A stretch of DNA of 64,000 nt from a virus. Where the stretch lies: positions 37,318 to 101,317 of IMG/VR virus record IMGVR_UViG_3300018063_000012; one strand, given 5' to 3'. The position numbers and the translations under genes were made by a program. A model generated the notes under the pieces. The model made no database searches and was not told the DNA's origin. It saw only the letters and a program-made list of their open reading frames with translations. Positions 1 through 64,000 of this stretch are shown here, in pieces (within the stretch, counting starts at the first letter, position 1; the number at the start of each line of letters is the position of its first letter).

Positions 1-14
1 TATCCGGAGGTCCC

Positions 15-311
15 TTGAATTGTGACTTACAACATTCAGTGAGAATTTTTACCGTAATGGGTTGTGGTGCAATGCTATTGACGGAACGTATTCCAAATAT
101 GGATGATTTGTTTATTGATGGGATCCATTTAGTGCAGTTCGATGGGGTGACTGATTTAGTGGATAAGTCTGTGTATTATTTACATAATACTGATGCACGA
201 GAAAAAATAGCAAAAGTAGGACAGAAGTTAGTATTGCAGAAACATACATTGAAGAATAGACTAATTGAATTTGAAAAAGTTATTAATGAGATAGTCTGTG
301 TTAAAGCTTAA
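15..311 (+). CDS. Glycosyltransferase C-terminal fragment (CgeB/YkvP-like), probably truncated by the window edge
   Basis: RIFTVMGCGAMLLTE ... REKIAKVGQKLVLQKHT matches the typical C-terminus of this family. Confidence 0.7.
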   Translation: MNCDLQHSVRIFTVMGCGAMLLTERIPNMDDLFIDGIHLVQFDGVTDLVDKSVYYLHNTDAREKIAKVGQKLVLQKHTLKNRLIEFEKVINEIVCVKA

Positions 312-774
312 TCTTGGATGCGGCAGTGAAGAGATATTATCCGGATACATCAATGTTGATATTCGACCAGTGCATACAGCAGTGAGAATAGATGATATTA
401 TTTATCTTTCAACCTTTGAATCTAATATAGTAGATGAAGTTCGGGCGAGCCATTGTATTGAGCATATTCCAGTTGAACATATTCAGACTGCAGTTAATAA
501 TTGGGCCCGAGTATTAAAACCAAGTGGGGTGCTATTTGTGTATTGCCCAGACGGCCATTTGATCGCCCAGGACTTAATAGACAGTAGAATTAATATTAGA
601 GATTTTTCTTACTATATTTTTGGTGCCCAGACATATAATGAAAATTTGCATAGGGCCGCATTTGATTATGAGCGGTTAGTAGATGTCGTCCAAAAAGCAG
701 GATTAACTGTAATTGGTCCCGCGAAACGTCCTAAATGTTATAGATATGAACTCGGGATTCACTGCATAAAATGA
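298..774 (+). CDS. Class I SAM-dependent methyltransferase
   Basis: LNLGCG motif I, ASHCIEH, RVLKPSG. Confidence 0.85.
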   Translation: MLKLNLGCGSEEILSGYINVDIRPVHTAVRIDDIIYLSTFESNIVDEVRASHCIEHIPVEHIQTAVNNWARVLKPSGVLFVYCPDGHLIAQDLIDSRINIRDFSYYIFGAQTYNENLHRAAFDYERLVDVVQKAGLTVIGPAKRPKCYRYELGIHCIK

Positions 775-1781
775 AAGTTGGAATTGTTGGCTACGCCAAT
801 ACCAGCGGACTGGGACAGCTGATTTTTAATTTGAAAGAAATGATATCAGAAATTGCCGGGCAGTTTATTGTAAGTCATAAAGTGAAAGATAGAGAAGTGA
901 ATTACTATCCAGCCGAATATGATTATAGGTCCCCATATTCCTGTGCATTTCATTCGGATGACTTTATGACTTGGTTTAATTCATTTAAACCCGGTGTAAT
1001 AATTTTACTCGAGACCCCTTTTAATTGGGAGATTATTCCAATATTAAAAAAAGAAGGGTGTAAGATAGTATTTATGCCGATGCTTGATTCTGTACCTCTG
1101 TCGAGAATTACTCATAGTAGTTTAATCGATTGCTGGATTGTGTGTAATCAATGGTCTAAGGATTTACTTAATAATTTAGAAAATGTTTTTTTAGTGGGAG
1201 CACCAATTAATACTAAAAAGTTTTACTATAAAACTCGAGGACTTGGCAGTGGATTATTATTACATCATGCCGGATATGCGGGTACGCGCGGGCGTAAGGG
1301 AACACAGGAGATACTGACGGCATTTGAATATATGAAGAAAATGCCAGAATATAAAGACGTTCGATTAAAGTTGTATTCCCAAACACCATTGAAGATTGAT
1401 AATAAAGATATAGACTATCATATCGGAGACGAACCGAATCAAATAACAATGTTTGAAGAAGGAGATGTATTTTTAGCGCCATCAAAAAGAGAAGGGGTAG
1501 GAATGCATATTTTAGAAGCGATGGCATCTGGATTTCCAGTTTTAACGACTAATTATCCACCAATGAATGAGTATGTAAATTGTCCGAGACTGTTAGTTAA
1601 TGCAAATATTACGATTAATAATATGAGTATAGATATTGCAGAATTATCAACTAAGATGGGGTCCGCCGCACTATCATCTTTGTCTCTAATTGGAGAATAT
1701 AATCGAAAGAGGATTGAAAAGTTTTGGTCTTATGATGCTGTGAGACCTGTGTATAAAATGATACTGGAGAGCTTAGTTTAA
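771..1781 (+). CDS. GT-B glycosyltransferase (GT4-like)
   Basis: PSKREGVGMHILEAMASGFPV contains the EX7E motif. Confidence 0.85.
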   Translation: MKVGIVGYANTSGLGQLIFNLKEMISEIAGQFIVSHKVKDREVNYYPAEYDYRSPYSCAFHSDDFMTWFNSFKPGVIILLETPFNWEIIPILKKEGCKIVFMPMLDSVPLSRITHSSLIDCWIVCNQWSKDLLNNLENVFLVGAPINTKKFYYKTRGLGSGLLLHHAGYAGTRGRKGTQEILTAFEYMKKMPEYKDVRLKLYSQTPLKIDNKDIDYHIGDEPNQITMFEEGDVFLAPSKREGVGMHILEAMASGFPVLTTNYPPMNEYVNCPRLLVNANITINNMSIDIAELSTKMGSAALSSLSLIGEYNRKRIEKFWSYDAVRPVYKMILESLV

Positions 1782-1785
1782 TAAG

Positions 1786-2406
1786 ATGAAATTTGAAAAG
1801 TTGATATTACCATTTGCACCTGATGTATATTGGACTCGGGGATACTCTCACGCTATATCGAAACTTTCCGATAAGATTTCCTGTAGTGATTCGCAAGCAG
1901 AGTTACTATACAATCTGGCGTTACAATTACCTTTTCGTTCAGTGATAGTCGCACTGGGTATATGGACTGGAAAGTCGACTATTGCAATGGGAGAAGCTGC
2001 CAAAGAAAAAAGCCATCGCATATATGCAGTTGACCATTTTATGGGGAGTCCCTCTGATGAGACTAAAGACTTGTCCCAACAGAGAGATATTGCTTCCGAA
2101 TTTCAGGCCAATGTTGATAAATTTGGACTAGGACATTGGATTAGTACTATTCATTTTCCCTTTAATGAACTACTCTCTTGTTGGACAATTCCGATTGATT
2201 TAATTTTTATCGATGGAGACCACGAGTATGCCAGTGTAAATAATGATATAAATGGATGGGCGGGATGGGTTAAAGTAGGCGGGATAATAGCGGGACACGA
2301 CTACGATATTCCGGGAGTAGAGCAAGCAGTTAAAGAAAGTTTCTCAGAGTTTACGGTAGAAGATAATATCTGGATTGCTAAACGAGTGTATGACCAAAAG
2401 GTATGA
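1786..2406 (+). CDS. Class I SAM-dependent methyltransferase (Methyltransf_24-like)
   Basis: LGIWTGKS, IDLIFIDGDHEY, GGIIAGHDY. Confidence 0.85.
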   Translation: MKFEKLILPFAPDVYWTRGYSHAISKLSDKISCSDSQAELLYNLALQLPFRSVIVALGIWTGKSTIAMGEAAKEKSHRIYAVDHFMGSPSDETKDLSQQRDIASEFQANVDKFGLGHWISTIHFPFNELLSCWTIPIDLIFIDGDHEYASVNNDINGWAGWVKVGGIIAGHDYDIPGVEQAVKESFSEFTVEDNIWIAKRVYDQKV

Positions 2407-3113
2407 TGTATAATTTTTCAGTAGTGATTCCAACATATAATAGACCACACACTTTACTTCGAGCGATAGGTTCGGTATTATCCTGCGATAAACCACCAGA
2501 CTCCGAGATTGAAGTGATTGTAGTTAATGATGGCGGAAACTGGGTAGATATCGGAGGTATGACTAAAGGAAATGTAACTATTATTAATTCCCTTTCTAAT
2601 ATTGGAATATCAGCCGCACGGAATGTTGGGGTGCAAGAAGCTAAACATTCGTGGATTTGTGTATTGGACGATGATGACTGGTATCAACCAAACTATTTTA
2701 AGTTGTTAAAGAAAGCAATTATCGAACAAAGTGATAAAGAATTTTTCTATACAGCCTTCTGGGACTGGAACTGCGGAGATGAGATATACTGTTATTTTAG
2801 ACAAGCACAGTCCTTTCAGCCAGAGAAATTATCAAGAGCGATATATCGAAAGGATTTTATAGGCGCATCAACGATGAGTTTTACTAAACATGCGTGGCAG
2901 AGCGTAGGCGGATTTGATGCGGACTTACGATGCAACGAAGATTGGGACTATAAGATTAAAATGTGTAAGATGTTCGGGGCTGGAATTGTAGAGACAGCAG
3001 TAGTGAATATTACTACTCATGAAAATGGGATATATAAACAGTGTGTGAAGTCTGGTCTGGCAAAGCAGACAGAGCGCATTGTGAAAGAAAGATATAAGGA
3101 ATTGGCAGAATGA
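2403..3113 (+). CDS. GT2 family glycosyltransferase
   Basis: SVVIPTYNR, VVNDG, ARNVG, LDDDD, EDWD. Confidence 0.9.
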   Translation: MMYNFSVVIPTYNRPHTLLRAIGSVLSCDKPPDSEIEVIVVNDGGNWVDIGGMTKGNVTIINSLSNIGISAARNVGVQEAKHSWICVLDDDDWYQPNYFKLLKKAIIEQSDKEFFYTAFWDWNCGDEIYCYFRQAQSFQPEKLSRAIYRKDFIGASTMSFTKHAWQSVGGFDADLRCNEDWDYKIKMCKMFGAGIVETAVVNITTHENGIYKQCVKSGLAKQTERIVKERYKELAE

Positions 3114-3859
3114 CTACGATTATAATATGTGTATTCGGTAGGTCAGAACTAACTCGAAAGTCCCTGCAATCACTGATTGATAATACCGATGGATCCAGAT
3201 ATCGTCTGATTATAGTAGATAATGGTTCTGGTCCTCAGACACAACAAGTTTTACGAGACTTTCAAAACCGTATCAATTTATTGATCCTGTCCAGCCAGAA
3301 TCACGGGAAACCATATGCGTGGAATCTGGGATTCCAAGCGGCAGAGACTAATTGTATTTTTCATTCAATATCGCCATCCGAGATTTATGTGTTTGCAGAT
3401 AACGATGTCGACTACAAAAAAGATTGGCTAAATAAGATGGAGAGAGTATATGAAAGACTAAGACAGAGGAAAGAAAAAATTGGGATAATGTCAGGATTCG
3501 CATCACGGGGTGCCAAGATATTACGAGAAGAATTACTGCATTTTACTAAGGATGGACAGTCGTTGATTGATGATGCCAGCAATATACTGGCCCCAACGAC
3601 TGATAGGATAGAGACTATAAAAGTGCAAATGGTAAAGTATCCGGCCGGATGTAACTTTATGATTGGCCGAGACATACTACTAAATGAAGGACTGTTTAAT
3701 ACTGATAGACTAATTCGAGCCGTGGATACGGAGTATGCTAAATTCCTGACCTTGAAAGGGTATAGGCATTTTATAGTGCCAGGAATGGTTAATCATCTGG
3801 GAGAACATCAACGCACTTGGAAGATAGGTGCCCAGAATGAAGTGACTTTATATAACTGA
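3110..3859 (+). CDS. GT2 family glycosyltransferase
   Basis: IIVDNGS, AWNLG, FADNDV (DxD). Confidence 0.85.
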   Translation: MTTIIICVFGRSELTRKSLQSLIDNTDGSRYRLIIVDNGSGPQTQQVLRDFQNRINLLILSSQNHGKPYAWNLGFQAAETNCIFHSISPSEIYVFADNDVDYKKDWLNKMERVYERLRQRKEKIGIMSGFASRGAKILREELLHFTKDGQSLIDDASNILAPTTDRIETIKVQMVKYPAGCNFMIGRDILLNEGLFNTDRLIRAVDTEYAKFLTLKGYRHFIVPGMVNHLGEHQRTWKIGAQNEVTLYN

Positions 3860-3911
3860 AGATTCTCAAATAGACGATAACTTATTGTATAAGAAAGGAA
3901 TGGGGTAGAGT

Positions 3912-4091
3912 ATGGGTAAGACTTTTAAAGACCGTAAGGAGTTTAAGAAAAAAGTAAAACAAAAGGAGACTAACGAGAGGGATAAAAAACCAAGCCGATT
4001 CGATTGGCGCAGAGTAGTATCTGATGAAGACAGTATAGATTTAGACGATGTTGACGATAACCAGATAAACGAAGGAGATTCAAATGCATGA
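3912..4091 (+). CDS. Small hypothetical protein (basic N-half, acidic C-half), below the ORF-track cut-off
   Basis: Manual translation MGKTFKDRKEF...INEGDSNA* (59 aa); purine-rich sequence upstream. Confidence 0.5.
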   Translation: MGKTFKDRKEFKKKVKQKETNERDKKPSRFDWRRVVSDEDSIDLDDVDDNQINEGDSNA

Positions 4092-4300
4092 ACCGAAAGA
4101 ACCAATCCAGAAATTAATAGTAGAGGAAGTGGGCGACTCAAATATGGAAAACCGTAAATTTAAGGTGCTCTCCTGCACTAACTACTTTCCTCCTCAAGAG
4201 ATATTCACATTGCAGGAACTGAAAGACATATTTTCTAATGGTGTCCAATTGCAGATGAAGTATAGGAATTCTAAAGGGCTGATATAAGAACGGAGGCTGT

Positions 4301-5122
4301 ATGTTTAGAAAGTTAGCGAGAGTCATAGGACTATTTGCCTTGTTGTGCTTAGGGTGCGCGAATACATCCTGCGATACTTTTAAAGAACGGATAACGATGA
4401 AAAATCCGGATATTAAAAAAGTATACGTTGTTCACATCACGGGTAGAATATCAACAGAATGGATTCGTAGAGCAGACAGTGCTTTACGAATAGCTAATGG
4501 GGATCCCGTAATTTTCCATATTAACTCGCCGGGCGGCGGAGCATCAGAGAGCTTCCTGACAGAACACGGACTTTCACTGTTAAGGAAGAAGTATATGTCG
4601 CCAGTATATGTGTACTCAGATTACGGAATTTACTCCGGAGGATATCTAGCGGCACTTCCACTGGGCAAGATAGTTATCGCACCGGCCGGTGGGGTAGGAT
4701 CCATTGGTGTAATTAGTGAGGTTGATATAATCGTAAAGTCAGATTCTATGCGGGGAATTAAACGTATTCTATTTCGTTCAGGTAAGATGAAATGGGTAGA
4801 AGCTGGGTATTATGAATTGACACCCGAACAGACTAAGTACCTACAGAGTATCGTCGATAATGTGTACTCAATGTTTATAGATAGGATTATTGTGAATCGT
4901 CACGACGCTGTCTTTAGAGCAGTGGCTAACAGATTACATAAACAACCATCAATTGCACAAGTAGACTCTGTATTACGAGTTGTTTGTGATGGACGGGAAT
5001 ACGCACCAACCCAAGCACTTGCACTTGGACTAATAGACGGGGTTGCATATTTTGACGAGTTGTTAGAAGTAGTCAAGTATGAGAATATAATTCCGAGTGC
5101 AATGGTAGTCGATATTTATTAG
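4301..5122 (+). CDS. S49 family (SppA-like) peptidase with lipoprotein-type signal peptide
   Basis: INSPGG, SGGY, GSIGV motifs; N-terminal hydrophobic stretch ending LLCLGC. Confidence 0.8.
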   Translation: MFRKLARVIGLFALLCLGCANTSCDTFKERITMKNPDIKKVYVVHITGRISTEWIRRADSALRIANGDPVIFHINSPGGGASESFLTEHGLSLLRKKYMSPVYVYSDYGIYSGGYLAALPLGKIVIAPAGGVGSIGVISEVDIIVKSDSMRGIKRILFRSGKMKWVEAGYYELTPEQTKYLQSIVDNVYSMFIDRIIVNRHDAVFRAVANRLHKQPSIAQVDSVLRVVCDGREYAPTQALALGLIDGVAYFDELLEVVKYENIIPSAMVVDIY

Positions 5123-5135
5123 AAAGGGCGAGGAT

Positions 5136-5996
5136 ATGTCTATTTGGATTCTTTACCACAGAAACTGCCCGGACGGTTTTACAGCCGCTTGGGTTGCTAA
5201 AAAGGCACTTAAGACAGAGGACGATTTCGGATTTGTAAAATTTAAAGCTATGTCTTATGGTGATGATGTCCCTTCACAGATAGAAGATGGGGATAGGGTG
5301 TATATACTGGATTTTTCATTCGCCAGAGATGTGATTGATAAATTAGCTAAACGTTGTAGTGTTAAGATTTTAGACCATCATCAAACATCAGAGAAGATAC
5401 TTAAAGGACTGCCATATGCATTTTTTGATTCTAAAAAATCAGGAGCAATGATGACTTGGGATTACTTTTTCCCCGGAACTGAACCACCTCAGATTGTTAA
5501 GTATGCACAAGATAGAGATCTGTGGACTTGGGAGTTGAATGAGAGTAGAGCGATATCGGCCGCGATGCGCCTGTATGATTATGAGTTCGCTAAGTGGGAT
5601 ACTATTCACTGGAAGTTAAATAACGACTTTAGTGGAATGGTGCGAGATGGAGAAGTGGCACTTTTGCTAACACATCAAACCGTATCAATGATGATTAAGA
5701 ATTGTCTTTGGGCGAAGATTGGAGATTATATGGTGCCAGCAGTAAACTCAGCCTGCTTTATGAGTGAGGTGGGTAATCGACTTTTAGATGAATATCCGGA
5801 TGCACCCTTCTCAGCATACTTTTTTCTGACCGGTAAGGGACAGGAACACTGGGGCTTGCGAGCGGACGGGAAAGTAAACGTTGCACAGGTGGCGGAGAGA
5901 TATGGGGGCGGTGGACATAAGAACGCGGCCGCATTTATAGTTGGGTGTAATACGATTGATGTGTATTCGTCCGAAGAGATGCAAGAGTTTGCATAG
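5136..5996 (+). CDS. DHH/DHHA1 family phosphoesterase
   Basis: YHRNCPDG, LDFS, LDHH, GGGGHKNAA. Confidence 0.9.
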   Translation: MSIWILYHRNCPDGFTAAWVAKKALKTEDDFGFVKFKAMSYGDDVPSQIEDGDRVYILDFSFARDVIDKLAKRCSVKILDHHQTSEKILKGLPYAFFDSKKSGAMMTWDYFFPGTEPPQIVKYAQDRDLWTWELNESRAISAAMRLYDYEFAKWDTIHWKLNNDFSGMVRDGEVALLLTHQTVSMMIKNCLWAKIGDYMVPAVNSACFMSEVGNRLLDEYPDAPFSAYFFLTGKGQEHWGLRADGKVNVAQVAERYGGGGHKNAAAFIVGCNTIDVYSSEEMQEFA

Positions 5997-6061
5997 TAAG
6001 TAGGGATTGCAATTTGCATAAAATATTGCAATTTGCAAAGGGTTTAGTTTTCGATGGCGTG

Positions 6062-6106
6062 TAAGTCATTGCCCCGGTGATGGGCAGAACTGGCACGCCA
6101 TCTGCA
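6062..6106 (+). promoter_or_regulatory. Putative sigma54 (-24/-12) promoter with upstream IHF-like site
   Basis: TGGCACGCCATCTGCA at 6091-6106 (GG-N10-GC); TAAGTCATTG at 6062-6071; intergenic, ahead of an SD and ATG. Confidence 0.6.
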
Positions 6107-6135
6107 TTCTGTAAGGGGTGAAAGGAAGGTGTCAA

Positions 6136-6333
6136 ATGAAAGAGCTGACTATAGAAGAAATCGTCGAGATTGACGTCATACTTAAAGAAAAGAAAATGGC
6201 TGACTTTCTGGACGAGGAGTTCCGGATCCGGATTTCACCGGAAATGGCAATGAGGATTGGGATTGATACTGCCAGGGCAATCTATATGCAGGGTGTATGG
6301 GCTGGGGTCCGGGTGGCCAAAAGGATGAAATAA
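6136..6333 (+). CDS. Hypothetical protein
   Basis: ORF with AAAGGAAGG SD; start moved to ATG 6136. Confidence 0.55.
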   Translation: MKELTIEEIVEIDVILKEKKMADFLDEEFRIRISPEMAMRIGIDTARAIYMQGVWAGVRVAKRMK

Positions 6334-6364
6334 CAAATAAAGAAAAATTGGATTCAGGCAATAA

Positions 6365-6434
6365 AGTATGGGAATAATCGCATAGTTTTTGCACAGTCAT
6401 AGGTGTAACTTGTTGTGTCCCTTAGGGCAGTGAT
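6365..6434. repeat. 70-bp intergenic repeat, copy 1 (identical to 42619-42688)
   Basis: AGTATGGGAATAATCGCATAG...CCCTTAGGGCAGTGAT read at both loci. Confidence 0.95.
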
Positions 6435-6450
6435 TGGCACGGGTATTGCA
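6435..6450 (+). promoter_or_regulatory. Putative sigma54 promoter
   Basis: TGGCACGGGTATTGCA, a perfect TGGCAC-N5-TTGCW match. Confidence 0.75.
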
Positions 6451-6480
6451 GTAGTATAGGGTAGAGAAAGGAAGGTTGAT

Positions 6481-7017
6481 ATGGCAGGCATAACAGAAAA
6501 GCAATGCAGTCCAAATACCGGATGTGGGCAGACCAAGCCCATTAGCGCATTCTTCCGGTCATCCAAAAGTCCGGACGGGTGGTATTATAAATGCACGGCG
6601 TGTCATAAGGCCGGTGTCGGTAGCCGTGGTCCGCGGAAGGCAAAGGCCAAGATTCAAAAGGTGAAACTGGAAGGGCTGTCTGGATTGCAGAAACAGATTG
6701 CTACGGAATTGGTGGAAGGTACTAAAGATTACGGGATCCCACCGATGCCTACGGAGTGGACGTTAGAAACCATTCAGAGGTATGTGCGTAATCTGATGAT
6801 TCAGGAAAGGGCGCAGGGTGGTGCATTTCATCCGTTTACTAAACTGTCCATGATCGAGTGGAAAAAACGGCTGGTAGATAAGGTCGGCAAGGATGAGGCC
6901 GACAAGTTTATCAGCGAGGTGCAGGCTGGGCTGGAAGTGGCACAGGAACCAGTACCGGTAGTCGTTAGTCCAGTGGTGGGCAAGCACTCAGTAAAACGTA
7001 AAGGATTTAAACAGTAA
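6481..7017 (+). CDS. Hypothetical protein with N-terminal Cys4 zinc finger
   Basis: CSPNTGC...K...F...PDG...CTAC; strong SD. Confidence 0.6.
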   Translation: MAGITEKQCSPNTGCGQTKPISAFFRSSKSPDGWYYKCTACHKAGVGSRGPRKAKAKIQKVKLEGLSGLQKQIATELVEGTKDYGIPPMPTEWTLETIQRYVRNLMIQERAQGGAFHPFTKLSMIEWKKRLVDKVGKDEADKFISEVQAGLEVAQEPVPVVVSPVVGKHSVKRKGFKQ

Positions 7018-7441
7018 ACCAGAAAGGGTGGACTGAAATGAAACCGTGGACAAAAGAAGACTTCGATCGGGCCGGGTATAACGAAGGTACGCCAGTTGTA
7101 GTGCATCCAGAGAACGTGATTGTGGTACCCGAACCAGTTCTGGAAGGACAGGACTTGGTGCAGGGGGCAGTCGAAGTGTCGTTTGAGGATTTTGAACTGG
7201 AAGGTCGTAAGATGCAGTGGCGCGTAGAAAGGCACAGGTATTAAGATGAAAAAAGAACGGCAGTGGAAGACGTATAGGATTACGATTGAAGAGCAACTGA
7301 ATCAGGTCAGTAAGACTGGCTGGCGGGTCCGGGCAAAACGATATGTATATACTAATGGGGGGTGGGTATCAGCAATTTATGAGGCATTCACCCTAACTAA
7401 GTATATTCTCTTAGACCAACTCAAAAAGAAAGGATGACTGA

Positions 7442-8998
7442 ATGGGTATGAGAAAGGCAGGGATAGGCGACGTGAAAACGATGCAAGGTGCCGCACAGTC
7501 GCTTCTCACAGGTATCAAGCAGAAGATGGGCATCTTAACTACGTGCAAGCATAATTCAGTTAATTGGGTAATCACAACGGAAAGAGTCATCTGCGTGGAC
7601 TGTGAACGGTCGATGCAGAGGGCATATAAGATGTGCCTAAATGTTGCTAAGCTTCTTTGGGTCCTTTTATTTTTGGTGAGTGGATGCACCAAACGGATTA
7701 CTAACGTGATGTGTAATCCACAGGAAGTGTTCACGGTTGTAGCCTCACTGCCATCCGATTCATTGACGGATGCGGCACCGGGACTTCAGACCGCAATCAA
7801 TTCCTTGCCAGCGACTGGTGGTGAAGTTCGGATTGAAGATGGGGTGCATTTAATTGCCAGCAACTGGTCAGTGAATAAATCCAATGTATCACTACGTGGA
7901 ACCAGTATGTTTACTTGCGTACTGAAAGTAGCGGATAGCTCTAATCTGAATGCTGTCAATATTGCGAATCACAACCGGAACATTGAGCTCAGTGAGTTTC
8001 AAATAAATGGTAATAAAAATACACAATCAAGTATCTGGTGTGTAGGTGTGAATGCAAACGGTAACGATATTTATGGTGTCAAGACCAAATATTTGTGGAT
8101 TAGGAATACTAAAAACGCAGGTATTATCTTCGCTAATGGTGCATCAGATGGGGAAGTGTATCGGTGTAGGATTGATTCAACTGGACCGACTGGGAATACA
8201 AGCGTAAATACAGGTTTTGGTGTTCACATTATATCCGGATGTAAGAATATCTGGGTGCAGGAAAATACATTTACTGGCACATCAGCTACGGCCTGCGTGA
8301 GGGTGAATAATGGGTGCAGAGTAATTCGCATTCTGGATAATGGATTTTATAATAATGACCATTCAGGATACGCAGACCGTCGGGCAGTATTTGTGGATGG
8401 CCCCTTAACACGTTGCTGGGATGTGATTGTGTCAGGTTCCAAGATTAAAGGGATGGACGAGAATGGTCTCTTCTTGAATGATATCGATGGGCTGACTGCA
8501 GATGATAACGATATAGATAGTACCGGGTATAACGGTATAGAAGTGAATGGTTCTACAGATATAAAGTTGCGCCGCAATGATATGAACAGGTGTCGTGGGG
8601 AAGGAATGTCCTTGAACCAGAATAAGGGCGCACTGTTAGAACAGAATACGAACATCAACTGCGGCAAGCGCGGGATCCACGTGTACGCGGCAGGGAATGA
8701 TTCAACAACGGATATCGTACTGAACGATAATCATTGTTATAGTAATAGCGACAGCATACTGAACACATGGCACGGGATTGAGATTGGTGTGTCATATCCG
8801 GCCATAGCGCGTCGAATAACGGCAACTAATAATGATTGCGTAGACCAGGGGATTGTGAAGTCCCAGAAGTATGGGATGCAGATTACGAACGACGTTGATT
8901 ACTATATACTGAAGGATAATATCCTGAATCCGAATGCGACGGGTGGGTTGAATGACGGTGGTTACGGAACGCATAAAACGGTTGAGGGGAATCAGTAA
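7442..8998 (+). CDS. Right-handed parallel beta-helix (pectin-lyase-like) protein, probably a lipoprotein starting at ATG 7631
   Basis: LQTAINSLPATGGEVRI cap, Asn/Gly-rich PbH1-like repeats; KLLWVLLFLVSGC lipobox. Confidence 0.75.
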   Translation: MGMRKAGIGDVKTMQGAAQSLLTGIKQKMGILTTCKHNSVNWVITTERVICVDCERSMQRAYKMCLNVAKLLWVLLFLVSGCTKRITNVMCNPQEVFTVVASLPSDSLTDAAPGLQTAINSLPATGGEVRIEDGVHLIASNWSVNKSNVSLRGTSMFTCVLKVADSSNLNAVNIANHNRNIELSEFQINGNKNTQSSIWCVGVNANGNDIYGVKTKYLWIRNTKNAGIIFANGASDGEVYRCRIDSTGPTGNTSVNTGFGVHIISGCKNIWVQENTFTGTSATACVRVNNGCRVIRILDNGFYNNDHSGYADRRAVFVDGPLTRCWDVIVSGSKIKGMDENGLFLNDIDGLTADDNDIDSTGYNGIEVNGSTDIKLRRNDMNRCRGEGMSLNQNKGALLEQNTNINCGKRGIHVYAAGNDSTTDIVLNDNHCYSNSDSILNTWHGIEIGVSYPAIARRITATNNDCVDQGIVKSQKYGMQITNDVDYYILKDNILNPNATGGLNDGGYGTHKTVEGNQ

Positions 8999-9170
8999 TG
9001 ACTCAGGCACAGGCACTGCAGAAGTTAGAAGATATGTCGGACGAGGACTTTATGTCATTCCTAAATAATCTTCCTATGAGGGTTCAGTTGTGTGTTAAAG
9101 GTGGATTGGTGGACTGGAGAGAGGTCTTACCAGGATGGTATATCAAACAAAGAAAGGAAGGTAAAGTAAA

Positions 9171-9560
9171 ATGAAACTGATTTATGAATGCGGAGATAAG
9201 GTTAAGATTGAAAAGAATCATTCGCACTGGGCCGGTCGAGAGGGGTATATTACCCAGATTTTACAGAGAGCCGGAAATGAAACCGAATATTCTGTAAAAT
9301 TGGATGATGTTATTCTAAAGTTGACATTCTACAAATGGGACTTTGAAAATGATAGTCCGAACAGAGGGGGATATCAGGCGAAGTTTTACCACATTGATGT
9401 GTACCGGTGTATTCGGACTGAACTGAAATCCTCTAAATATCTTCTGGACTCCATCTTCTTGAATAAGAAGCTGGAAGCCACCAGTGAGCGCGCAGAAAAC
9501 TCGATTGAATTCCGGGTGAATAACAGTATCTACGGAATTGAATTCGAAGAAGTGAAGTAG
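9171..9560 (+). CDS. Hypothetical protein (SH3/KOW-like N-terminus)
   Basis: GDKVKI...GREGYIT...YSVKLD; AAAGGAAGG SD. Confidence 0.5.
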   Translation: MKLIYECGDKVKIEKNHSHWAGREGYITQILQRAGNETEYSVKLDDVILKLTFYKWDFENDSPNRGGYQAKFYHIDVYRCIRTELKSSKYLLDSIFLNKKLEATSERAENSIEFRVNNSIYGIEFEEVK

Positions 9561-9561
9561 T

Positions 9562-10116
9562 ATGTCAGAACAGAAAAACATAAATATGTTGGCGAATGCA
9601 CTCGGTAAAATACGAGAGGCCTGTGCCGAGCTTGAGAAATTAGCTAAGACGGACTTTCAATTGATTGATGTATCACTGACTGAGACATATGAAGTGACTA
9701 ATGCACTATCATATTGTGTTGCAGTTTTACGTAGGGATAGGGTAACGATTACACCCGGCACACTCGGTAACACATTTATTAGACCAGAAAAGAAAGCACC
9801 AGAAGATAAGACAAAGGTTTACGGTGGTCCGGCTTGGGTGAAGGGTCAACACTATCGCGCCATAGTTCGGGTGAGATTCGATAAACAGGCAGTAGACGCA
9901 CTTAAACCATATCAAGTACGAGCATACTACTTTAAGAAGTATTATGCAAAGACCGGTAATGAAAAGGAACTGGAAATTGCTAAAGAGATTGGACAAGTGT
10001 ACGTGTCAAAGTATACCCATAGCGGAGAAGGGGATTATATAAAAGTGCAAGTAGTTGATACAGACCCGGCTTGGCAGAGCGGACAAGAACCATATACGGA
10101 AGGTGATTCGAAATGA
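9562..10116 (+). CDS. Hypothetical protein
   Basis: 184-aa ORF coupled to its neighbours. Confidence 0.55.
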   Translation: MSEQKNINMLANALGKIREACAELEKLAKTDFQLIDVSLTETYEVTNALSYCVAVLRRDRVTITPGTLGNTFIRPEKKAPEDKTKVYGGPAWVKGQHYRAIVRVRFDKQAVDALKPYQVRAYYFKKYYAKTGNEKELEIAKEIGQVYVSKYTHSGEGDYIKVQVVDTDPAWQSGQEPYTEGDSK

Positions 10117-10988
10117 ACGGTAGATGTGGCTGGTGTTATGCAGATGAAGAAGATGTGCGGATGGTGCAGTTGACTCATAGCACACGGTCAGGCATCTGGC
10201 AGGAACATAAACCGGTAGGCAAGGACTGTCGTGTGCATCTACGTGGATTTTTTCGCTATGTGAGAAAGGTAAAAGTGACCAAATGAAAAAGGTAAGAGAA
10301 TGTCCGGGATGTCATCAGCCATCGCGGCGTATGATGACTCATTCACCAAGAGGCGAAAAATTGCAGTGCAAGATATGCTCTAAATGCTGGTGCAAGGTTT
10401 ATAATGTACCAGCACACTATAAGATAGCAGGTCAATCTAAAGCGATGCTGAAACTAGAAGGCATCTCGAAAGGATAAGATATGCGTAGGTGGTGGATGAT
10501 ACAGGTACTTGACCATATTGGATTTAAGAAGTACGTAACCAATCTGGTGAAGCGAACTAACTGTTATGAAGTTGGATTCAGTGGCCACGGGAAATCCGGA
10601 CTGGATGACATACTAATTAAAGAACATCAACTGAAACCACTGAATAAATTCGAGAAGTGGCTGATGGCGAGATATATTATTGAGATTAAAAAGTTCCACG
10701 CTAAAGTATGGCAGGAAGTATGCTTAGAAGTACTTGGCGAGGATCCGGAGGATTGGTATTAAAATGGAAGTCGGACGTGTCGAGATACGAATTGAACCAA
10801 ATGTCAGCAAGACTAAACTGAAGTTTATACTGACCATCTACGAAGGCAAGATAGACGTTTCATATGAATCCGGAGTTCACCATAAGCGAATACTGCTAAC
10901 TGGACAGCATATCATCTACGAGGGTGCAGAGAGCCAACAATGGGTAGAGTACTGGTAGAGATTGCTAAATTAATTAGGGAGAGTTAAG

Positions 10989-11357
10989 ATGGAGACTAAT
11001 CAGGGTATGGCGATAGCGGTTGATATGGCAAAGAAGAAAGGATTGATGCGGGTCCGTAGAGAGACATTGATTGGATTTAAGAGATGGTTAAAGAGTAAAA
11101 TGACTACTGTTATAGCCGATACGCAATCAACAGAATTGAAGTTTGACTATGAAGATGTGTTACTGATTGTAGACTTCGCACTGGAACAATCGAAAGATAT
11201 CAAGCAATATAGAAAGGCACTAGAAGAGAATCTTTACTTGTTTAAAAATAGTTGCGGATTCTTTGGACGAGGTGCCAGCAGAGAAAGGGCGGAGAGAATT
11301 TGCAAAGTTTTATATGGTCACGAGGATGTTGGGATGATAAAATGGGGGAAGAATTAG
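10989..11357 (+). CDS. Hypothetical protein
   Basis: ORF with SD-like sequence. Confidence 0.5.
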   Translation: METNQGMAIAVDMAKKKGLMRVRRETLIGFKRWLKSKMTTVIADTQSTELKFDYEDVLLIVDFALEQSKDIKQYRKALEENLYLFKNSCGFFGRGASRERAERICKVLYGHEDVGMIKWGKN

Positions 11358-11394
11358 AGTTAGTAGATTCCACTATTCGGTAATCACTAAACGG

Positions 11395-11760
11395 GTGACT
11401 GTAGACCTAAAGAGAGACGATAGGAAGATGATAAAGATACTAAAAGTTGAGGATGGCACCGAAATGAAAGAAACTGAAGTGAAGGGTGTCCTGACTAACT
11501 ATCAGATACTTTTGGTGCAGAAACAACTCCAGAAAATAGTTGACTGCGAAGGCGGCGAGTTTGAGAAAGGGTGGGATACTGTAACTCTGGTACTGAAAAT
11601 GGTCGGCGGGATCCCGTTTGATTGCTGGTGTCCAGACTGTATGAAAAAGTTGGCAAATGTCAATGACTTAATTCAGAGACTTATGGCGCTTAATGTTAAG
11701 TCGAGAGAAAAACTACTTGCGAAATTCTCCCTGAAAGTTTTGGTTCCAACTAATGGATAA
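11395..11760 (+). CDS. Hypothetical protein
   Basis: ORF in + strand gene run. Confidence 0.45.
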   Translation: MTVDLKRDDRKMIKILKVEDGTEMKETEVKGVLTNYQILLVQKQLQKIVDCEGGEFEKGWDTVTLVLKMVGGIPFDCWCPDCMKKLANVNDLIQRLMALNVKSREKLLAKFSLKVLVPTNG

Positions 11761-11839
11761 GACTTCTTCTTATAAGTCTATGTGCCATAAAGATTATTCT
11801 GTATCATTATTCTGTATGATAGAACGGGAGGGTGACTAA

Positions 11840-12079
11840 ATGGCTTGGAGTGAAGCGGCAAGAGCCGCATCGGCGGCAGTTAGACGACAACGTGGTAAGA
11901 AGATTACACCCATGCGACGGAAAGAGCCAGCATATGCTCGAGTAAGCAGGGTGCTGAGAAAGTTGCATCGGGAAAAAACGAAAGCGGACATCCCTTATCC
12001 CAATGCAAAAGAAACAAGTCGATTTAGAACTTTGCAAAAAAGGATTCGTAAAGTTAAGAGTTATACAGTCAAAAGGTAA
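11840..12079 (+). CDS. MAW-leader highly basic protein, copy 1
   Basis: MAWSEAARAASAAVRRQRGKK; GGAGG SD. Confidence 0.85.
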   Translation: MAWSEAARAASAAVRRQRGKKITPMRRKEPAYARVSRVLRKLHREKTKADIPYPNAKETSRFRTLQKRIRKVKSYTVKR

Positions 12080-12081
12080 AG

Positions 12082-12315
12082 ATGGCTTGGTCAGATGCGG
12101 CACGAGCCGCCAGCGCTCAAGTTAGACGTCAGCGGGGTAAGAAGATTATACCAAAAAGACAAATAAAGAGATCGCTAACTAAAAGGTATACTCCAGTTCA
12201 ATTGGAACGCATTAAAGCTGGTCGCCCCCATAAGGGTCGTGAAGGTGGGCTAACAAGACGAGAACATAAAAAAGGTATTAATAGATATGTTCAAATTATG
12301 CGAGGACAAAGATAA
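12082..12315 (+). CDS. MAW-leader highly basic protein, copy 2
   Basis: MAWSDAARAASAQVRRQRGKK; 24 of 77 residues K/R, 4 acidic. Confidence 0.85.
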   Translation: MAWSDAARAASAQVRRQRGKKIIPKRQIKRSLTKRYTPVQLERIKAGRPHKGREGGLTRREHKKGINRYVQIMRGQR

Positions 12316-12605
12316 TGGCCTGGAGTGATGAAGCGAGAGCGGCGGCGTTAGCTAAAAGAAAGGCGAGTCCTAAAAATCGTCAGAGTAATAGGAAACGGGT
12401 GCTAAGTCCATATGGGAATATGAAACGTAAACAGACAGCAGGAATTCTATTCAAACGCAAACAAGCGTATCAAGTAGTGCAAGGGTTAAAGAAACAATTC
12501 ACTAAAGCTTTAAAGACGGGTAATGAAGCCCGCGTAAGGACATTACGTAAAAGATATCAACGAGTGAAAGATACTGGATTTTATATTAGTCGGGGAGGCA
12601 GATAA
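12315..12605 (+). CDS. MAW-leader highly basic protein, copy 3
   Basis: MAWSDEARAAALAKRK...SRGGR*. Confidence 0.85.
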   Translation: MAWSDEARAAALAKRKASPKNRQSNRKRVLSPYGNMKRKQTAGILFKRKQAYQVVQGLKKQFTKALKTGNEARVRTLRKRYQRVKDTGFYISRGGR

Positions 12606-12947
12606 ATGGCTTGGTCAGATGCCGCAAGAGAGGCTTCAGCAAGAGCACGTAAAGGGGGATTTGGTAGATTACGTGCGGCAGTAGATAAAAGACGTAAACA
12701 ACAATTAGAAGGGAGTAGTGTACTATCCTTAAAAAATATTAATCAACTTAAACGGATTCGTAATCGTCAAGCTCGTCGAATTGAATCTAAAGTTAAAAGT
12801 TTACGAGCTAAAGCTACTGGCACATATGCCGGACACCCATCAGATAGACGAGCGCATAGAGCAAACTTAAGACTTCGTAAATTACAAAGCTCTAAATCAG
12901 GAAGTATGGCTGGAGTTAATTGGCATATAAATAGAGGTGGACGGTAA
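12606..12947 (+). CDS. MAW-leader highly basic protein, copy 4
   Basis: MAWSDAAREASARARKG...NRGGR*. Confidence 0.85.
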   Translation: MAWSDAAREASARARKGGFGRLRAAVDKRRKQQLEGSSVLSLKNINQLKRIRNRQARRIESKVKSLRAKATGTYAGHPSDRRAHRANLRLRKLQSSKSGSMAGVNWHINRGGR

Positions 12948-13270
12948 TGGCTTGGACAGACGAAGCCCGTAGAGCATCTGCTTTAGCAAGAATTAATCGC
13001 GGACCTAAACGTGCTAAATATGAACGTGTTATCCGTAAAGTTGATAGGGCGATTAAGAATGACCGTCAAACTATTAATAATATGCAAAAAGTTATTGCTG
13101 GAATGCGGAAGGTTAGACCGGCGATAAGGGAAGTTCAGAAAGCACAGAAACAGTTAGGTAAATATTCTAAACGGTTCCAAATAAATAAAAAGAGGGCATT
13201 GAGAGTGAGACTACGATATCCCGGTTTTTCAGGTTATAAAGGAATTGATATAGCTAAAGGAGGCAGATAA
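12947..13270 (+). CDS. MAW-leader highly basic protein, copy 5
   Basis: MAWTDEARRASALAR...KGGR*. Confidence 0.85.
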   Translation: MAWTDEARRASALARINRGPKRAKYERVIRKVDRAIKNDRQTINNMQKVIAGMRKVRPAIREVQKAQKQLGKYSKRFQINKKRALRVRLRYPGFSGYKGIDIAKGGR

Positions 13271-13591
13271 ATGGCTTGGTCAGATGCGGCACGAGAGGCC
13301 TCAGCAAGAGCACGTAGAGGAAACAGACGGATTAACCCTACTGTAGCAGTAAGTAGAAGTAAAGGGATTTCGTAAGCTTCCGAAGGACAAAGAGAGGTAA
13401 CTATAACTGGACGCCGTTCCTGGAAGGCAAAGATATACCATCCGGGGAAGGGGTCACTGAAAAGACTTAGAAAACTTATTAGAGCAAGTAAAAAGAGTGG
13501 AAATGTCAAAAATGAGACACGGAGACCGCTGCGATACACAAAAGGAGCTACTAAATTACATACATTTTTTCTAATTAAAGGTGGTCGTTAA
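13271..13591 (+). pseudogene. MAW-leader basic protein, copy 6, interrupted by an in-frame TAA at 13373-13375
   Basis: Manual translation MAWSDAAREASARARRG...SKGIS*ASEGQ...FLIKGGR*; 107 codons, the same size as intact copies. Confidence 0.85.
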
Positions 13592-13651
13592 AAAGTGGTA
13601 TCAGAAAGAGTAAAAGATACCGAACATTATATTATTAGAGGTGGACGATAA
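13592..13651 (+). pseudogene. C-terminal remnant of a further MAW cassette
   Basis: KVVSERVKDTEHYIIRGGR* resembles the copy 3 C-terminus YQRVKDTGFYISRGGR*. Confidence 0.7.
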
Positions 13652-13923
13652 TGGCTTGGGGACCTGAGGCAAGAGCGGCTAGTGCTTTGGCTAGACGAAC
13701 GAGCAGAGGATTTGCAAAATTAAATAGACAGAAACGTTTAACTCTTAAACATGCATCCAAATTGACAATGTTACATAAGAAGCTTTCTGGCATAGGTAAT
13801 GTAATAGGTAAAAATCATCCTATGTATAAGATCGCCCAAAAACGGTCAGCAAGAGTGTTTCGTAAATTACAATCACTGAAAAGTAAACGTCCAGAATATT
13901 TTGTGAGTAGAGGTGGACGGTAA
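13651..13923 (+). CDS. MAW-leader highly basic protein, copy 7
   Basis: MAWGPEARAASALARR...SRGGR*. Confidence 0.85.
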   Translation: MAWGPEARAASALARRTSRGFAKLNRQKRLTLKHASKLTMLHKKLSGIGNVIGKNHPMYKIAQKRSARVFRKLQSLKSKRPEYFVSRGGR

Positions 13924-14255
13924 TGGCTTGGTCAGATGCGGCACGAGCCGCCAGCGCTCAAGTTAGACGTCAGAGAGGTAAGACTCTAACTGGATCTAAA
14001 TTAACACCGGCAGGTGCTAAACCATTACAGAAACAGTTAGCGCGACTACGCGTCACAAGACAATCCCAGCGGAGAAACGCATTAGCAGATTTTAGGCTTA
14101 AACATGTCACCAAAACTTCACCCGGAATGCGAAAAATATCATTTGCTGAACGCAGGAAATTTTTGAGAGGATATAGAGGGACTAAAGAGAAAATAAGTAA
14201 AACATTGAAACGATTGAGATTCGTTAGAAATGCATCTAAGAGAGGGGGCAGATAG
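13923..14255 (+). CDS. MAW-leader highly basic protein, copy 8
   Basis: MAWSDAARAASAQVRRQRGK...KRGGR*; first 51 nt identical to copy 2. Confidence 0.85.
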   Translation: MAWSDAARAASAQVRRQRGKTLTGSKLTPAGAKPLQKQLARLRVTRQSQRRNALADFRLKHVTKTSPGMRKISFAERRKFLRGYRGTKEKISKTLKRLRFVRNASKRGGR

Positions 14256-14256
14256 T

Positions 14257-14559
14257 ATGAAGGGACGACCAATTAAATCATTTACCGGAGCGCAATCAAA
14301 TGTTCCATTAGCCGCCGCAGGTGAAAAGTTTTTGTTATATGGTTTTACATATGTTGGTACTGGAACCGGAAATTTAGCGGGATTAAACGATACGTTTTAT
14401 TTCGCATCATCTACAGCAGGTGATATGAGATCGGAAAATTTTGAGGAACCTATTGAATTAATTGGTCCCGTTCTTTTAACTATAACTACAGGGGGTAATT
14501 TAACTCTTGTGGGTAAAGTACTTAAGGAGATTGCGACTGGTAAGATAGGAACAAACTGA
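14257..14559 (+). CDS. Small beta-rich protein, possibly virion-associated
   Basis: ATG 14257 uses the SD inside the RGGR codons of copy 8; Gly/Thr-rich. Confidence 0.55.
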   Translation: MKGRPIKSFTGAQSNVPLAAAGEKFLLYGFTYVGTGTGNLAGLNDTFYFASSTAGDMRSENFEEPIELIGPVLLTITTGGNLTLVGKVLKEIATGKIGTN

Positions 14560-14568
14560 GGATTAGTA

Positions 14569-14937
14569 ATGAATGGGAAGGATATAAAATCACTGGAAGA
14601 ACTGGTAGGACATTTTATCGAGTTTAAAGAAACAGTGAAAGAAAGATTAGATAGGATTGAAAAGAAGGCAGATAAAGCGGCAAATTTAGCAGAGTCAATA
14701 GCTACGACTGTTAAATCAGATATGCAAACCCTGAAAGATAGTATTAACTCTACAGAGACTGAATTAAAAAATCAAGGAAAGACATTTACCATATTAGCAC
14801 AGATTCCTAAAGTCGCACGTATTATCATATCAATCTTCGTTGCATTCGGCGGATTGGCTGTGGTAGCATTCCTCATTAATAATTGGAGTAAAATAATCTT
14901 CTGGTTTAAAGGTAAGCTTGGAGCTGGGGGTCTATAA
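14569..14937 (+). CDS. Coiled-coil protein with C-terminal TM helix (holin/lysis-associated)
   Basis: Coiled coil followed by IIISIFVAFGGLAVVAFLI; upstream of the endolysin. Confidence 0.55.
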   Translation: MNGKDIKSLEELVGHFIEFKETVKERLDRIEKKADKAANLAESIATTVKSDMQTLKDSINSTETELKNQGKTFTILAQIPKVARIIISIFVAFGGLAVVAFLINNWSKIIFWFKGKLGAGGL

Positions 14938-15219
14938 ATGGAACTGATGAACAATGTAATAAAGGCCAAAGAATCCTTTAAACGACTGGAGTTACATAAA
15001 TCTATCAGAGAAAACTACAAGAGTAGGAAGTTTATTTCCTTCTGCGTAGTCTGGTCCTTCGGAAGCTTGATGTTTTATATGAAAGCGATGACCGCCGCTG
15101 AATGGATCGGATTCTCCGAATGGCTATTAGGTATATTTTTCTTTTTCAATATCGCCGACAAATCGGGGTTACTGGGGATGATTAAGAAACAGGATAGCGA
15201 TACTGAGAGATTGAAATGA
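14938..15219 (+). CDS. Putative holin (two TM segments)
   Basis: SRKF followed by two hydrophobic helices; in the lysis cassette. Confidence 0.6.
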   Translation: MELMNNVIKAKESFKRLELHKSIRENYKSRKFISFCVVWSFGSLMFYMKAMTAAEWIGFSEWLLGIFFFFNIADKSGLLGMIKKQDSDTERLK

Positions 15220-15677
15220 AGTCTATAATTCAGATAGAAAAAGATAGGGAGTATCAACGACTTTATAAAATAAAGAAGTCTATAATTCAGATAGAAAAAG
15301 ATAGGGAGTATCAACGACTTTATAAAATAAAGAATAGAGATAAGATTAATAGTCAAGTCCAAGCGTGGGTTAAAAATCATCCTGACTATTATCCCGAATA
15401 TAGGTGTCAGTATAAGTACCAAATATCATTTAAAGATAAACAAGATATGCTGATTAACCAGAATTCTGAATGTGCTATCTGTAGACAATTACTACAGATA
15501 GATAAAGCGTTTATTGACCATGACCACAAATCAAGTAAGATACGAGGATTACTGTGTTATAATTGTAATATGGGGATAGGTCATTTACATGATTCTATAG
15601 TTGTTCTTGAACAAGCTATTGAATATCTAAAAATATATGCTACGGATACTTCTACAACGACTAAAGATAAAAGGTAA
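15216..15677 (+). CDS. Endonuclease VII-type (His-Me finger) free-standing homing endonuclease
   Basis: CAIC...DHDH...RGLLCYNCNMGIG. Confidence 0.85.
   Translation: MKSIIQIEKDREYQRLYKIKKSIIQIEKDREYQRLYKIKNRDKINSQVQAWVKNHPDYYPEYRCQYKYQISFKDKQDMLINQNSECAICRQLLQIDKAFIDHDHKSSKIRGLLCYNCNMGIGHLHDSIVVLEQAIEYLKIYATDTSTTTKDKR
15219..15332 (+). repeat. Perfect 57-bp tandem duplication (KSIIQIEKDREYQRLYKIK x2)
   Basis: 15219-15275 identical to 15276-15332. Confidence 0.95.
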
Positions 15678-16290
15678 TTCCGCATACATAAAAGTGGATC
15701 CAACCGGTTTTGTGGTGCCAGAGAAGGCGCTGCTTTATCCACCGGCCGCAAAAGCATTCAATCAATACTTAGATTGGATGGCCGCAGAAAGAGAACTACA
15801 CCCATTGGTAAATGACTGCTTTCGTAGTCCACAGGAGCAGATTGAAATTAAGAAAAAGAAACCGACTCTGGCATACTTGCCCGGTCAATCAGGTCACAAT
15901 TGGGGGATCTCTGTAGATTTATCTACGGCATTACTACGGCAAGAGGCGACTAAGAATGGGATTAAATATGCGACTATGAGAGAAGACTTAGCACGCTTCG
16001 GGTGGACACCATCACCTAAAGAGGCGTGGCATTTTAATTTTCTAGAAGGACGCGCTGGAATTCAGGATTGGGTATCCTTTAAATACGGGACGGCCTGGGA
16101 CGGTGCAGATGATTTACCGGCGCATGATCTTCAACAGGCATTGCAGAAGTTAGGATACTATAATTTCGATACTATTAAAGCTGTTCAAGCATTCCAGAAA
16201 GACTATATGTTAGATATCGACGGTAAGGTCGGTCCTAACACCCGTAAGGTTTTACTAATAGCTACGGCAGAACTCTCTATCATTTCCTAA
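15637..16290 (+). CDS. Endolysin: M15 (VanY-like) Zn peptidase plus peptidoglycan-binding domain
   Basis: FRS..EQ, SGHNWGISVD, EAWH; C-terminal AVQAFQ...DGKVGPNT. Confidence 0.85.
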   Translation: MLRILLQRLKIKGNSAYIKVDPTGFVVPEKALLYPPAAKAFNQYLDWMAAERELHPLVNDCFRSPQEQIEIKKKKPTLAYLPGQSGHNWGISVDLSTALLRQEATKNGIKYATMREDLARFGWTPSPKEAWHFNFLEGRAGIQDWVSFKYGTAWDGADDLPAHDLQQALQKLGYYNFDTIKAVQAFQKDYMLDIDGKVGPNTRKVLLIATAELSIIS

Positions 16291-16427
16291 GCTCTAACAT
16301 ACTATATTTTTAATTATTCTAAATTAGACATCGTTTCCTAAGTTATACTTCCTATTTTTACCAGAATCCTAAACGGGACTCTGTATATAGTTATGACAAT
16401 CACTTAAATAACCCATGAGGAGGCTTT

Positions 16428-17252
16428 ATGTCACAGACAAAAACTGAAGACGAATTGAAGAAAGAGGCGGAGGAAAAAGCACAGGAAGAGGCGAAGGCTA
16501 AAGCCGAGGCTGAAAAGAAAGCTAAGGATGAGGCAGACGCGAAGGCTAAAGCAGAGGCAGAGGAAAAAGCTAAAGCAGAAGCCGAGGTTAAGAAACAGCT
16601 TGATGATTTAGTTAAGCGTGGAATTTTGAAGAAAGAGGGCGGGGTATTAGTTGAGGCGAAGTTTGACCCAACTTTGACACCAGCCTACAAAGAGTTAAAC
16701 ACAACGGTAGTTCAGAAAATAAGCGCCGCAACAGATAGAGTTGCACAACTCGAGAAAGAGTTGGAAAAGACTTCAAATGTCCTTAAATCAAAAGAGGATA
16801 TGGAAGCGGCAGACAAACAGCGGATGACCGAGGAGTTGAGTAAATTGAAAAGTGACTTGACGATTGAAAATCAAAAGGCTCGCGAAGCCGGGATTCAATT
16901 GCTGAAGACGCAAACTGCGGTAAAAAAGGGATTGCCCTTTAACTTCTTGGCGTATGTAACTGGAGAGACGGCCGAGGCGATTGAGGCCTCAGTTGAGAAA
17001 GTAATGGGAGATTTCGCTCTTCAAGCGAATAAATTTACTAAAGAACAGTTACAAGCCGCAGAGGCCGCGGCCGCAGAGAAGGCAAGCAAGGAGACCGAGG
17101 AGAAACTAAAACCTCGGGGTAAATCAACCCAGAATGCCGCTGAACCGGGACATATCTTTACTCGCGAAGAGATTAGAAGAATGACCTCGGCTGAATTTGC
17201 TGCAAACCGAGTCGATATCCTGCGCCAACAGAGCGAAGGATTAATAAAATAA
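16428..17252 (+). CDS. Capsid scaffolding protein
   Basis: Ala/Glu/Lys-rich coiled coil directly upstream of the capsid gene; C-terminal FTREEIRRMTSAEF. Confidence 0.75.
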   Translation: MSQTKTEDELKKEAEEKAQEEAKAKAEAEKKAKDEADAKAKAEAEEKAKAEAEVKKQLDDLVKRGILKKEGGVLVEAKFDPTLTPAYKELNTTVVQKISAATDRVAQLEKELEKTSNVLKSKEDMEAADKQRMTEELSKLKSDLTIENQKAREAGIQLLKTQTAVKKGLPFNFLAYVTGETAEAIEASVEKVMGDFALQANKFTKEQLQAAEAAAAEKASKETEEKLKPRGKSTQNAAEPGHIFTREEIRRMTSAEFAANRVDILRQQSEGLIK

Positions 17253-17267
17253 ACGGAGGATTAGACT

Positions 17268-18560
17268 ATGCCCAGTTCATTAGGTAGTCAGAATTTAGCA
17301 CCCAACATTGCGGAAGCTTTTGGTAAACTTGTACCAGAAGTGTTTTCGCAGGAAATCGAGTTGAAGACTCGGGAATTGGGGTTTACCCGATTTCGGGATT
17401 TTGTAGTTTTGAAAGAGGATCTGCAGAAAGATCCAGGGAATTCTCTTCACATTCCTAAAGTAGCTGAATTGCGTGGTGCGCAGAGCCTCGGTCAGACTAA
17501 AATTCTGGCTGGGTCCGGTCAAGCTATTAACACTGGCTTTTTGACCCTGACTCCGACTGAATTTGGTGATGAGATTCAAATCACCCAGTATGCTGGCCTT
17601 GTATCGCCATCTGATTTGGTAGATATGGCACGTGAACTGTTAGCCCGTCAGGCTCTGAAGTCTGAAAATTTTACAGTTCGTGACGTTATGTTCGGAGCTT
17701 CCGCTAACCGGCGTTTCGCTGGTGGTGTGGCCGCGAAGACTGACGTTACCGCAGATTTAGACAAGGATGATATCGACGCTGTAGTCGAGAACCTTGAGAA
17801 CAACGAGTCTTTGAAATGGGCAGGAGAAACCTTTATGGGTTTCATCCATCCGTTTGCGAAAACGGTCATTTTGAATGATGTTGTGAGCGCCGCTGTGTAT
17901 CAGGCCGCAGTCGGTGGACAGCTGTATGCTGGTGAGATTGGTATGGTAAATAGATGCCGGTTTATCGAATCTTCCTACGTTCCTCAGGATGCATATTCTG
18001 CGGCTGGGTTGGCTTCGGCCGGTTCCTCCGGTATTACGATCGCTGATGCCAATGGTTATACTTTGGCTCCGAATCTGTGTCGAGCGGAGACGATTACCTT
18101 TACGTATACTGCTTCTGGAGATTCTTGGGCCGTGTCCGGTTCCAAATCCGGAGCGCGTAAAGCCGCTCTTTTTACTTCGACTGATAACCCGAACGATGCT
18201 ACGAAGAGTCCTGTGGTGGCGAAAGCCGCGTCATATACTGACGGTAACGCAACGACTTATAAAGTGGCGTTGGCTGTGGAAGATGAAGATGGGAATACGA
18301 TCGGCTACGATGTTGTACTGAACGCTGGCGCTATGACTGGCGCGGCCTCTGATGACACCGCTACATTGCTGATTGTGGTTCATACCTTGACTTCTATTTT
18401 CGGTCAGAGACATCTGGCCTTCGGTGTGATTAAGCCAGTTACCTTCTTGGGTGCTGAGGCATTTGACTATGGACGTATCGTGGGCATAGCTTGGAACGCG
18501 TTTTGGGCATGCGACTTTCTTCATAAATCATATGGATATGTCATGCAGGCTCTAAGGTAA
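17268..18560 (+). CDS. Major capsid protein (HK97 fold, N4-gp56-like)
   Basis: PEVFSQEI, EFGDEIQIT, FIHP, GEIGMVNRCRFIES, DYGRIVGIAW; follows scaffold; strong hairpin downstream. Confidence 0.85.
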   Translation: MPSSLGSQNLAPNIAEAFGKLVPEVFSQEIELKTRELGFTRFRDFVVLKEDLQKDPGNSLHIPKVAELRGAQSLGQTKILAGSGQAINTGFLTLTPTEFGDEIQITQYAGLVSPSDLVDMARELLARQALKSENFTVRDVMFGASANRRFAGGVAAKTDVTADLDKDDIDAVVENLENNESLKWAGETFMGFIHPFAKTVILNDVVSAAVYQAAVGGQLYAGEIGMVNRCRFIESSYVPQDAYSAAGLASAGSSGITIADANGYTLAPNLCRAETITFTYTASGDSWAVSGSKSGARKAALFTSTDNPNDATKSPVVAKAASYTDGNATTYKVALAVEDEDGNTIGYDVVLNAGAMTGAASDDTATLLIVVHTLTSIFGQRHLAFGVIKPVTFLGAEAFDYGRIVGIAWNAFWACDFLHKSYGYVMQALR

Positions 18561-18598
18561 TTGAATAAGGATAATTAAGTAGTTAGTTGTATACATAT

Positions 18599-18627
18599 TG
18601 GCCGGGCCGGTTAAACCGGCCCGGCCA
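18599..18627 (+). terminator. GC-rich hairpin after the capsid gene (terminator or mRNA stabiliser)
   Basis: TGGCCGGGCCGGTT-A-AACCGGCCCGGCCA inverted repeat followed by TTTG. Confidence 0.7.
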
Positions 18628-18651
18628 TTTGTGTTAGAAAGGAGAGATAAT

Positions 18652-18837
18652 ATGGATACGAATAAACCAAACCAGAATATAGGTAACGCTAAGAAACATA
18701 GAGTATTGGTAGTGAAGGATGAGTCCTTTGAATATGGTCAGACAAAGAAAAACTTTTTTCGCGGACAGTTAATCAATATTGAACATGAACTATATGATAA
18801 ACTTAAGACAGCGGGGATTATAGTAGACGCTCCGTAG
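18652..18837 (+). CDS. Small head-associated hypothetical protein
   Basis: ATG 18652 with AAAGGAG SD. Confidence 0.55.
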   Translation: MDTNKPNQNIGNAKKHRVLVVKDESFEYGQTKKNFFRGQLINIEHELYDKLKTAGIIVDAP

Positions 18838-18846
18838 GAGTTTTAA

Positions 18847-19368
18847 ATGCGTGTTTTTGAAGCCAAACAAGGCGATACCATCATTCTGGAAAAGATCTTC
18901 GTTCGTAATGACCAGTTAAAGATAGCTTCGTCCGATGTATTAGTTTTTGTATTTGCATTACCAAGCGGATTTGAGCAGGCACCAATAGAAACATACGGAA
19001 ATTACATAGGAGAGCCTTTTATAATAGGTGAGAAGGCGGTACTAAATACTGTGACTAATCGATATGAATATAGTTTGCAGGTCGGACAGTCCTGGGGATT
19101 GGGAACATACTTAGTCCGCTGGAATGCAACCATAGAGTCCGGAAATATATTTGAATGGGACCGCCTAATGATTATTGGAGCGACAACTCAGGATATAGCG
19201 GACGTGATGGCGATGCCTAATTCTGTAACTGCTAATGGAATATCAGTTGATTATAGTCAGAAATTAGATAATCTAACAAGCCAAAGACCAATTGATGTTG
19301 GACAAATATCCAAAGATAGAGCCAGAGCAGTTCCGGATATTAGAAACAAGGACTATAAGAGAAAGTAA
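18847..19368 (+). CDS. Putative head completion / structural protein
   Basis: Position after capsid; beta-rich (GTYLVRW). Confidence 0.5.
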   Translation: MRVFEAKQGDTIILEKIFVRNDQLKIASSDVLVFVFALPSGFEQAPIETYGNYIGEPFIIGEKAVLNTVTNRYEYSLQVGQSWGLGTYLVRWNATIESGNIFEWDRLMIIGATTQDIADVMAMPNSVTANGISVDYSQKLDNLTSQRPIDVGQISKDRARAVPDIRNKDYKRK

Positions 19369-19796
19369 TGGGAATACAGTATTTATCGGAAAAACAAATA
19401 CGGCAGATGAAGATAGACTTTGAAAAGTCTGTTTTGATTGCCGGTTTTGATATTACATATAAGAAGTTCGAGAACTTAAATGAATCGGATCCTCTATATG
19501 ATGGAGAACGTAAAAAGAAGGATTTAATATATCGGAATGTCAAGATTAAAGCCCTTGTGAATCTGAACCCTCGGGCGTGGGTGACAGATGACTTGGGTAA
19601 TAGGAAAGATATAGATGCACAATTTACTATAGCTGCAAAGTCATTTGAGGATTTGCAGTTGGACGCGGTGGATGCAAGAGATAGGGTTGAGTTTGGAGAC
19701 GAGGAGTATATTATAATACAGATAAGAAAAGGTCCGCTTCCGATGGGAGAGGTATTATCATATATGTTATCCTGTAAAACAATGGTGGGAATCTAA
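19368..19796 (+). CDS. Putative head closure (stopper) protein
   Basis: Size, position, DRVEFGDEEYII motif. Confidence 0.6.
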   Translation: MGIQYLSEKQIRQMKIDFEKSVLIAGFDITYKKFENLNESDPLYDGERKKKDLIYRNVKIKALVNLNPRAWVTDDLGNRKDIDAQFTIAAKSFEDLQLDAVDARDRVEFGDEEYIIIQIRKGPLPMGEVLSYMLSCKTMVGI

Positions 19797-20296
19797 TGAT
19801 TAAAGTCACCATAGAAAAAAATGACCTTGATAAACTTAAATCATTATTTTCTGCATTAGGGGAGAATGCTCCAAGAGCCGCCGATGGACTTATGCAGACT
19901 ATAGCATCAGATTTGAAGTTCGCCTTTAAACAGAATCTATGGGAACGTAAACTAAAATTGGAACCACTTAAACCATCATACTTACAGAGTAAAGTTGCAA
20001 TGGGTAGGTTTCCACAAATATTGATTAGCACAAGTCAAATGGTAGCGTCGGTAGAATCTCGAAAATTAGAGAACTTTGTATACTTTATTGGAGTACCATC
20101 AGGGAAGGTGCATAAAAAGACAGGTATTAAATTGAGTGATTTGGCGATGATACATGAGTTCGGTTCAATTGCAAGAGGTATACCACCACGTCCAGCTTGG
20201 ACATTGACAGCAGTGCGATTTGAGAAACAGGTGCCAAAGATAATTGATAAGTTCCTAACTAAGTTCGCTAAAGATTTACTAGCAGGTAAAGTATAA
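19796..20296 (+). CDS. Neck / tail completion protein (virion morphogenesis, HK97 gp10-like)
   Basis: AMIHEFG...IPPRPAW. Confidence 0.75.
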   Translation: MIKVTIEKNDLDKLKSLFSALGENAPRAADGLMQTIASDLKFAFKQNLWERKLKLEPLKPSYLQSKVAMGRFPQILISTSQMVASVESRKLENFVYFIGVPSGKVHKKTGIKLSDLAMIHEFGSIARGIPPRPAWTLTAVRFEKQVPKIIDKFLTKFAKDLLAGKV

Positions 20297-20619
20297 TGGC
20301 TTGGACAGAGGCCGCAAGAGCCGCGAGTGCATTAGTTAGACGACAGCGTGGTAAGAAGATTACTCCAATAGGAGATAAGAAATTTGCCGGACTTAAACTA
20401 AAAGCAACTGGAAAATCACTAACGAAAAGAGTACCGTTCGGTATTAATAGAGCGGGGAAGACTGTATATACAAGAGTGCCGATAAAACCAAACCTGAAGT
20501 ATAAGAATAGGAAATCTAATCAACAGAAACCCTTTGTTCCAAGTGGTAGATTTTATAACGTGGTAGGACGCCACGGCTGGAAGAAGAGGATTAAAAATAC
20601 AATAAAGTTGGGCGGATAA
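20296..20619 (+). CDS. MAW-leader highly basic protein, dispersed copy 9
   Basis: MAWTEAARAASALVRRQRGKKITP...KLGG*. Confidence 0.85.
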   Translation: MAWTEAARAASALVRRQRGKKITPIGDKKFAGLKLKATGKSLTKRVPFGINRAGKTVYTRVPIKPNLKYKNRKSNQQKPFVPSGRFYNVVGRHGWKKRIKNTIKLGG

Positions 20620-20620
20620 G

Positions 20621-21238
20621 ATGGCGGACTACGCTGATATTTTAAATATATTTGTAAAAGTTGACCAAGCTATCAAAGACGTTGTTCACGAGAAATTGAT
20701 TATCCTGCAGGGAACTAATATGGAGACTAAGATACCAGCACGGATCCTTGGGGTAGAAGAAGAATTTAACTCCGCCAGCTATCCATCATTTATAGTTAAT
20801 CCCTTAGATGTACGACTTGACCTAAGGAGGTTTAATGATGAACGTCAAATCGAAGATGCAACATCGCTGACTAAAAGAGTGAAAGCACCAAAACAACCTT
20901 ATCTGGCGACTTACATTGTGTCGGGATTTGCCCAAAATATGCGAGTCCTCAGAGAGATGCAGTTTTTTCTTGCGTCGGCCTTTCCGGTAAATGGATTCAT
21001 AACTATAAATGGAACGGAGGATATCAGGATTGACTTAAAGTCACAGGATAGTAATGTGGACTTTCCGAATAAGGAATTTGTGTCCAGAATGATTCTGGAT
21101 GCTTGGATACTACTTGATGTTGATGTCACAGGAGAATTAGTGAAACGAGTATATAATACTATTACTATTTCATTCCATAATCAAGACGGACGGTCAGCAG
21201 TAGTTGATACAGAAGACTTTAGTTGGGATGTATCCTAA
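20621..21238 (+). CDS. Putative tail terminator (Pvc16/DUF4255-like position)
   Basis: Position before the sheath; YPSF...DVRLDLRR...PYLATYIV. Confidence 0.55.
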   Translation: MADYADILNIFVKVDQAIKDVVHEKLIILQGTNMETKIPARILGVEEEFNSASYPSFIVNPLDVRLDLRRFNDERQIEDATSLTKRVKAPKQPYLATYIVSGFAQNMRVLREMQFFLASAFPVNGFITINGTEDIRIDLKSQDSNVDFPNKEFVSRMILDAWILLDVDVTGELVKRVYNTITISFHNQDGRSAVVDTEDFSWDVS

Positions 21239-21252
21239 GAGGAGATTCTAAT

Positions 21253-21516
21253 ATGTTGAGTCGCAGAAAGAAAAAAGATGTAGCCATAGAACGAGCGAAA
21301 GCTATTAAAGAATTGAAGGTCGATGTGCCAGATGTGATACTAAATAATCAGGCATCGCCCATAGATATATGTGGCAAGAATGGAAAATCTATTCTTGTGC
21401 TTGAACCTTACGGGAGTGTCACTCTGAGTGATAGCTTGAAGGAAACGCTGAATAACAGCGAACAGTATAGAAACCTAATAGCCAGAGGAATTTTGGCAAA
21501 GGTGAAATACCAGTAA
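21253..21516 (+). CDS. Hypothetical protein
   Basis: GGAGGAG SD and ATG 21253. Confidence 0.5.
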   Translation: MLSRRKKKDVAIERAKAIKELKVDVPDVILNNQASPIDICGKNGKSILVLEPYGSVTLSDSLKETLNNSEQYRNLIARGILAKVKYQ

Positions 21517-21530
21517 CGGAGGAATGACTT

Positions 21531-23039
21531 ATGACAATTGGGATTAACATAACAGAGTTGGTGTCGCAAGGTTCACCGGTCTTAGAAGGTGATAACGAAC
21601 TGACTCCGGGATTCTTGGTAGTGTCTAAACGAGGCCCGGCTGACTTTCCAATACTGATTACCAGTATGAATCAATTCAAAAGACTATTCGGTGAGCATAC
21701 TACTGCCGGATACGGAGCTTATGTTTTGGAAGGTTATTTTTTGAACGGCGGAAGAAAAGCTTTTGTGAGTCGTATAGTTGGCTCCGGTGCCGCGGCTTCC
21801 GCGGTTACATTGGTCGATAGAGCCAGTACGCCATTGGACACATTGACGATTGAAGCTGGATATAAAGGACGACTTGACAAAGGAACTTGGGGGGATAATC
21901 TATCGGTAGCTATTACTGATAACGTAGACGATACCACTCTGTTTGACTTAGAAGTACTTCTCTCCGGTGTGACTAAAGAAGTATGGCGAGGAGTGACTCC
22001 TGCGACAGCTGTCACAGCAATAAATGACTCTGTATCAGGTTCCGAATATATCAAAGCGACTAACGAGAACTCTACTTCAACAGCACCGGATAATAATCCA
22101 GCAGTCGGAAGTTCAAACTTAAGTGCCGGTGTCGCAGGTTCCGCCCCGGCCGTTACAGCATATAATGGAGTGCAGGCTGACTTTACAGGGGTGTATGCTT
22201 TCGATGCACTTGATATTAGTCATCTGGCTAATGCGGAGTCGACTGATGCAACGCATTTAGATAATCTGCGAGATTATTGTTCAGCGAGAGGAACCATTCT
22301 TGGAGTGGCCTCTATTCCAGTTGCATCAACTGTGTCTTCCGCTAAGACATTCGGACAGGCATTGCAAATTTCAAATGCTTATATGGCACTGTATGGCGGA
22401 TGGGTTTTGGTGAGTGACCCAATTGGTTCGGGTCCTAATCCACTTAAATGGGTGTCCCCGGTTGGACATGTCCTTGGAGTATATGCCAGAACATTGCGTG
22501 ACCGTGGAGTGCATAAAGCCCCGGCTGGTGTAACAGACGGCCAGCTAAAAGGAGTTTTTGATATTGATATGGATGTGAATAATGATACAGACTTGACAGA
22601 CTTAGCCACTAATGGTGTGAATACGCTTAAGGCAGTGCCAGGTTATGGTAATTGCGTTCTGGTGTCCAGAACTCTCTCCAAAGATGTTCGGTGGAGATTC
22701 GTGAACGTTCGGAACTTGTTTAACTATGTAAAACGGGCGCTGAAGAATGGATTGGCTTTCGTTCAGCAAGAACCGAATGATGGGGTGCTAAGGGCGAAGG
22801 TTAAGAATAACACTGTCCTTCCTTTTATGCGCACTTTGTTTCAGGCAGGAGCTTTTGGGTCCGGTAAATTTGAGGACTTGGTAAGTATCATTTGTGATGA
22901 ATCTAATAACCCGCCAAACGAGATTGAGTTGGGAAATTTCCATCTGGATATGACTTTCTTCCCAAGCAAACCAGCGGAGAGTATTTTCATCTCTGTAGCC
23001 CAGCAACAGACAGGTAGTTCAGCCGCGTCCGAGACTTAA
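21531..23039 (+). CDS. Contractile tail sheath protein
   Basis: RGVHKAPAG, WRFVNVR, EPN, ICDESNNP, PSKPAE. Confidence 0.95.
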   Translation: MTIGINITELVSQGSPVLEGDNELTPGFLVVSKRGPADFPILITSMNQFKRLFGEHTTAGYGAYVLEGYFLNGGRKAFVSRIVGSGAAASAVTLVDRASTPLDTLTIEAGYKGRLDKGTWGDNLSVAITDNVDDTTLFDLEVLLSGVTKEVWRGVTPATAVTAINDSVSGSEYIKATNENSTSTAPDNNPAVGSSNLSAGVAGSAPAVTAYNGVQADFTGVYAFDALDISHLANAESTDATHLDNLRDYCSARGTILGVASIPVASTVSSAKTFGQALQISNAYMALYGGWVLVSDPIGSGPNPLKWVSPVGHVLGVYARTLRDRGVHKAPAGVTDGQLKGVFDIDMDVNNDTDLTDLATNGVNTLKAVPGYGNCVLVSRTLSKDVRWRFVNVRNLFNYVKRALKNGLAFVQQEPNDGVLRAKVKNNTVLPFMRTLFQAGAFGSGKFEDLVSIICDESNNPPNEIELGNFHLDMTFFPSKPAESIFISVAQQQTGSSAASET

Positions 23040-23040
23040 G

Positions 23041-23514
23041 ATGAAGATTTGCTCTAAATGTAGAATAGAGAAAGAGCTCTCCGATTTTGGATTAGATAAC
23101 AGAATGAGACTGGGGAGAAGATCCGCCTGTCGGGAATGTAATGCTAAATTTAAACGAGAGCAGTATTCTAAAAATAGAGAACAAATTTTAATAGACGTTA
23201 AAAAATACCAAGCAAAATATCCAGAAGTGGGATTAAACGCCACTTTGAAACGGTCATATGGAATAATGAGTAAAGATTGGGATAGGATGTTTAATACCCA
23301 AGAAGATATGTGTGCAAGATGTCATAAACTAATGGATAGAAATAAGAGAAGAGAAATTCACGTCGACCATAATCATTTAACTGGACAAGTGCGAGCTTTA
23401 ATCCACCGCAGGTGTAACCTTTTGATTAGTGGAGTAGATGATAAGGATGAACTAAAGTTGTCGCTAGAATACTTGAAAAAGTATGATAGAGAATGGGCTA
23501 TGGAGGTTAAATAA
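23041..23514 (+). CDS. Endonuclease VII-type homing endonuclease
   Basis: CSKC...CREC zinc finger; CARC...HVDHNHLTGQVRAL..RRCN. Confidence 0.8.
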   Translation: MKICSKCRIEKELSDFGLDNRMRLGRRSACRECNAKFKREQYSKNREQILIDVKKYQAKYPEVGLNATLKRSYGIMSKDWDRMFNTQEDMCARCHKLMDRNKRREIHVDHNHLTGQVRALIHRRCNLLISGVDDKDELKLSLEYLKKYDREWAMEVK

Positions 23515-23516
23515 TT

Positions 23517-23975
23517 ATGACAGAGAAGTGGAAAGGTAATCATTTCGTAGTAGAGATTGACGGGATTCAGTCCCCAACTATAGATGCCGTGCAGGGATTG
23601 TCAATGGGATCCACTACGGCACTTGAAATCGTGGATGCGGGAACTAATTTAATTGATAAGATTAGCTCCGGGATTGTAAAATTCGCACCACTTATTTTGA
23701 TGCGTAATATGGACGGTTCACCGGCTGACCAAGCTTTTATTGACTGGTTTAAAGAGATGTTTGATTTGACTGACCCTATTGCATCACTGGGGAGTAATAC
23801 CAGACGGAATGGTGCAATTGTTAAAAGGGAATTCGGTCAAGAAGTCCTACGCATAGGATTTGTAGGTGCATGGATTCGTGAGATGACACTCGGCGACCTG
23901 ACTTCAAATGCCGAAGATCTGTGGAAAAGAACTATTACATTAGAACACCAAGGATTATTCGAAACAATATCGTAA
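23517..23975 (+). CDS. Tail tube protein (T4 gp19-like)
   Basis: FVVEIDGI, RRNGAI, AW...GDL, ITLEHQG; follows the sheath. Confidence 0.85.
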   Translation: MTEKWKGNHFVVEIDGIQSPTIDAVQGLSMGSTTALEIVDAGTNLIDKISSGIVKFAPLILMRNMDGSPADQAFIDWFKEMFDLTDPIASLGSNTRRNGAIVKREFGQEVLRIGFVGAWIREMTLGDLTSNAEDLWKRTITLEHQGLFETIS

Positions 23976-23994
23976 ATTAAAACAGGAGGAATGT

Positions 23995-24213
23995 ATGGAA
24001 AATTTTACAGGTAGTAAGATGGACGATTCCGGAAAGTTGCCCCTTAGTCAAGCCGGTGACGGGAAAAATATGAGTCCAGAGGCTGGAAATCAGGGAGACC
24101 CCTCGAGCGCCGGACCGACTAAAGAAGCCGCCGCATCCGGTAATCTTGATAGTGTTGTTGGTAATAAGGGGGACGAGTCAAGCAATAAACCATATAATAA
24201 AACCGGTAATTAA
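23995..24213 (+). CDS. Small disordered Gly/Ser/Asn-rich protein
   Basis: AGGAGG SD; low-complexity polar sequence. Confidence 0.55.
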   Translation: MENFTGSKMDDSGKLPLSQAGDGKNMSPEAGNQGDPSSAGPTKEAAASGNLDSVVGNKGDESSNKPYNKTGN

Positions 24214-24285
24214 GATTCGGAAGACTTGTGTCCAAAAAGAATAAGAAACGCAAAAGGAAATCACTTAAATAAAAGGAGAACTACA

Positions 24286-25044
24286 ATGGACTTTACATTA
24301 CCAATCGGTGTTCAGAAAGACGGAAAGACGATTAAGAGCATGGAAGTTAAGGAACTGGATGGATATGCCAGAAGGATCCTAACGGACATCAAGAAGAATA
24401 AGAATGCGGCTAAAGTTGTGACCGGTCTTCTAGGGCATTGCCTTATGGTAGATGGAAAGTCTATTGGTGATGTATTAGCACAGAGGATGTTTGTTGTAGA
24501 TAGGAATGCGGCACTGGTCGCCCTGCAGAGGGAGTCTAACGGAGATAACGTGGTCGCGCATTATAACTGTGTATGGTGCAATCAGGGATTTGAATTTGAG
24601 GATAATCTGGCACTACTTGACTGTCAGATACTTCCTGAAGGAGAACTACTTGAAACTGTAACAGTGCAACTCGATAAGGGATTTAAAGATTCTGAAGATA
24701 ATGTCCACAGAGATGTAACGATGAGAGTGCCGACTGGACAGGACGAAGAGGTAACTGCGCATATGTTTTTGGAGAGCTATCAGCAATGGTGCTCGACTAT
24801 TATAATTCGACTGACTACTAAATTCGGTGATTTAGATATGGATAAATTCGCTGGACTCGGTGTTAAAGTTATCGACGCAATATCCGCCCGGGATATTGAT
24901 AAATTGATTGCGGCAGTGAATACCGAGCTCCCGGGGTATAAAACTAAGCACGATGTCATTTGTGCTAACTGTCAAAAAGTTGTGACAGTAAGTCAGGATA
25001 TGTCAAGTTTTTTCTTGCCGAATCAAATGGTGAATATGCGATAA
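24286..25044 (+). CDS. Tail assembly chaperone (gpG-equivalent)
   Basis: FTLPIG, DRNAALVALQR, CxxC pairs, ends in FF; between tube and tape measure. Confidence 0.7.
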   Translation: MDFTLPIGVQKDGKTIKSMEVKELDGYARRILTDIKKNKNAAKVVTGLLGHCLMVDGKSIGDVLAQRMFVVDRNAALVALQRESNGDNVVAHYNCVWCNQGFEFEDNLALLDCQILPEGELLETVTVQLDKGFKDSEDNVHRDVTMRVPTGQDEEVTAHMFLESYQQWCSTIIIRLTTKFGDLDMDKFAGLGVKVIDAISARDIDKLIAAVNTELPGYKTKHDVICANCQKVVTVSQDMSSFFLPNQMVNMR

Positions 25045-25202
25045 ACGAGGTTATATATTTGCTGGCCAGTAAATATCACTGGGGCTACGAGGAGATCCTG
25101 CGAATGCCATATCAAGCAATTGATTGGCACTTTAATAGATTGATGAGAGATCTGGACGCAGAGAAACGCGCAGTAGATGAGATTAAGAGTAAAAACCGGT
25201 GA
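25008..25202 (+). CDS. -1 frameshift extension of the tail chaperone (P2 gpE'/DUF6760-like)
   Basis: Slippery T TTT TTC at 25008-25014; -1 frame reads FLAESNGEY...YHWGYEEILRMP...KNR*. Confidence 0.7.
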   Translation, partial: FFLAESNGEYAINEVIYLLASKYHWGYEEILRMPYQAIDWHFNRLMRDLDAEKRAVDEIKSKNR

Positions 25203-25208
25203 TGAGGA

Positions 25209-26714
25209 ATGGCTACAGGACAAGAATTCGGATTTGGCTTTAAACTGACGCTCAATGACCAACTAACAAATTCATTAAAAACTGCGGCCGCTGGAATTAA
25301 CCAATTTTCAGGTCAATTCAACGGATTTATTAGTTTAGTGAAGTATGCAACAAGCGCACTAGTTGGCTTCTACGCAACATCACGAGTAATTCAACAGATT
25401 CGCCAATTGCTATACTTCGGTCAGGATCTGGAACAGAAACAAGTTCAGTTGCAAGCACTGACTGGTTCCTTGAAAGAGGCCAGAGGTCTCTTTGAGTTCG
25501 CCCGGAAGAAGGCGGAGCAGTTACCATTCGGAAGTATCACAGAGATTCTCGGTGCAATCAAAGCTATGAATCTTTTCGGATTTAGCGCCCAAAAGCATTT
25601 TGATGCTATAGCTGGACTTGCCGCTGTCTCCGGTGAATCACTTGAATCAGTCGTATATAATCTGAACTTCTTTACACAGTCCGGATTTGCACGCGGGCTT
25701 GCGCGTATGGGCGTGAACGTAAAGGAACTGCAAAAAGCTACCCATGGATTAAGGGCAGGTACTGATGAATTCAGAGAGGCAACTATCAAATTCATTGGAA
25801 GTCAAGAGAAGTTTAAGAATGCAGTCAGTGTGCAGAGAAATACTCTGGCCGGTCTACGAGATGATATTCAAGATGTCTTTGAAGCGTTTAAATTAGATAT
25901 CATAGGATTGAATAAAGAAGGTGGATTACTGGGTGGGTATAAGAGATTCCTGCGACAGATTAGAAACTTTCTGGTAGAACATAAAGAAGGATTGAAACAA
26001 ATAGCAGTATCTATCGGTCGAGTCCTTGGCGGTGTATTTGATATACTTGGACAAGCATTTACAAGAATGACTAAGAGTTTTGGTGGGTGGATTGATTCAA
26101 CAGGGAACATGTTTAAGACTAATCAGGACTTGATTACTCAATTTTTATTTTGGATAGGACTGATTGAGTTGAGAATCGAGGGCATAATGAAAACAGCATG
26201 GGAATGGATGAATAAAATAGCTGATGCTCTGGGCGGCTGGAAAGCAGTTAGTGCTGGACTGGCCGTAATGGTTGCCGGAACTGGCATAGCGACTTTAGGT
26301 TCCTCCATGGTAACACTGGCATCTGCATTAGGGTTATCCTTAGGACCTATGGCGCTGTTAGCGGCCAATTTGTTTATATGGTCCGATGTTGTAATTCAAT
26401 GGCAACACTTAAAAAAGTCAATGTCAGATATGACTTGGGGAGAGATTGCTCAGTCAATAGGATACTACAGTAATTTAGGCGGATTAATGGAAAGTGTAAA
26501 GGGCATTCCTTCCGCCGGAAAACAAAGTATTACTCCAGCTGAATCAACCGCCGCTACAGAACGCATACATGAAATTACAATCGGAACCGTGCATAATCAT
26601 TATGATAATGCCGACCCGAATAAAGCACCAGCGCATGCAACTAAAATGATTGATAGCCTAAAAAATAAACGTGGGGGAGAACAATCGAACCCATCAATAA
26701 GAAATAGAGATTAA
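25209..26714 (+). CDS. Tape measure protein
   Basis: Helical Ala/Gly/Leu-rich; ALTGSLKEA...AEQLPF tape-measure motif; position. Confidence 0.85.
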   Translation: MATGQEFGFGFKLTLNDQLTNSLKTAAAGINQFSGQFNGFISLVKYATSALVGFYATSRVIQQIRQLLYFGQDLEQKQVQLQALTGSLKEARGLFEFARKKAEQLPFGSITEILGAIKAMNLFGFSAQKHFDAIAGLAAVSGESLESVVYNLNFFTQSGFARGLARMGVNVKELQKATHGLRAGTDEFREATIKFIGSQEKFKNAVSVQRNTLAGLRDDIQDVFEAFKLDIIGLNKEGGLLGGYKRFLRQIRNFLVEHKEGLKQIAVSIGRVLGGVFDILGQAFTRMTKSFGGWIDSTGNMFKTNQDLITQFLFWIGLIELRIEGIMKTAWEWMNKIADALGGWKAVSAGLAVMVAGTGIATLGSSMVTLASALGLSLGPMALLAANLFIWSDVVIQWQHLKKSMSDMTWGEIAQSIGYYSNLGGLMESVKGIPSAGKQSITPAESTAATERIHEITIGTVHNHYDNADPNKAPAHATKMIDSLKNKRGGEQSNPSIRNRD

Positions 26715-26913
26715 GGGGGTGAATTAATATGCCAGAAAAAGAAGGATATGGCTCTTTGAAAACTAATGAAACATTTCAAACGGACCCCGGAGAGACACTC
26801 TTCGGCGATATGGAAGATATGCACGATGTTAATTGTCCCGCATACCAGAATGGGATGGGTGCAACGTGTAACTGTAATAAAGATGCGCAGGATATGCAGG
26901 AGAGTGAGTAACA

Positions 26914-27495
26914 GTGAGTCAGCATAAAGCGGTACGAGGTTTCTTAGCAAATATAAAAAGTAAACCACCACTGATTATTCTTTTTCAGTGGAATCCTACT
27001 GATGTTAAAGAATCAAGAACAGTTAAGTATGCGGATGTGGAGTTGGGTGGATATCAGGCGCCGATACAAGTATTCTCCGCTGGCGGTGCAACTACATACA
27101 GCTTTCAATTAACATTAGATGCGACAGAAAATAGTCGAATTTTTAATGTCTTTAGAGTTGATTTACCGCTGGTAGGTATAGGCGCTACTGTTAGCGCTCT
27201 GAAATCATTTACATATCCGGCGAATGATAAACTACTGAAATTCCTGCAATCAAATTCAGTAGGAGAACCGCCAGCATGCTATTTTGGATTAGGGAGTAAG
27301 GTGATGCGAGGTAGGATTCGGAGCTTACATATAAACTATAAACTGTTCAGTCGACTACTGGTGCCACTCCAAGCAACTGTAGACATAGAATTTACAGTTG
27401 ATGAATATGGCGTCTGGTCAAAGATTGACGCAATCTATCGTCGGATTACATCTACGGCCAATCCCGCGTTGGGCGGCTTCGGAGGATTAATTTAA
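26914..27495 (+). CDS. Baseplate-proximal tube initiator (CIS tube protein-like)
   Basis: FQWNPT, PPACYFGLG, P.QATVDI. Confidence 0.7.
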   Translation: MSQHKAVRGFLANIKSKPPLIILFQWNPTDVKESRTVKYADVELGGYQAPIQVFSAGGATTYSFQLTLDATENSRIFNVFRVDLPLVGIGATVSALKSFTYPANDKLLKFLQSNSVGEPPACYFGLGSKVMRGRIRSLHINYKLFSRLLVPLQATVDIEFTVDEYGVWSKIDAIYRRITSTANPALGGFGGLI

Positions 27496-27771
27496 ATGCC
27501 AAGATTTGATAACAGTAAGATTGAGTATGATATTGATATTAAAGTATCGATTCGACCGATACGACTCAATATAAATATTCCAGCCAGCCAGACATTTCAG
27601 ACTGTGATTGAGGCCGGAGATACTATTGATGCGATTGCTTATAGAATATACGGAAGCTCAAGACTGTGGTGGATTATAGCAGATTTGAACGGATTGATAC
27701 ATCCTCTTTATATTGAACCGGGAACTAGAATAAAATTACTTCTGCCAAGATTTGTGGAGCTATATATTTAA
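27496..27771 (+). CDS. LysM / tail protein X-like baseplate protein
   Basis: GDTIDAIAYRIYGSSRLWWIIADLN. Confidence 0.85.
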   Translation: MPRFDNSKIEYDIDIKVSIRPIRLNINIPASQTFQTVIEAGDTIDAIAYRIYGSSRLWWIIADLNGLIHPLYIEPGTRIKLLLPRFVELYI

Positions 27772-29316
27772 ATGCAAGCTATCTGTCACGTGTATGTGAG
27801 TAAGGGCGGGAATGAACTGCCATCCAGTAAGTTAAAGGGGATAGGTAAGTTAGTACCACAGTTACTAAAAAGAAAGCTGTCGAGCCAATTTAGTATCTTA
27901 CAGAGACATAAAGCAACGGATGAGAATGCACTAGATTGGAGTCAGTGGGTAGAATCCGTAGTAGTGCATCAATCTGATTTGAAGATTCCAGCGGCGACAG
28001 TAAATATGCAAGATCCATATTTGTCATATTATGACTACTTTGTGCCCGGACAATTCATTGAGATTCACTTGGGTTGGAATACTGGGTCCGGAGAAGTTGG
28101 ACCCGTATTTAAAGGATTGATTGAAAAAGTTAATTTCAGTCTGAAGAGCGATGGGAAATCAACCGTGAGTCTGGTATGCTTAGGAGATGAAATTGCACTG
28201 ACAACCGGTAAAAGTGCATATAATAGTTTTAGTTCTTCAGCATCTTCCGGCGATGGCGGATTAGTAAATATTGCGGGTGAAGAAGTATCTTTCGATAGTC
28301 CAGATGGGGTTGCGGATGCACCAGAAGTAGCATCATCAACAGTTAATGATATCCAGAAAAATATAAAAGAGATAACTGATAGAGCGGGTTTACAATTGGC
28401 ACCAATTCAGAGTGTGCGTATGAAGGTAGAAAGTAATCGTAACTCACAGGAGATTTCAGATTCAAAGACAGACCTTCGAAGACTATATGAAATGGCAGAA
28501 GAGCATTACGCGGTCTGGTACTTAACAGGAAAGACTTTACACTTTGTAGATCTGGTAGATTTTGTTAGAGGAAGAGTGCCGTCATATACGGTCGTGTTTA
28601 ATAATGGAGAGAATCAAGGCGATTTAGCTACGTCAATTTTTGGAAGTATGAATACTGAATCACTGATATCATATGGGAACGCCGAAGATAGAGCACTATT
28701 TCATCCTGATGGGAGGAGATTGCAGATGTTAGCCGATACAGTCGAAATTTCTGATTATCGCTCTGTCAAGGAATTTATACCTAAGTATGCAACTAACTTA
28801 AATCCAGAAACTGGAATATTGACGGTGTATAGTGATGGAGAACCAGAACCAAAATACTATCGATGGAATGCAGAGAAAGTTCAGCACGGAATAGAGACTG
28901 ATAAAGAGAAGTTTGACAACTTTACAAAGACACTTGGCGTAGATGCACTTAGAGGTAAAAATCGTATAAACGAAATTAAACAGTATATGGACGAGATAGT
29001 GCCTAAGAAAGAGGCGCCAACGGATAGAAATAATAAAGATAAAGTAGAGAGAGCTAAAGCTCCAATCGACTTTATGGGTAATGGACTAAAAGTGACACTG
29101 CCATTCGGCTCATGGAAAGTTAGAGCTATTGATTCAATAGAAGTGGTCGGGATATCAAGATATTCCGGGGTGTACTTTGTGTCCGAGGTAGAGCATAACT
29201 GGAGTCACGAGGGATATAAGCAGTCAATGACACTACAGAGAGTGTTTAATGTTGGCAAGTTCCTGAAAGAATCAGGACTAGATACATTTCAACTGAGACC
29301 ACCATTCGGATTCTAA
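27772..29316 (+). CDS. Baseplate hub (phage late control D / gp27-like)
   Basis: IHLGW...VFKGLI, SGVYFVSEVEHNW..GY. Confidence 0.8.
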   Translation: MQAICHVYVSKGGNELPSSKLKGIGKLVPQLLKRKLSSQFSILQRHKATDENALDWSQWVESVVVHQSDLKIPAATVNMQDPYLSYYDYFVPGQFIEIHLGWNTGSGEVGPVFKGLIEKVNFSLKSDGKSTVSLVCLGDEIALTTGKSAYNSFSSSASSGDGGLVNIAGEEVSFDSPDGVADAPEVASSTVNDIQKNIKEITDRAGLQLAPIQSVRMKVESNRNSQEISDSKTDLRRLYEMAEEHYAVWYLTGKTLHFVDLVDFVRGRVPSYTVVFNNGENQGDLATSIFGSMNTESLISYGNAEDRALFHPDGRRLQMLADTVEISDYRSVKEFIPKYATNLNPETGILTVYSDGEPEPKYYRWNAEKVQHGIETDKEKFDNFTKTLGVDALRGKNRINEIKQYMDEIVPKKEAPTDRNNKDKVERAKAPIDFMGNGLKVTLPFGSWKVRAIDSIEVVGISRYSGVYFVSEVEHNWSHEGYKQSMTLQRVFNVGKFLKESGLDTFQLRPPFGF

Positions 29317-29317
29317 G

Positions 29318-30214
29318 ATGAGTATGTTATACGGAATCTATCGAGCCAGAGTAATAGCTAATAAGCATAAAGCTAAAGACGGGAATATTTATGTGAGATT
29401 GGTTAATCAAGAATTAATTAGCCAACCATTCTGGGCCTCGCCCGCATTCCCTAATGGACAATTCTTTGTCCCATTTGTTGGAGATGTGGTGTTTGTAATG
29501 TTTGAAGAAGGTTTCATTAAATCGCCACTTTATATGTTCCAAGCATTCCTACCGGGTAAAGAACCAAAAGAGATAAGTGAAAACTATCCATCCCGGAGAA
29601 TGATTAAGACTAAAAAAGGACATAAAATTGAATTTGAGGAAACTAATCAGAAAGAATTTGTAAGTATTACATCGGCACCCAAACTTGGAAAGTCACACAA
29701 TATTATATTGGATGTTGAACAAGATGAGATTCGAATTACCCACTCTTCCGGCAAGAGCTCGATTGTAATGGGTAAGGACGGAGTAGTTACACTTATCACA
29801 GGGGTACTAACTGTAGAGACTAAAGATGTGAACTGGCAATCAGAAAAGGTAAGCTGGAAAGCCGGTGATATACTGGAGTTTACAGATAAAAATGGTAATA
29901 AGTTGACTAAAGATAAGAATGGTATCATACTGAAAGATAAGAACGGAAATAGAGTGTTGATGGACTCTAAGGGATTTAAGATTGTAGATAAGTTTGGCGG
30001 ATTCATAGAGATGAAATCCGGCAAGATTACTATCACATCCAAGGGAACAGTTGTATTAGCTAATGGTACTAAAGGTGTTGTAAGAGCAGGTGATTCAGCC
30101 CGGCCGCATACTCATAAGTTTGTGTTGTCATCACCAACGGGTCCGGTTAGTGGGCAGATTCTACCTACGAGTGTAAAATTTGATGTAGTTTCACAAAGAG
30201 TAAAAGCAGGATAA
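29318..30214 (+). CDS. Baseplate central spike (gpV/gp5-like)
   Basis: YGIYRARV, FFVPFVGDVVFVMFEEG OB-fold, DKNGN beta repeats, HTH tip motif. Confidence 0.85.
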   Translation: MSMLYGIYRARVIANKHKAKDGNIYVRLVNQELISQPFWASPAFPNGQFFVPFVGDVVFVMFEEGFIKSPLYMFQAFLPGKEPKEISENYPSRRMIKTKKGHKIEFEETNQKEFVSITSAPKLGKSHNIILDVEQDEIRITHSSGKSSIVMGKDGVVTLITGVLTVETKDVNWQSEKVSWKAGDILEFTDKNGNKLTKDKNGIILKDKNGNRVLMDSKGFKIVDKFGGFIEMKSGKITITSKGTVVLANGTKGVVRAGDSARPHTHKFVLSSPTGPVSGQILPTSVKFDVVSQRVKAG

Positions 30215-30215
30215 G

Positions 30216-30584
30216 ATGACACTAAAAGGATTTAGATTTCCGGTAGCAGTCTCCCCAACACGAGGACAGATGCTAACTACAGAAGAGAGAAGGCAGATTG
30301 AAAGCGATCTGCTTTTACTGCTTGTGACTGAACCCGGATCCAGACCATTTCGTAGAGATTATGGTGTCGGAATTTCCTTGCTCTTACAGGAACCGAATGA
30401 CCAGATGTTACAGACACTGATGAAGAGACTAATTATCGAAGGCATTACTTTGTTTGAACCGAGGGTTGTAATTAATGATGTTCAGTTCAAAACAAATGAT
30501 TCGACACTGACGATTATTCTGGTGTATGAACTACAGGCAAACGAACAGGAGAACACCGCCGAGTTTTCATTTCCAAAGAGGTAA
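30216..30584 (+). CDS. gp25/gpW baseplate wedge protein
   Basis: TEPGSRPFRRDYG, FEPRV. Confidence 0.9.
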   Translation: MTLKGFRFPVAVSPTRGQMLTTEERRQIESDLLLLLVTEPGSRPFRRDYGVGISLLLQEPNDQMLQTLMKRLIIEGITLFEPRVVINDVQFKTNDSTLTIILVYELQANEQENTAEFSFPKR

Positions 30585-30589
30585 CGTAT

Positions 30590-32113
30590 ATGACTAATAA
30601 AATAGACTACACCGCTAAAGACTACGATAGTATACTGCAGGCATTGCTGGCACGTAAGAAAGATAAGTTACCGGCATACACTAACGAATCGTCTTCAGAT
30701 TTTGGTGTTTTCCTACTGGAGATGTTTGCAATGCTTGGCGACATGCAATCATACTATATAGATAGAATCGCAAACGAGTCTTTTATCAATTTGTGTAAAG
30801 AGAGACCATCAGCATTGAAACTGGCAGAGTTAATTGGATATACACCCCAAGCGACTCAACCAGCAACTGTAGATGTAAGATTTACATTGAGTACGAATCC
30901 TTCCGGCACAACTATTCCTGCAGGAGATGAAGTTCAGGTTCCAGCATCTAATGATGAGCCAGAAATAAATTTCTATGTACCTACGGACTTGGTAATTACG
31001 TCAGGAAATCTGACAGGTACCATTACTTGTAATCATGGAACCGCCGAGGCGGATACCTTTGTGGGTGATGGGACTCCAAATCAACAGTATCATTTAAGTC
31101 AGAGCCCTGTATCCTCGGGTAGTATTAAGATTGTAATTAGCGCATCGACCTGGACTCCAGTTCAGTATTTTTCTGATAAGGGGCCGACGGATAAAGTGTA
31201 TAAGATAATTGTCCAAGAGGATGACTCTGTAATTATCCAATTTGGAAATGGTATCAATGGGGATATTCCACCGAATGTAACAGTAATAGATATTACATAT
31301 AAGCGTGGCGGGGGAGTAGGATTTAAAGTCTTAGCTGGCGCTATTTCAGTATATGTAGGTTCAGTTAGCACAGTATCCGCAGTGATTAATTTGTCCGACG
31401 GTACGGACGGAACAGAGAAAGAGGCACTTCCTTCGATTAGAGTATTAGCACCAGCTTCCCTGAAGACTATGGATAGATGCGTAACCGTAGACGATTTTGA
31501 AACGGAAACATTAGAAGTATCGGGTGTCCAACAAGCAAATGCAAGAGAATATGGTGGGTTCGTTCGCATTTCGATTATTCCTTCCGGGGGTGGGTCGCCT
31601 TCCGAATCATTAAAGCGGAATGTATTTTTAGCACTCAAATCCAAAAAGATGCTTGGGACACAATTTGTGGTGGTGGATCCACTGTATATTCCCATTGATA
31701 TAACCGTATCCGTAGCAGTTGAACCTGGATTTATTCAATCCGTGATTCAGGGTAAAGTAGTAGCAGTGATTAATCAATACTTAGATTACTCACAGAGAGA
31801 CTCCGTGGGAGCATATTTTCAATCCTTTGGTAAGGATGTATTTTTATCAACTTTGTATCGCCTGATTGACTCGATCGATGGAGTGAGCAATTCTAGTATT
31901 ACACTGCTAAAGAAAGCATCTGAACAAGGAACAAGCACAGGTAATATTACGATTGAGGATTTGGAAGTGAGACAATCCGGAACTGTTACTGTGTCTGTGT
32001 CACAAGGACAGACACTGGTAGCATTCGAAGACCAGGTTAGAACTGTGTTAGAACCCCAAAAGATTGAACCAGTCAATCTGAAAAATATAAAAGGTAGGAT
32101 TGTAAAGGATTAA
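30590..32113 (+). CDS. Baseplate J-like wedge protein
   Basis: DYTAKDYDSI, DRIANESF, FGNGINGDIP, RCVTVDDFE. Confidence 0.9.
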   Translation: MTNKIDYTAKDYDSILQALLARKKDKLPAYTNESSSDFGVFLLEMFAMLGDMQSYYIDRIANESFINLCKERPSALKLAELIGYTPQATQPATVDVRFTLSTNPSGTTIPAGDEVQVPASNDEPEINFYVPTDLVITSGNLTGTITCNHGTAEADTFVGDGTPNQQYHLSQSPVSSGSIKIVISASTWTPVQYFSDKGPTDKVYKIIVQEDDSVIIQFGNGINGDIPPNVTVIDITYKRGGGVGFKVLAGAISVYVGSVSTVSAVINLSDGTDGTEKEALPSIRVLAPASLKTMDRCVTVDDFETETLEVSGVQQANAREYGGFVRISIIPSGGGSPSESLKRNVFLALKSKKMLGTQFVVVDPLYIPIDITVSVAVEPGFIQSVIQGKVVAVINQYLDYSQRDSVGAYFQSFGKDVFLSTLYRLIDSIDGVSNSSITLLKKASEQGTSTGNITIEDLEVRQSGTVTVSVSQGQTLVAFEDQVRTVLEPQKIEPVNLKNIKGRIVKD

Positions 32114-32114
32114 G

Positions 32115-33851
32115 ATGGCTTTAGACCTAAAGAAGATTATTCCATACGGAGTACTGGCTACAGATAAAAACGGAGACCTGGCTAAGCTGATAGATGTTTT
32201 CGGGGCATACTATGACGACCTGAAAAAAGATGCTGATGGGGTACTTAATAATTTAGGTATTGATGATTGTCCGCCATACTTGCTAAAACATATAGCTAAC
32301 TATCTAAGGGCTGAACTATTTAGTTTAAATATGTTTAAGAATCCAACATTTGAACTGGATGCAAATAATGATGGCTTTGCAGATAATTGGAGTCTATACG
32401 GAACACCAGCACCAACTGCAGAATTCAAACAGAACTCGCGTGGCCATACATACCAACGAGTATTTACAACTGCCGCATCCTGCGGAATACGACAGACCAT
32501 TGCAGGTTTAGATATATCTAAACGAGTAATACTGACCGTGAGATGTAGGGTTAACACACCCAATGCAGTACTATTCTTTGGAACAGTAGACGGGACCGGT
32601 CTGGGTATCGGGATAAACTATAGTGAGAATTTATCAGAGTGGAAGACATATAGCTGTTCATTTGTGCCAACATTGGCATCACATGAGATTGGGATAGGAA
32701 ACTTCTCCGGCGGTAATGTTAACTTCGATGTGGACTTTTTCTTTGTTGACTATCTTGATGAGATAGATAAAATGAAACAGTGGATTAGAAATTGTGTATC
32801 CGTGTATAAAAAGAAAGGAACTAAACAAGCACTGATAGATGTGGTTCAGTATTTGACAGACTGGACACCAACTATTACAGAGAACTTTGTATCGAAGTTT
32901 TTTCAAGTATACAACTGGGAAGGAAGTAACTACCTTAATCAAGTACCAGTATTTAATGTGGAGATTACTGATATAGATTCCGGAGATAGACGCACACTGA
33001 CTGTTGATGTATTATGGGGAGATGACCCAACCGGTCAATCGAATGTCGGCCTCTGCATTATTCCTAATCCAAGTTTTGAAGAAGTGACTTCACCACCAAC
33101 ACCAGATTACTGGATAGCAGTGGGTTCACCGACATTGGCTATTGTGAAAGGATTTAAAGGTAAAAATGCAATTAAAATTACGCCAAATGATACAGCGAAG
33201 GGACTGAAATCTACAGCGATTCAATTAGACGGTGGTAGTGATTATACTTTTACAGTCGCAGTGAAGAAAGTATCCGGGAGCGCACCAACTATTAAGTTAA
33301 GGAATACGACAGAAAGTACGGATGATATTATCCTTACGCTAACGGATGTAACAGACGAGTTTCTGGTATATACTGTAACCGATACGATTACAGGATCCGG
33401 AACTAAGAACTGTGAGGCACATCTACTCGGGAATCTAGGAGATGTTTTTGAGGTGGATGAAGTACTGGTAAAACCTGCCAGTCAGTTTAGCTTTGACTAC
33501 TGGTGTTGGCTGGAACCGGACACTCTATCCGGCACTAACTTGAGACAGAAGAATCACGTAGAAAGTATTTACATTAGCTCCAGTCCCGGCGGAAGTCAGG
33601 TCCTTTTAGGAGAAGATGTAGCAGGAAACTGGACTACAGGAAGATTAAAGGGAATGACTTGGGAGATGCAGTCTATTGAATCAGAGATAGACGCAGGAGC
33701 TTATTATTATTTTGAGACTGGGGTAGAGAAAGAAATAGTAGTAACATTAAGCGGAACATCACCATTGATAGATGATGCTCGAAAGGAAATGCTCGAGACT
33801 ATCCTTTTAAATTATCTGCCTGTGGGAGTGATTTTAACGATTCAATACTAA
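32115..33851 (+). CDS. Tail protein I-like baseplate protein with two inserted carbohydrate-binding-module-like domains
   Basis: CPPYLLKHIA ... YKKKGTKQAL; NPTFE...W and NPSFE...W CBM-like starts; C-terminal YLPVGV. Confidence 0.7.
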   Translation: MALDLKKIIPYGVLATDKNGDLAKLIDVFGAYYDDLKKDADGVLNNLGIDDCPPYLLKHIANYLRAELFSLNMFKNPTFELDANNDGFADNWSLYGTPAPTAEFKQNSRGHTYQRVFTTAASCGIRQTIAGLDISKRVILTVRCRVNTPNAVLFFGTVDGTGLGIGINYSENLSEWKTYSCSFVPTLASHEIGIGNFSGGNVNFDVDFFFVDYLDEIDKMKQWIRNCVSVYKKKGTKQALIDVVQYLTDWTPTITENFVSKFFQVYNWEGSNYLNQVPVFNVEITDIDSGDRRTLTVDVLWGDDPTGQSNVGLCIIPNPSFEEVTSPPTPDYWIAVGSPTLAIVKGFKGKNAIKITPNDTAKGLKSTAIQLDGGSDYTFTVAVKKVSGSAPTIKLRNTTESTDDIILTLTDVTDEFLVYTVTDTITGSGTKNCEAHLLGNLGDVFEVDEVLVKPASQFSFDYWCWLEPDTLSGTNLRQKNHVESIYISSSPGGSQVLLGEDVAGNWTTGRLKGMTWEMQSIESEIDAGAYYYFETGVEKEIVVTLSGTSPLIDDARKEMLETILLNYLPVGVILTIQY

Positions 33852-33887
33852 ACTGATATAGATAAGATAGACGGTATACTAAAAGAT

Positions 33888-34499
33888 ATGAAGAATATGC
33901 TGAAAAGCTGTCAAATTGACGGATGCAACCTAAAGTATTGGGCAAAAGGATTATGTAAAGCACACTATTTGAAAGAAGATTATAATAAAAGATATATTCC
34001 GCACCCTGTAATTTGTATTAAAAAACTATGTATAATTGAAAGGTGCCAACTTTTTAATTACGCATACGGATACTGCGCATATCACTATCGAAGGACAGTT
34101 CAATATAGAGAATTAGTAAAAAAGAACTTAGACAAGTGTAGAAGGGAACTGTCGACAGGAACACTGTTTAAGAAAATGAGAGAGAATAGTAAAAGTAGAA
34201 AATGGAATTTAAATTTTACATTCAAAGAATTTGAATGTTGGTATAAATATGTCGATAGAATCTGTGAGTATTGTAGAATTAATAACAACGATATACTGAT
34301 AATGACCGGTAAAATTTTGGGCATAGATAGGAAAGATTCTGCACTGCCATATACACTACGAAATATCTGTATATGCTGTGAACTATGTAATAGAGTAAAA
34401 AGTTCTATACTATCTTATGAAGAAATGCTAATTGTGGGAAAGATAATAATGACTCCTAAATGGAAATTAAAACTAGAGGTGCCAGCATATGGGAATTAG
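33888..34499 (+). CDS. HNH-type homing endonuclease
   Basis: CQIDGC..AKGLCKAHY repeats; CEYC...GIDRKDS..Y...N...CCELCNRVK. Confidence 0.75.
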   Translation: MKNMLKSCQIDGCNLKYWAKGLCKAHYLKEDYNKRYIPHPVICIKKLCIIERCQLFNYAYGYCAYHYRRTVQYRELVKKNLDKCRRELSTGTLFKKMRENSKSRKWNLNFTFKEFECWYKYVDRICEYCRINNNDILIMTGKILGIDRKDSALPYTLRNICICCELCNRVKSSILSYEEMLIVGKIIMTPKWKLKLEVPAYGN

Positions 34500-36360
34500 T
34501 CGAGATACGTTTAACGAAGGAAAGCGGTATATAAAAGTGATAAAAAATCAAGGAACACCCGCAGTTGATTCTGAATTAAATGAATTGCAGGATATTCGGC
34601 GTTATGAACTACTGCGGCTGATAGCATTCTTATTTGCTGACAGAACTTTTCAGAATGCGGCAACCGGATTCTATGGATTTGAGATATTGGAATCCCAATC
34701 AAGCCCCGTCAATAACTTTACTATCAAAGCTGGTGCCGCATTAGTGAATGGAGAACGGATAAACAACCCAGCAGATATTGAATATATAGCGCAAGAAACT
34801 GCCGCAACATTAACACCGCCCGGAGCCGGAACACGCAATGATCTGATATATTTGCACGTGTTCTATGCGGAAGTTGGTATAGCCAACGATTCTAATCTGG
34901 CATTAGTTACGCCTAATGGTTCGATAGAGACGTCCAAGAGACTTGTCCAGAAATGGTTAGTTAAAGTAGCCCAAGGAAGTGCAATACCAACCAATGATTC
35001 AGAAAATAATTATTTTCAATTAGCGGAAGTGGTGCGGACAACTTCTACATCGATACTTCAGTCTATGATTAGTAATACTGCAAATTTGGTAGGTGTACCA
35101 GCAATTCCTAATCAAATAGATATTGTAACTGGATATGATGGAGAAGATATTGTAGATACTACTTTACTCGGGTTTAATGAAAGTCGACCAAGAACAACTT
35201 TTGTCAGAGTCTTCTGGGGAGATACCGGTTCGGGGACAGGTGCCGATAATTCATTTACGATTAATTCAAATCGAGCCGGTAGTTACGAATCTAATGAGAT
35301 GATTGAACAGATTTTAACAGATGCTAATGGCGATAAGTTCGAAGTGTCCGCCAATACACCAAACGTACTAACAGTGGCAGGAACCCCAGCATCCGGAAAC
35401 TTTATGCTCGGTCCGGATGCAGAGTCCTATATTGTGATTTTGATTCCATTGGTGAATGGGGTTGAACAGTTAAGTAGGGCAATTACTAAAGAAGTGTCTA
35501 TCAAGGGATTATCCGGATTAAATAAGTTTTCAACAGAGATGCAAGCCGAATTTAATGGGTTACTTTCCGGTGTGGAGTATAACGTTTATGTGGCATCCCA
35601 AGGAGTTGATGTTAACCAGCGCTCAGCATATTCCGCGCCAGTGTCTATCCAAGCAGGCGGAACAGAACAGATTGAAATGGAATCAATTGTTATTACGGCG
35701 CAGAACTACGGAGTAGATGTAACGTGGCCTAAGGTAGAAGGTGCCGCATTTTATGAGTATTGCTGGAATGAAGATAACGTAATCGCAGATTTTAATAATC
35801 CAAGACATAAGTCTGGCTCCACAGATGCAACGACTGTAGCCATTAAAGCACAGGCGGGTAAGATTATTCAGGTAAGCCTACGAGCGATTGATTCAACAGG
35901 CAAGGTATCATCTAATATTCAGAGTTCGTCCGGAACTGCGGGCGGCATAGCTATTGACCGAAACGTAAAGATGATACCCGTATACTTTAAAGTATTGGCA
36001 TCAGATATTACTAAAGCTAATCGATTGATTGCAGAGATTCCTACAGAGAATGCTGTCGAGATTATTCGGATGACAGCATCATTGAAATCCGTGACAGTGG
36101 GCATTCCAAGTAGTGTCGGTGGCGGAAAACTTCGGGTTTATAGACAAGGGGACGAATCCGGGGCAGTGTCCTTACTTCCAGACTCAACCGGTCTTAAAGA
36201 CCAAGCCGGAGACTTGATTATACCGGCGGCGGCTACGCTGGTCCTCGATGCATGGGATCCAGCGTGGGATATTTCTACACCAGATACTTTCCCAGCTATC
36301 GAAGGTGTACTAACAGTATATTATTTGGAAGGGGAATTCATAAGTAGAGCGAGTGAGTAA
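34489..36360 (+). CDS. Tail fibre/baseplate appendage with DUF6519-like N-terminus and FN3-like domains
   Basis: ISRDTF...KRY..V..QG...DSELNELQDI; LLSGVEYNVYV, VTWPKVEGAAFYE. Confidence 0.65.
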   Translation: MGISRDTFNEGKRYIKVIKNQGTPAVDSELNELQDIRRYELLRLIAFLFADRTFQNAATGFYGFEILESQSSPVNNFTIKAGAALVNGERINNPADIEYIAQETAATLTPPGAGTRNDLIYLHVFYAEVGIANDSNLALVTPNGSIETSKRLVQKWLVKVAQGSAIPTNDSENNYFQLAEVVRTTSTSILQSMISNTANLVGVPAIPNQIDIVTGYDGEDIVDTTLLGFNESRPRTTFVRVFWGDTGSGTGADNSFTINSNRAGSYESNEMIEQILTDANGDKFEVSANTPNVLTVAGTPASGNFMLGPDAESYIVILIPLVNGVEQLSRAITKEVSIKGLSGLNKFSTEMQAEFNGLLSGVEYNVYVASQGVDVNQRSAYSAPVSIQAGGTEQIEMESIVITAQNYGVDVTWPKVEGAAFYEYCWNEDNVIADFNNPRHKSGSTDATTVAIKAQAGKIIQVSLRAIDSTGKVSSNIQSSSGTAGGIAIDRNVKMIPVYFKVLASDITKANRLIAEIPTENAVEIIRMTASLKSVTVGIPSSVGGGKLRVYRQGDESGAVSLLPDSTGLKDQAGDLIIPAAATLVLDAWDPAWDISTPDTFPAIEGVLTVYYLEGEFISRASE

Positions 36361-36401
36361 ATCAGAAGGACTGTCTGATTATTCTAATCAAATTGGTATC
36401 C

Positions 36402-36436
36402 ATAACCGGAAGGCAGAGATAGGGTCTTCCGGTTAT
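36402..36436 (+). terminator. Hairpin ending the structural operon
   Basis: ATAACCGGAAG...CTTCCGGTTAT. Confidence 0.6.
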
Positions 36437-36494
36437 TGTCTTATTGAGACTATTGGCAGATATACGCATACATTAACAGAAAGGATGTGATGTA

Positions 36495-36674
36495 GTGAGT
36501 AGCATAGTTGTTAAAGAGGGCGAGGGTATTGAAAGCGCTCTTAAGAGATTCAATATAAAAGTCGAAACTGACGGCATACTAAAAGACTTAAAAAAGCACG
36601 AGGCGTTCATACCGTGGTGCAAAAGAAGGAAGGTCTCTAAGCGTGAACGTGTCCGACTTAAAGAGTCTGACTGA
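36495..36674 (+). CDS. rpsU: 30S ribosomal protein bS21 homologue
   Basis: Manual translation MSSIVVKEGEGIESALKRFNIKVETDGILKDLKKHEAFIPWCKRRKVSKRERVRLKESD* (59 aa, GTG start, AGAAAGGATG SD). Confidence 0.85.
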   Translation: MSSIVVKEGEGIESALKRFNIKVETDGILKDLKKHEAFIPWCKRRKVSKRERVRLKESD

Positions 36675-38178
36675 TATTGATTTAATAATACCAGATAATT
36701 TTATTGGAATTCCCTACGACTTCCAGAAGGTGGGTGCCGCCTTTTTAGTAGCCAAAGATAGATGTCTACTAGGGGATAGTATGGGACTTGGCAAGACTAT
36801 ACAATCACTTTTAGCAATGTGTATACTAAAACGCATAGATAAATTGCCAGCACGAGTACTTGTTGTAACCGTAAACTCCGCGGTGTTTCAATGGGAAAAA
36901 GAATTTAAGAAATTTACGACCGGATATAATGTACTCACGGTAACTGCTAAATTAAATCCTACCGAACGAGCCAGCTTCTATGGTAATCTACCAGAAGAAT
37001 GTGTTATGATTACAAACTATTCGCTGATGAGAATAGATAATGAGTTCATCTTACAATTGGGATTTAAATTAATTATATGGGACGAGTCAGCTATTTTCAA
37101 AAATTATAAGAGCAAGACATTTAAAGCCGCCCAGGATTTAAGTATGGCGGCTGAACGGTCATGGGCATTATCAGCGTATGCGATGCCGAATAATCCATTT
37201 GAGTTATTCGGAGTATACTCTGTAACTGTGCCAGACTTATTCGCCCGATATTATGGGACAAGACGATTTGATGGGATTACAAAGTTTAGAGAATTGTATA
37301 CACTTGAAGAGCCAATTATTGGACGAGGCGGAGTACCAAAAATGACGGAACAGGGATATATCATAAAACAGACAGTAGGATATAAAAACTTGGATAGATT
37401 AAAACAACGCATATCACCATTTTATATTGGACGCACATATGCAGATGTAGCCGTTCAAGTTCCTAGTCTGATTGTAAAAGAAGCTAATTTAGAAATGACT
37501 AATACTCAAAGAGCACTATACTATGAAACAGAACATGGAATAAACGGTAAGATTCCAATGGATATGATATTGGCTAAATTTGTCGCTCTCCAGCAGATAA
37601 GTAATGGAGTAGATTTTTATAAACATACTAAAGGCACGGATGTATCACCAAAAATAGAAGAGATTAAAAGATTCCTATCCGAAGAGTTGGAAGAGGAAAA
37701 GATAGTAATATTCTCTAAGTTTCGACAGTTTATTGATATACTTGAAGATGAATTGAAGGAGTATTCCCCAGTCAGAATTACTGGCGACGAGAGTATTGAT
37801 GAACGAGAACGTAATAAGGAAAAGTTTACTAACGACCAGAACTGCCGGGTCTTACTGATGACACAAGCGGGCGGATTCGCCCTGAACTTACAAGCCGCCC
37901 GGGTGATGATGTTTGTAGACCTACCATTTTCTTTTGGAATGATGGAGCAGATAATTGGGCGTATTCGCCGGATTGGAAGTGAACACGAGGTAGTTGTAGC
38001 TGTATTCCTAATGATGAATGATAGCTTGGATAGGCACGTCCTCGATGTTTTACGGTCTAAAAAAATGATAATTGAACAAGTTATGGGCGGACGAGATGTA
38101 TTAGATAATGTTGCCCAGAATGACATCAAAGAAATACTAAAACGTAGATTGGAAGAGAAAGGTCAAGATGTGTCCTAA
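36643..38178 (+). CDS. SNF2/DEAD-like helicase
   Basis: DSMGLGKT, WDESA, ALNLQAA, QIIGRIRRIG. Confidence 0.9.
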   Translation: MNVSDLKSLTDIDLIIPDNFIGIPYDFQKVGAAFLVAKDRCLLGDSMGLGKTIQSLLAMCILKRIDKLPARVLVVTVNSAVFQWEKEFKKFTTGYNVLTVTAKLNPTERASFYGNLPEECVMITNYSLMRIDNEFILQLGFKLIIWDESAIFKNYKSKTFKAAQDLSMAAERSWALSAYAMPNNPFELFGVYSVTVPDLFARYYGTRRFDGITKFRELYTLEEPIIGRGGVPKMTEQGYIIKQTVGYKNLDRLKQRISPFYIGRTYADVAVQVPSLIVKEANLEMTNTQRALYYETEHGINGKIPMDMILAKFVALQQISNGVDFYKHTKGTDVSPKIEEIKRFLSEELEEEKIVIFSKFRQFIDILEDELKEYSPVRITGDESIDERERNKEKFTNDQNCRVLLMTQAGGFALNLQAARVMMFVDLPFSFGMMEQIIGRIRRIGSEHEVVVAVFLMMNDSLDRHVLDVLRSKKMIIEQVMGGRDVLDNVAQNDIKEILKRRLEEKGQDVS

Positions 38179-38725
38179 ATGCAAGGGTGCAAAGCATATA
38201 GAAACTAAAAAAGGTTGGCAGAGATGCACACGCTGTTTTTATGAGGCAGAGTATAGATTTTTTAGAAATTGGTTAGGAATTATAGATACAGAGATTGAAG
38301 CTCCCAAAGTATCAGCCGAATTGATCGGGAAGAACCTAAGGTTTAAACCGGGATGCATAACTGCTTTCGGAGTGATGGCCGAATATGTAAAACAACAAAA
38401 ACGCATCCAAACCGTCTTTTCATTTGAGATTAAGAACGAAAGTTTAGAGGGCGGATACTTTGCCAACTTTCGGTGGTCCGATGTTTTGCTGGTGGACTTA
38501 AAACGAACGATTCCAAATGCATTCCTGCCCTTGTTTCTGATGGAGATGTCGTATATGAGAGACAAACTCGGCAAAATAACCTTATGGATGTATGATAAAG
38601 ATTGGTATAATACCAAGAACGCAATGGTGGGATTGATAAAAAGTCCACTTAAATCATGGGAAGAAGCGGGTACGAAGTGTAATGATTTTGTTGAGTACTT
38701 AACTCAAGTTCGGGAGATAGAATGA
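38168..38725 (+). CDS. Zn-finger protein, possibly a degenerate DnaC-like helicase loader
   Basis: CPKCKG...WQRC; SDVLLVDL; directly upstream of DnaB; no Walker A. Confidence 0.4.
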   Translation: MCPKCKGAKHIETKKGWQRCTRCFYEAEYRFFRNWLGIIDTEIEAPKVSAELIGKNLRFKPGCITAFGVMAEYVKQQKRIQTVFSFEIKNESLEGGYFANFRWSDVLLVDLKRTIPNAFLPLFLMEMSYMRDKLGKITLWMYDKDWYNTKNAMVGLIKSPLKSWEEAGTKCNDFVEYLTQVREIE

Positions 38726-40272
38726 TACAAGAGAAGAAATTGGAACGGTCAGGACTAAATAATGCAATCGAATGTCTCCAGCTTTTGTTAGCGGATCCAA
38801 CGGGTGAGCATAAAGATAAAGCACAAAAGATACTTGGGCCGTTAAACCCATTCCAAGAAGGAGGGAAGATTATATACTCTGTCATTCAAGCACAGTATGC
38901 TGAAGATAGAATTCCGACTCTGCAGACAGTCCTGAATCTATTTGAGGATAAGAATTCCCAATTCCATTTAGATATGCAGAATATGTATGTAGTGCAACGC
39001 ACGATAGATACTCTAAAAGAGTATAAGGCAGAGAAATATAATATTGACCATTCACTGGCCTGTGTACTTCGAGACTATAAAATTCGGGAGATACTACGGA
39101 TTCAAGAGATGGCACTTAAGATTCGGACAGAAGGAATTACTATTAAAGGAAAACTCCTGCAAGGATTCGATGAGGCAGAACGGTACGAATCTTCTGAAAA
39201 AGCTAAGTTCCTTGATTTAACTCATAGGGGAACTAAGGAAGGTTCACCGCAAGATACCGAGGCGATGCGGAGAGAGTATGAGAAAAGTAAAAGTAATGAT
39301 AATGTTATAGGTACTTGCACAGGATTGCCATCAATCGATTTGGCCACGTATGGTGGAAAAGGCGGAGAATTCTGGCTGGTGTCTGCATATGCACAAGAAG
39401 GTAAATCACAGATGCTCATTAATATGTCATATCATGCCGCTATTGAAGAAGGTAAAACAGTTGTATATGCTTCCGCCGAGATGCCATACTCACAAGTTGC
39501 TAGACGCTTCTGGGCGCGACATACTCGCCACGACAAGTTTAAGAGTAGGGCTTTCCTGACATATCAAGATATTAGATATGGGAAACTAAACCCCGCAGAC
39601 GAGGATCTGTATCTTAATGAAGTGGCAGAAGACTTCGGACATCCAAAAGAGAACGGGTATGGTAAAATAATTATTATACAGTGTCCGGGATGGAGTATTG
39701 GAGATTTGAAGAAAAGGCTAGAAGAGTTGAACAAGGAAACACCGATTGATGCCGTGTATATTGACTATTTGCAGTTGCTTACTTCATCACTCAGGATTCG
39801 GGAACCACGACAAGATTTAGAAGAAATGTTTAGGGAAACTAAAAGATTGGCACTAAGTTTCGGGTCCGGGGAACAATTGCTGGTAGTATCAGCCCATCAG
39901 ATACGGCGCGAGGATAGGAAGAAATTCGCTGAAACTAAAAGGAAAAAGAAACCGACCGACCCTGCTGAAACGGAAGACCAAGTTGAAGAAGAATATTTCC
40001 TTTGGAGTTTAGGTTCAACGGCAGAGGCAGAACGAAGTCCGGATGTATGTATCTGGCTATTACGGTTGCCTGCGTATAAGGAAAAGGCGGAAGTTAAAAT
40101 AGGACAAAATAAAAATAGAGATGGGGATTGCGCAAGACCGCAGTTCTATTTTGAGAATTATGCCGCAAGTTATATCGGACCTCTTGAAGAGGATATATCT
40201 AAGAAGACTCAATCAACGATAGATACCGAGAATGGGATAGCAGAACCAGAGGACGAGAATGAGGTCGAATAG
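38722..40272 (+). CDS. DnaB-like replicative helicase
   Basis: TGLPSID, AQEGKS, SAEM, IDYLQLL, HQIRR, KNRDG. Confidence 0.9.
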   Translation: MIQEKKLERSGLNNAIECLQLLLADPTGEHKDKAQKILGPLNPFQEGGKIIYSVIQAQYAEDRIPTLQTVLNLFEDKNSQFHLDMQNMYVVQRTIDTLKEYKAEKYNIDHSLACVLRDYKIREILRIQEMALKIRTEGITIKGKLLQGFDEAERYESSEKAKFLDLTHRGTKEGSPQDTEAMRREYEKSKSNDNVIGTCTGLPSIDLATYGGKGGEFWLVSAYAQEGKSQMLINMSYHAAIEEGKTVVYASAEMPYSQVARRFWARHTRHDKFKSRAFLTYQDIRYGKLNPADEDLYLNEVAEDFGHPKENGYGKIIIIQCPGWSIGDLKKRLEELNKETPIDAVYIDYLQLLTSSLRIREPRQDLEEMFRETKRLALSFGSGEQLLVVSAHQIRREDRKKFAETKRKKKPTDPAETEDQVEEEYFLWSLGSTAEAERSPDVCIWLLRLPAYKEKAEVKIGQNKNRDGDCARPQFYFENYAASYIGPLEEDISKKTQSTIDTENGIAEPEDENEVE

Positions 40273-40717
40273 CGTAGGAACAATATGGGAAGTATTTGAA
40301 CGAGCAGGTGGCGAATTAACTCGGCCGCACGGAACCAGTCAAATGATTAGATGTGTGTTTCATAGCGACTCAATTCCTTCTGCCAAAATATATAAAGAGT
40401 TTGAAAAGTTCGTATGCTTTGCCTGCCGGATTGCATATACTGCTACTCAATTCTGGCAGAAGTATGAAGGAAAAATACCGGAGAAAAATGTAGATGACTC
40501 ACTTATGGTTTTGGTTAATGTGTTTGAAGATAAAATGAGGCCTAAACTTAAAAGACTACTGTCAAAAGATAGAAACAAAGTTGTTGAGGTATATGGAGTA
40601 TTAGATTTAATAAGAATGCAACTTAAGGAGAGTAAGAAGATGGAGACTGACTATTTGTGGAATCATCTTATGAACTTAGATAAGTATGTTACGGATTGGT
40701 GGAAGAATGAAAAATAA
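40259..40717 (+). CDS. CHC2 zinc-finger (primase zinc-binding domain) protein
   Basis: CVFHSDSIPS...FVCFAC. Confidence 0.7.
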   Translation: MRSNSVGTIWEVFERAGGELTRPHGTSQMIRCVFHSDSIPSAKIYKEFEKFVCFACRIAYTATQFWQKYEGKIPEKNVDDSLMVLVNVFEDKMRPKLKRLLSKDRNKVVEVYGVLDLIRMQLKESKKMETDYLWNHLMNLDKYVTDWWKNEK

Positions 40718-41189
40718 AAGGACTGTTAATATACTAACTTTGGCCCGAGCCCCATTAGCTATACTGAGTGATAAAGAACGTTATATGGTACTCAAAGACT
40801 TATTGATAGCAGAGGACCGTGTTTTTGGAGATAGGATGAGTTTGTTTCTGATTGTTAATTCAATTCTCTTAGTTGGATTCAGTCAATTAAAATTGCAGAT
40901 TCCAGTGATAACTTTAATTGGTATGGTATTAGACCTGATTTGGTTTTATGTCGGATGGATGTCATATAAAGCCCACTTATTCTGGAGTGATGAAATGGTG
41001 GTATTAGAAGAAAGGGCCGAAGGGACAATGATGGCTAACTTACAAGGTATTATTGGAAAGCGTAGAGATAGGTATCCTAAAGTAATGCCACTAAAAAAGT
41101 GGCATATAATGTCATCTACGGCGATACTTTCTAAAGCATTGCCGATACTATTTTTCGTAATGTGGACATATTTATTATTGATGGGATAG
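40707..41189 (+). CDS. Small membrane protein (three hydrophobic segments)
   Basis: FLIVNSILLVGF, VITLIGMVLDLIWF, LPILFFVMWTYLL. Confidence 0.6.
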   Translation: MKNKRTVNILTLARAPLAILSDKERYMVLKDLLIAEDRVFGDRMSLFLIVNSILLVGFSQLKLQIPVITLIGMVLDLIWFYVGWMSYKAHLFWSDEMVVLEERAEGTMMANLQGIIGKRRDRYPKVMPLKKWHIMSSTAILSKALPILFFVMWTYLLLMG

Positions 41190-41675
41190 ATAATTGACTA
41201 TATTTCCAAAATGTCCACGGTGTCAAAGGTTAGTTAAAGCTAATGTACCAGCGAGAGTTAATGGTATTATATGGGGGGCATATTGTAAGGCATACTACGA
41301 TAGAACTAAAGAACAACGAGCCGGAGAGTGTTTTTTAATATGTCCCTGCGGCAATAAAGAATTAGTAGATGAAAAATACTGGTTTCAAGGACAATGCACT
41401 ATATGTTTAATAGTGGAGAGGAAGAATGTCGATTTTACAAAAGCTGACACATTTGCGGAACCCAGAACCGGTAGACTTGTCCCAAAAACTTAGCGGTGCG
41501 GTATTCTTTGATAAGCTTTGGTTTCAAGCTTGGTATCAGGAAATAGTGACAGGCGAGATTGATATCAGAGATATGGCCGGGGCCGGTTGTTTCTTAAAAG
41601 GTCAGGATGCTGTATTAGTAGTTGAGGCACAGTATCTGTATAAAAAGAACCAAATGAAGAGGAAGTAGTCAACAC

Positions 41676-41772
41676 AGTATGGGATAAAGTCCATACTTTT
41701 TGTGATGTGACTTAGCATAACCCATTGTTCCCGTTAAGGGTATTATTAATTAGAGCTGGCATAAGGTCTGCA
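41676..41772 (+). promoter_or_regulatory. Palindrome + IHF-like site + putative sigma54 promoter
   Basis: AGTATGGGATAAAGTCCATACT at 41676-41697; TAACCCATTG at 41718-41727; TGGCATAAGGTCTGCA at 41757-41772. Confidence 0.6.
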
Positions 41773-41784
41773 TTACCAGTAGGT

Positions 41785-42021
41785 ATGAAGATTACAGCAA
41801 TCATAACGCCAAGGCAACCGATAGAACTGGAACGGTTAGAACTGGCAATCGAGAGATGGCTGTTAGAACGCGATTCAACTGGCCAGAAAACTAATTTTAT
41901 GGCAAAGAACGGAGTAGTATATTTGACATTAAATGGGCTAAACGATGAACAGGCCGCCAATATGAAGTCGTTCCTTGAAGGTGAATGGGGCGGAGTATGG
42001 GCAGAGGTGATGTGGTTATGA
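41785..42021 (+). CDS. Hypothetical protein
   Basis: MKITAIITPRQ..., just downstream of the sigma54-like motif. Confidence 0.5.
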   Translation: MKITAIITPRQPIELERLELAIERWLLERDSTGQKTNFMAKNGVVYLTLNGLNDEQAANMKSFLEGEWGGVWAEVMWL

Positions 42022-42618
42022 CTGGTGATGCTCACCGGGTTAAACGCTGGATGCCATATATGCTGGGTTGCGCTTGGTGTAGACGCGGTTTTCTGGTGGT
42101 CCGCAGGATCCAACTCCGGGTACCCTTTACTTATGGGTTGTTTAGGTCACACGGCATCTGTGACGCGTGTTCAGAAGTGCAGATGGGCGAAGTGCATAAG
42201 TGTAAAAAAGTGAAACAAAGGAAGGAAGATTAGAACTGTGAGCGGAAAATTCTCTGACAAACAAAGGCACCGAACGATATATCTTAATCCGGTGCTGAAG
42301 AAGAAACAATTTAAACTGACAGTCGACTTTCCTTTTGAATGCGAGGATAAAATGACTGTTGATGAAATGAATAAACGTATTTGCCAATGTCTCCAAGATT
42401 GGCTGGGATCTAATCGAGTAGTAAAAACTGAACTGTTAGATGAACTAACGGGGAATAAGGCGGCGATTGAGATTGGTGAACCAGATTGAAAGCCTGAGGC
42501 ATAGTGGCACCGGCACGCTATGTGGGTTAGTTGAAAGTCCGGTATGAATTAAGAGAAATGCCGGGCCCGGATATTGGGTAGTCGAAGGGCCCGGTTTAGT
42601 ATTGGTATTGGACAGCAT

Positions 42619-42688
42619 AGTATGGGAATAATCGCATAGTTTTTGCACAGTCATAGGTGTAACTTGTTGTGTCCCTTAGGGCAGTGAT
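42619..42688. repeat. 70-bp intergenic repeat, copy 2
   Basis: Identical to 6365-6434. Confidence 0.95.
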
Positions 42689-42689
42689 A

Positions 42690-42705
42690 CGGCACAGGAC
42701 TTGCT
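42690..42705 (+). promoter_or_regulatory. Putative sigma54 promoter
   Basis: CGGCACAGGACTTGCT. Confidence 0.7.
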
Positions 42706-42735
42706 ATATAGGGGGGTATGGAAAGGAAGGAAACG

Positions 42736-42981
42736 ATGACTAAGCGTCAGGCAATTAAGAGAGCCAAAGAGATGACAATGGGTTGCTGGTGGCCGTCCAG
42801 GCCATTTTCGAGCGTGGCGGATTGCAAGGCGGGGCCGAACTGGGAAGCCATTAAAGAAGAGTTGAAGGTCTTGACAGAGATGGCGAGGACTTGCCGCCAA
42901 AACGAGGCCGAGGCCAGCGAATACGAAACTGTCGCGAACCTTTTACCCACTCAAAATTATAAGAAAGGAAGGGTATCATAA
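42736..42981 (+). CDS. Hypothetical protein
   Basis: AAAGGAAGG SD then ATG 42736. Confidence 0.55.
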   Translation: MTKRQAIKRAKEMTMGCWWPSRPFSSVADCKAGPNWEAIKEELKVLTEMARTCRQNEAEASEYETVANLLPTQNYKKGRVS

Positions 42982-44045
42982 TGAAACAAGGACGCACTGT
43001 GCAGGCACTGGCACTGGAAGTCGACCGTCAGCGTAAAAGCAAACGGGACTTCTTAGTAGCAGAACCGGAGATGTTAATGGTGGCGGATAATAGGCTGCCA
43101 CGGTTGGTACTTCCAGGAAACAATAAAGACGGTTCCGAACTGGAATTCGGAATTACAAATCTGGCACACGACCAGATTGCGATGCGGTTGGATATCCCAC
43201 GGAAATACTACCAGAGAATGATGAACGAATATCCTAATCTGCTTTCCGCGAACGTTAACGGCTGGTTACAGCGGCAGAATAGGGGACAGCGTTTGATTCG
43301 GACTCTGGACGGAAAAGTCAGGGCGTATTTGTCTAACCGGTATCGGCCGCTGGATAACTATGGCTTGCTTGAGGCGATACTGCCTATTTTGCAGGCTGAA
43401 GGGATGTCTATCATGTCCTGCGAAATCACCGACAAAAAGATGTATATCAAAGCCGTGAACGAAAGGGTGCAAGGTGAAATTACGAAGGGCGATATCGTTC
43501 AGGCTGGTGTCATCATTTCCAATTCAGAAGTGGGTTGGGGATGCTTATCGGTCGAAGGATTTTTGCTTCGGCTGGTGTGTCAGAACGGTATGGTGCTGCC
43601 AGACCGGGTAATGCGGAAGTATCATAGCGGCGGACGACTTACCGCTGATATAGAGGATGGGATGTTGTGGGAAGATGATACACGCAAGGTCTCTGATGCG
43701 GCCATATGGCTCCAGACTCGGGACTTGGTGAAGGTGACCATATCCGATAATAATTTTATCTGTCAGGTGGAACGGCTGAAGAAAGCGGCCGGGATTGAAC
43801 TGCCACCTCAGATTGAGAAGGTTGTGGAAGTGACAGCCAAGATGTATTCCTTTGACGAAACTGAAAAAGCTGGCGTCCTTTCGCACCTAATCAAAGGTGG
43901 TGACTTGTCTATGTGGGGATTGGCTAACGCCGTCACCACTCAGGCAGGTGTCACCGAGAGCTACGATAGGGCGACTGAACTGGAACGGGTAGGCGGAGAG
44001 ATAGTTGAACTGCCGCTGTCCACGTTTAAATTCAGCGATAACTAA
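42981..44045 (+). CDS. DUF932/DUF945-like phage/plasmid protein
   Basis: RAYLSNRYRPLDN, ISNSEVG, RLVCQNG, WGLANAVT. Confidence 0.75.
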   Translation: MKQGRTVQALALEVDRQRKSKRDFLVAEPEMLMVADNRLPRLVLPGNNKDGSELEFGITNLAHDQIAMRLDIPRKYYQRMMNEYPNLLSANVNGWLQRQNRGQRLIRTLDGKVRAYLSNRYRPLDNYGLLEAILPILQAEGMSIMSCEITDKKMYIKAVNERVQGEITKGDIVQAGVIISNSEVGWGCLSVEGFLLRLVCQNGMVLPDRVMRKYHSGGRLTADIEDGMLWEDDTRKVSDAAIWLQTRDLVKVTISDNNFICQVERLKKAAGIELPPQIEKVVEVTAKMYSFDETEKAGVLSHLIKGGDLSMWGLANAVTTQAGVTESYDRATELERVGGEIVELPLSTFKFSDN

Positions 44046-44057
44046 ACAGGATAATCA

Positions 44058-44089
44058 GATGGGCTGGGTCCGCAAGGATCCAGCCCATC
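44058..44089 (+). terminator. Stem-loop with GCAA tetraloop
   Basis: GATGGGCTGGGTCC-GCAA-GGATCCAGCCCATC. Confidence 0.7.
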
Positions 44090-44321
44090 ATTATTGAGAG
44101 GATAAGATGACTAAACTGTTCGGAGTAACTCGAAACGGATTGATGATATTTATGTCCATAGATGAAGTAATGGTGGATAAGGTGGCGTCTAAATTTCGTC
44201 AGATGTATCCGACAGATAAAGTACTGTCAGGGGAAGTGGATTTACGCGAGCCGCACTCTGATACTAATTTACCGAGGCTGTATGCACACAAAGCAGAGGA
44301 ACAGACTGCTTAACGGAGGCT

Positions 44322-44897
44322 ATGATGATGACCAAAACCAAAAATAAGATTAGGATGACGATACTGTTTCTCTTTATATTGTTTAGCGCTTGGATGTGGC
44401 CGGGAACAATTTCACAAGATGATCCCATAAAGGCACAGAACCAGATTATGAATGAATGGAAGGATAGGATTCAAATGTCCTTTCCTGATTTGACAGATAA
44501 ATCCTGCGAATTGATATGGAGCTATGCACTACAATATCAGATAAATCCAACATTGATACTATGCTGGATTGAAGTTGAATCTGGATTTGATTCACTGGCC
44601 ATCAGTAATAAAGGGGCAGTAGGTTGGCTACAGTTGAAGTTGTCCACAGCGCGACAGTATGATTCAACTCTCTCCAGACGCGATCTATATTTGACTGATG
44701 TGAATGTGGAGATAGCCTTAAAACATTTTACCTATCTGATGAACAGATATGATGACGATGAGGCGATGGCTTTCACTGCATACAATATGGGTGAAGGTCG
44801 ACTAAAACAGATACTGGACTCTGGTAAACATCCACGACTGCGGTATTATAAAAAGATAAAGAATCTGTTTGAAGAAACCGAAGGGGGACAGGTGTAA
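44322..44897 (+). CDS. Membrane-anchored lytic transglycosylase (SLT)
   Basis: IEVES, SNKGAVGWLQL, AYNMG; N-terminal TM helix. Confidence 0.85.
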   Translation: MMMTKTKNKIRMTILFLFILFSAWMWPGTISQDDPIKAQNQIMNEWKDRIQMSFPDLTDKSCELIWSYALQYQINPTLILCWIEVESGFDSLAISNKGAVGWLQLKLSTARQYDSTLSRRDLYLTDVNVEIALKHFTYLMNRYDDDEAMAFTAYNMGEGRLKQILDSGKHPRLRYYKKIKNLFEETEGGQV

Positions 44898-45186
44898 TAT
44901 GGCAAAGAAAGAAGAACTTAAAAACCAAGCCAAACTTTTAAGTGAACAGATTGGAACACACGAGAGTAAGATTCTGAAGATATTAACTAATCCTAAAGCG
45001 TCTGTGAAAGGAACACAGGAATTCAAAAAGCTCGGATATCTGGAATCACAACAAGCGAGTATGAGGAAAGAATTGCAGAAGGTTAAGCAGAAATTGGCAC
45101 CCAAACCACAGGAACAGCCGGCACAGATTGAAGTGAAGAAATCGGATAGCTCACTACCATTTGAGATTACATCACAGAAGAAATAA
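44898..45186 (+). CDS. Hypothetical coiled-coil protein (start approximate)
   Basis: ORF track 44869..45186; MAKKEEL is the likely start. Confidence 0.45.
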
Positions 45187-45407
45187 TGATAATCGCTATT
45201 ATAGCATTAGCTCTTTTCATACTGATATATATACTGGGCAATTGGATAGAACAGAAGATAAGAAGAAAGGATGACATATGCAGATACTTATAATCACAAA
45301 CATCCCACTATTATCAATTTTCTGTAGTGGTGTAATATTGTTTTTAGTAGCCGCATTAGTAAGCGGCTGGCTGAATAAAAGGAATCAACAGAGATTACAT
45401 CGGAAGT

Positions 45408-47261
45408 ATGACCAAAGAGATTAATACATTTGACGAAAGTAGGTCAGTAACCTTTCCTGCCTGGTATGGCCAGCGAGAATACCAGGGAATTAGCGATTTA
45501 GAATCCCTAAAAATTTGGATTGACAAACTAAAAGAATATCAGTATCTGGCCTGTGACTTAGAGACATCGGGGTTGGATAGTCGGACAGATAGAATCCTTG
45601 GGATGGGACTTTCCTGGGGTCCGGGACACGGAATCTTTATTGATATTGAAGCTATTGGTAATGTGGCATTTTTTAATTTGAAACCACTTTTACTGAATGC
45701 GACTTTACTCGGGTATAACTTTAAGTTTGATATGGCATTCCTGCGTCGGATGGATATTGAGATTGAGAAATATGAGGATGTTCAGATTCTGGTCTTTATG
45801 TCGGATCCAAACGAAGGGATGACTGGGCTAAAAGATGCCGGACAGAAGTTCCTTGGATTAGAAACAGTTGAATTGAAGAGCTTCTTTGAGAAGAAACAGC
45901 CAATAGATTTTACAATGCTGTCATGGGAAACTAAGATACTGTATGGTTCAGCCGACGTTGATTTGACTTTCGCAGTATGGGAACATCTGGCACCACTAAA
46001 AAAAGCACAACCACTGATATGGCAGATGGAGAATAGACTAATTAAAGTATTACAGAATATGAACGAGCGTGGCATACTTATAAATCCAGATGAATTTGCC
46101 AGACAATCTAAAGTCATTCAAGAACGGATTGATTCACTATCGCAAGAGATTTTTGATGAAGCCGGACAAACCTTTGATTTGGACTCACCCAAACAAGTGA
46201 ATTATATTTTGTTTGAAAAGTTAGGTTATAAGGCTACAGGTAAGAAAACTAAAACTGGACAGAATGAGACCGGGAAGATGGCCATGAAGATGTTATCATC
46301 CCAGTATCCTATTTGTGGTAAGATAGCAGAGTGGAAAAGTTTAGCTAAGATTAAGTCTGGGTTTATTGATAAGATGCCAGCTATTGTAAACCCATTGACC
46401 GGTCGTGTGCATACGGAACTGATAGGGTGTAACGCATCGACAGGCAGACTGTCATCCAAGAATCCTAACTTACAGAATGTCCCGGCAAGCTTAGACGACG
46501 CTAAAAAACAAGTGTATGATGTCCGACGTGGATTTATATCGTCACCGGGATTTGTGTTTCTTGACTGCGATTTTTCTCAGATTGAACTCCGCGTTGCGGC
46601 ATCTATGTCCAGAGAACCAATCTGGATAGATGCATATCGTAAAGATAGAGACTTACATTTAGAAATGGCAACCCGAATGTACCATCAGCCAGCAGAGAAA
46701 ATTACTAAACAACAAAGACAATTTGCTAAGAACGGCAACTTCGGTCTTTTATATGGACAGTCAGCATATTCATTTGCTAATATGTACCAGATTCCTATTG
46801 AAGAGGCAGAGAAGATATATGGCCTTTGGTGGTCTACAGTGCCGACATTAAAACGTTGGGTAGCAGACGAGATTGAAAGGAGTCGAAGACGAGGATTTGC
46901 TACGACCTATTTCGGTAGACAAAGAAAAATGGTCGGCATTCATTCCCAAGAACAGAAATGGCGTAAACATTGGGAGAGGAATGTAATTTCACATATTATT
47001 CAGGGAGGAGCGGCGGATGTAATGAAACTGTCACTGATTAATCTGGAGAAGAATATTAAACAAGCAGAACTCGGACAAGATATTCAAATGTTACTTAGTG
47101 TTCACGACCAGGTACTTTTTGAAGTAAGAGAATCACGCATAAACGAGGCTGTGAAGTTAGTGCGCAACTCGATGGAATTGAATATCAAAGATTGGGTGCC
47201 CTTGAAAGTGGATGCCAAAACCGGCTTAACTTGGGGTAGCGGAAAGAAGGTAGATAAATGA
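45408..47261 (+). CDS. polA: Family A DNA polymerase (3'-5' exonuclease + polymerase)
   Basis: [41 protein letters not shown]. Confidence 0.95.
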
Positions 47262-47791
47262 TTACTATAATGACTGACGAGAGGTTTATGAGGATGCCCT
47301 GTGAGATAGCTACGCAAGCAGAAGCGGAAGAGATATGGACTAAGCTCATAGAGTCCCTTGTGGATAGAGATGGATGGGGTATGGCCGCGAACCAGATAGG
47401 AATACGGAAACAAGTAGCCATTATTACTTACGCAGGCAAGACGATTAAGTTACTCAACCCAAAGATTTTAGAAATGTCTGACCCTGTAGTATTTAAAGGT
47501 GAGGGGTGCTTCTCTATCCCACATTATAATTTAGATACTATTCGATTCTCCAAGATTGTATTTGAGCATGAAGTAGATGGAGAACGCAGAAAGTACTATG
47601 TAACCGAGGCAGATGGACATCTTGCGGCAATACTTCAGCACGAGATCGACCATCTACAGGGCAAGTTGATGATTGACCATAAACAAGTGCCATTTAAAGC
47701 CAATAGTCCTAAAGTAGGTCGTAACGAAACTTGCATCTGCGGTAGCGGTAAGAAGTATAAAAAATGTTGTTTGGGAGGTGTATATGAGTAG
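47258..47791 (+). CDS. def: Peptide deformylase with C-terminal SEC-C motif
   Basis: [22 protein letters not shown]; [20 protein letters not shown]. Confidence 0.92.
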
Positions 47792-48110
47792 ACAAATCGA
47801 ACCAACAGGCAATCGGATTTTAATAATGGAAAAAGATTATGAACCGTATAATGAATCAAAAATAATTATAGCTGGTAACAGAGCAAAAGAAAATCGAGGC
47901 ATAATTTTACGTGTTGGTCCCGATGTGACTAACTCCAAGTTACGGCCAATGACTATAATATTTTATAATAAAGCGGGAATATCACTGACATCCGACAAAG
48001 GGACTAAATGTATGATAATAGAAGAGAGCTCAATCTGGAGTATAGAAGAACAGACCGCAACTAAAAATCCAACACCAACCGAATTAGCAACAAGCGAAGA
48101 GTTCATATAG
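47784..48110 (+). CDS. GroES-like co-chaperonin
   Basis: [10 protein letters not shown]...[10 protein letters not shown]...IIEESSI. Confidence 0.7.
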
Positions 48111-48209
48111 ATATGAGAAGAGGGTAAGCACATTTTTGACTTTGGGATTAAATCGTCGGCTTCATACGGTCAACAGAACCCAGAATACTTAGGATACTGG
48201 GCTAAAGAA

Positions 48210-48872
48210 GTGATGAAGTTTAAAGCATTTTCATTTACTGACCTATTTTCTATTTCCCATAATGTATATATTCCATTTGTGTCAACTACTAAGTGTCAGT
48301 ATATAAATGGTTCCGAATTTTATTGTAACATAGATGGACAGAGAGTTGACTTGCTATTTGTTGGATTTGATGTAACAGATGACTTAGTAAGATGGGGAAA
48401 CAACGCTAACAAAGTAAGAACTGCGTATCAAAAAGAACTGTCAGAGATACCAGACTTTCAAGATTCTTGGATTAGACCGGCCGAATTTCAAAAACATGTG
48501 ACTAAAGAAATGCTGAGAGAGTATGTTAAAACACTTCCCGACTATAGATTAACAATAAAAGAGTTTCAGAAAGCCGGCGCGAGTGTAATATTAAATAGAG
48601 TTCCTTTCGCTGAAAGTTGGAATGATAAGCTAAAGGCAGTAAAACGCGTAGGTGACTTGGGTTGTATGGGCATAGTGGTCTTCCGTGATGTTTCTAACTA
48701 TGAAGATGAAAGTGAGGAAGTCGGAGATGCTATCGACTTCTGTGGAATGCTGAAAGCGTTGCCTATTGTGGCATCTGGGATTTATGCTGATTATGAAACC
48801 TGGTCAATCTTTGGGGCCGAGGCAACAGATACTTTTGATTGGTTAACTGACAAAGTGACTTCAAGACTGTAG
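48210..48872 (+). CDS. Hypothetical protein
   Basis: 220-aa ORF. Confidence 0.55.
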   Translation: MMKFKAFSFTDLFSISHNVYIPFVSTTKCQYINGSEFYCNIDGQRVDLLFVGFDVTDDLVRWGNNANKVRTAYQKELSEIPDFQDSWIRPAEFQKHVTKEMLREYVKTLPDYRLTIKEFQKAGASVILNRVPFAESWNDKLKAVKRVGDLGCMGIVVFRDVSNYEDESEEVGDAIDFCGMLKALPIVASGIYADYETWSIFGAEATDTFDWLTDKVTSRL

Positions 48873-48884
48873 AACTAAAATAGA

Positions 48885-49172
48885 ATGGTACGGATAAGTG
48901 AAACAGTAGGACGACGTAAATATTTGCGGTCGTCAATTGCGGCTAATGAGCAAGCTGATATAAGTTGCTCTGAAACTATAGACATTCCAGATGGGATGGA
49001 TATTGAAAAGGCGCGGATGCAGTTACTATTAAAACTGGAACTACATTGTCTCTTAGGTTTCTATATTAAAGGGTATATCAAACTGAAAGGATACTTAGAG
49101 GAAAAAGCAGAGCTTGAGAAACGATTTGATGATGCGCTTGTCCTAATGAGGGGCGAGCCAATAATGGCGTAA
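48885..49172 (+). CDS. Hypothetical protein
   Basis: ORF in operon. Confidence 0.5.
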   Translation: MVRISETVGRRKYLRSSIAANEQADISCSETIDIPDGMDIEKARMQLLLKLELHCLLGFYIKGYIKLKGYLEEKAELEKRFDDALVLMRGEPIMA

Positions 49173-49189
49173 CAAACAAAGGAGAACTA

Positions 49190-49423
49190 ATGTTAAAGAA
49201 ATGCTCTAAATGCAAAGCTGAAAAGGACGAGTCTGAATTCGGAAAGAATAAGACACGACCAGACGGCAAGCAGATATGGTGCAAAGGTTGCTTTTCAGAA
49301 TATTCCTCTGGAAAGAAAGCTAAAAAAGCGGAACAGAAAGCACCAGAGGCTGAACAGCCTGCGATAGAATCCGCTGTGGCCGAAGTTTCCTCGGCTCCCG
49401 AAGTCCAAGCACAGACCGAGTAA
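49190..49423 (+). CDS. Stand-alone Cys4 zinc-finger protein
   Basis: CSKCKAEK...F...PDG...CKGC; AAGGAG SD. Confidence 0.65.
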   Translation: MLKKCSKCKAEKDESEFGKNKTRPDGKQIWCKGCFSEYSSGKKAKKAEQKAPEAEQPAIESAVAEVSSAPEVQAQTE

Positions 49424-49426
49424 CCG

Positions 49427-50008
49427 ATGGACAGAAAGTATACTCCAGAAGCTATCACAGAAGTCTATCGAGAGCTGACAGAGATAAAACAATTTTCTTT
49501 GCCAGATTCCCTTTGGGAAGGTGGACTGTCAGTGTATAAGACGTCTGTGGGTAAATTGCGGCAAAAACAAGACCGGCTGACTTCAATGGAGATGGAGATA
49601 CAGCAGGAGTACGCAAAGGTTAATCGTCAGTATTTTGTCCTTATTAAACTGATGAGGGCCGAGACCGAGAGAGCTCTAACGGATCCAGATGTAAAGATTG
49701 AACGTTCAATCTGGGCTAAGCGGAAAAAGGCAGACCAGAAAGTTCAAGCTAAATATGGAAACGATATAGACGATGTGAAAGTCTATTTAGAAGAAGTATG
49801 CGGTCTGAAAGAAGCGGTGCATCTGATTTATTCGGATTTAAGTAGGGGAAGAACTGACTTAAAGATTCAGGTGCGATTGCTGGAAATGGAAGCCGGAGCC
49901 AACGGCATGTTGAATCACCCACCAATAGGGACGCAGGGAATTTCCAAAAAACAAGTAGACGATAGTGAATGGAATAAATTAAAAGACAAAAAGGAAGAGA
50001 GCAGATGA
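49427..50008 (+). CDS. Hypothetical helical protein
   Basis: 193-aa ORF. Confidence 0.55.
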   Translation: MDRKYTPEAITEVYRELTEIKQFSLPDSLWEGGLSVYKTSVGKLRQKQDRLTSMEMEIQQEYAKVNRQYFVLIKLMRAETERALTDPDVKIERSIWAKRKKADQKVQAKYGNDIDDVKVYLEEVCGLKEAVHLIYSDLSRGRTDLKIQVRLLEMEAGANGMLNHPPIGTQGISKKQVDDSEWNKLKDKKEESR

Positions 50009-50328
50009 AGACACAAACAAAAGGAAAAACCAAGAAAACTAAATCAACGACTTTCGGTATAAAGACGATTGTGAATCATATAGCTGATAGATTTCATCAA
50101 ACTAAGTTAGTCGCTAACCGACTGGTTCAGGATGTAATTCAGCTGATGTTCGAGACTACGATTGAAGACGGTAGGTTGAGACTCCCTAATGGCTACGGGA
50201 CTTTGAAGGTAAAGAAGTTAAAAGCCCGCGTTGCGCGTAACCCCCAGACGGGCGAGTCTGTGAACGTTCCCGCCAAGACGAAGATTGTCTTCCGTCAGGG
50301 CAAGACACTTAAAACGCTCCTGTCCTAA
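50005..50328 (+). CDS. HU/IHF family DNA-binding protein
   Basis: GYGTLKV...ARVARNPQTGESVNVPAK..VFRQGKTLK. Confidence 0.92.
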   Translation: MKTQTKGKTKKTKSTTFGIKTIVNHIADRFHQTKLVANRLVQDVIQLMFETTIEDGRLRLPNGYGTLKVKKLKARVARNPQTGESVNVPAKTKIVFRQGKTLKTLLS

Positions 50329-50362
50329 TCGACAAGAGCAACTAAAACAGGAGAGATGATAG

Positions 50363-51058
50363 ATGCCTACGATAGGTTGGGATGATGAAACAGTCCGCTT
50401 GACCGATACTACCTTCTTTAAGGGTGAACTCGGACCGCAGAAGCGGATTTATGTAGCTGGATTTGAGAACTTGACTATGGAGCGCGTCCACTACTTCGAA
50501 GATTTACGGCAATACGTGAAGTGTAATTCCACTTATGAATTGCAGGATGACTCCAAGGGTGGTAAGAAGTGGGTGAAGACTAGGAAAAGCCTTTGCTGTG
50601 AAGTGAACGCCCCAGCCGCACGGTTCGCAACGGTAGTGGCTGTTTATGATGTCAACAAGAAGGGTGAATTGCGGTCGAAGGATTTTGAGTTACAGATTTG
50701 GCTGTTCTCCGGTGCCAAGTTCGGCCAACTTAAAACTCTGAATAAAGAGTTTCCTTTCAAAGACCACGATTTGCTCATTACTTGCACAGACGAAGATTTC
50801 CAGAAGCTGACTATTATGCCATCAAAGGATTCCCTGATTGCGAAGGATCCAAAGTGGTCCGCCGAGGTGACTGAAGCTTTGGACGAGTATCCGCACACCC
50901 TGGAACTGGAGAAGTTTCTGGGGAAGGCTGTGTCTGAAGAAGACTTGCAGTTGTCGCTTGGTAAGGTTGAGCCCGGTCCGGAGACTAAGTCAGAAGAAAA
51001 TGACTTGGATACTGTGATGAGTAAGATTACTAAATCAGGAACGCCAACAGCTAGTTAA
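50363..51058 (+). CDS. Putative single-stranded DNA-binding protein (gp32-like)
   Basis: His/Cys pattern (VHY, C, CC), HDLLITC, acidic C-terminus; replication context. Confidence 0.6.
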   Translation: MPTIGWDDETVRLTDTTFFKGELGPQKRIYVAGFENLTMERVHYFEDLRQYVKCNSTYELQDDSKGGKKWVKTRKSLCCEVNAPAARFATVVAVYDVNKKGELRSKDFELQIWLFSGAKFGQLKTLNKEFPFKDHDLLITCTDEDFQKLTIMPSKDSLIAKDPKWSAEVTEALDEYPHTLELEKFLGKAVSEEDLQLSLGKVEPGPETKSEENDLDTVMSKITKSGTPTAS

Positions 51059-51059
51059 T

Positions 51060-51650
51060 ATGAGATACCACCGAATGAGCGATACTGACTATCGGAAATT
51101 CATCCGGAATGCACTTGTGATGTCTTTGGGAATCATGATCTTAACGATTCTATTGGGCATAGGAGTGGCAGACGGACAAGTCATTAAAAGATATCAGGGT
51201 TCGCATAGAAGTGGTCAGATAGACAAGTTACTAAAGGAGTCCAGACGATTCATCGTGCCTTATGAATTGAGTAGAGATATGTGGTCTGAAACGTGGGATG
51301 TGGACTCGGTGCCAACCCACGTTTTTGTACTTTACTCTGTATGGGATGACTCTACGGCAGATGCGCGACTTGTAGATTCCTCTGGAGAACAGGACTCTGC
51401 CCGGGTTGCAAAAGCGATTACTACATATATGGTTGGCTTGCAAAACGTAGTCCAGCGGTTTATTCAGAACTATAAAGATACGACTGAATTCAAATATTTC
51501 GCCGTGGAGATTGGATGGGCATCTGGTTATAGCCGATTCAATTTTCATATACTTGAATTCGGATACTATAAAAGTTGCCAGTGTATATTTACTACTTGGG
51601 ATGATGTTATGGAGTTTAATAACATCATCTTCATCGGGCAAACAAACTAA
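51060..51650 (+). CDS. Exported/membrane-anchored hypothetical protein
   Basis: N-terminal hydrophobic helix ALVMSLGIMILTILLGIGVA. Confidence 0.6.
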   Translation: MRYHRMSDTDYRKFIRNALVMSLGIMILTILLGIGVADGQVIKRYQGSHRSGQIDKLLKESRRFIVPYELSRDMWSETWDVDSVPTHVFVLYSVWDDSTADARLVDSSGEQDSARVAKAITTYMVGLQNVVQRFIQNYKDTTEFKYFAVEIGWASGYSRFNFHILEFGYYKSCQCIFTTWDDVMEFNNIIFIGQTN

Positions 51651-51661
51651 GGAGATTAAAT

Positions 51662-51922
51662 ATGATGGGATTTTTTCAAGGAGTATTAGGTTTATCAGGA
51701 ACGGTCTGGATTTTGTTGGCGATACTTTTGAACGTCAAAAATCGTCTTAAAGATAGACGACAATTAAGTAAGTCAGAAAAGTATTACTACTATCTGAATC
51801 TAGCTGGCGGAATCGCACTTTTTGGATACTTAATTTCCATTGCTTCCGTAATTTATGCTTTTCTGAATGCGTGCTGGATGGGAGCATCAATTTTGGTACT
51901 GAGAAAGAAAGGCGTACTGTAA
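51662..51922 (+). CDS. Small 3-TM membrane protein (CBU_0592-like)
   Basis: YYYLNLAGG...LNACW. Confidence 0.55.
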   Translation: MMGFFQGVLGLSGTVWILLAILLNVKNRLKDRRQLSKSEKYYYYLNLAGGIALFGYLISIASVIYAFLNACWMGASILVLRKKGVL

Positions 51923-51928
51923 ACGACG

Positions 51929-52669
51929 ATGTTGAGTGTCGGTCTGGATTTATCATATCGAAGAACGGGCATATGTGTCAGTTGGCAATTTCCTGAGTGG
52001 CCCGGTCCGTGGCCGAATAACTTTCTTTCCATTACAAACATCCTTAAAACTAATCCGGGATGTGTCTTTGAACGGACATTGGCAATTAAACGCTGGGTCC
52101 GAGAGACTGTTTCACAGCATATCGGGAAACAAGAGGGTGATAACTACGGAGTGATTGTAGTAGAAGGAATAGCCCTAAGCGGTTCAACTGGTGTGATGAT
52201 GTCCGGATTGCAGGTATCAGTAGTTACTGACTTGTATGAGAAGTTTACAGAGATTCCGATACTAATCATTCCACCAACATCACTAAAAATGTATATCGGA
52301 GTTGGAGCAAGGGACGGGAAGAAACCAATCGTGCAAAAGTGTCGTGAAGAAATATGTATACCTACGCTTCCTGATGTCAGACCTATAACGCGGATTACAA
52401 CGGATGAGGCCGACGCCTTCTTTATGTCTAAACTTGGAATAGAGTTTCTTAGGGAGTGCCTAAATGATAGAGGGACGGTTAGTAAGTCTGCATATCATAC
52501 ACTATTTCAGGCAGTCAGAAATAAAAAAGGACAATTAAAAGGACTGGCGTATAGAAATAATGAATATCTGATTATGCCCCGGAAAGTGACAGCACTAACT
52601 GAAAAGATTGAACTGACGATAAGCAAACACCTACAAAAACGTAAAGCACAGATAGAAGGGACGAGATAG
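51929..52669 (+). CDS. RuvC-like Holliday junction resolvase
   Basis: GLDLSYRRTG, VVEG, PPTSLK, DEADAF. Confidence 0.8.
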   Translation: MLSVGLDLSYRRTGICVSWQFPEWPGPWPNNFLSITNILKTNPGCVFERTLAIKRWVRETVSQHIGKQEGDNYGVIVVEGIALSGSTGVMMSGLQVSVVTDLYEKFTEIPILIIPPTSLKMYIGVGARDGKKPIVQKCREEICIPTLPDVRPITRITTDEADAFFMSKLGIEFLRECLNDRGTVSKSAYHTLFQAVRNKKGQLKGLAYRNNEYLIMPRKVTALTEKIELTISKHLQKRKAQIEGTR

Positions 52670-53395
52670 ATGATTACTTATCCTAAAATTGAGTGTCTAT
52701 ATAATCGGGATAAGACTACTTTTCAAGTAATCCCTACTGAATTGCGGTGCCCAGAATTTGGACTGGTAACGGACTGGCAATATACAGAAAAGATAGACGG
52801 GCAGAATATTCGCATCTGTATCCAAGACGGGGAAATTAGTTATCGCGGACGAACTGATAACGCAGAGTTTAAAGGTAAAGGCGCAGTCTTAATTGAATTC
52901 CTGAAAACACACTTACCAATAACCAAATTCCTCAATGTATTTGACTTTCCTTTGTTTCCGGGATTACAACCGGTGCAACCGGAGATAGTTCTTTTTGGTG
53001 AAGGATATGGACCGGGGATCCAGAAAATTGGCGGACAATATCGAAAAGAAGAACCCTCATTTAGACTGTTTGACGTGAATATAGGCGGTGTCTGGCTGGA
53101 TTGGTCACAAGTAGAAGAGATAGCAACTAAGATCGATATTAAAACAGTACCGGTATTGTGGAATGAGACAGTATTGGTAGGACTTCCTAAAGATGAATGG
53201 GGACTGAAGTATATAATTGGTACTTGCGGCGACCAAGATGAAGATGGGATGAGTAAAGTCGCATATGAAGAGAGCGGTAATTTTATTCAGGCAGAAGGAA
53301 TCATCGCTCGGACTAAGCATATACTACTAAATAAATATGGACAACGTGTAATGTGGAAACTTAAATTTTCTGACTTTAGAGAGGGCAAAAGATGA
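52670..53395 (+). CDS. RNA ligase (Rnl2-like nucleotidyltransferase)
   Basis: EKIDGQN, FGEGYG, FRLFDV, EGII, KLK. Confidence 0.8.
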   Translation: MITYPKIECLYNRDKTTFQVIPTELRCPEFGLVTDWQYTEKIDGQNIRICIQDGEISYRGRTDNAEFKGKGAVLIEFLKTHLPITKFLNVFDFPLFPGLQPVQPEIVLFGEGYGPGIQKIGGQYRKEEPSFRLFDVNIGGVWLDWSQVEEIATKIDIKTVPVLWNETVLVGLPKDEWGLKYIIGTCGDQDEDGMSKVAYEESGNFIQAEGIIARTKHILLNKYGQRVMWKLKFSDFREGKR

Positions 53396-53543
53396 AGATA
53401 CCTAATTTTACAGCAGAAGATTTTGAAGTAGGAATCTGGGCGATAGGGGCAGTGTGTATTGGAATTTTGTTTAATTCAATTTGCGCAGGAGTACTTGGAT
53501 TCATAGGACTACGTTACATATGTGTTGTTGTGAGAGGATACTG

Positions 53544-54236
53544 ATGAAGTATGTGACTAAGTATGTCGATGCAACCTTTTTGAAACCATCAACTGCAGGA
53601 CTAACGGATTTCAAGTCTATTGTGGAACAGAATAAGTTTGCAAGTATAGTGACTTTTCCAATGTATGCACAAGAGTTTGATCCAGCAATAGTTAATTTGA
53701 GTTGCGTGATTGGATATCCATATGGCATAGGAGGCTTCATCGAGAAAGAAGGAGAAGTTATGGTGGCTTCCCAAGCTGGCGCTAATGAGATTGACTTTGT
53801 TTTTAATCCAGCATATATTCAGCATAGAGATAAAGAGAAATTTGACTATGAATTGGATTTGGCATTGACATCAGGATTTAATCTGGTTAAATTTATTATT
53901 GAATGCCGTGTCCTGACTGAAGAGGATGTGAAATGGGTGCTCACGGGATTGGGTCCGAGTGTTAAAGAACAAGGATTACCAGAGAACTATTTACTAAAGA
54001 ATTCGACAGGTATAGATTGGACCGGATTCAAAAGTAATTATGCCGGTCAAACATTTGATGACCTTTTAAATATGGATAGAACTGCAAAAGTAAATGGACT
54101 TGTGTATAAGTTTAAAGCCGCTGGCGGGATTAATAGTCCAATGAGTGCGGTCGATGTGTTATGGCTAGCAAAAGATAATCAGATTGATATTCAGCGTATC
54201 GGAATAAGTCACATTGACGGATTCCGGAGGGAGTAA
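53544..54236 (+). CDS. deoC: Deoxyribose-phosphate aldolase-like protein
   Basis: VIGYPYG, GANEIDFV, KFIIE, KNSTG, KAAGGI. Confidence 0.75.
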   Translation: MKYVTKYVDATFLKPSTAGLTDFKSIVEQNKFASIVTFPMYAQEFDPAIVNLSCVIGYPYGIGGFIEKEGEVMVASQAGANEIDFVFNPAYIQHRDKEKFDYELDLALTSGFNLVKFIIECRVLTEEDVKWVLTGLGPSVKEQGLPENYLLKNSTGIDWTGFKSNYAGQTFDDLLNMDRTAKVNGLVYKFKAAGGINSPMSAVDVLWLAKDNQIDIQRIGISHIDGFRRE

Positions 54237-54238
54237 AA

Positions 54239-55279
54239 GTGGCGAAACAGACTTTAAATGAAACAATTAAAATGTTACAGAAAGAATATGATTCTATAAT
54301 TCCAGACCTTACCGGGATTACCAAGATATTCCCGCATATTCAATCTGGAAGTCTTGTAGTGGATTTATTGACCGGGATTAACGGATTTCCAATTGGACGT
54401 ATTACCGAGATAGCGGGTGAATTTAGTTCAGGAAAAACTACTCTAGCACTTCATGCCGCCGCAGACATTCAAAAGATGGGACGAGTAGTTGTGTATGCGG
54501 ATTGGGAACAGGCGCTAGATGTGAACTATGCTAAAGCATTAGGGGTGGACTTAACTCCAGTGGAAGAGGGCGGAAAATTTATTTTATTGACACCGGAAAC
54601 TCTTGAAGATGGGTGGGAGGCTTTACATCACTTGCTACAACATAATGAGATTGGATTGGTAGTATTGGACTCCGTATCAGCCATGATGCCTAGAGATATG
54701 TTTAATGAGGATATGGAAGCCAGTCATCGCATAGCCCTGCAAGCATCACTGTTAAACAAGCAATGGATTAAGCTGGTGCAGGAATGTCGGAATATTGACT
54801 GCGTAGCCTTGGTGCTCAATCAGATGAGAACTACTTTTAAGACGACACCGTATGGAACGACCGTCTCAGAAGAATCAACTGGCGGTGTCGCACTTAAATT
54901 CTATTCGTCTATTCGAATCTTCCTCAAGATATCCGGACGGATTAAAGGTTCGGTTTTGAATCAGGTATCACAGATAGAAGAGGAAGGAGTGATTGGCCAG
55001 AAGGTAACGGCTACCTTTCGTAAGAATAAGATGGGGAACCCACTTCGCGCCGGTCAATTCTTTGTGAGATATGGCACGGGTGCAGATAATATTTACTCAC
55101 TGATGACTGTAGCGATTGAGAAGGACTTGATTAAACAGACTGGAGCATATTTTATTGTGCCCGGTATGGAGAAGAAAGTGCAGGGAATGGAACAGTTGAG
55201 AGCATATCTGGAAACTAATAAGGAACTATGTCAGTCATTGGCGACTGAGATAGGATGGGATACTAAATATTTCAAATGA
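54239..55279 (+). CDS. recA: RecA recombinase
   Basis: GRITEIAGEFSSGKTT, LDSVSA, NQMR, TGGVALKFYSSIRI. Confidence 0.95.
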   Translation: MAKQTLNETIKMLQKEYDSIIPDLTGITKIFPHIQSGSLVVDLLTGINGFPIGRITEIAGEFSSGKTTLALHAAADIQKMGRVVVYADWEQALDVNYAKALGVDLTPVEEGGKFILLTPETLEDGWEALHHLLQHNEIGLVVLDSVSAMMPRDMFNEDMEASHRIALQASLLNKQWIKLVQECRNIDCVALVLNQMRTTFKTTPYGTTVSEESTGGVALKFYSSIRIFLKISGRIKGSVLNQVSQIEEEGVIGQKVTATFRKNKMGNPLRAGQFFVRYGTGADNIYSLMTVAIEKDLIKQTGAYFIVPGMEKKVQGMEQLRAYLETNKELCQSLATEIGWDTKYFK

Positions 55280-56334
55280 AATATAAATTACATATCGAGA
55301 ACTTCCAGAGTATTAAAGAAACGCTCCTCGAGATAGAGGGGCTGACTATCCTATATTCACCTAAAAGTAACGTTGGGAAAAGTTCCGTAGTCCGGGCATT
55401 ACAGGGCGTACTCTTTGGTAAGTCTTTTCGGGGAATGGTCACTAAGGGGGCGAAAGCTACTAAGGTTATCTTTGGATGGGATGTGGATGATGATAAGCAC
55501 CTGATCGCCTGGAATAAAGGCGATGGGATTAATTCCGTCAAAGTAGATGGGACGATGTTTGATAAACTTGGGCAGAACTATCCTGAAGAGGTGAAGAAGC
55601 TTGGATTTAGACATCCTAATATTGAGGGAATGGAGATTCCACTACAGATACGGGAACAATTTGATAAAGCATTTCCTATGAACCTAACCTCATCTGACTT
55701 GGGAAGAGTCGTGTCGCAGATAGTTGACCTTAGTGAGATGAATGAGACTATTAAGAGAGCATTGGGAGATAAAAGTAAGTTAGCAAGCACCAAAATATTC
55801 ATACTATCTGAACTAGAATCAATGGATAAAAAGTTATCACAATTGGATAAGGTGCCAGACTTGGCGGTTGCCGTTACTCAAATGGCACCAACTGATTTAA
55901 TGGACAAAGAAAATCTTCTGAATAAACTACAAGAACTATATCTGAGATTGAAGATGCTTAAAGAGCAATCAGGTATCATACAGAAGAATATGCCAACGCT
56001 TCCAGTCATAGATAACACTATTATTAAAATTACTAACCTGGAATCAATCAAGAACTTAGCACAGAAATATCAAGTATTAAAACGTGCAGAACAAGCGGCT
56101 AAGCAGATGCCGTCCGTATCAGAACTTTATAAAATGCGGATTAACGTAAGAGATGAACTACAGACAGTAAGCAAACTAATGGAACTAAGAACATATGATA
56201 TTAATAGAGGATTTGTATATGTAGACCAGCACAGGATTGAGACGAAGATAGTAGAATGTGTTAAAGAACGAGAAGCCCTTGGTTATGTGCCCTGTGATGT
56301 ATGCTCGGGAACCGGAGTAATTCAACGAATATGA
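55276..56334 (+). CDS. SbcC/Rad50-like ATPase, N-terminal half
   Basis: LHIENFQS, SNVGKSS Walker A, Q-loop, coiled coil, terminal CDVC. Confidence 0.75.
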   Translation: MKYKLHIENFQSIKETLLEIEGLTILYSPKSNVGKSSVVRALQGVLFGKSFRGMVTKGAKATKVIFGWDVDDDKHLIAWNKGDGINSVKVDGTMFDKLGQNYPEEVKKLGFRHPNIEGMEIPLQIREQFDKAFPMNLTSSDLGRVVSQIVDLSEMNETIKRALGDKSKLASTKIFILSELESMDKKLSQLDKVPDLAVAVTQMAPTDLMDKENLLNKLQELYLRLKMLKEQSGIIQKNMPTLPVIDNTIIKITNLESIKNLAQKYQVLKRAEQAAKQMPSVSELYKMRINVRDELQTVSKLMELRTYDINRGFVYVDQHRIETKIVECVKEREALGYVPCDVCSGTGVIQRI

Positions 56335-57314
56335 ATCCTAAAATAAAAATTATATTTGTTGGAGACGTGCATCTATCCGAACGCAACCCGTTGGCGAGGA
56401 GAGATGATTATAATGAAGCCATTCTAAAAAAGTTAGAGCAAGTGTATGCACTGGCTTTAGAACAAAAGGTTAGCGCAGTAGTATTCCTTGGAGATATGTT
56501 TCACCTGAAAGCGCCGTCTAAGAACTCTTTTAAATTGGTGAACAGATTAGTTAAATACCTGAGACGCTTTTGGAGAGCTAATATTCCAGTAATACTTTTA
56601 GTAGGAAATCATGACTTAATGTATGGCGATTTAGCATCGATTCCACGACAGCCCATTGGGATATTGCGTGAGATGGACGGGATATTTACTAATCTGCGAC
56701 TCGGGGCCGAAGGAATGGATATAAACCTTACAGGACTTGATTTTTCAAATGAACCAATGGATAAGCAGTTAGAATATATTCAAAGTATTCCCCGCATAGC
56801 TAAATATAACGTCGTGTGCGTGCATACCAATATCGTTAGTGGGGATACTCTGTTTAAAGAAGCGGGGATTAAACTGGACGAGATTACTAATACAAATATT
56901 GACCTGATTGTGAATGGGCATATTCATTTCCCGACTATAATTGGACATAATAAAAGTGATATTATATATGTTCAGCCGGGTGCCATCAGCCGAGGCACAT
57001 TGGATACTGAAAATCTATCACGGGATGTGAATATAGTAATGATTGGATTCGATGAGAATGGGATTAAACATAAAGTGATTAAGTTAGACATCGAACCAGC
57101 CGAAAAGGTATTTGATTTGACTAAACGACGGAGTGAGAAAGAAGTAAGCTCTAAAGTTGAAAGCTTTGTGGAATCACTCAGCCAGTTTGCAAATGTAAAA
57201 GCTACAGGGGATGACTTCATCAGTTTTCTAGCACAGATGGATTTAGATAATAATGTTAAAGAATTGGTGACTGACTATCTTAGTGGTGGGTGTATAAACG
57301 TAGACAGTTTATAA
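56331..57314 (+). CDS. SbcD/Mre11-like metallophosphoesterase nuclease
   Basis: GDVHL, GDMFH, GNHD, GHIH, PGAISR. Confidence 0.88.
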   Translation: MNPKIKIIFVGDVHLSERNPLARRDDYNEAILKKLEQVYALALEQKVSAVVFLGDMFHLKAPSKNSFKLVNRLVKYLRRFWRANIPVILLVGNHDLMYGDLASIPRQPIGILREMDGIFTNLRLGAEGMDINLTGLDFSNEPMDKQLEYIQSIPRIAKYNVVCVHTNIVSGDTLFKEAGIKLDEITNTNIDLIVNGHIHFPTIIGHNKSDIIYVQPGAISRGTLDTENLSRDVNIVMIGFDENGIKHKVIKLDIEPAEKVFDLTKRRSEKEVSSKVESFVESLSQFANVKATGDDFISFLAQMDLDNNVKELVTDYLSGGCINVDSL

Positions 57315-57326
57315 AAAGGAGAGAAT

Positions 57327-57608
57327 GTGGCTACGAAGATAGGTCAACTAGAAGTCTGGCAGAATCTGCAAGAGCGAGAGAAAGCTTTGCAGTTAGAACT
57401 TGCCAAAATTGAGGAACGGAAGAGGGTTATAGATGAACAAATTCAATGTGTGAAGACTGAACTAACACAATTGGGAGTGAAACCAGAAGAGTTGGATATT
57501 ACTATCTTCAATCTTGAACAGCAAATTGAACTTGAACTTTCTAATTACGATAAATCTTTGACAGAAATCGAAGAAAAAGTTAAACAGGTAAAAATTACCA
57601 TAGTATAA
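57327..57608 (+). CDS. Small coiled-coil protein
   Basis: Heptad-rich 93-aa ORF with AGGAG SD. Confidence 0.6.
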   Translation: MATKIGQLEVWQNLQEREKALQLELAKIEERKRVIDEQIQCVKTELTQLGVKPEELDITIFNLEQQIELELSNYDKSLTEIEEKVKQVKITIV

Positions 57609-57618
57609 GGAGAGGATA

Positions 57619-58917
57619 ATGCTTAAACTAACTGTAGATAGAAAAGATTTGCTCACCATCTGTAAGGCACTGATGGGTGCAACAGAGGAAACCGCAAAGT
57701 ATCCTTTGCACGGGTGCTTCCTGTTTGAAGTGACAGAACCTTCGTTTGTGACCATATATGCATTTAACGGTACTGAATACGGGTCCGGGAAAGTAGCACT
57801 CCTTGGGGAGAGCGAGAATGGTGAATTTGTTGTCAATGCTAAAGTGATGACAGACTATTTGACCGCTGCCGATAAAGCCCAGCAAGTGAGCTTAGAGCTT
57901 GATGTGAATGGTAAATTGATACTTAGATCTAAACGGGGAGATAAGAAAATGAATACTTTTCCGACTAAAGATTTTAAGAAGTTCACTGAAACTCCAGAAT
58001 ATAGCGGAATCGATATAGATGCGTCCCAATTCCTGTGTGCATTAGAACGAGCCGCGGGTTTTGTAATTACAGAAGGAATTACTAACCGGGTGCAAGCGCA
58101 GGTCATCTGCACAGGTAGTAAAATGCGAGCTATGAACTCCAAGGGTATTTATGAAGAGGACGTGGAGAGTGCTGAATTACGTGTGCCAGAACCTAGACTG
58201 CTAACTGTGATTGAATTCCTAAAAGCTGTCGGTCAAGTAACCGTTAATGTCGGTCAGGTGAAAGACCTATATGTACTATCAGTGCCAGAATATGAATTGT
58301 CAATCGTCTACCGTGATACAGTAAGAGGAGACTTTCTGGAAGAATTCGAAAGCCTGCAAAAAGTAGCCGAGACGGGTGTGATAAATGTTGAAATTGACAA
58401 AGCTGAGTTAGAAAAAGCATTTGATATCGTTCGGATTGGTCATTCCGGTGAGGAACGCATTAGTGTAACAGTGGCACCGGCAACTTCCAAGGCCGCCCGT
58501 TTCACACTGTCCATCAAAACCAGCATTTTGGAATCAGAAGAACACGTGATGTGTAACTATACCGGTAGTGAATCACGCACTTGGATCCTTGATATCGATG
58601 CCCTTGAATCTACTTTGAATGCAATTGAGAGTCAGAATGTGAGTTTCAATTTCGGTTCAAAGACCTATAAAGTCTTTGAACAGATGATTGACGGTGCCCG
58701 GTCTAAGGTCATCGTGAATCCGCACTATGAGGCTTTGAAAGCTCGAGTTACGCCAAAGATTGCAACAGAACGGGTGAAGAAGACTAAAACAGATACCACA
58801 CCCAAGAAAGTTAGTGATGAAGAGAAGGCCGCCCGATGGGCCGCCCAGAAAGCAGTTGACGACGCTAAGGGTGAGGAGTTCGAGAACTTTCTAGAAACTA
58901 TGGATGTCAAACAGTAA
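57619..58917 (+). CDS. Divergent DNA sliding clamp (beta-clamp-like)
   Basis: MLKLTVDRKDL...YPLHGCFLFE...AFNG...GEFVVNAK; three-domain length; IDKAELEKA. Confidence 0.6.
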   Translation: MLKLTVDRKDLLTICKALMGATEETAKYPLHGCFLFEVTEPSFVTIYAFNGTEYGSGKVALLGESENGEFVVNAKVMTDYLTAADKAQQVSLELDVNGKLILRSKRGDKKMNTFPTKDFKKFTETPEYSGIDIDASQFLCALERAAGFVITEGITNRVQAQVICTGSKMRAMNSKGIYEEDVESAELRVPEPRLLTVIEFLKAVGQVTVNVGQVKDLYVLSVPEYELSIVYRDTVRGDFLEEFESLQKVAETGVINVEIDKAELEKAFDIVRIGHSGEERISVTVAPATSKAARFTLSIKTSILESEEHVMCNYTGSESRTWILDIDALESTLNAIESQNVSFNFGSKTYKVFEQMIDGARSKVIVNPHYEALKARVTPKIATERVKKTKTDTTPKKVSDEEKAARWAAQKAVDDAKGEEFENFLETMDVKQ

Positions 58918-59536
58918 ATTACTAAAATCAAGATACGATGCACTTAAAGCAGATACTAACCTATTGCTTGAAGTGCAGTCGTCACTATTGGCTAAACACC
59001 ATAAGCTTCTGTCAAAGTTGGAGCGCGTCGAAGGATACGAAATTCTTGTAGGCAAAGCAGTTGAGGTTTTAGACCAACTGAAAGATGCTAAAGAACGGGC
59101 ATCTAAAGGAGTTGTCGAGGACTTGATTAGCTACGGACTAAATGTAATTTTTGATGAGCAAGATAAATTTAGTATAACTATGGAGACCAAAGCTCGAGCC
59201 GTTTATGCATATCTGGGATTGGGTGAAGAGAAACAAGACCTAATCAAATCAAAGGGCGGCGGGTACGTCGACCTGATTAGTGTGCTAATGGTCCTAACTT
59301 TGATGTTAAAAGAAAAACCAGCATTGCGTAGATTCATAGTGCTGGATGAGAGCTTTAGTGAAGTAGGAAAGGAACATCTTGAACGTGTAGGAGAATTTTT
59401 GAAATTCCTTGTTGAAAAATTACAGGTAGATATCCTTATGATTACTCACAGTGAACAACTATTAGATTACGCAGATATACTATATTATGTTGATAAAAAA
59501 TCTGACGGCTATTCAACTTTTGAGAGGAAAAAATGA
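58904..59536 (+). CDS. SbcC/Rad50-like ATPase, C-terminal half
   Basis: Coiled coil, SKGGG signature, FIVLDESF Walker B, MITHS H-loop. Confidence 0.8.
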   Translation: MSNSKLLKSRYDALKADTNLLLEVQSSLLAKHHKLLSKLERVEGYEILVGKAVEVLDQLKDAKERASKGVVEDLISYGLNVIFDEQDKFSITMETKARAVYAYLGLGEEKQDLIKSKGGGYVDLISVLMVLTLMLKEKPALRRFIVLDESFSEVGKEHLERVGEFLKFLVEKLQVDILMITHSEQLLDYADILYYVDKKSDGYSTFERKK

Positions 59537-59676
59537 TAAGAGGACTTCAGCCGACTCTGATAGTGGTAGATGATATCATAATCGACGACAAACATAAGTG
59601 TATTTTCCTCGGTGGGAAATGTCCTAAATGTGGAGCCAACGACCCTAACTGGGGTAAGGGTAGCTGGAGGGATTAA

Positions 59677-60228
59677 ATGCACGTACTAACAAGAATACCA
59701 CAGATTACAGGATCCAAAAATACAGGATCCAAAACTATCTTTGCGCTAATCTGTGACTATGATAATATTGTTTTAGCATTAGATTCAGGACAAAAACTAT
59801 TAGAAGGTACCAAATCATGTCCGAAATGCGGAGAATTTGTGCAATTTAAACAGTCCAAAAACCCAGATACTTGGGTGCAACTTGATACAGGAGAACTGAC
59901 CTTTGCTGAGTATGAAGCTGAAGTTGCAGGTACTGAAATATATAAAGATGCTGGAGAAGGAAATTGCCTCTATCCCATACTCGGTCTGGCAGGGGAGACT
60001 GGAGAAGTCTGTGAGAAGATAAAGAAAGTCTGGAGAGATAGTAATCTGGCAATGACTGATGAGCAGTGTGAAGATATCCTAAAAGAATGCGGCGATGTGC
60101 TATATTATCTGATGCGGATTGCTAATGAGTTGGGATCCACCCTGTCAGAAGTGGCCGCACTGAACATTAACAAACTACAGAGCCGTAAAACCCGAGATAA
60201 GCTTGGCGGGTCCGGGGATAACAGATGA
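59677..60228 (+). CDS. MazG-like NTP pyrophosphohydrolase with N-terminal Zn ribbon
   Basis: LGLAGETGEVCEKIKK, ECGDVLYY, NINKLQSR...GSGDNR. Confidence 0.88.
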   Translation: MHVLTRIPQITGSKNTGSKTIFALICDYDNIVLALDSGQKLLEGTKSCPKCGEFVQFKQSKNPDTWVQLDTGELTFAEYEAEVAGTEIYKDAGEGNCLYPILGLAGETGEVCEKIKKVWRDSNLAMTDEQCEDILKECGDVLYYLMRIANELGSTLSEVAALNINKLQSRKTRDKLGGSGDNR

Positions 60229-60418
60229 AACAGGCGACTATTAAATTCTCTACAATAGAGAAAGCAGTAGATACTTTATACTATAATCCAAAAGACTTTA
60301 ATGAAGTGAGTTCAAAAGAAATAATTCAATGCACACGAGAAGATATAGAAGTCTGCATCCAGAAGTTAATGGCTAAAGCAGGCGTAAAAATACTAACTAT
60401 ATAAAGAAAGGACTAAAA

Positions 60419-60877
60419 ATGAAAAAACAAGAACAGCAAAGAATACTTAATCAAATGCAAGCCGGACAACAGTCTAAACTTGTAAAAACGCCGCATCAAC
60501 AAATCGATGAATTACATACTCACATGCCGCAAGCGCTTGGGATACTGAATAAGAATCAGTACTTAACAGCCCTCCAGATTGAAGAATTGAAGGATACGAT
60601 ATTGGTGCTTTTACTGATGATGAAGGATATGGCAGACGCACAGAAATTACCTGTCAAGTCTATAAAGGAATACGCAGAGAAGATTCAGTCTGACCGGGCA
60701 GAGTTTCAGAAGATGCAGGAAGAGGCACAGAAAGCCGCCGCTGAAGGGAAACAGCTGGATGCGCCGACCGAGAGTCAGGAACCGACCGGGAGTTCAGAAG
60801 AGACACAGAAGCCGGAGGAAGGTAAGGTAGACGCCGAACCCCAGACAAGCACTATAATCTTGACTGATAAGGACTAA
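60419..60877 (+). CDS. Hypothetical protein (acidic disordered tail)
   Basis: ORF with AAAGGA SD. Confidence 0.55.
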   Translation: MKKQEQQRILNQMQAGQQSKLVKTPHQQIDELHTHMPQALGILNKNQYLTALQIEELKDTILVLLLMMKDMADAQKLPVKSIKEYAEKIQSDRAEFQKMQEEAQKAAAEGKQLDAPTESQEPTGSSEETQKPEEGKVDAEPQTSTIILTDKD

Positions 60878-60882
60878 AATGA

Positions 60883-60950
60883 GGGGGCGCTAAAGGATAG
60901 CCGTCGGTCTTCTAAACCGACTAACGAGAGTTCGAATCTCTCCGCCCCTA
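60883..60950 (+). tRNA. tRNA-Arg (anticodon UCU) with shortened D-arm; CCA not encoded
   Basis: Acceptor GGGGGCG/CGCCCCT, anticodon arm TCGGT-CTTCTAA-ACCGA, T arm GAGAG-TTCGAAT-CTCTC. Confidence 0.75.
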
Positions 60951-61190
60951 TTGACTAAAGAAGAAATGGACAAGGATAGAGAAGATATTGTCAGGTGGCT
61001 CACGTGCAAAAAGTGTGGCCAGACATTCGGGAATACTGTCAAACTAAATGACAAGGAACATACGCTGACTTGTTTCTGTGGAGAATCAGTCACACTGAAC
61101 AATGACTTATCGCCAATGTATGGAATCCCACAGCCCGGAACTACACTGACTTTCTTCATCAAAGACGCAGAACCACTAAAAGGAGATTGA
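60951..61190 (+). CDS. Small Zn-ribbon protein
   Basis: CKKCG...CFCG; start uncertain. Confidence 0.45.
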   Translation: MTKEEMDKDREDIVRWLTCKKCGQTFGNTVKLNDKEHTLTCFCGESVTLNNDLSPMYGIPQPGTTLTFFIKDAEPLKGD

Positions 61191-61420
61191 CTATGTTAAA
61201 ACAAATCGTGCAGACAGTAGAGCAGGTAGCCACTGCAACGTTAGTATTCTTTTTTTACTTGATTGGAAACGATATCGCCGGGTCCGTTGCTCTGGTAGCA
61301 CTGGTAATAAATCAGTTACGGATTGACTTGAATCAGAGTCCTGTCCTTGTATCCCGGCGTTGCTGTTCCGATTCAGGTAAGTGTACTAAATCCAAGTAAG
61401 TACTCTGACAGGGGATTAAC

Positions 61421-61436
61421 TGGCACACAATATGCA
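61421..61436 (+). promoter_or_regulatory. Putative sigma54 promoter
   Basis: TGGCACACAATATGCA (GG-N10-GC), intergenic. Confidence 0.55.
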
Positions 61437-61498
61437 TACTATGGCGTGTAGATTGAGGAAGTAGACAGTAAGTAGCAGACAGACAGGGAGCATATAGG

Positions 61499-62158
61499 GT
61501 GGATAGAAAAGGAGAGTACCAATTGAGTGACTATAAGGGTAATGTAGTACCGAACGATATTCTATTCGAGCTGACTAAAAAGAGCATAAACCATACACGT
61601 GCAAAGAGTTGCTGGGGTTATGAACTGCTCGCTTCCGACTATAAACTTAACGAAAGGAACTGCGACCGCTTCACAGAAACCGACCGCCCGTCATTACTAA
61701 ATAATACTACTGACCTACCACGCACGACTTGGCAAGTTGAGGCACAGTGTGATGCGATTGCAATGGCTTACTGGCCGGACTTTGAGGAGTTCACTTTTAC
61801 AATTGACTACTTTAAACCATCCAAATCACTACGATATATTCACTGGGCGAGTACCAGAAATCTGGAGATATCTTATTCAGGCGTAAAGTTAGGAAGGAGA
61901 CCAGAACTGATATTGAATATGGTTTTGCTGGATCCAAGCATTCCGGACTATGTAGTTGGATTCATACTATACCACGAGTTATTGCACTTCTTTATGCAAG
62001 ACTTTTCACATAAACACTCAACTGAATTCATAGCTGAACTATATGACTATAAATGGTGTTGGGACGCAGAGTTATGGATGCGTGATAATCCGGCACACGT
62101 TTTGCTTCTACAGAGAGAGATGAATGAGAAGAATAAAGCAGGGACTAAAGATGCCTAA
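61499..62158 (+). CDS. HExxH zinc metalloprotease-like protein (SprT/YgjP-like)
   Basis: ILYHELLH...HKHSTEF. Confidence 0.7.
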   Translation: MDRKGEYQLSDYKGNVVPNDILFELTKKSINHTRAKSCWGYELLASDYKLNERNCDRFTETDRPSLLNNTTDLPRTTWQVEAQCDAIAMAYWPDFEEFTFTIDYFKPSKSLRYIHWASTRNLEISYSGVKLGRRPELILNMVLLDPSIPDYVVGFILYHELLHFFMQDFSHKHSTEFIAELYDYKWCWDAELWMRDNPAHVLLLQREMNEKNKAGTKDA

Positions 62159-62735
62159 ACCAGAAGACTACCTTTCATTCGAAGAGCTGCTGAAGATATC
62201 ACGATATGTTTTCTATGATTACTTCACGGACGACCGCAAACTGATATTGATGGGAAGGCCATTTGTCTCCAACTCAGTCAAGACCGGAATATGCTTTGCG
62301 AAGGTCTGTGAGCAAATGATTACGGACACGAATCCCTTAGTCTATCCGAACGTGTATCTGACTCGACAAGTTTTCACACTGCACTTGAACTATGCACTGT
62401 TTTTGCGGCTGGTGCCATTGGAAGTACTAATCGGCACCATCATCCACGAGGGCATCCATATTCGACTACAAGAGTTCGATGGCCACGACCATTCAAAAGA
62501 ATTTCAGGAAATGGCCGACCGATACTTTCAGGTGCAGAGAGCGGATGACTATTTGAATGCAAATATTAAGATTTTCAAGAAGGGGCATCCGCAGATAGTT
62601 GAAGACTTTCGCCGGTTTATGATACAGATGAAAGGGAACTGGCCGACTGAATTAACACTTAAAGGGGTTCACTACGACAGAGATGATGTCAATATGGATT
62701 TACTCGGCACGGTACTTGCACAAGAGAAAGGTTGA
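62151..62735 (+). CDS. HExxH zinc metalloprotease-like protein (SprT/YgjP-like), paralogue
   Basis: IIHEGIH...HDHSKEF. Confidence 0.7.
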   Translation: MPKPEDYLSFEELLKISRYVFYDYFTDDRKLILMGRPFVSNSVKTGICFAKVCEQMITDTNPLVYPNVYLTRQVFTLHLNYALFLRLVPLEVLIGTIIHEGIHIRLQEFDGHDHSKEFQEMADRYFQVQRADDYLNANIKIFKKGHPQIVEDFRRFMIQMKGNWPTELTLKGVHYDRDDVNMDLLGTVLAQEKG

Positions 62736-62736
62736 T

Positions 62737-63888
62737 ATGAAAAAATTTACACACCTTAAAGGAATAAAACATAAATGGTGCGGCGGTATTCATCAAAAGT
62801 TTGTTCCTATATCTGGATGGGACAAGAATAAACGTAAATCAGATGGATTACAAACGCAATGTCGGGAATGTATCAATCGATGGAGACTGGGAAGGAAAGA
62901 AATACATACTAAACGATTCCTGAAAGAAGCGAAACAAAACGCACTACTGATGATTCACTTTGTCTGGAACGCATCAAATAAGATTGTAAAGAATATGATG
63001 GAGGCGGCATTAATAATGTTTCCTGCTCTAAAAGTATTAGTGATGACAATACCTAAAAAGGGGAAAACCTATCATCGACAAATAGAAGCTAATCTTAAAG
63101 TGTTTGCTGACAGACGATATATACTTAAATTTGCAGTGCCCGAAGGATTGAAACTTTTCGGAGGACTAACTGAAGATATGGTATTTAGATATCCACAGAA
63201 ACTATATCGGAATGTGCCAGCGACACGCAACTTCCTCGGGCCTCTGTGTCATATATTGGCGGATGATGATCCGGGAGAATGGAATAATATACAAGAGAAG
63301 TATCTTCCACAATGGGGAATTGTGTATAGAATACCTTGTCCAGATGGCCCTTTGGCATGTAAAGTCCATGAGATTCAGATGGCTCCAGATGTATCATATG
63401 TTTATAGTGCTATTAAGATGATGATAGGAACCTCGGCTGGATTAACATTAGGCGGAAATAATTTAACCAGACGGGATACGAATCCTTATGATACTGAACA
63501 AGGTAGGCGGACACATCACAGCCTATTAGAGACAACTCAAAGTCCTGTCGCTATTAATTCTGTTCCTAAAGGAATGGTATATCAGTATAAGCAAACTCCC
63601 CAAGTGAAACATAAGTTTCATGAAGATAATATGATTCGGATTTTAGAGTTACTAAAATACGGACGAAAATTTGTCTCCGAAGTAATGCGTAATGTAAGAA
63701 TGTCGTACGCTGTTAAACCACAAAATAAGTATAAAAAGAAAAAAGAGATTGAAGAAATCAATAAGATTTACCCGGGTATGATGAACATCCAGAATGCACT
63801 ATTAAAACGGTATAAGACGATGACTTGTGCAGTGCCACTTAATGCAACGATTAATGTGCCAGCACACCTCATAATAACTGCAAAATGA
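62737..63888 (+). CDS. Hypothetical protein with N-terminal zinc-finger-like motif
   Basis: WCGGIH...SDGLQTQCREC; GAAAGG SD before ATG 62737. Confidence 0.55.
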   Translation: MKKFTHLKGIKHKWCGGIHQKFVPISGWDKNKRKSDGLQTQCRECINRWRLGRKEIHTKRFLKEAKQNALLMIHFVWNASNKIVKNMMEAALIMFPALKVLVMTIPKKGKTYHRQIEANLKVFADRRYILKFAVPEGLKLFGGLTEDMVFRYPQKLYRNVPATRNFLGPLCHILADDDPGEWNNIQEKYLPQWGIVYRIPCPDGPLACKVHEIQMAPDVSYVYSAIKMMIGTSAGLTLGGNNLTRRDTNPYDTEQGRRTHHSLLETTQSPVAINSVPKGMVYQYKQTPQVKHKFHEDNMIRILELLKYGRKFVSEVMRNVRMSYAVKPQNKYKKKKEIEEINKIYPGMMNIQNALLKRYKTMTCAVPLNATINVPAHLIITAK

Positions 63889-64000
63889 GACACATACACA
63901 TCAAAGATGCACTGCTTGCCTTTGCGGCCGGGATCCTTGTAACGCTAGCACTACTGACTATAGTCATAGCCATTTGTGAGACAATTCGACCGGCACAAGA

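Follow-up and report, generated by a model that had tools for sequence, protein, structure and literature searches.

A predicted leader helix shared by hypervariable polycationic phage proteins recurs in head-assembly genes of other phages

To our knowledge, the mechanism by which internal or ejected proteins are selected is known for only a few phages (T4, P1, phiKZ-like phages and P22), and we know of no general loading signal for phage internal proteins. Among small basic proteins and peptides of viruses, protamine-like proteins and adenovirus protein VII condense DNA, the phiKT gp28 disruptin is a cationic lysis peptide and lambda N is an arginine-rich motif (ARM) peptide. The T4 internal proteins form a diverse set with only the capsid targeting sequence (CTS) in common, which loads internal proteins and foreign cargo into the scaffolding core (PMC3012670). 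In phage P1, a cryo-EM study reports that DarA-Hdf pairs attach to the inner face of the capsid as well as to DNA (PMC12810830). For phage-type polyvalent proteins, packaging and delivery together with the DNA have been proposed (Iyer et al. 2017, PMC5512222).

The window analysed here is a stretch of 64,000 nucleotides from the genome of a freshwater-sediment phage (IMG/VR record IMGVR_UViG_3300018063_000012, positions 37,318 to 101,317). Positions 11840-14255 hold seven intact ORFs of 77-113 aa, one broken copy and one orphan stub, arranged head to tail. The ORF list and the translations confirm the tandem of seven intact reading frames and one interrupted copy described in the initial annotation. 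In the following list the array entries rest on both sources, except for copy 5 (ORF list) and the broken copy and orphan remnant (translation).

11840..12079, + strand, MAW copy 1: 79 aa, 33% K+R, C-terminus TVKR
12082..12315, + strand, MAW copy 2: 77 aa, 24 K/R, 4 D/E, C-terminus RGQR
12315..12605, + strand, MAW copy 3: 96 aa, C-terminus SRGGR
12606..12947, + strand, MAW copy 4: 113 aa, C-terminus NRGGR
12947..13270, + strand, MAW copy 5: 107 aa, C-terminus AKGGR
13271..13591, + strand, broken MAW copy: one single in-frame TAA at 13373-13375, frame runs on to IKGGR and a stop
13592..13651, + strand, orphan C-terminal remnant of a lost unit: 19 codons, C-terminus IIRGGR
13651..13923, + strand, MAW copy 7: 90 aa, leader MAWGPEAR, C-terminus SRGGR
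13923..14255, + strand, MAW copy 8: 110 aa, C-terminus KRGGR
20296..20619, + strand, dispersed MAW copy 9: 107 aa, directly 3' of the Neck1/tail-completion gene

The stop codon of the orphan remnant overlaps the ATG of copy 7. The same virus record contains two further copies that start with MTW, both located ahead of the window (G000:15674 and 27491), and the phage has in total at least 11 small, extremely basic genes with a common, predicted 15-residue start helix.

In translation every intact array ORF starts with MAW[STG][DEP]xARxA, in agreement with the common leader that had been claimed, and a search for the leader DNA pattern gives 9 occurrences in the window, compared to 0.00 expected from 100 shuffles. 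The array proteins contain 27-33% K+R and 2-7 acidic residues, with a computed pI of 11.7-12.0; the earlier estimate of about 30% Lys+Arg thus holds, and the residue counts given for copy 2 (24/77 K/R, 4 acidic) are exact. Most copies indeed terminate with (R/K)GGR, namely copies 3, 4, 5, 7 and 8, the broken copy and the orphan tail, the exceptions being copies 1 (VKR) and 2 (RGQR). The codons of this terminus (e.g. AGAGGTGGACGG) serve also as the Shine-Dalgarno site of the next ORF, and the ORF junctions read TAATG or TAAATG. No excess of sigma-70-like promoters or terminators was found in or around the array. The stretch is contained in two freshwater-sediment DNA runs, one of which is probably the source sample, and no RNA run is listed. 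A contig of one run, again probably the source sample, spans the broken copy with no differences; variants or joints were not seen in either run, the contigs of the second run not including 13113-13916.

Beyond the leader the bodies are largely unrelated, as initially noted. Local alignment of body against body gives a mean z-score of 0.56, with z>3 in only 3 of 55 pairs. The first 51 nt of copy 2 are identical to copy 8 and identity then drops to background; the leader DNA of copy 5 is nearly identical over about 43 nt to both copies upstream of the window, and copy 4 shares its leader subtype with the broken copy. Overall, the leader identity blocks cover about 50-70 nt and end abruptly. The hypervariability of the bodies may arise from a weak, mainly compositional constraint combined with recombination at these homology blocks. 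The array is also a clear case of cassette evolution: selection, together with recombination or gene conversion, preserves the tag, and the bodies can drift freely.

The T4 internal proteins IPI, IPII, IPIII and Alt are likewise small, mostly basic and highly diverse with one short N-terminal peptide in common, and they occupy a hyperplastic myovirus locus, as is the case here, where the low body z-scores, the abrupt leader blocks, the broken copy and the orphan stub mark a variable locus with only the tag in common. However, the leader does not resemble the T4 CTS in sequence, nor is it followed in the leader alignment by a conserved Glu-terminated or L/I-x-E protease site (the gp21 cleavage site in T4). 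The motif is moreover repeated inside large proteins, which is not known of the T4 CTS. Nor is this phage T4-like, its capsid protein being only about 25% identical to BCD7/BRock-type capsids, and packaging here is a prediction. No relatives of the capsid protein were found in viral and metagenome contigs. A second likeness, to DNA-condensing viral polycations, concerns composition only and involves no sequence relationship: 27-33% Lys+Arg, a pI of about 12, few acidic residues and no compact fold. For copy 1, AF2 predicts three helices at residues 5-18, 31-50 and 56-78 with a pTM of 0.31, and the bodies are generally predicted to be long helices.

The leader follows the consensus A-W-[ST]-[DE]-x-A-R-x-A-[AS]-x-x-[AV]-R-[RK]. 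Across 59 distinct leaders M1, W3, A7 and R8 are invariant, while leader-bearing contigs range from 47 to 69% GC. Because every synonymous codon is in use in these leaders (Ser AGY and TCN, Arg AGR and CGN), the leader is conserved as a peptide, and the alignment supports its interpretation as a modular peptide element under protein-level selection. A DNA- or RNA-level element was rejected as the main explanation since the leader codons are free to vary. The leader helix itself is a structure prediction; AF2 places it at residues 5-18 in both a polycation and an ADP-ribosyltransferase (ART)-like member. On a helical wheel the high-information positions W0, A4, A7, A8, A11, R5 and R12 cluster in the sector of 340-140 degrees, with variable positions on the opposite face, so that conservation is one-sided and the conserved face consists of Trp, four Ala and two Arg. 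Even between phages with no detectable similarity in their capsid and portal proteins the motif hardly varies, which fits better with a universal ligand or a self-contained role than with a co-evolving capsid contact.

The charge of the proteins would also be in line with unpackaged intracellular nucleic-acid binders, that is, polycations coating phage or host DNA or RNA with the leader as a binding surface or oligomerisation helix. Possible roles of such binders are genome shielding, nucleoid disruption or translation control. The extremely basic composition, the 2-3 net positive charges of the leader in this phage and bodies that look free to drift under mainly compositional constraint are compatible with this explanation. 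We consider it improbable, as internal copies of the motif have a mean net charge of only +1.3 (16 residues from Trp), Ala and Trp rather than Arg dominate the conserved face, and the genes are consistently found in head/connector modules and prohead protease fusions rather than among early or regulatory genes. ARM peptides such as lambda N also have a short N-terminal helix with Arg and Trp, but they carry a dense Arg cluster and are early/regulatory, whereas the leader has a Trp and Ala stripe with two invariant Arg in a late structural context. The conserved face, the low charge of the internal copies and the head/connector context rule out an identity as an ARM RNA-binding peptide.

Scans of the copies and of long-bodied relatives against PHROG, Pfam and NCBIfam revealed no significant family, and PDB sequences yielded nothing in a profile search with the threshold as loose as E<=10; the earlier impression that this is not a described family is thus borne out for the characterised families in these collections. 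A full-length homologue search with copy 8 in 5.8 billion proteins retrieved only copy 8 itself. Nothing was found among cultured phages by megablast with the array region or by tblastn with the 30-aa leader, a query that is probably too short and of low complexity. The motif string retrieved only irrelevant papers from the literature, and a term search of the polyvalent-protein paper (PMC5512222) gave no mention of it. As judged from these comparisons, the leader helix appears to be an undescribed and unnamed portable module that is widespread in phage head-assembly genes.

A profile search with the motif identifies a family of 673 representative proteins, some of them small and basic with the motif starting at residue 1, others large with 2-6 internal copies. 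Among the best 150 representative matches about 100 are small proteins with the motif at residue 1, and about one third carry 2-6 internal copies. The proposal of an N-terminal address tag therefore stands in so far as the leader is a modular peptide tied to head morphogenesis, but not as regards its restriction to the N-terminus. In cellular genomes, surveyed with one genome per species for 185,579 prokaryotic species, the motif was detected at only 11 loci; it is thus almost virus-specific, contrary to a distribution mainly in cellular genes unlinked to head modules. Five other viral records carry 2-6 copies each, three of them at 100% CheckV completeness. The search for co-occurrence with head genes suggested in the initial annotation was positive. 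In many unrelated viral contigs small MAW genes alternate with those for terminase, portal, MuF, scaffold and capsid, and for 42 of the 72 MAW genes in fetched loci a homologue of TerL, portal, MuF or scaffold is encoded no more than 3 kb away, these homologues being detected with seeds from only three contigs. MuF is present in every checkable MAW-bearing record, a raw, uncorrected co-occurrence, and this includes the virus record studied here (G000:33229-33852), which also has a putative portal ORF of 520 aa, assigned from position and size only (G000:29911-31473).

In this phage the array is located between the prohead protease gene (4301-5122) and the scaffold (16428-17252) and capsid (17268-18560) genes. 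Copy 9 lies between the Neck1/tail-completion gene (19796-20296) and the sheath gene (21531-23039). The array ends 300 bp ahead of two membrane-protein genes and an endolysin gene (14569-16290), and this position ahead of holin-like and endolysin genes would be accounted for if the proteins were lysis accessory peptides, i.e. cationic amphipathic helices that permeabilise the envelope, as the predicted cationic helices of the bodies would allow. Such a role is very improbable given that other copies in this phage adjoin terminase, fibre and neck genes, that the family resides in head modules and not in lysis cassettes of other phages, and that fusions of the motif with head proteases and polyvalent proteins exist. 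A disruptin-type gene is a single small cationic gene in a lysis cassette replacing spanins; here an array abuts the lysis genes and copies are also dispersed elsewhere.

Internal copies are found in Mu gpI-type protease/scaffold proteins (P0024, P0042, P0151), where they are located in the region after the protease domain, in DUF2213 protease-like proteins (P0005, P0006, P0027, P0155), in 2H polyvalent proteins (P0009, P0051) and in an Alt-like ART / ParB-like / zeta-like polyvalent protein (P0019). JBD25, a cultured Mu-like phage examined as a control, has a protease/scaffold protein without the motif. Ahead of the Trp the internal copies have a conserved [VLI]-x-[NK]-[ATG] flank, and the residue before the Trp is small both here and in M-A-W. 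An alternative to docking is that the internal copies function as linkers or in processing. Extended to the whole family, this would mean that the helix marks polyprotein cut sites, for a prohead protease or autoproteolysis, and that stand-alone genes are pre-cut units involving no targeting. The location between domains of multi-domain proteins, often with a protease domain, and the conserved flank are consistent with this idea, and Met removal or cleavage before the small residue would produce the same N-terminus. It is nonetheless rather less probable than intracellular binding, since cleavage at residue 1, the position in most of the best matches, releases nothing, the full 15-residue helix face is conserved far beyond the need of known prohead protease sites, and motif carriers without any protease domain exist.

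The position after the protease domain in the Mu gpI-type proteins also bears on a role in assembly only, in which the helix binds coat or scaffold and the proteins are accessory scaffolding proteins or chaperones that reside in the procapsid and are gone or degraded before or during DNA packaging and are neither part of the virion nor ejected. The long helical bodies without a compact fold resemble scaffolding proteins, and MAW genes adjoin scaffold and capsid genes. Against this, proteins with a pI of about 12 and 30% K+R are expected to remain on the incoming DNA and not to exit, the phage has its own scaffold gene, and the motif is found also on effector-type domains without an assembly role (ART-like, 2H, ParB-like, zeta-like), so that we regard this role as unlikely. 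An identity of the MAW proteins as phage scaffolding proteins was rejected, as no copy matches the PHROG scaffold family and the scaffold gene is separate from the MAW copies (16428-17252, phrog_233).

We favour, with a probability of roughly one half, the reading that the helix serves tailed-phage head morphogenesis as a portable docking module, by which the attached cargo is recruited into the head. Each unit would encode a small helical polycation that is not globular and begins with a self-contained, capped α-helix. The conserved face of this helix, with its Trp, Ala stripe and two Arg, would most likely contact some conserved part of the procapsid during assembly; candidate partners are the MuF/portal complex, the scaffold and the capsid interior. 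The recruited cargo would consist of polycations in this phage, and in others of small ART-like proteins, proteases or polyvalent effector domains. The outcome in this phage would be several internal head proteins that are associated with the packaged DNA and probably exit together with it, acting as charge neutralisers, as co-ejected DNA shields or both; the DNA condensation and anti-defence functions put forward in the initial annotation are putative. By analogy the data support a head-associated docking tag that would be functionally like the T4 CTS and not homologous to it.

P1 DarA/Hdf and MuF/SPP1 gp7-type proteins are head-internal and DNA-contacting, as proposed for the MAW proteins, and are encoded in morphogenesis modules, and MuF genes adjoin MAW genes in several contigs. 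However, they are larger and folded and have no described short common tag, and no homology to them was found. In large polyvalent-type phage proteins, ART, ParB-like, zeta-like and 2H domains are separated by the same helix motif, and the array resembles an unfused, one-domain-per-gene version of such proteins. Polyvalent proteins comprise two to fifteen effector domains, whereas the 77-113 aa proteins of the window contain no Pfam, PHROG or NCBIfam domain and have only the helix motif in common with them.

More tentatively, the docking module might be a general capsid-loading or MuF/portal-docking tag for arbitrary cargo in many unrelated tailed phages, used in stand-alone genes or as beads of a polyprotein, with arrays as fast-evolving cargo libraries shuffled by recombination at the tag. 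If true, packaged effectors and anti-defence candidates could be predicted straight from metagenomes, the entry into the capsid of unfused counterparts of polyvalent-protein domains would be explained, and a compact tag for loading cargo into phage capsids would be at hand.

The assumption that the cargo consists of polycations does not extend to the family, in which the bodies have a median K+R content of 22% and some appear ART-like. For a member with a YHGT body (AF2 pLDDT 62) ADP-ribosyltransferase folds recur among the Foldseek matches, none at E<=0.001. Some bodies thus resemble small ADP-ribosyltransferase folds in the predicted models, although the assignment is weak. Feature matches in the ESM Atlas provide leads only for the ART-like reading of YHGT bodies. 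MAW genes with such possibly ART-like bodies directly adjoin MuF in three loci (L013, L017, L026), and fused ART-MuF proteins are annotated in cultured phages.

Translation of the ORFs between 11840 and 14255 confirms, exactly as the initial annotation had described it, a tandem array of seven intact genes and one interrupted copy encoding basic mini-proteins. All seven intact products (77-113 amino acids) start with MAW[STG][DEP]xARxA, the leader, which is followed by a divergent body. They contain 27-33% Lys+Arg and 2-7 acidic residues each, with pI values of 11.7-12.0. The window has nine occurrences of the leader DNA pattern, against none in 100 shuffled sequences. Two more copies, starting MTWTDEARRASALARRG, lie upstream of the window at positions 15674 and 27491 of the whole virus record (G000), giving a tally for the record of ten intact copies, one broken copy and one stub.

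MAW genes in the window (copies marked + from the ORF list and translation)
11840-12079, +, copy 1
12082-12315, +, copy 2
12315-12605, +, copy 3
12606-12947, +, copy 4
12947-13270, +, copy 5
13271-13591, broken copy between copies 5 and 7; one in-frame TAA (13373-13375), otherwise open to IKGGR
13592-13651, orphan tail of 19 codons ending IIRGGR, directly 3' of the broken copy
13651-13923, +, copy 7
13923-14255, +, copy 8
20296-20619, copy 9, immediately 3' of the Neck1/tail completion gene

The array ORFs are joined at TAATG or TAAATG, and the codons of the terminal (R/K)GGR (e.g. AGAGGTGGACGG) also serve the following ORF as its Shine-Dalgarno site, so dual coding accounts, at least in part, for the C-terminal motif. 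Within the 79-nt gap 5' of the first MAW gene, where no sigma-70-like promoter was called, a direct repeat consisting of two copies of ATTATTCTGTAT (11796-11826) is a possible operator or promoter element of the array.

The virus record comprises 101,317 bp (estimated completeness 82%), the window being bases 37318-101317, and all large ORFs of the phage share one strand. Its sequence is present in two freshwater-sediment metagenome runs. The phage is novel; its capsid protein shares only about 25% identity with the capsid proteins of Bacillus phage BCD7, a Bacteroides phage and Streptomyces BRock-like phages.

Genome setting of the array
G000:28336-29847, putative terminase ORF, 503 aa, upstream of the window (from size and order only)
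G000:29911-31473, putative portal ORF, 520 aa, upstream of the window (from size and order only)
G000:33229-33852, MuF-domain gene, upstream of the window
4301-5122, head maturation protease (PHROG match)
5136-5996, DHH phosphoesterase (phrog_4771, E 4e-73), immediately 3' of the protease gene, inside the morphogenesis region
14569-14937, ORF with coiled N-terminal part and hydrophobic C-terminal stretch, between array and endolysin
14938-15219, ORF with hydrophobic stretches resembling two membrane segments, between array and endolysin
15216-15677, endonuclease VII-like gene (PHROG match)
15637-16290, endolysin (PHROG match)
16428-17252, scaffold (PHROG match)
17268-18560, major head protein (PHROG match)
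19796-20296, Neck1/tail completion (PHROG match)
21531-23039, tail sheath (PHROG match)
23517-23975, tail tube (PHROG match)

The ORFs at 14569-14937 and 14938-15219 match no annotated PHROG family and are likely holin-type lysis genes. Three endonuclease VII/HNH-like genes are dispersed in the structural region, preceding the ORF at 7442 (6481-7017), amid the lysis genes (15216-15677) and between sheath and tube (23041-23514). At its start the ORF at 15216 repeats a 19-aa segment perfectly in tandem (KSIIQIEKDREYQRLYKIK twice).

The bodies had been called hypervariable and largely unrelated, and this holds: alignments of one body against another within the phage score at background (mean z 0.56), with z above 3 in 3 of 55 pairs. 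Leader subtypes, by contrast with any body relationship, are common to copies with unrelated bodies. The first 51 nt are identical in copies 2 and 8, 53 nt are identical in the two upstream copies, and copies 4 and 6 (the latter the broken copy) have the stretch from -12 to +47 in common; past each leader block identity falls abruptly to background. Breaks in the assembly graph of the probable source run also fall at the leader repeats. The shared blocks and graph breaks, added to the copy with the nonsense mutation and the orphan stub, indicate that the array turns over through recombination or gene conversion in the leader; constraint on the bodies appears to be mainly compositional.

When IMG/VR was scanned with a degenerate DNA pattern, 27 loci sharing this N-terminus came up, many of them multi-copy, on contigs of 47-69% GC. 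The 59 distinct leaders never vary at M1, W3, A7 and R8 and hardly at A2, A10 and R15; every synonymous codon occurs, including both Ser and both Arg codon families. This codon usage speaks against a DNA- or RNA-level element as the main explanation and marks the leader as a peptide element. An HMM of its first 20 residues, searched in six frames through this record and the pattern-scan loci, matched about 75 ORFs, in each at the N-terminus. AlphaFold2 places the leader of copy 1 within a helix (residues 5-18) followed by two more helices with no compact fold (pTM 0.31), and the leader helix recurs in a relative bearing a different body. Drawn as a helical wheel, the motif gathers its high-information positions (W0, A4, A7, A8, A11, R5 and R12) on one side and varies on the other. 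In the alignment, the conserved Ser/Thr-Asp preceding the helix and the Gly that often follows it resemble capping residues.

Searching 1.84 billion representative proteins with a profile built from the first 30 residues gave 673 matches (E<=0.001). Among the best 150 of these, about 100 are small (64-178 aa, median 94) with the motif at residue 1, bodies of median 22% K+R and 5% D+E, and basic C-termini. About 45 are large (200-1950 aa) and carry 2-6 internal copies with the logo [VLI]-x-[NK]-[ATG]-W-[ST]-[DPE]-[EA]-A-R-x-A-[AS]-[LAI]-[EA]-[AV]-R-[RK]. The description of the motif as an N-terminal leader thus stands for the small class but not for the large one. Arginine-rich RNA binding is disfavoured because the conserved face consists of Ala and Trp and the internal copies have little net charge.

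Large motif-bearing representatives
P0024, P0042: Mu gpI-type protease/scaffold (phrog_328; tblastn to features annotated 'protease (I) and scaffold (Z)')
P0151: Mu gpI-type protease/scaffold (PF10123)
P0005, P0006, P0027: protease-like (DUF2213/phrog_760/phrog_530 group)
P0155: same protease-like group, plus NUDIX domain
P0019: motif, Alt-like ADP-ribosyltransferase, motif, DGHHR (ParB-like) region, P-loop/zeta-like 'minor head protein' part
P0009, P0051: N-terminal 2H/LigT phosphoesterase

In P0024 and P0042, both from outside the window, a Cys-rich CPSC...C.C segment follows the protease domain and precedes several hundred residues of repeated units, each led by a W-S-D-E-A-R helix.

The proposed linkage of the leader to head genes is borne out in other phages. 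In three contigs annotated with PHROG (L010, L011, L013), MAW genes are interspersed among those for the terminase large subunit, portal, MuF-like head morphogenesis protein and scaffold. Of the 72 MAW genes on the fetched loci, at least 42 have a terminase large subunit, portal, MuF-like or scaffold homologue by BLAST no more than 3 kb away, a lower bound as seeds came from these three contigs only. MAW genes, at 2-6 copies each, are also present in five other viral records; CheckV puts three of the five at 100% completeness, and one has a tandem array of five copies. In prokaryotes (one genome for each of 185,579 species) the same pattern occurs at only 11 loci, mostly on MAG contigs, so the leader is not mainly a cellular feature unlinked to head modules.

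MuF is found in this record and in each checkable MAW-bearing record. Three MAW genes (L013:5016-5450, L017:4429-4773, L026:6175-6537) abut the MuF gene and encode proteins of 115-145 aa with a [YF]HG[TS] strand directly after the leader. These bodies give weak ADP-ribosyltransferase (ART) signals, namely ESM Atlas features and recurrent Foldseek ExoA, KptA and PARP folds below significance. As cultured actinophages have genes annotated 'ADP-ribosyltransferase domain and MuF-like fusion protein', the unfused neighbours would be the layout expected were the helix to stand in for a covalent link.

In the reading with the best support, the helix would be a portable docking module of head morphogenesis and recruit its bearer into the procapsid, and the polycations of the window would be internal head proteins associated with packaged DNA. 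Its rivals, each less probable, are an assembly-only, scaffold-like role, nucleic-acid binding inside the cell, a processing or linker motif and, least likely, lysis peptides. Among the main weaknesses of the docking reading is that the motif hardly varies between phages whose head proteins show no detectable similarity. The functional parallel would be T4, where diverse internal proteins have only the capsid targeting sequence in common (PMC3012670); the MAW leader is not homologous to that tag, lacks the T4 cleavage site and additionally forms internal repeats. Hallmark domains of the phage-type polyvalent proteins of Iyer et al. (PMC5512222), for which packaging and delivery with the DNA are proposed, are 2H, ART and ParB; term searches of that paper yielded no mention of the motif. 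P0019, P0009 and P0051 hold such 2H/ART/ParB-like domains. That the leader is not a described family agrees with our searches, in which the motif is described neither by an entry of Pfam, PHROG, NCBIfam or PDB nor by a paper in the library searched, and in which every source annotation that turned up for a small motif-bearing protein was 'hypothetical protein'. The motif proteins would belong to a known kind, tag-directed head-internal proteins; the interest of the tag is that it is short, widespread and directly testable.

Directly 3' of the MuF gene, upstream of the window, lies an 84-aa ORF with 31% K+R (G000:33879-34133, equal to L043:1869-2123). Over 47 aa, its C-terminal half (GARFxxLE...AKGGASxPxAxAAxxGRxKYG...) shares 60% identity with an ORF lying among the MAW genes of three other loci (L007, L016, L025). 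The ORF and its relatives form a second family of small basic head-module proteins, which accompanies the MAW genes.

Follow-up and report, generated by a model that had tools for sequence, protein, structure and literature searches.

An array of small basic-protein genes with a shared N-terminal helix and Shine-Dalgarno-spelling tails in a viral genome

Organization of the array

The window analyzed here is a stretch of 64,000 nt of viral DNA (IMG/VR record IMGVR_UViG_3300018063_000012, positions 37,318 to 101,317), and all coordinates refer to it unless otherwise mentioned. The array, at 11840–14255 on the + strand, comprises eight intact genes, a unit broken by a nonsense codon and the remnant of a tail; the start had been placed at 12290 in an initial annotation made from the sequence alone, but it actually lies at 11840. 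The encoded proteins are 77–113 aa long with a pI of about 12. The first unit, c1 (11840–12079; 79 aa, net charge +21), follows a strong non-coding Shine-Dalgarno (SD) sequence (GGGAGGGTGA), begins with the leader MAWSEAARAASAAVRRQRGKK and ends in VKR. After a gap of 2 nt comes c2 (12082–12315; 77 aa), which ends in RGQR and whose GAGGA codons are the SD for c3 (12315–12605; 96 aa, tail FYISRGGR). Next come c4 (12606–12947; 113 aa, tail HINRGGR) and c5 (12947–13270; 107 aa, tail IAKGGR). Unit 6 (13271–13591) is broken by an in-frame TAA at 13373–13375, beyond which its frame continues to FLIKGGR and a stop. It is followed by what is left of a c3-like 3′ end, without a leader (13592–13651), which ends in RVKDTEHYIIRGGR before its stop and gives c7 both its SD and its TAATG overlap. 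The last two units are c7 (13651–13923; 90 aa, tail YFVSRGGR) and c8 (13923–14255; 110 aa, tail SKRGGR, encoded by AGAGGGGGCAGATAG). The first non-family gene (14257–14559, + strand; 100 aa from the ATG at 14257) is unrelated to the units, begins 1 nt past the stop codon of c8 and has the c8 tail as its SD. Thus, the RGGR ending ascribed to the units belongs to the later ones but not to c1 and c2.

The bodies of the units are mutually unalignable (median z 0.1), except that c1 and c3 (z 5.9) and c4 and c7 (z 4.5) retain residual similarity. The units have diverged too far for the array to be picked up by Tandem Repeats Finder. A structure model of c5 has a leader helix, then one 70-residue helix and then a disordered tail. 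Lysis and head genes neighbor the array, and an S49 peptidase gene is located at 4301–5119.

A shared leader conserved as a peptide

What the units have in common at their N-termini is a helix, MAWSDAARAAxxxARR, modeled as such with a pLDDT of about 90. It is the array version of a family consensus, the amphipathic helix M-A-W-[ST]-[DE]-x-A-R-x-A-[AS]-x3-R-[RK], which is the sole conserved part of the family: M1, W3, A7, R8 and A10 are invariant in 69 proteins, the bodies of which cannot be aligned. The leader is 16–20 residues long and is also found repeated within long proteins. This phage has at least 11 members, and about 70 others are found in 40 other viral contigs. Outside the array, members lie in the window at 20296–20619 (d3, + strand; 107 aa, tail KLGG, in a head-tail joining operon, with orthologues P0006 and P0010) and at positions 15674 and 27491 of the genome.

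Is the leader conserved as DNA or as a peptide? When five recent pairs are set aside, codons for the same amino acid match between leaders at a frequency of 0.34 against 0.27 expected, and in four other phages (L018, L028, L081 and L011) leader codon identity is at expectation. The junction (SD, stop, start and leader) had been interpreted as a direct repeat serving recombination at the DNA level. This interpretation is not borne out, as synonymous sites are mostly randomized and it is the peptide that is conserved; the repeat is mostly a footprint of peptide-level selection on the leader.

Several leaders nevertheless share identical DNA with one another. The c2 and c8 leaders are identical over exactly 51 nt from the ATG on (12082–12132 and 13923–13973, + strand), and those of the dispersed members d1 and d2 over 54 nt. 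A 29-nt block (GGAGGC AGA TAA ATG GCT TGG TCA GAT GC) is common to junctions 3/4 and 5/6 (12594–12622 and 13259–13287, + strand), within an 85-nt block of 84% identity, and the c5 leader shares 28 nt with d1 and d2. The c2/c8 and c4/c6 identities had both been pointed out previously and are correct. All of these tracts adjoin unrelated bodies. Given the same peptide and the codon usage of the phage itself, the probability of 17 identical codons is about 5e-9, and 51–54 identical nucleotides beside unrelated bodies show recombination or gene conversion. Exchange at the leader has thus happened in the past.

Junctions and SD sites

Direct reading confirms the junctions described in the initial annotation: the stop and start codons overlap as TAATG at the ATGs at 12315, 12947, 13651 and 13923, and abut as TAAATG at 12606 and 13271. 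Because the stop codon overlaps or abuts the next ATG, the SD of one gene must sit in the last codons of the gene before it. The tail codons are CGGGGAGGCAGATAA in c3, AAAGGAGGCAGATAA in c5, AGAGGTGGACGGTAA in both c4 and c7, AGAGGTGGACGATAA in the remnant and AAAGGTGGTCGTTAA in the broken unit 6. Pairing of the array tails with the anti-SD is predicted at −7.1 to −10.3 kcal/mol, with the core 5–7 nt ahead of the ATG, in comparison with a phage-wide median of −5.4 kcal/mol and −3.0 kcal/mol at random positions. The phage uses SD sites, and the array tails rank among its strongest; with such strong predicted pairing at the correct spacing, the proposal that each tail doubles as the SD of the next gene holds. 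A strong SD is also present in 24 of the 75 other tight junctions of the same phage, where K, E and G are overrepresented in the tails. An SD within a tail is thus generic, an ordinary by-product of tight gene packing and not in itself new biology.

No terminator, promoter or conserved RNA structure was found inside the array, and the junctions have neither an Rfam match nor a conserved structure by RNAalifold (−1.6 kcal/mol, no covariation). Since every unit carries a strong SD in its tail and nothing of this kind intervenes, any order of units would keep the translational chain, and we infer that translation is coupled in vivo. The stop/start arrangement, the SD in the preceding gene and the lack of internal terminators are all reminiscent of translational coupling in compact operons, from which the array differs in that the same tail peptide recurs seven times. 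This recurrence is due to duplication or conversion of the junction block itself along with the units.

Is the RGGR tail constrained as RNA or as peptide?

It had been suggested that RGGR is selected as RNA and that the choice of GGR codons could reveal this. The codons do pair as an SD, but nearly all alternatives would: 97% of the synonymous encodings of RGGR are SD-like (at or below −6 kcal/mol), and the observed mean of −9.6 kcal/mol is close to the −9.4 kcal/mol expected (P = 0.38). As any RGGR encoding makes an SD, codon choice cannot tell selection on RNA from that on protein, and a wasted experiment is spared.

More can be learned from other phages. RGGR stands at the C-terminus of none of the 70 family members in other phages and is confined to this lineage. 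The tails of family members in the 40 other viral contigs have different SD-spelling ends (GGV, GRR, RRI and RS). Of 67 family starts in IMG/VR, 82% are preceded by an SD of −6 kcal/mol or lower, compared with 13% at random, and for 53 of these the SD is located within the upstream ORF, whose tail reads GGV, GRR, RRI, RS or KG. This pattern across the family favors the view that the Gly-Gly core is lastingly constrained by the SD. RGGR may then be an in-frame reading of the next gene's SD in an Arg/Lys-rich protein, in which the Gly-Gly core would be kept by the SD together with shared descent of the junction block and the flanking Arg residues would match the composition of the protein.

Alternatively, RGGR and the aromatic and hydrophobic residues preceding it might be a functional C-terminal peptide, perhaps one that contacts nucleic acid in the manner of RGG motifs or one that serves as a signal for recognition or processing, and its resemblance to an SD would then come at no cost. 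The terminal Arg, which falls in the spacer between the SD and the ATG, is kept in 7/7 tails although it is specified by four different codons (AGA, CGG, CGA and CGT), and it is probably constrained as peptide. GGR is kept in P0007 and P0011, orthologues of c5 and c3, while the residue preceding it changes, and the motif [FYW]-x-[IVF]-x-[RK]GGR, with aromatic-x-[IV]-x before the tail, reaches beyond the SD. We nonetheless consider a functional peptide unlikely, as all 70 members in other phages do without RGGR, as do c1, c2 and three dispersed copies, the tail is modeled as disordered (pLDDT below 50), and tails elsewhere have only their SD content in common. Thus, the in-frame SD reading is preferred for the Gly-Gly core.

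Turnover of units

The closest relative was compared through its proteins P0007, P0011 and P0012. The body of P0007 is 83% identical to that of c5, with a different leader; the body of P0011 is 81% identical to that of c3; and the body of P0012 is absent from this phage. Between c3 and c5 lies c4. A search of 5.8 billion proteins recovered no homologue of c4 other than c4 itself, and none is on record in the relative; c8 also has no homologue elsewhere. The exchanged leader of c5, the novel unit and the lack of c4 on record in the relative indicate that units turn over. Judged by these proteins, array content would differ between this phage and its closest relative. Searches of IMG/VR with the major capsid protein (MCP), c3, P0006 and the family alignment, as well as two scans of JGI metagenomes, yielded no close relative.

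Can this turnover be accounted for by units that were duplicated in tandem and whose bodies then diverged fast, purifying selection on both ends of the protein leaving the repeats without any recombination between units? The residual similarities of c1 to c3 and of c4 to c7, as well as the general randomization of synonymous sites in the leaders, are as expected from such a history. However, duplication cannot yield 51–54 identical nucleotides beside unalignable bodies, nor an orthologous body with another leader in a relative, and we regard this explanation as very improbable.

At the other extreme, the junction block might be kept as a DNA site for RecA-driven, programmed diversification of the bodies, making the array a dedicated cassette system. 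Identical tracts of 29–54 nt are located exactly at unit borders, array content is unlike that of the closest relative, and the broken unit and the remnant are marks of turnover. The phage RecA on which the initial annotation relied is indeed encoded, at 54239–55279 (+ strand; PF00154, 167 bits). Against such a system, synonymous sites are randomized in most leader pairs, whether from this phage or from others, the tracts shared by c2 and c8 and by d1 and d2 start at the ATG, leaving out the SD and tail, and the leader is also present on dispersed genes and inside long proteins. The remnant at 13592–13651 lacks a leader, which indicates illegitimate deletion rather than clean excision of a cassette. 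Neither an integrase (PF00589) nor a reverse transcriptase (PF00078) was matched in the record, which is 82% complete, and the leaders are the only long repeat pairs.

The same phage is present in two sequencing runs, X1, possibly the source sample, and X2, from a second study. Their contigs contain no deletion, duplication, joint or indel, although this is a weak test in which rare variants could be missed: the short-read contigs break at the 51-nt repeat, and those of X2 leave 13411–13811 uncovered. Taken together, a dedicated system seems improbable, if somewhat less so than plain duplication. A diversity-generating retroelement is rejected for want of a PF00078 match and of long repeat pairs besides the leaders. 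Integron gene-cassette arrays are similar in that short repeats delimit the units, which are all read in the same direction from one end; however, no integrase was matched in the 82%-complete record, the junctions have no attC-like structured site, Rfam match or conserved fold, and the repeats are coding and conserved as peptide, so that a site-specific cassette system of this kind is also rejected.

We favor a chain of basic-protein genes with SD-spelled tails and a peptide-selected leader, evolving by ordinary homologous recombination at short tracts, to which we assign a probability of roughly 60%. An outline of this model is as follows. The array would make up most of a single late operon that has no terminator, the products of which would be small polycationic, mostly helical proteins of one phage family. 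Gene conversion would generate identical tracts of 28–54 nt, and these tracts would serve as substrates for ordinary homologous recombination, for which the RecA homologue is available and in which we infer it to be involved. Recombination at the tracts would swap leaders and bodies and would add or remove units. The idea of self-contained, shufflable cassettes thus survives in part: units turn over, leaders are exchanged and the chain is independent of order, but there is no dedicated DNA recombination site. The term "cassette" is apt for the mode of evolution but does not stand for a dedicated mechanism.

A widespread phage family

In unrelated phages, family members neighbor genes for TerL, portal, MuF, scaffold, adaptor, head-closure, neck and tail-terminator proteins, and in this phage one member lies two genes upstream of that for TerL. 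Locus L202 has two true members, the rest of the matches listed in the contig pattern scan being almost all due to chance, and different slots are occupied by members in L008 and L095. The MAW helix heads single genes among the head, connector and terminase genes of many unrelated uncultured phages; it also heads modules of long multi-repeat proteins. Purifying selection on the bodies was measured for one orthologous pair from IMG/VR (omega 0.14, with dS saturated).

Searches of Pfam, PHROGs and NCBIfam with the array proteins and the long motif-bearing proteins gave nothing above noise; c5 has a weak match to Terminase_4 (E 0.008), below the cut-off. A PDB profile search provided no annotation; all it gave was a weak match (E 0.11) in which a TRASH-domain protein aligned through a basic helix, which was judged to be chance, and the ESM Atlas gave no usable feature match. 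Among cultured phages, no match was obtained by blastn with the array or by tblastn with family members plus P0022 and P0023, and matches of P0014 were due to an unrelated embedded domain. The leader motif is absent from the literature searched. The family is thus a widespread, unannotated and undescribed family of phage proteins.

Possible function and significance

Libraries of genes each encoding a leader plus a variable body are known from prochlorosin-type RiPP precursors, in which, as in the present family, a leader that stays constant at the N-terminus is followed by unrelated sequence and each genome has many copies. Here, however, the bodies are Lys/Arg-rich helices of 60–100 residues without a core rich in Cys, Ser or Thr, no modifying enzyme is encoded nearby, and the genes lie in virion modules, next to lysis and head genes in the case of the array. 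The family therefore does not fit a RiPP precursor library.

The internal proteins of T4 (IPI, IPII, IPIII and Alt, with their capsid targeting sequence, CTS) are closer: a short shared N-terminus is joined to unrelated small basic bodies, and the present family lies in head, packaging and connector modules. T-even internal proteins are small and mostly basic, with a short shared N-terminus, diverse bodies and adjacent genes, and the content of their locus varies between related phages (review PMC3012670, citing Repoila et al., 1994). The present family differs in having no sequence homology to the internal proteins or the CTS (by PHROGs, Pfam and NCBIfam), in a leader of 16–20 residues that also occurs as an internal repeat, and in members that are scattered among connector genes as well as arrayed. 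Virion cargo similar to T4 internal proteins is our best guess at the function; the products would most likely be cargo that is made late, associates with the virion, binds nucleic acid and carries the leader as its tag. A tentative extension, which we would hold well below the model of array evolution above, is that the MAW helix acts as a tag that is portable between phages and loads fast-turning-over polycationic proteins into virions, the array being an undescribed counterpart of the T4 internal proteins that evolves by leader-anchored recombination. Such a tag may target the procapsid or the packaging machinery, or may be a nucleic-acid anchor.

The main interest lies in the underlying family, in which only a 16-residue helix is shared among proteins that are always encoded in virion-assembly modules and are without annotation in Pfam, PHROGs, NCBIfam or PDB. 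The mosaic leaders provide a clean natural example of peptide-constrained repeats of 30–50 nt driving gene turnover in phages. If the helix serves as a tag for loading or anchoring, it would offer a general means of directing cargo into the capsids of many phage types, and the bodies would amount to a large, untapped collection of nucleic-acid-binding or anti-defence proteins delivered by phages.

Phage and Array Anatomy

The viral record, of which the window is a part, comprises 101,317 bp and is 82% complete by CheckV estimate. By gene content the phage is a myovirus, with genes for an S49 peptidase (4301), an endonuclease VII-like protein (15216), an endolysin (15637), a scaffold (16428), the presumed major capsid protein directly downstream of it (17268), a sheath (21531), a family A DNA polymerase (45408) and RecA (54239). 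The endonuclease VII-like gene carries a perfect tandem duplication (15218-15334, 57 bp × 2.1) at its 5′ end; short-read contigs break there, and in the protein 19 N-terminal residues (KSIIQIEKDREYQRLYKIK) are repeated.

Between tailspike-like genes on one side and lysis and head genes on the other lies an array of small genes (11840-14255, + strand), eight intact, labelled c1-c5, c7 and c8, the intact proteins being of 77-113 aa with a pI of 11.7-12.0 and a net charge of +20 to +29. Unit 6 (13271-13591, + strand) is broken by an in-frame TAA at 13373-13375, and next to it is a remnant of 60 nt, leaderless and resembling the 3′ end of c3 (13592-13651, + strand). Every unit starts with MAW[STG][DEP][AE]AR.A, the head of a shared N-terminal helix (the leader), which is followed by a body and a C-terminal tail, mostly RGGR. 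Eleven places in the genome match the family profile, namely the array units and three dispersed members, and nothing else: d1 (genome 15674-15982; L227:4675-4983) and d2 (genome 27491-27760; L227:16492-16761), both upstream of the window, and d3 (20296-20619). These single copies are found near the large terminase gene (TerL), with d2 two genes upstream of it, and in the head-tail operon, where d3 lies. Ahead of c1, a strong non-coding Shine-Dalgarno (SD) site and an in-frame mini-ORF ending ...REGD-TAA-ATG (11816-11839) resemble the unit junction block at the DNA level and may be a relic of an earlier upstream unit.

The Tail as a Ribosome-Binding Site

The initial annotation proposed that the RGGR tail doubles as the SD site of the next gene and may be selected at the RNA level, and that a repeated block of SD, stop, start and leader makes each unit a cassette shufflable by RecA. 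What it observed is correct in every detail: stop and start codons meet as TAATG (12315, 12947, 13651, 13923) or TAAATG (12606, 13271), the tail codons read GGAGGCAGATAA or AGAGGTGGACG(G/A)TAA, and c2 and c8 share 51 identical nt beginning at the ATG. Two more tail variants occur: unit 6, the broken one, has AAAGGTGGTCGTTAA, and c8 has AGAGGGGGCAGATAG.

This is an SD-using phage: for 145 non-array genes the median predicted anti-SD pairing is -5.4 kcal/mol, versus -3.0 kcal/mol for random positions, and GAGGAGG and GGAGGA are found at the scaffold and capsid genes. Since the array tails are predicted to pair at -7.1 to -10.3 kcal/mol and place the core 5-7 nt ahead of the ATG, they are plausible strong ribosome-binding sites, including that of c8, which would serve a non-family gene at 14257. 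Neither a promoter-like excess, a terminator, an Rfam family nor a conserved RNA structure was found in or around the junctions. An SD within the preceding gene is generic in this phage: 24 of its 75 other tight junctions have a strong one, and the tails there have an excess of K, E and G. The overlap of RGGR and SD is an ordinary, unavoidable result of gene chaining in an SD-using phage.

Whether RGGR is kept as RNA or as peptide was to be judged by whether codon choice preserves the SD, GGR codons that destroy it counting against the RNA level. Such codons can hardly ever arise: when all 576 synonymous RGGR encodings were enumerated and weighted by phage codon usage, 97% lay at or below -6 kcal/mol, with a mean of -9.4 kcal/mol. 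The observed mean is -9.6 kcal/mol (P = 0.38), and thus codon choice does not separate the two levels. The wider family is more telling. An SD-like site is present at 82% of 67 family starts from 40 IMG/VR contigs versus 13% of random positions, and at 53 starts it lies within the last codons of the upstream ORF, be it a structural gene or another member of the family; the tails of these ORFs (...GGV, ...GGA, ...GRR, ...RRI, ...RS and ...KG) are the SD translated in three frames. RGGR itself ends none of the 70 family members outside this lineage. SD-like sites being widespread and RGGR being absent elsewhere, the lasting family-wide constraint is the SD rather than the peptide, which favors RNA-level selection of the Gly-Gly core. 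Within the lineage, there is also some constraint on the peptide, or just common descent of the block, because the final Arg, which lies in the spacer between SD and ATG, is kept in 7/7 tails (codons AGA, CGG, CGA and CGT), GGR is kept by two orthologues (P0007 and P0011), and an aromatic-x-[IVF]-x motif stands ahead of the tail. The tail is disordered in the AlphaFold model.

Conservation of the Leader

At leader sites with the same amino acid in this genome, codons are identical at a frequency of 0.42 versus 0.26 expected, and 0.34 versus 0.27 when five "hot" pairs are set aside; the switches include Ser TCA/AGT and Arg CGA/AGA. In other phages (L018, L028, L081 and L011) codon identity is at expectation. 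The leader helix is kept across contigs of widely differing nucleotide sequence, stands at the head of dispersed single genes, and is found in 2-5 copies, spaced by 80-190 residues, within long proteins (212-1047 aa). These patterns argue that conservation of the leader is at the peptide level and that the junction repeat is mainly this peptide-constrained leader; with codons near expectation, dispersed heads and recurrence inside long proteins, it would not be a DNA recombination site. Ten long proteins of mixed charge (P0014-P0016 and P0018-P0024) carry W-[ST]-[DE]-x-A-R-x-A-[AS]-x3-R-[RK] repeats, in which the two residues before Trp are constant per protein (KA, NT, LA or VG), and resemble arrays whose units have been fused.

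Recombination and Turnover of Units

Besides the 51-nt tract of c2 and c8, identity extends over 29 nt between c4 and c6 (junctions 3/4 and 5/6, inside an 85-nt block of 84% identity), 28 nt between c5 and both d1 and d2, and 54 nt of leader (MTWTDEARRASALARRG) between d1 and d2, which are 11.8 kb apart and have unrelated bodies. The repeats are not due to chance, since, with the codon usage of this phage, the probability of 17 identical codons for the same peptide is ~5e-9. The tract borders are sharp and the sequences beyond are unrelated; body similarity is not detectable (median shuffle z 0.1 for 55 pairs), only c1-c3 (z 5.9) and c4-c7 (z 4.5) standing out. Such tracts indicate that recent DNA exchange at leaders has occurred. 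As the c2/c8 and d1/d2 tracts begin at the ATG, leaving SD and tail outside, and only those of c4/c6 and c5/c8 span the stop, the exchange unit is the leader and not the SD-stop-start-leader block. The proposed interpretation is half right: leader-anchored recombination and unit turnover are visible, but the overlap of RGGR and SD is ordinary and the repeat at the junctions is mainly a peptide-constrained leader. The phage does encode the RecA invoked. The record encodes neither an integrase nor a reverse transcriptase. Array decay is seen in the leaderless remnant and in unit 6 with its nonsense codon, and it has gone by way of illegitimate deletion and point mutation rather than by the neat excision of cassettes. 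Logan contigs from the probable source run and from a run of a second study match the window at at least 99% identity; no structural variants were found in the contigs of either run, which break at the 51-nt repeat and are blind to rare variants.

An invariant array among relatives was to count against shuffling. Only five related proteins were found among 5.8 billion, and no close relative in IMG/VR or JGI contigs. P0011, P0007 and P0012 most likely share a single contig, as each is recorded on one of 5,634 bp. P0011 is the orthologue of c3 (body 81% identical) and P0007 that of c5 (83%), the c5 leader being replaced by one of c4/c6 type with a 9-residue insertion; the body of P0012 has no match in the phage (z 1.8), and neither c4, which lies between c3 and c5 here, nor c8 has a homologue among the 5.8 billion proteins. 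Array content is thus variable, which keeps the idea alive by its own criterion. Two siphovirus-like contigs with structural proteins 45-55% identical (L008:1698-4449 and L095:4611-7302) suggest the same picture of turnover: single family genes come behind the genes for adaptor, head closure, neck and tail terminator, the two contigs do not have the same slots filled, and where a slot is filled in both, the two genes are alike in the leader only. In one relative, the d3 orthologue P0010 has a degenerated leader (MAFTPEQHRLGGLASAAVRRQRGK...) and a body ~68% identical, and a copy of this type may work without the Trp helix.

The Family and Its Likely Function

The more interesting result is the gene family itself, which seems undescribed. 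Neither the family nor its motif has a match in Pfam, PHROG, NCBIfam, PDB or the searched literature, and a search of 50,697 records of cultured phages did not find the family at the sensitivity used. In IMG/VR, a DNA-pattern scan whose hits were then passed through a strict peptide filter gave 74 members on 40 contigs, often in runs of 2-5, with 76-172 aa (5th-95th percentile) and a net charge of +8 to +41. Their neighbors are consistently virion-assembly genes, in orders such as TerL-[member]-portal-[two members]-MuF-scaffold, portal-...-[five members]-MuF-MCP, [two to four members]-TerL and adaptor-[member]-head closure-[member]-neck-[member]-tail terminator. The leader is modeled from the family alignment as a helix at residues 5-20 (pLDDT about 90), and in the model of c5 the leader helix is followed by a single helix of 70 residues and a tail that is disordered. 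On an unrelated viral contig, a prohead protease-scaffold fusion (L229:5950-8076), encoded between a MuF-like gene and a gene in the major capsid position, is headed by the ~50-residue N-terminal domain of P0023, which ties the proteins that carry the motif to the assembly of heads. Among known systems, the nearest analogue is the T4 internal proteins; homology to them was looked for and not found, and the likeness is not put forward as membership. Our best guess, with a probability of about 0.3-0.35, is that the family comprises late, virion-associated, nucleic-acid-binding proteins, in which the leader would serve as a loading or anchoring helix.
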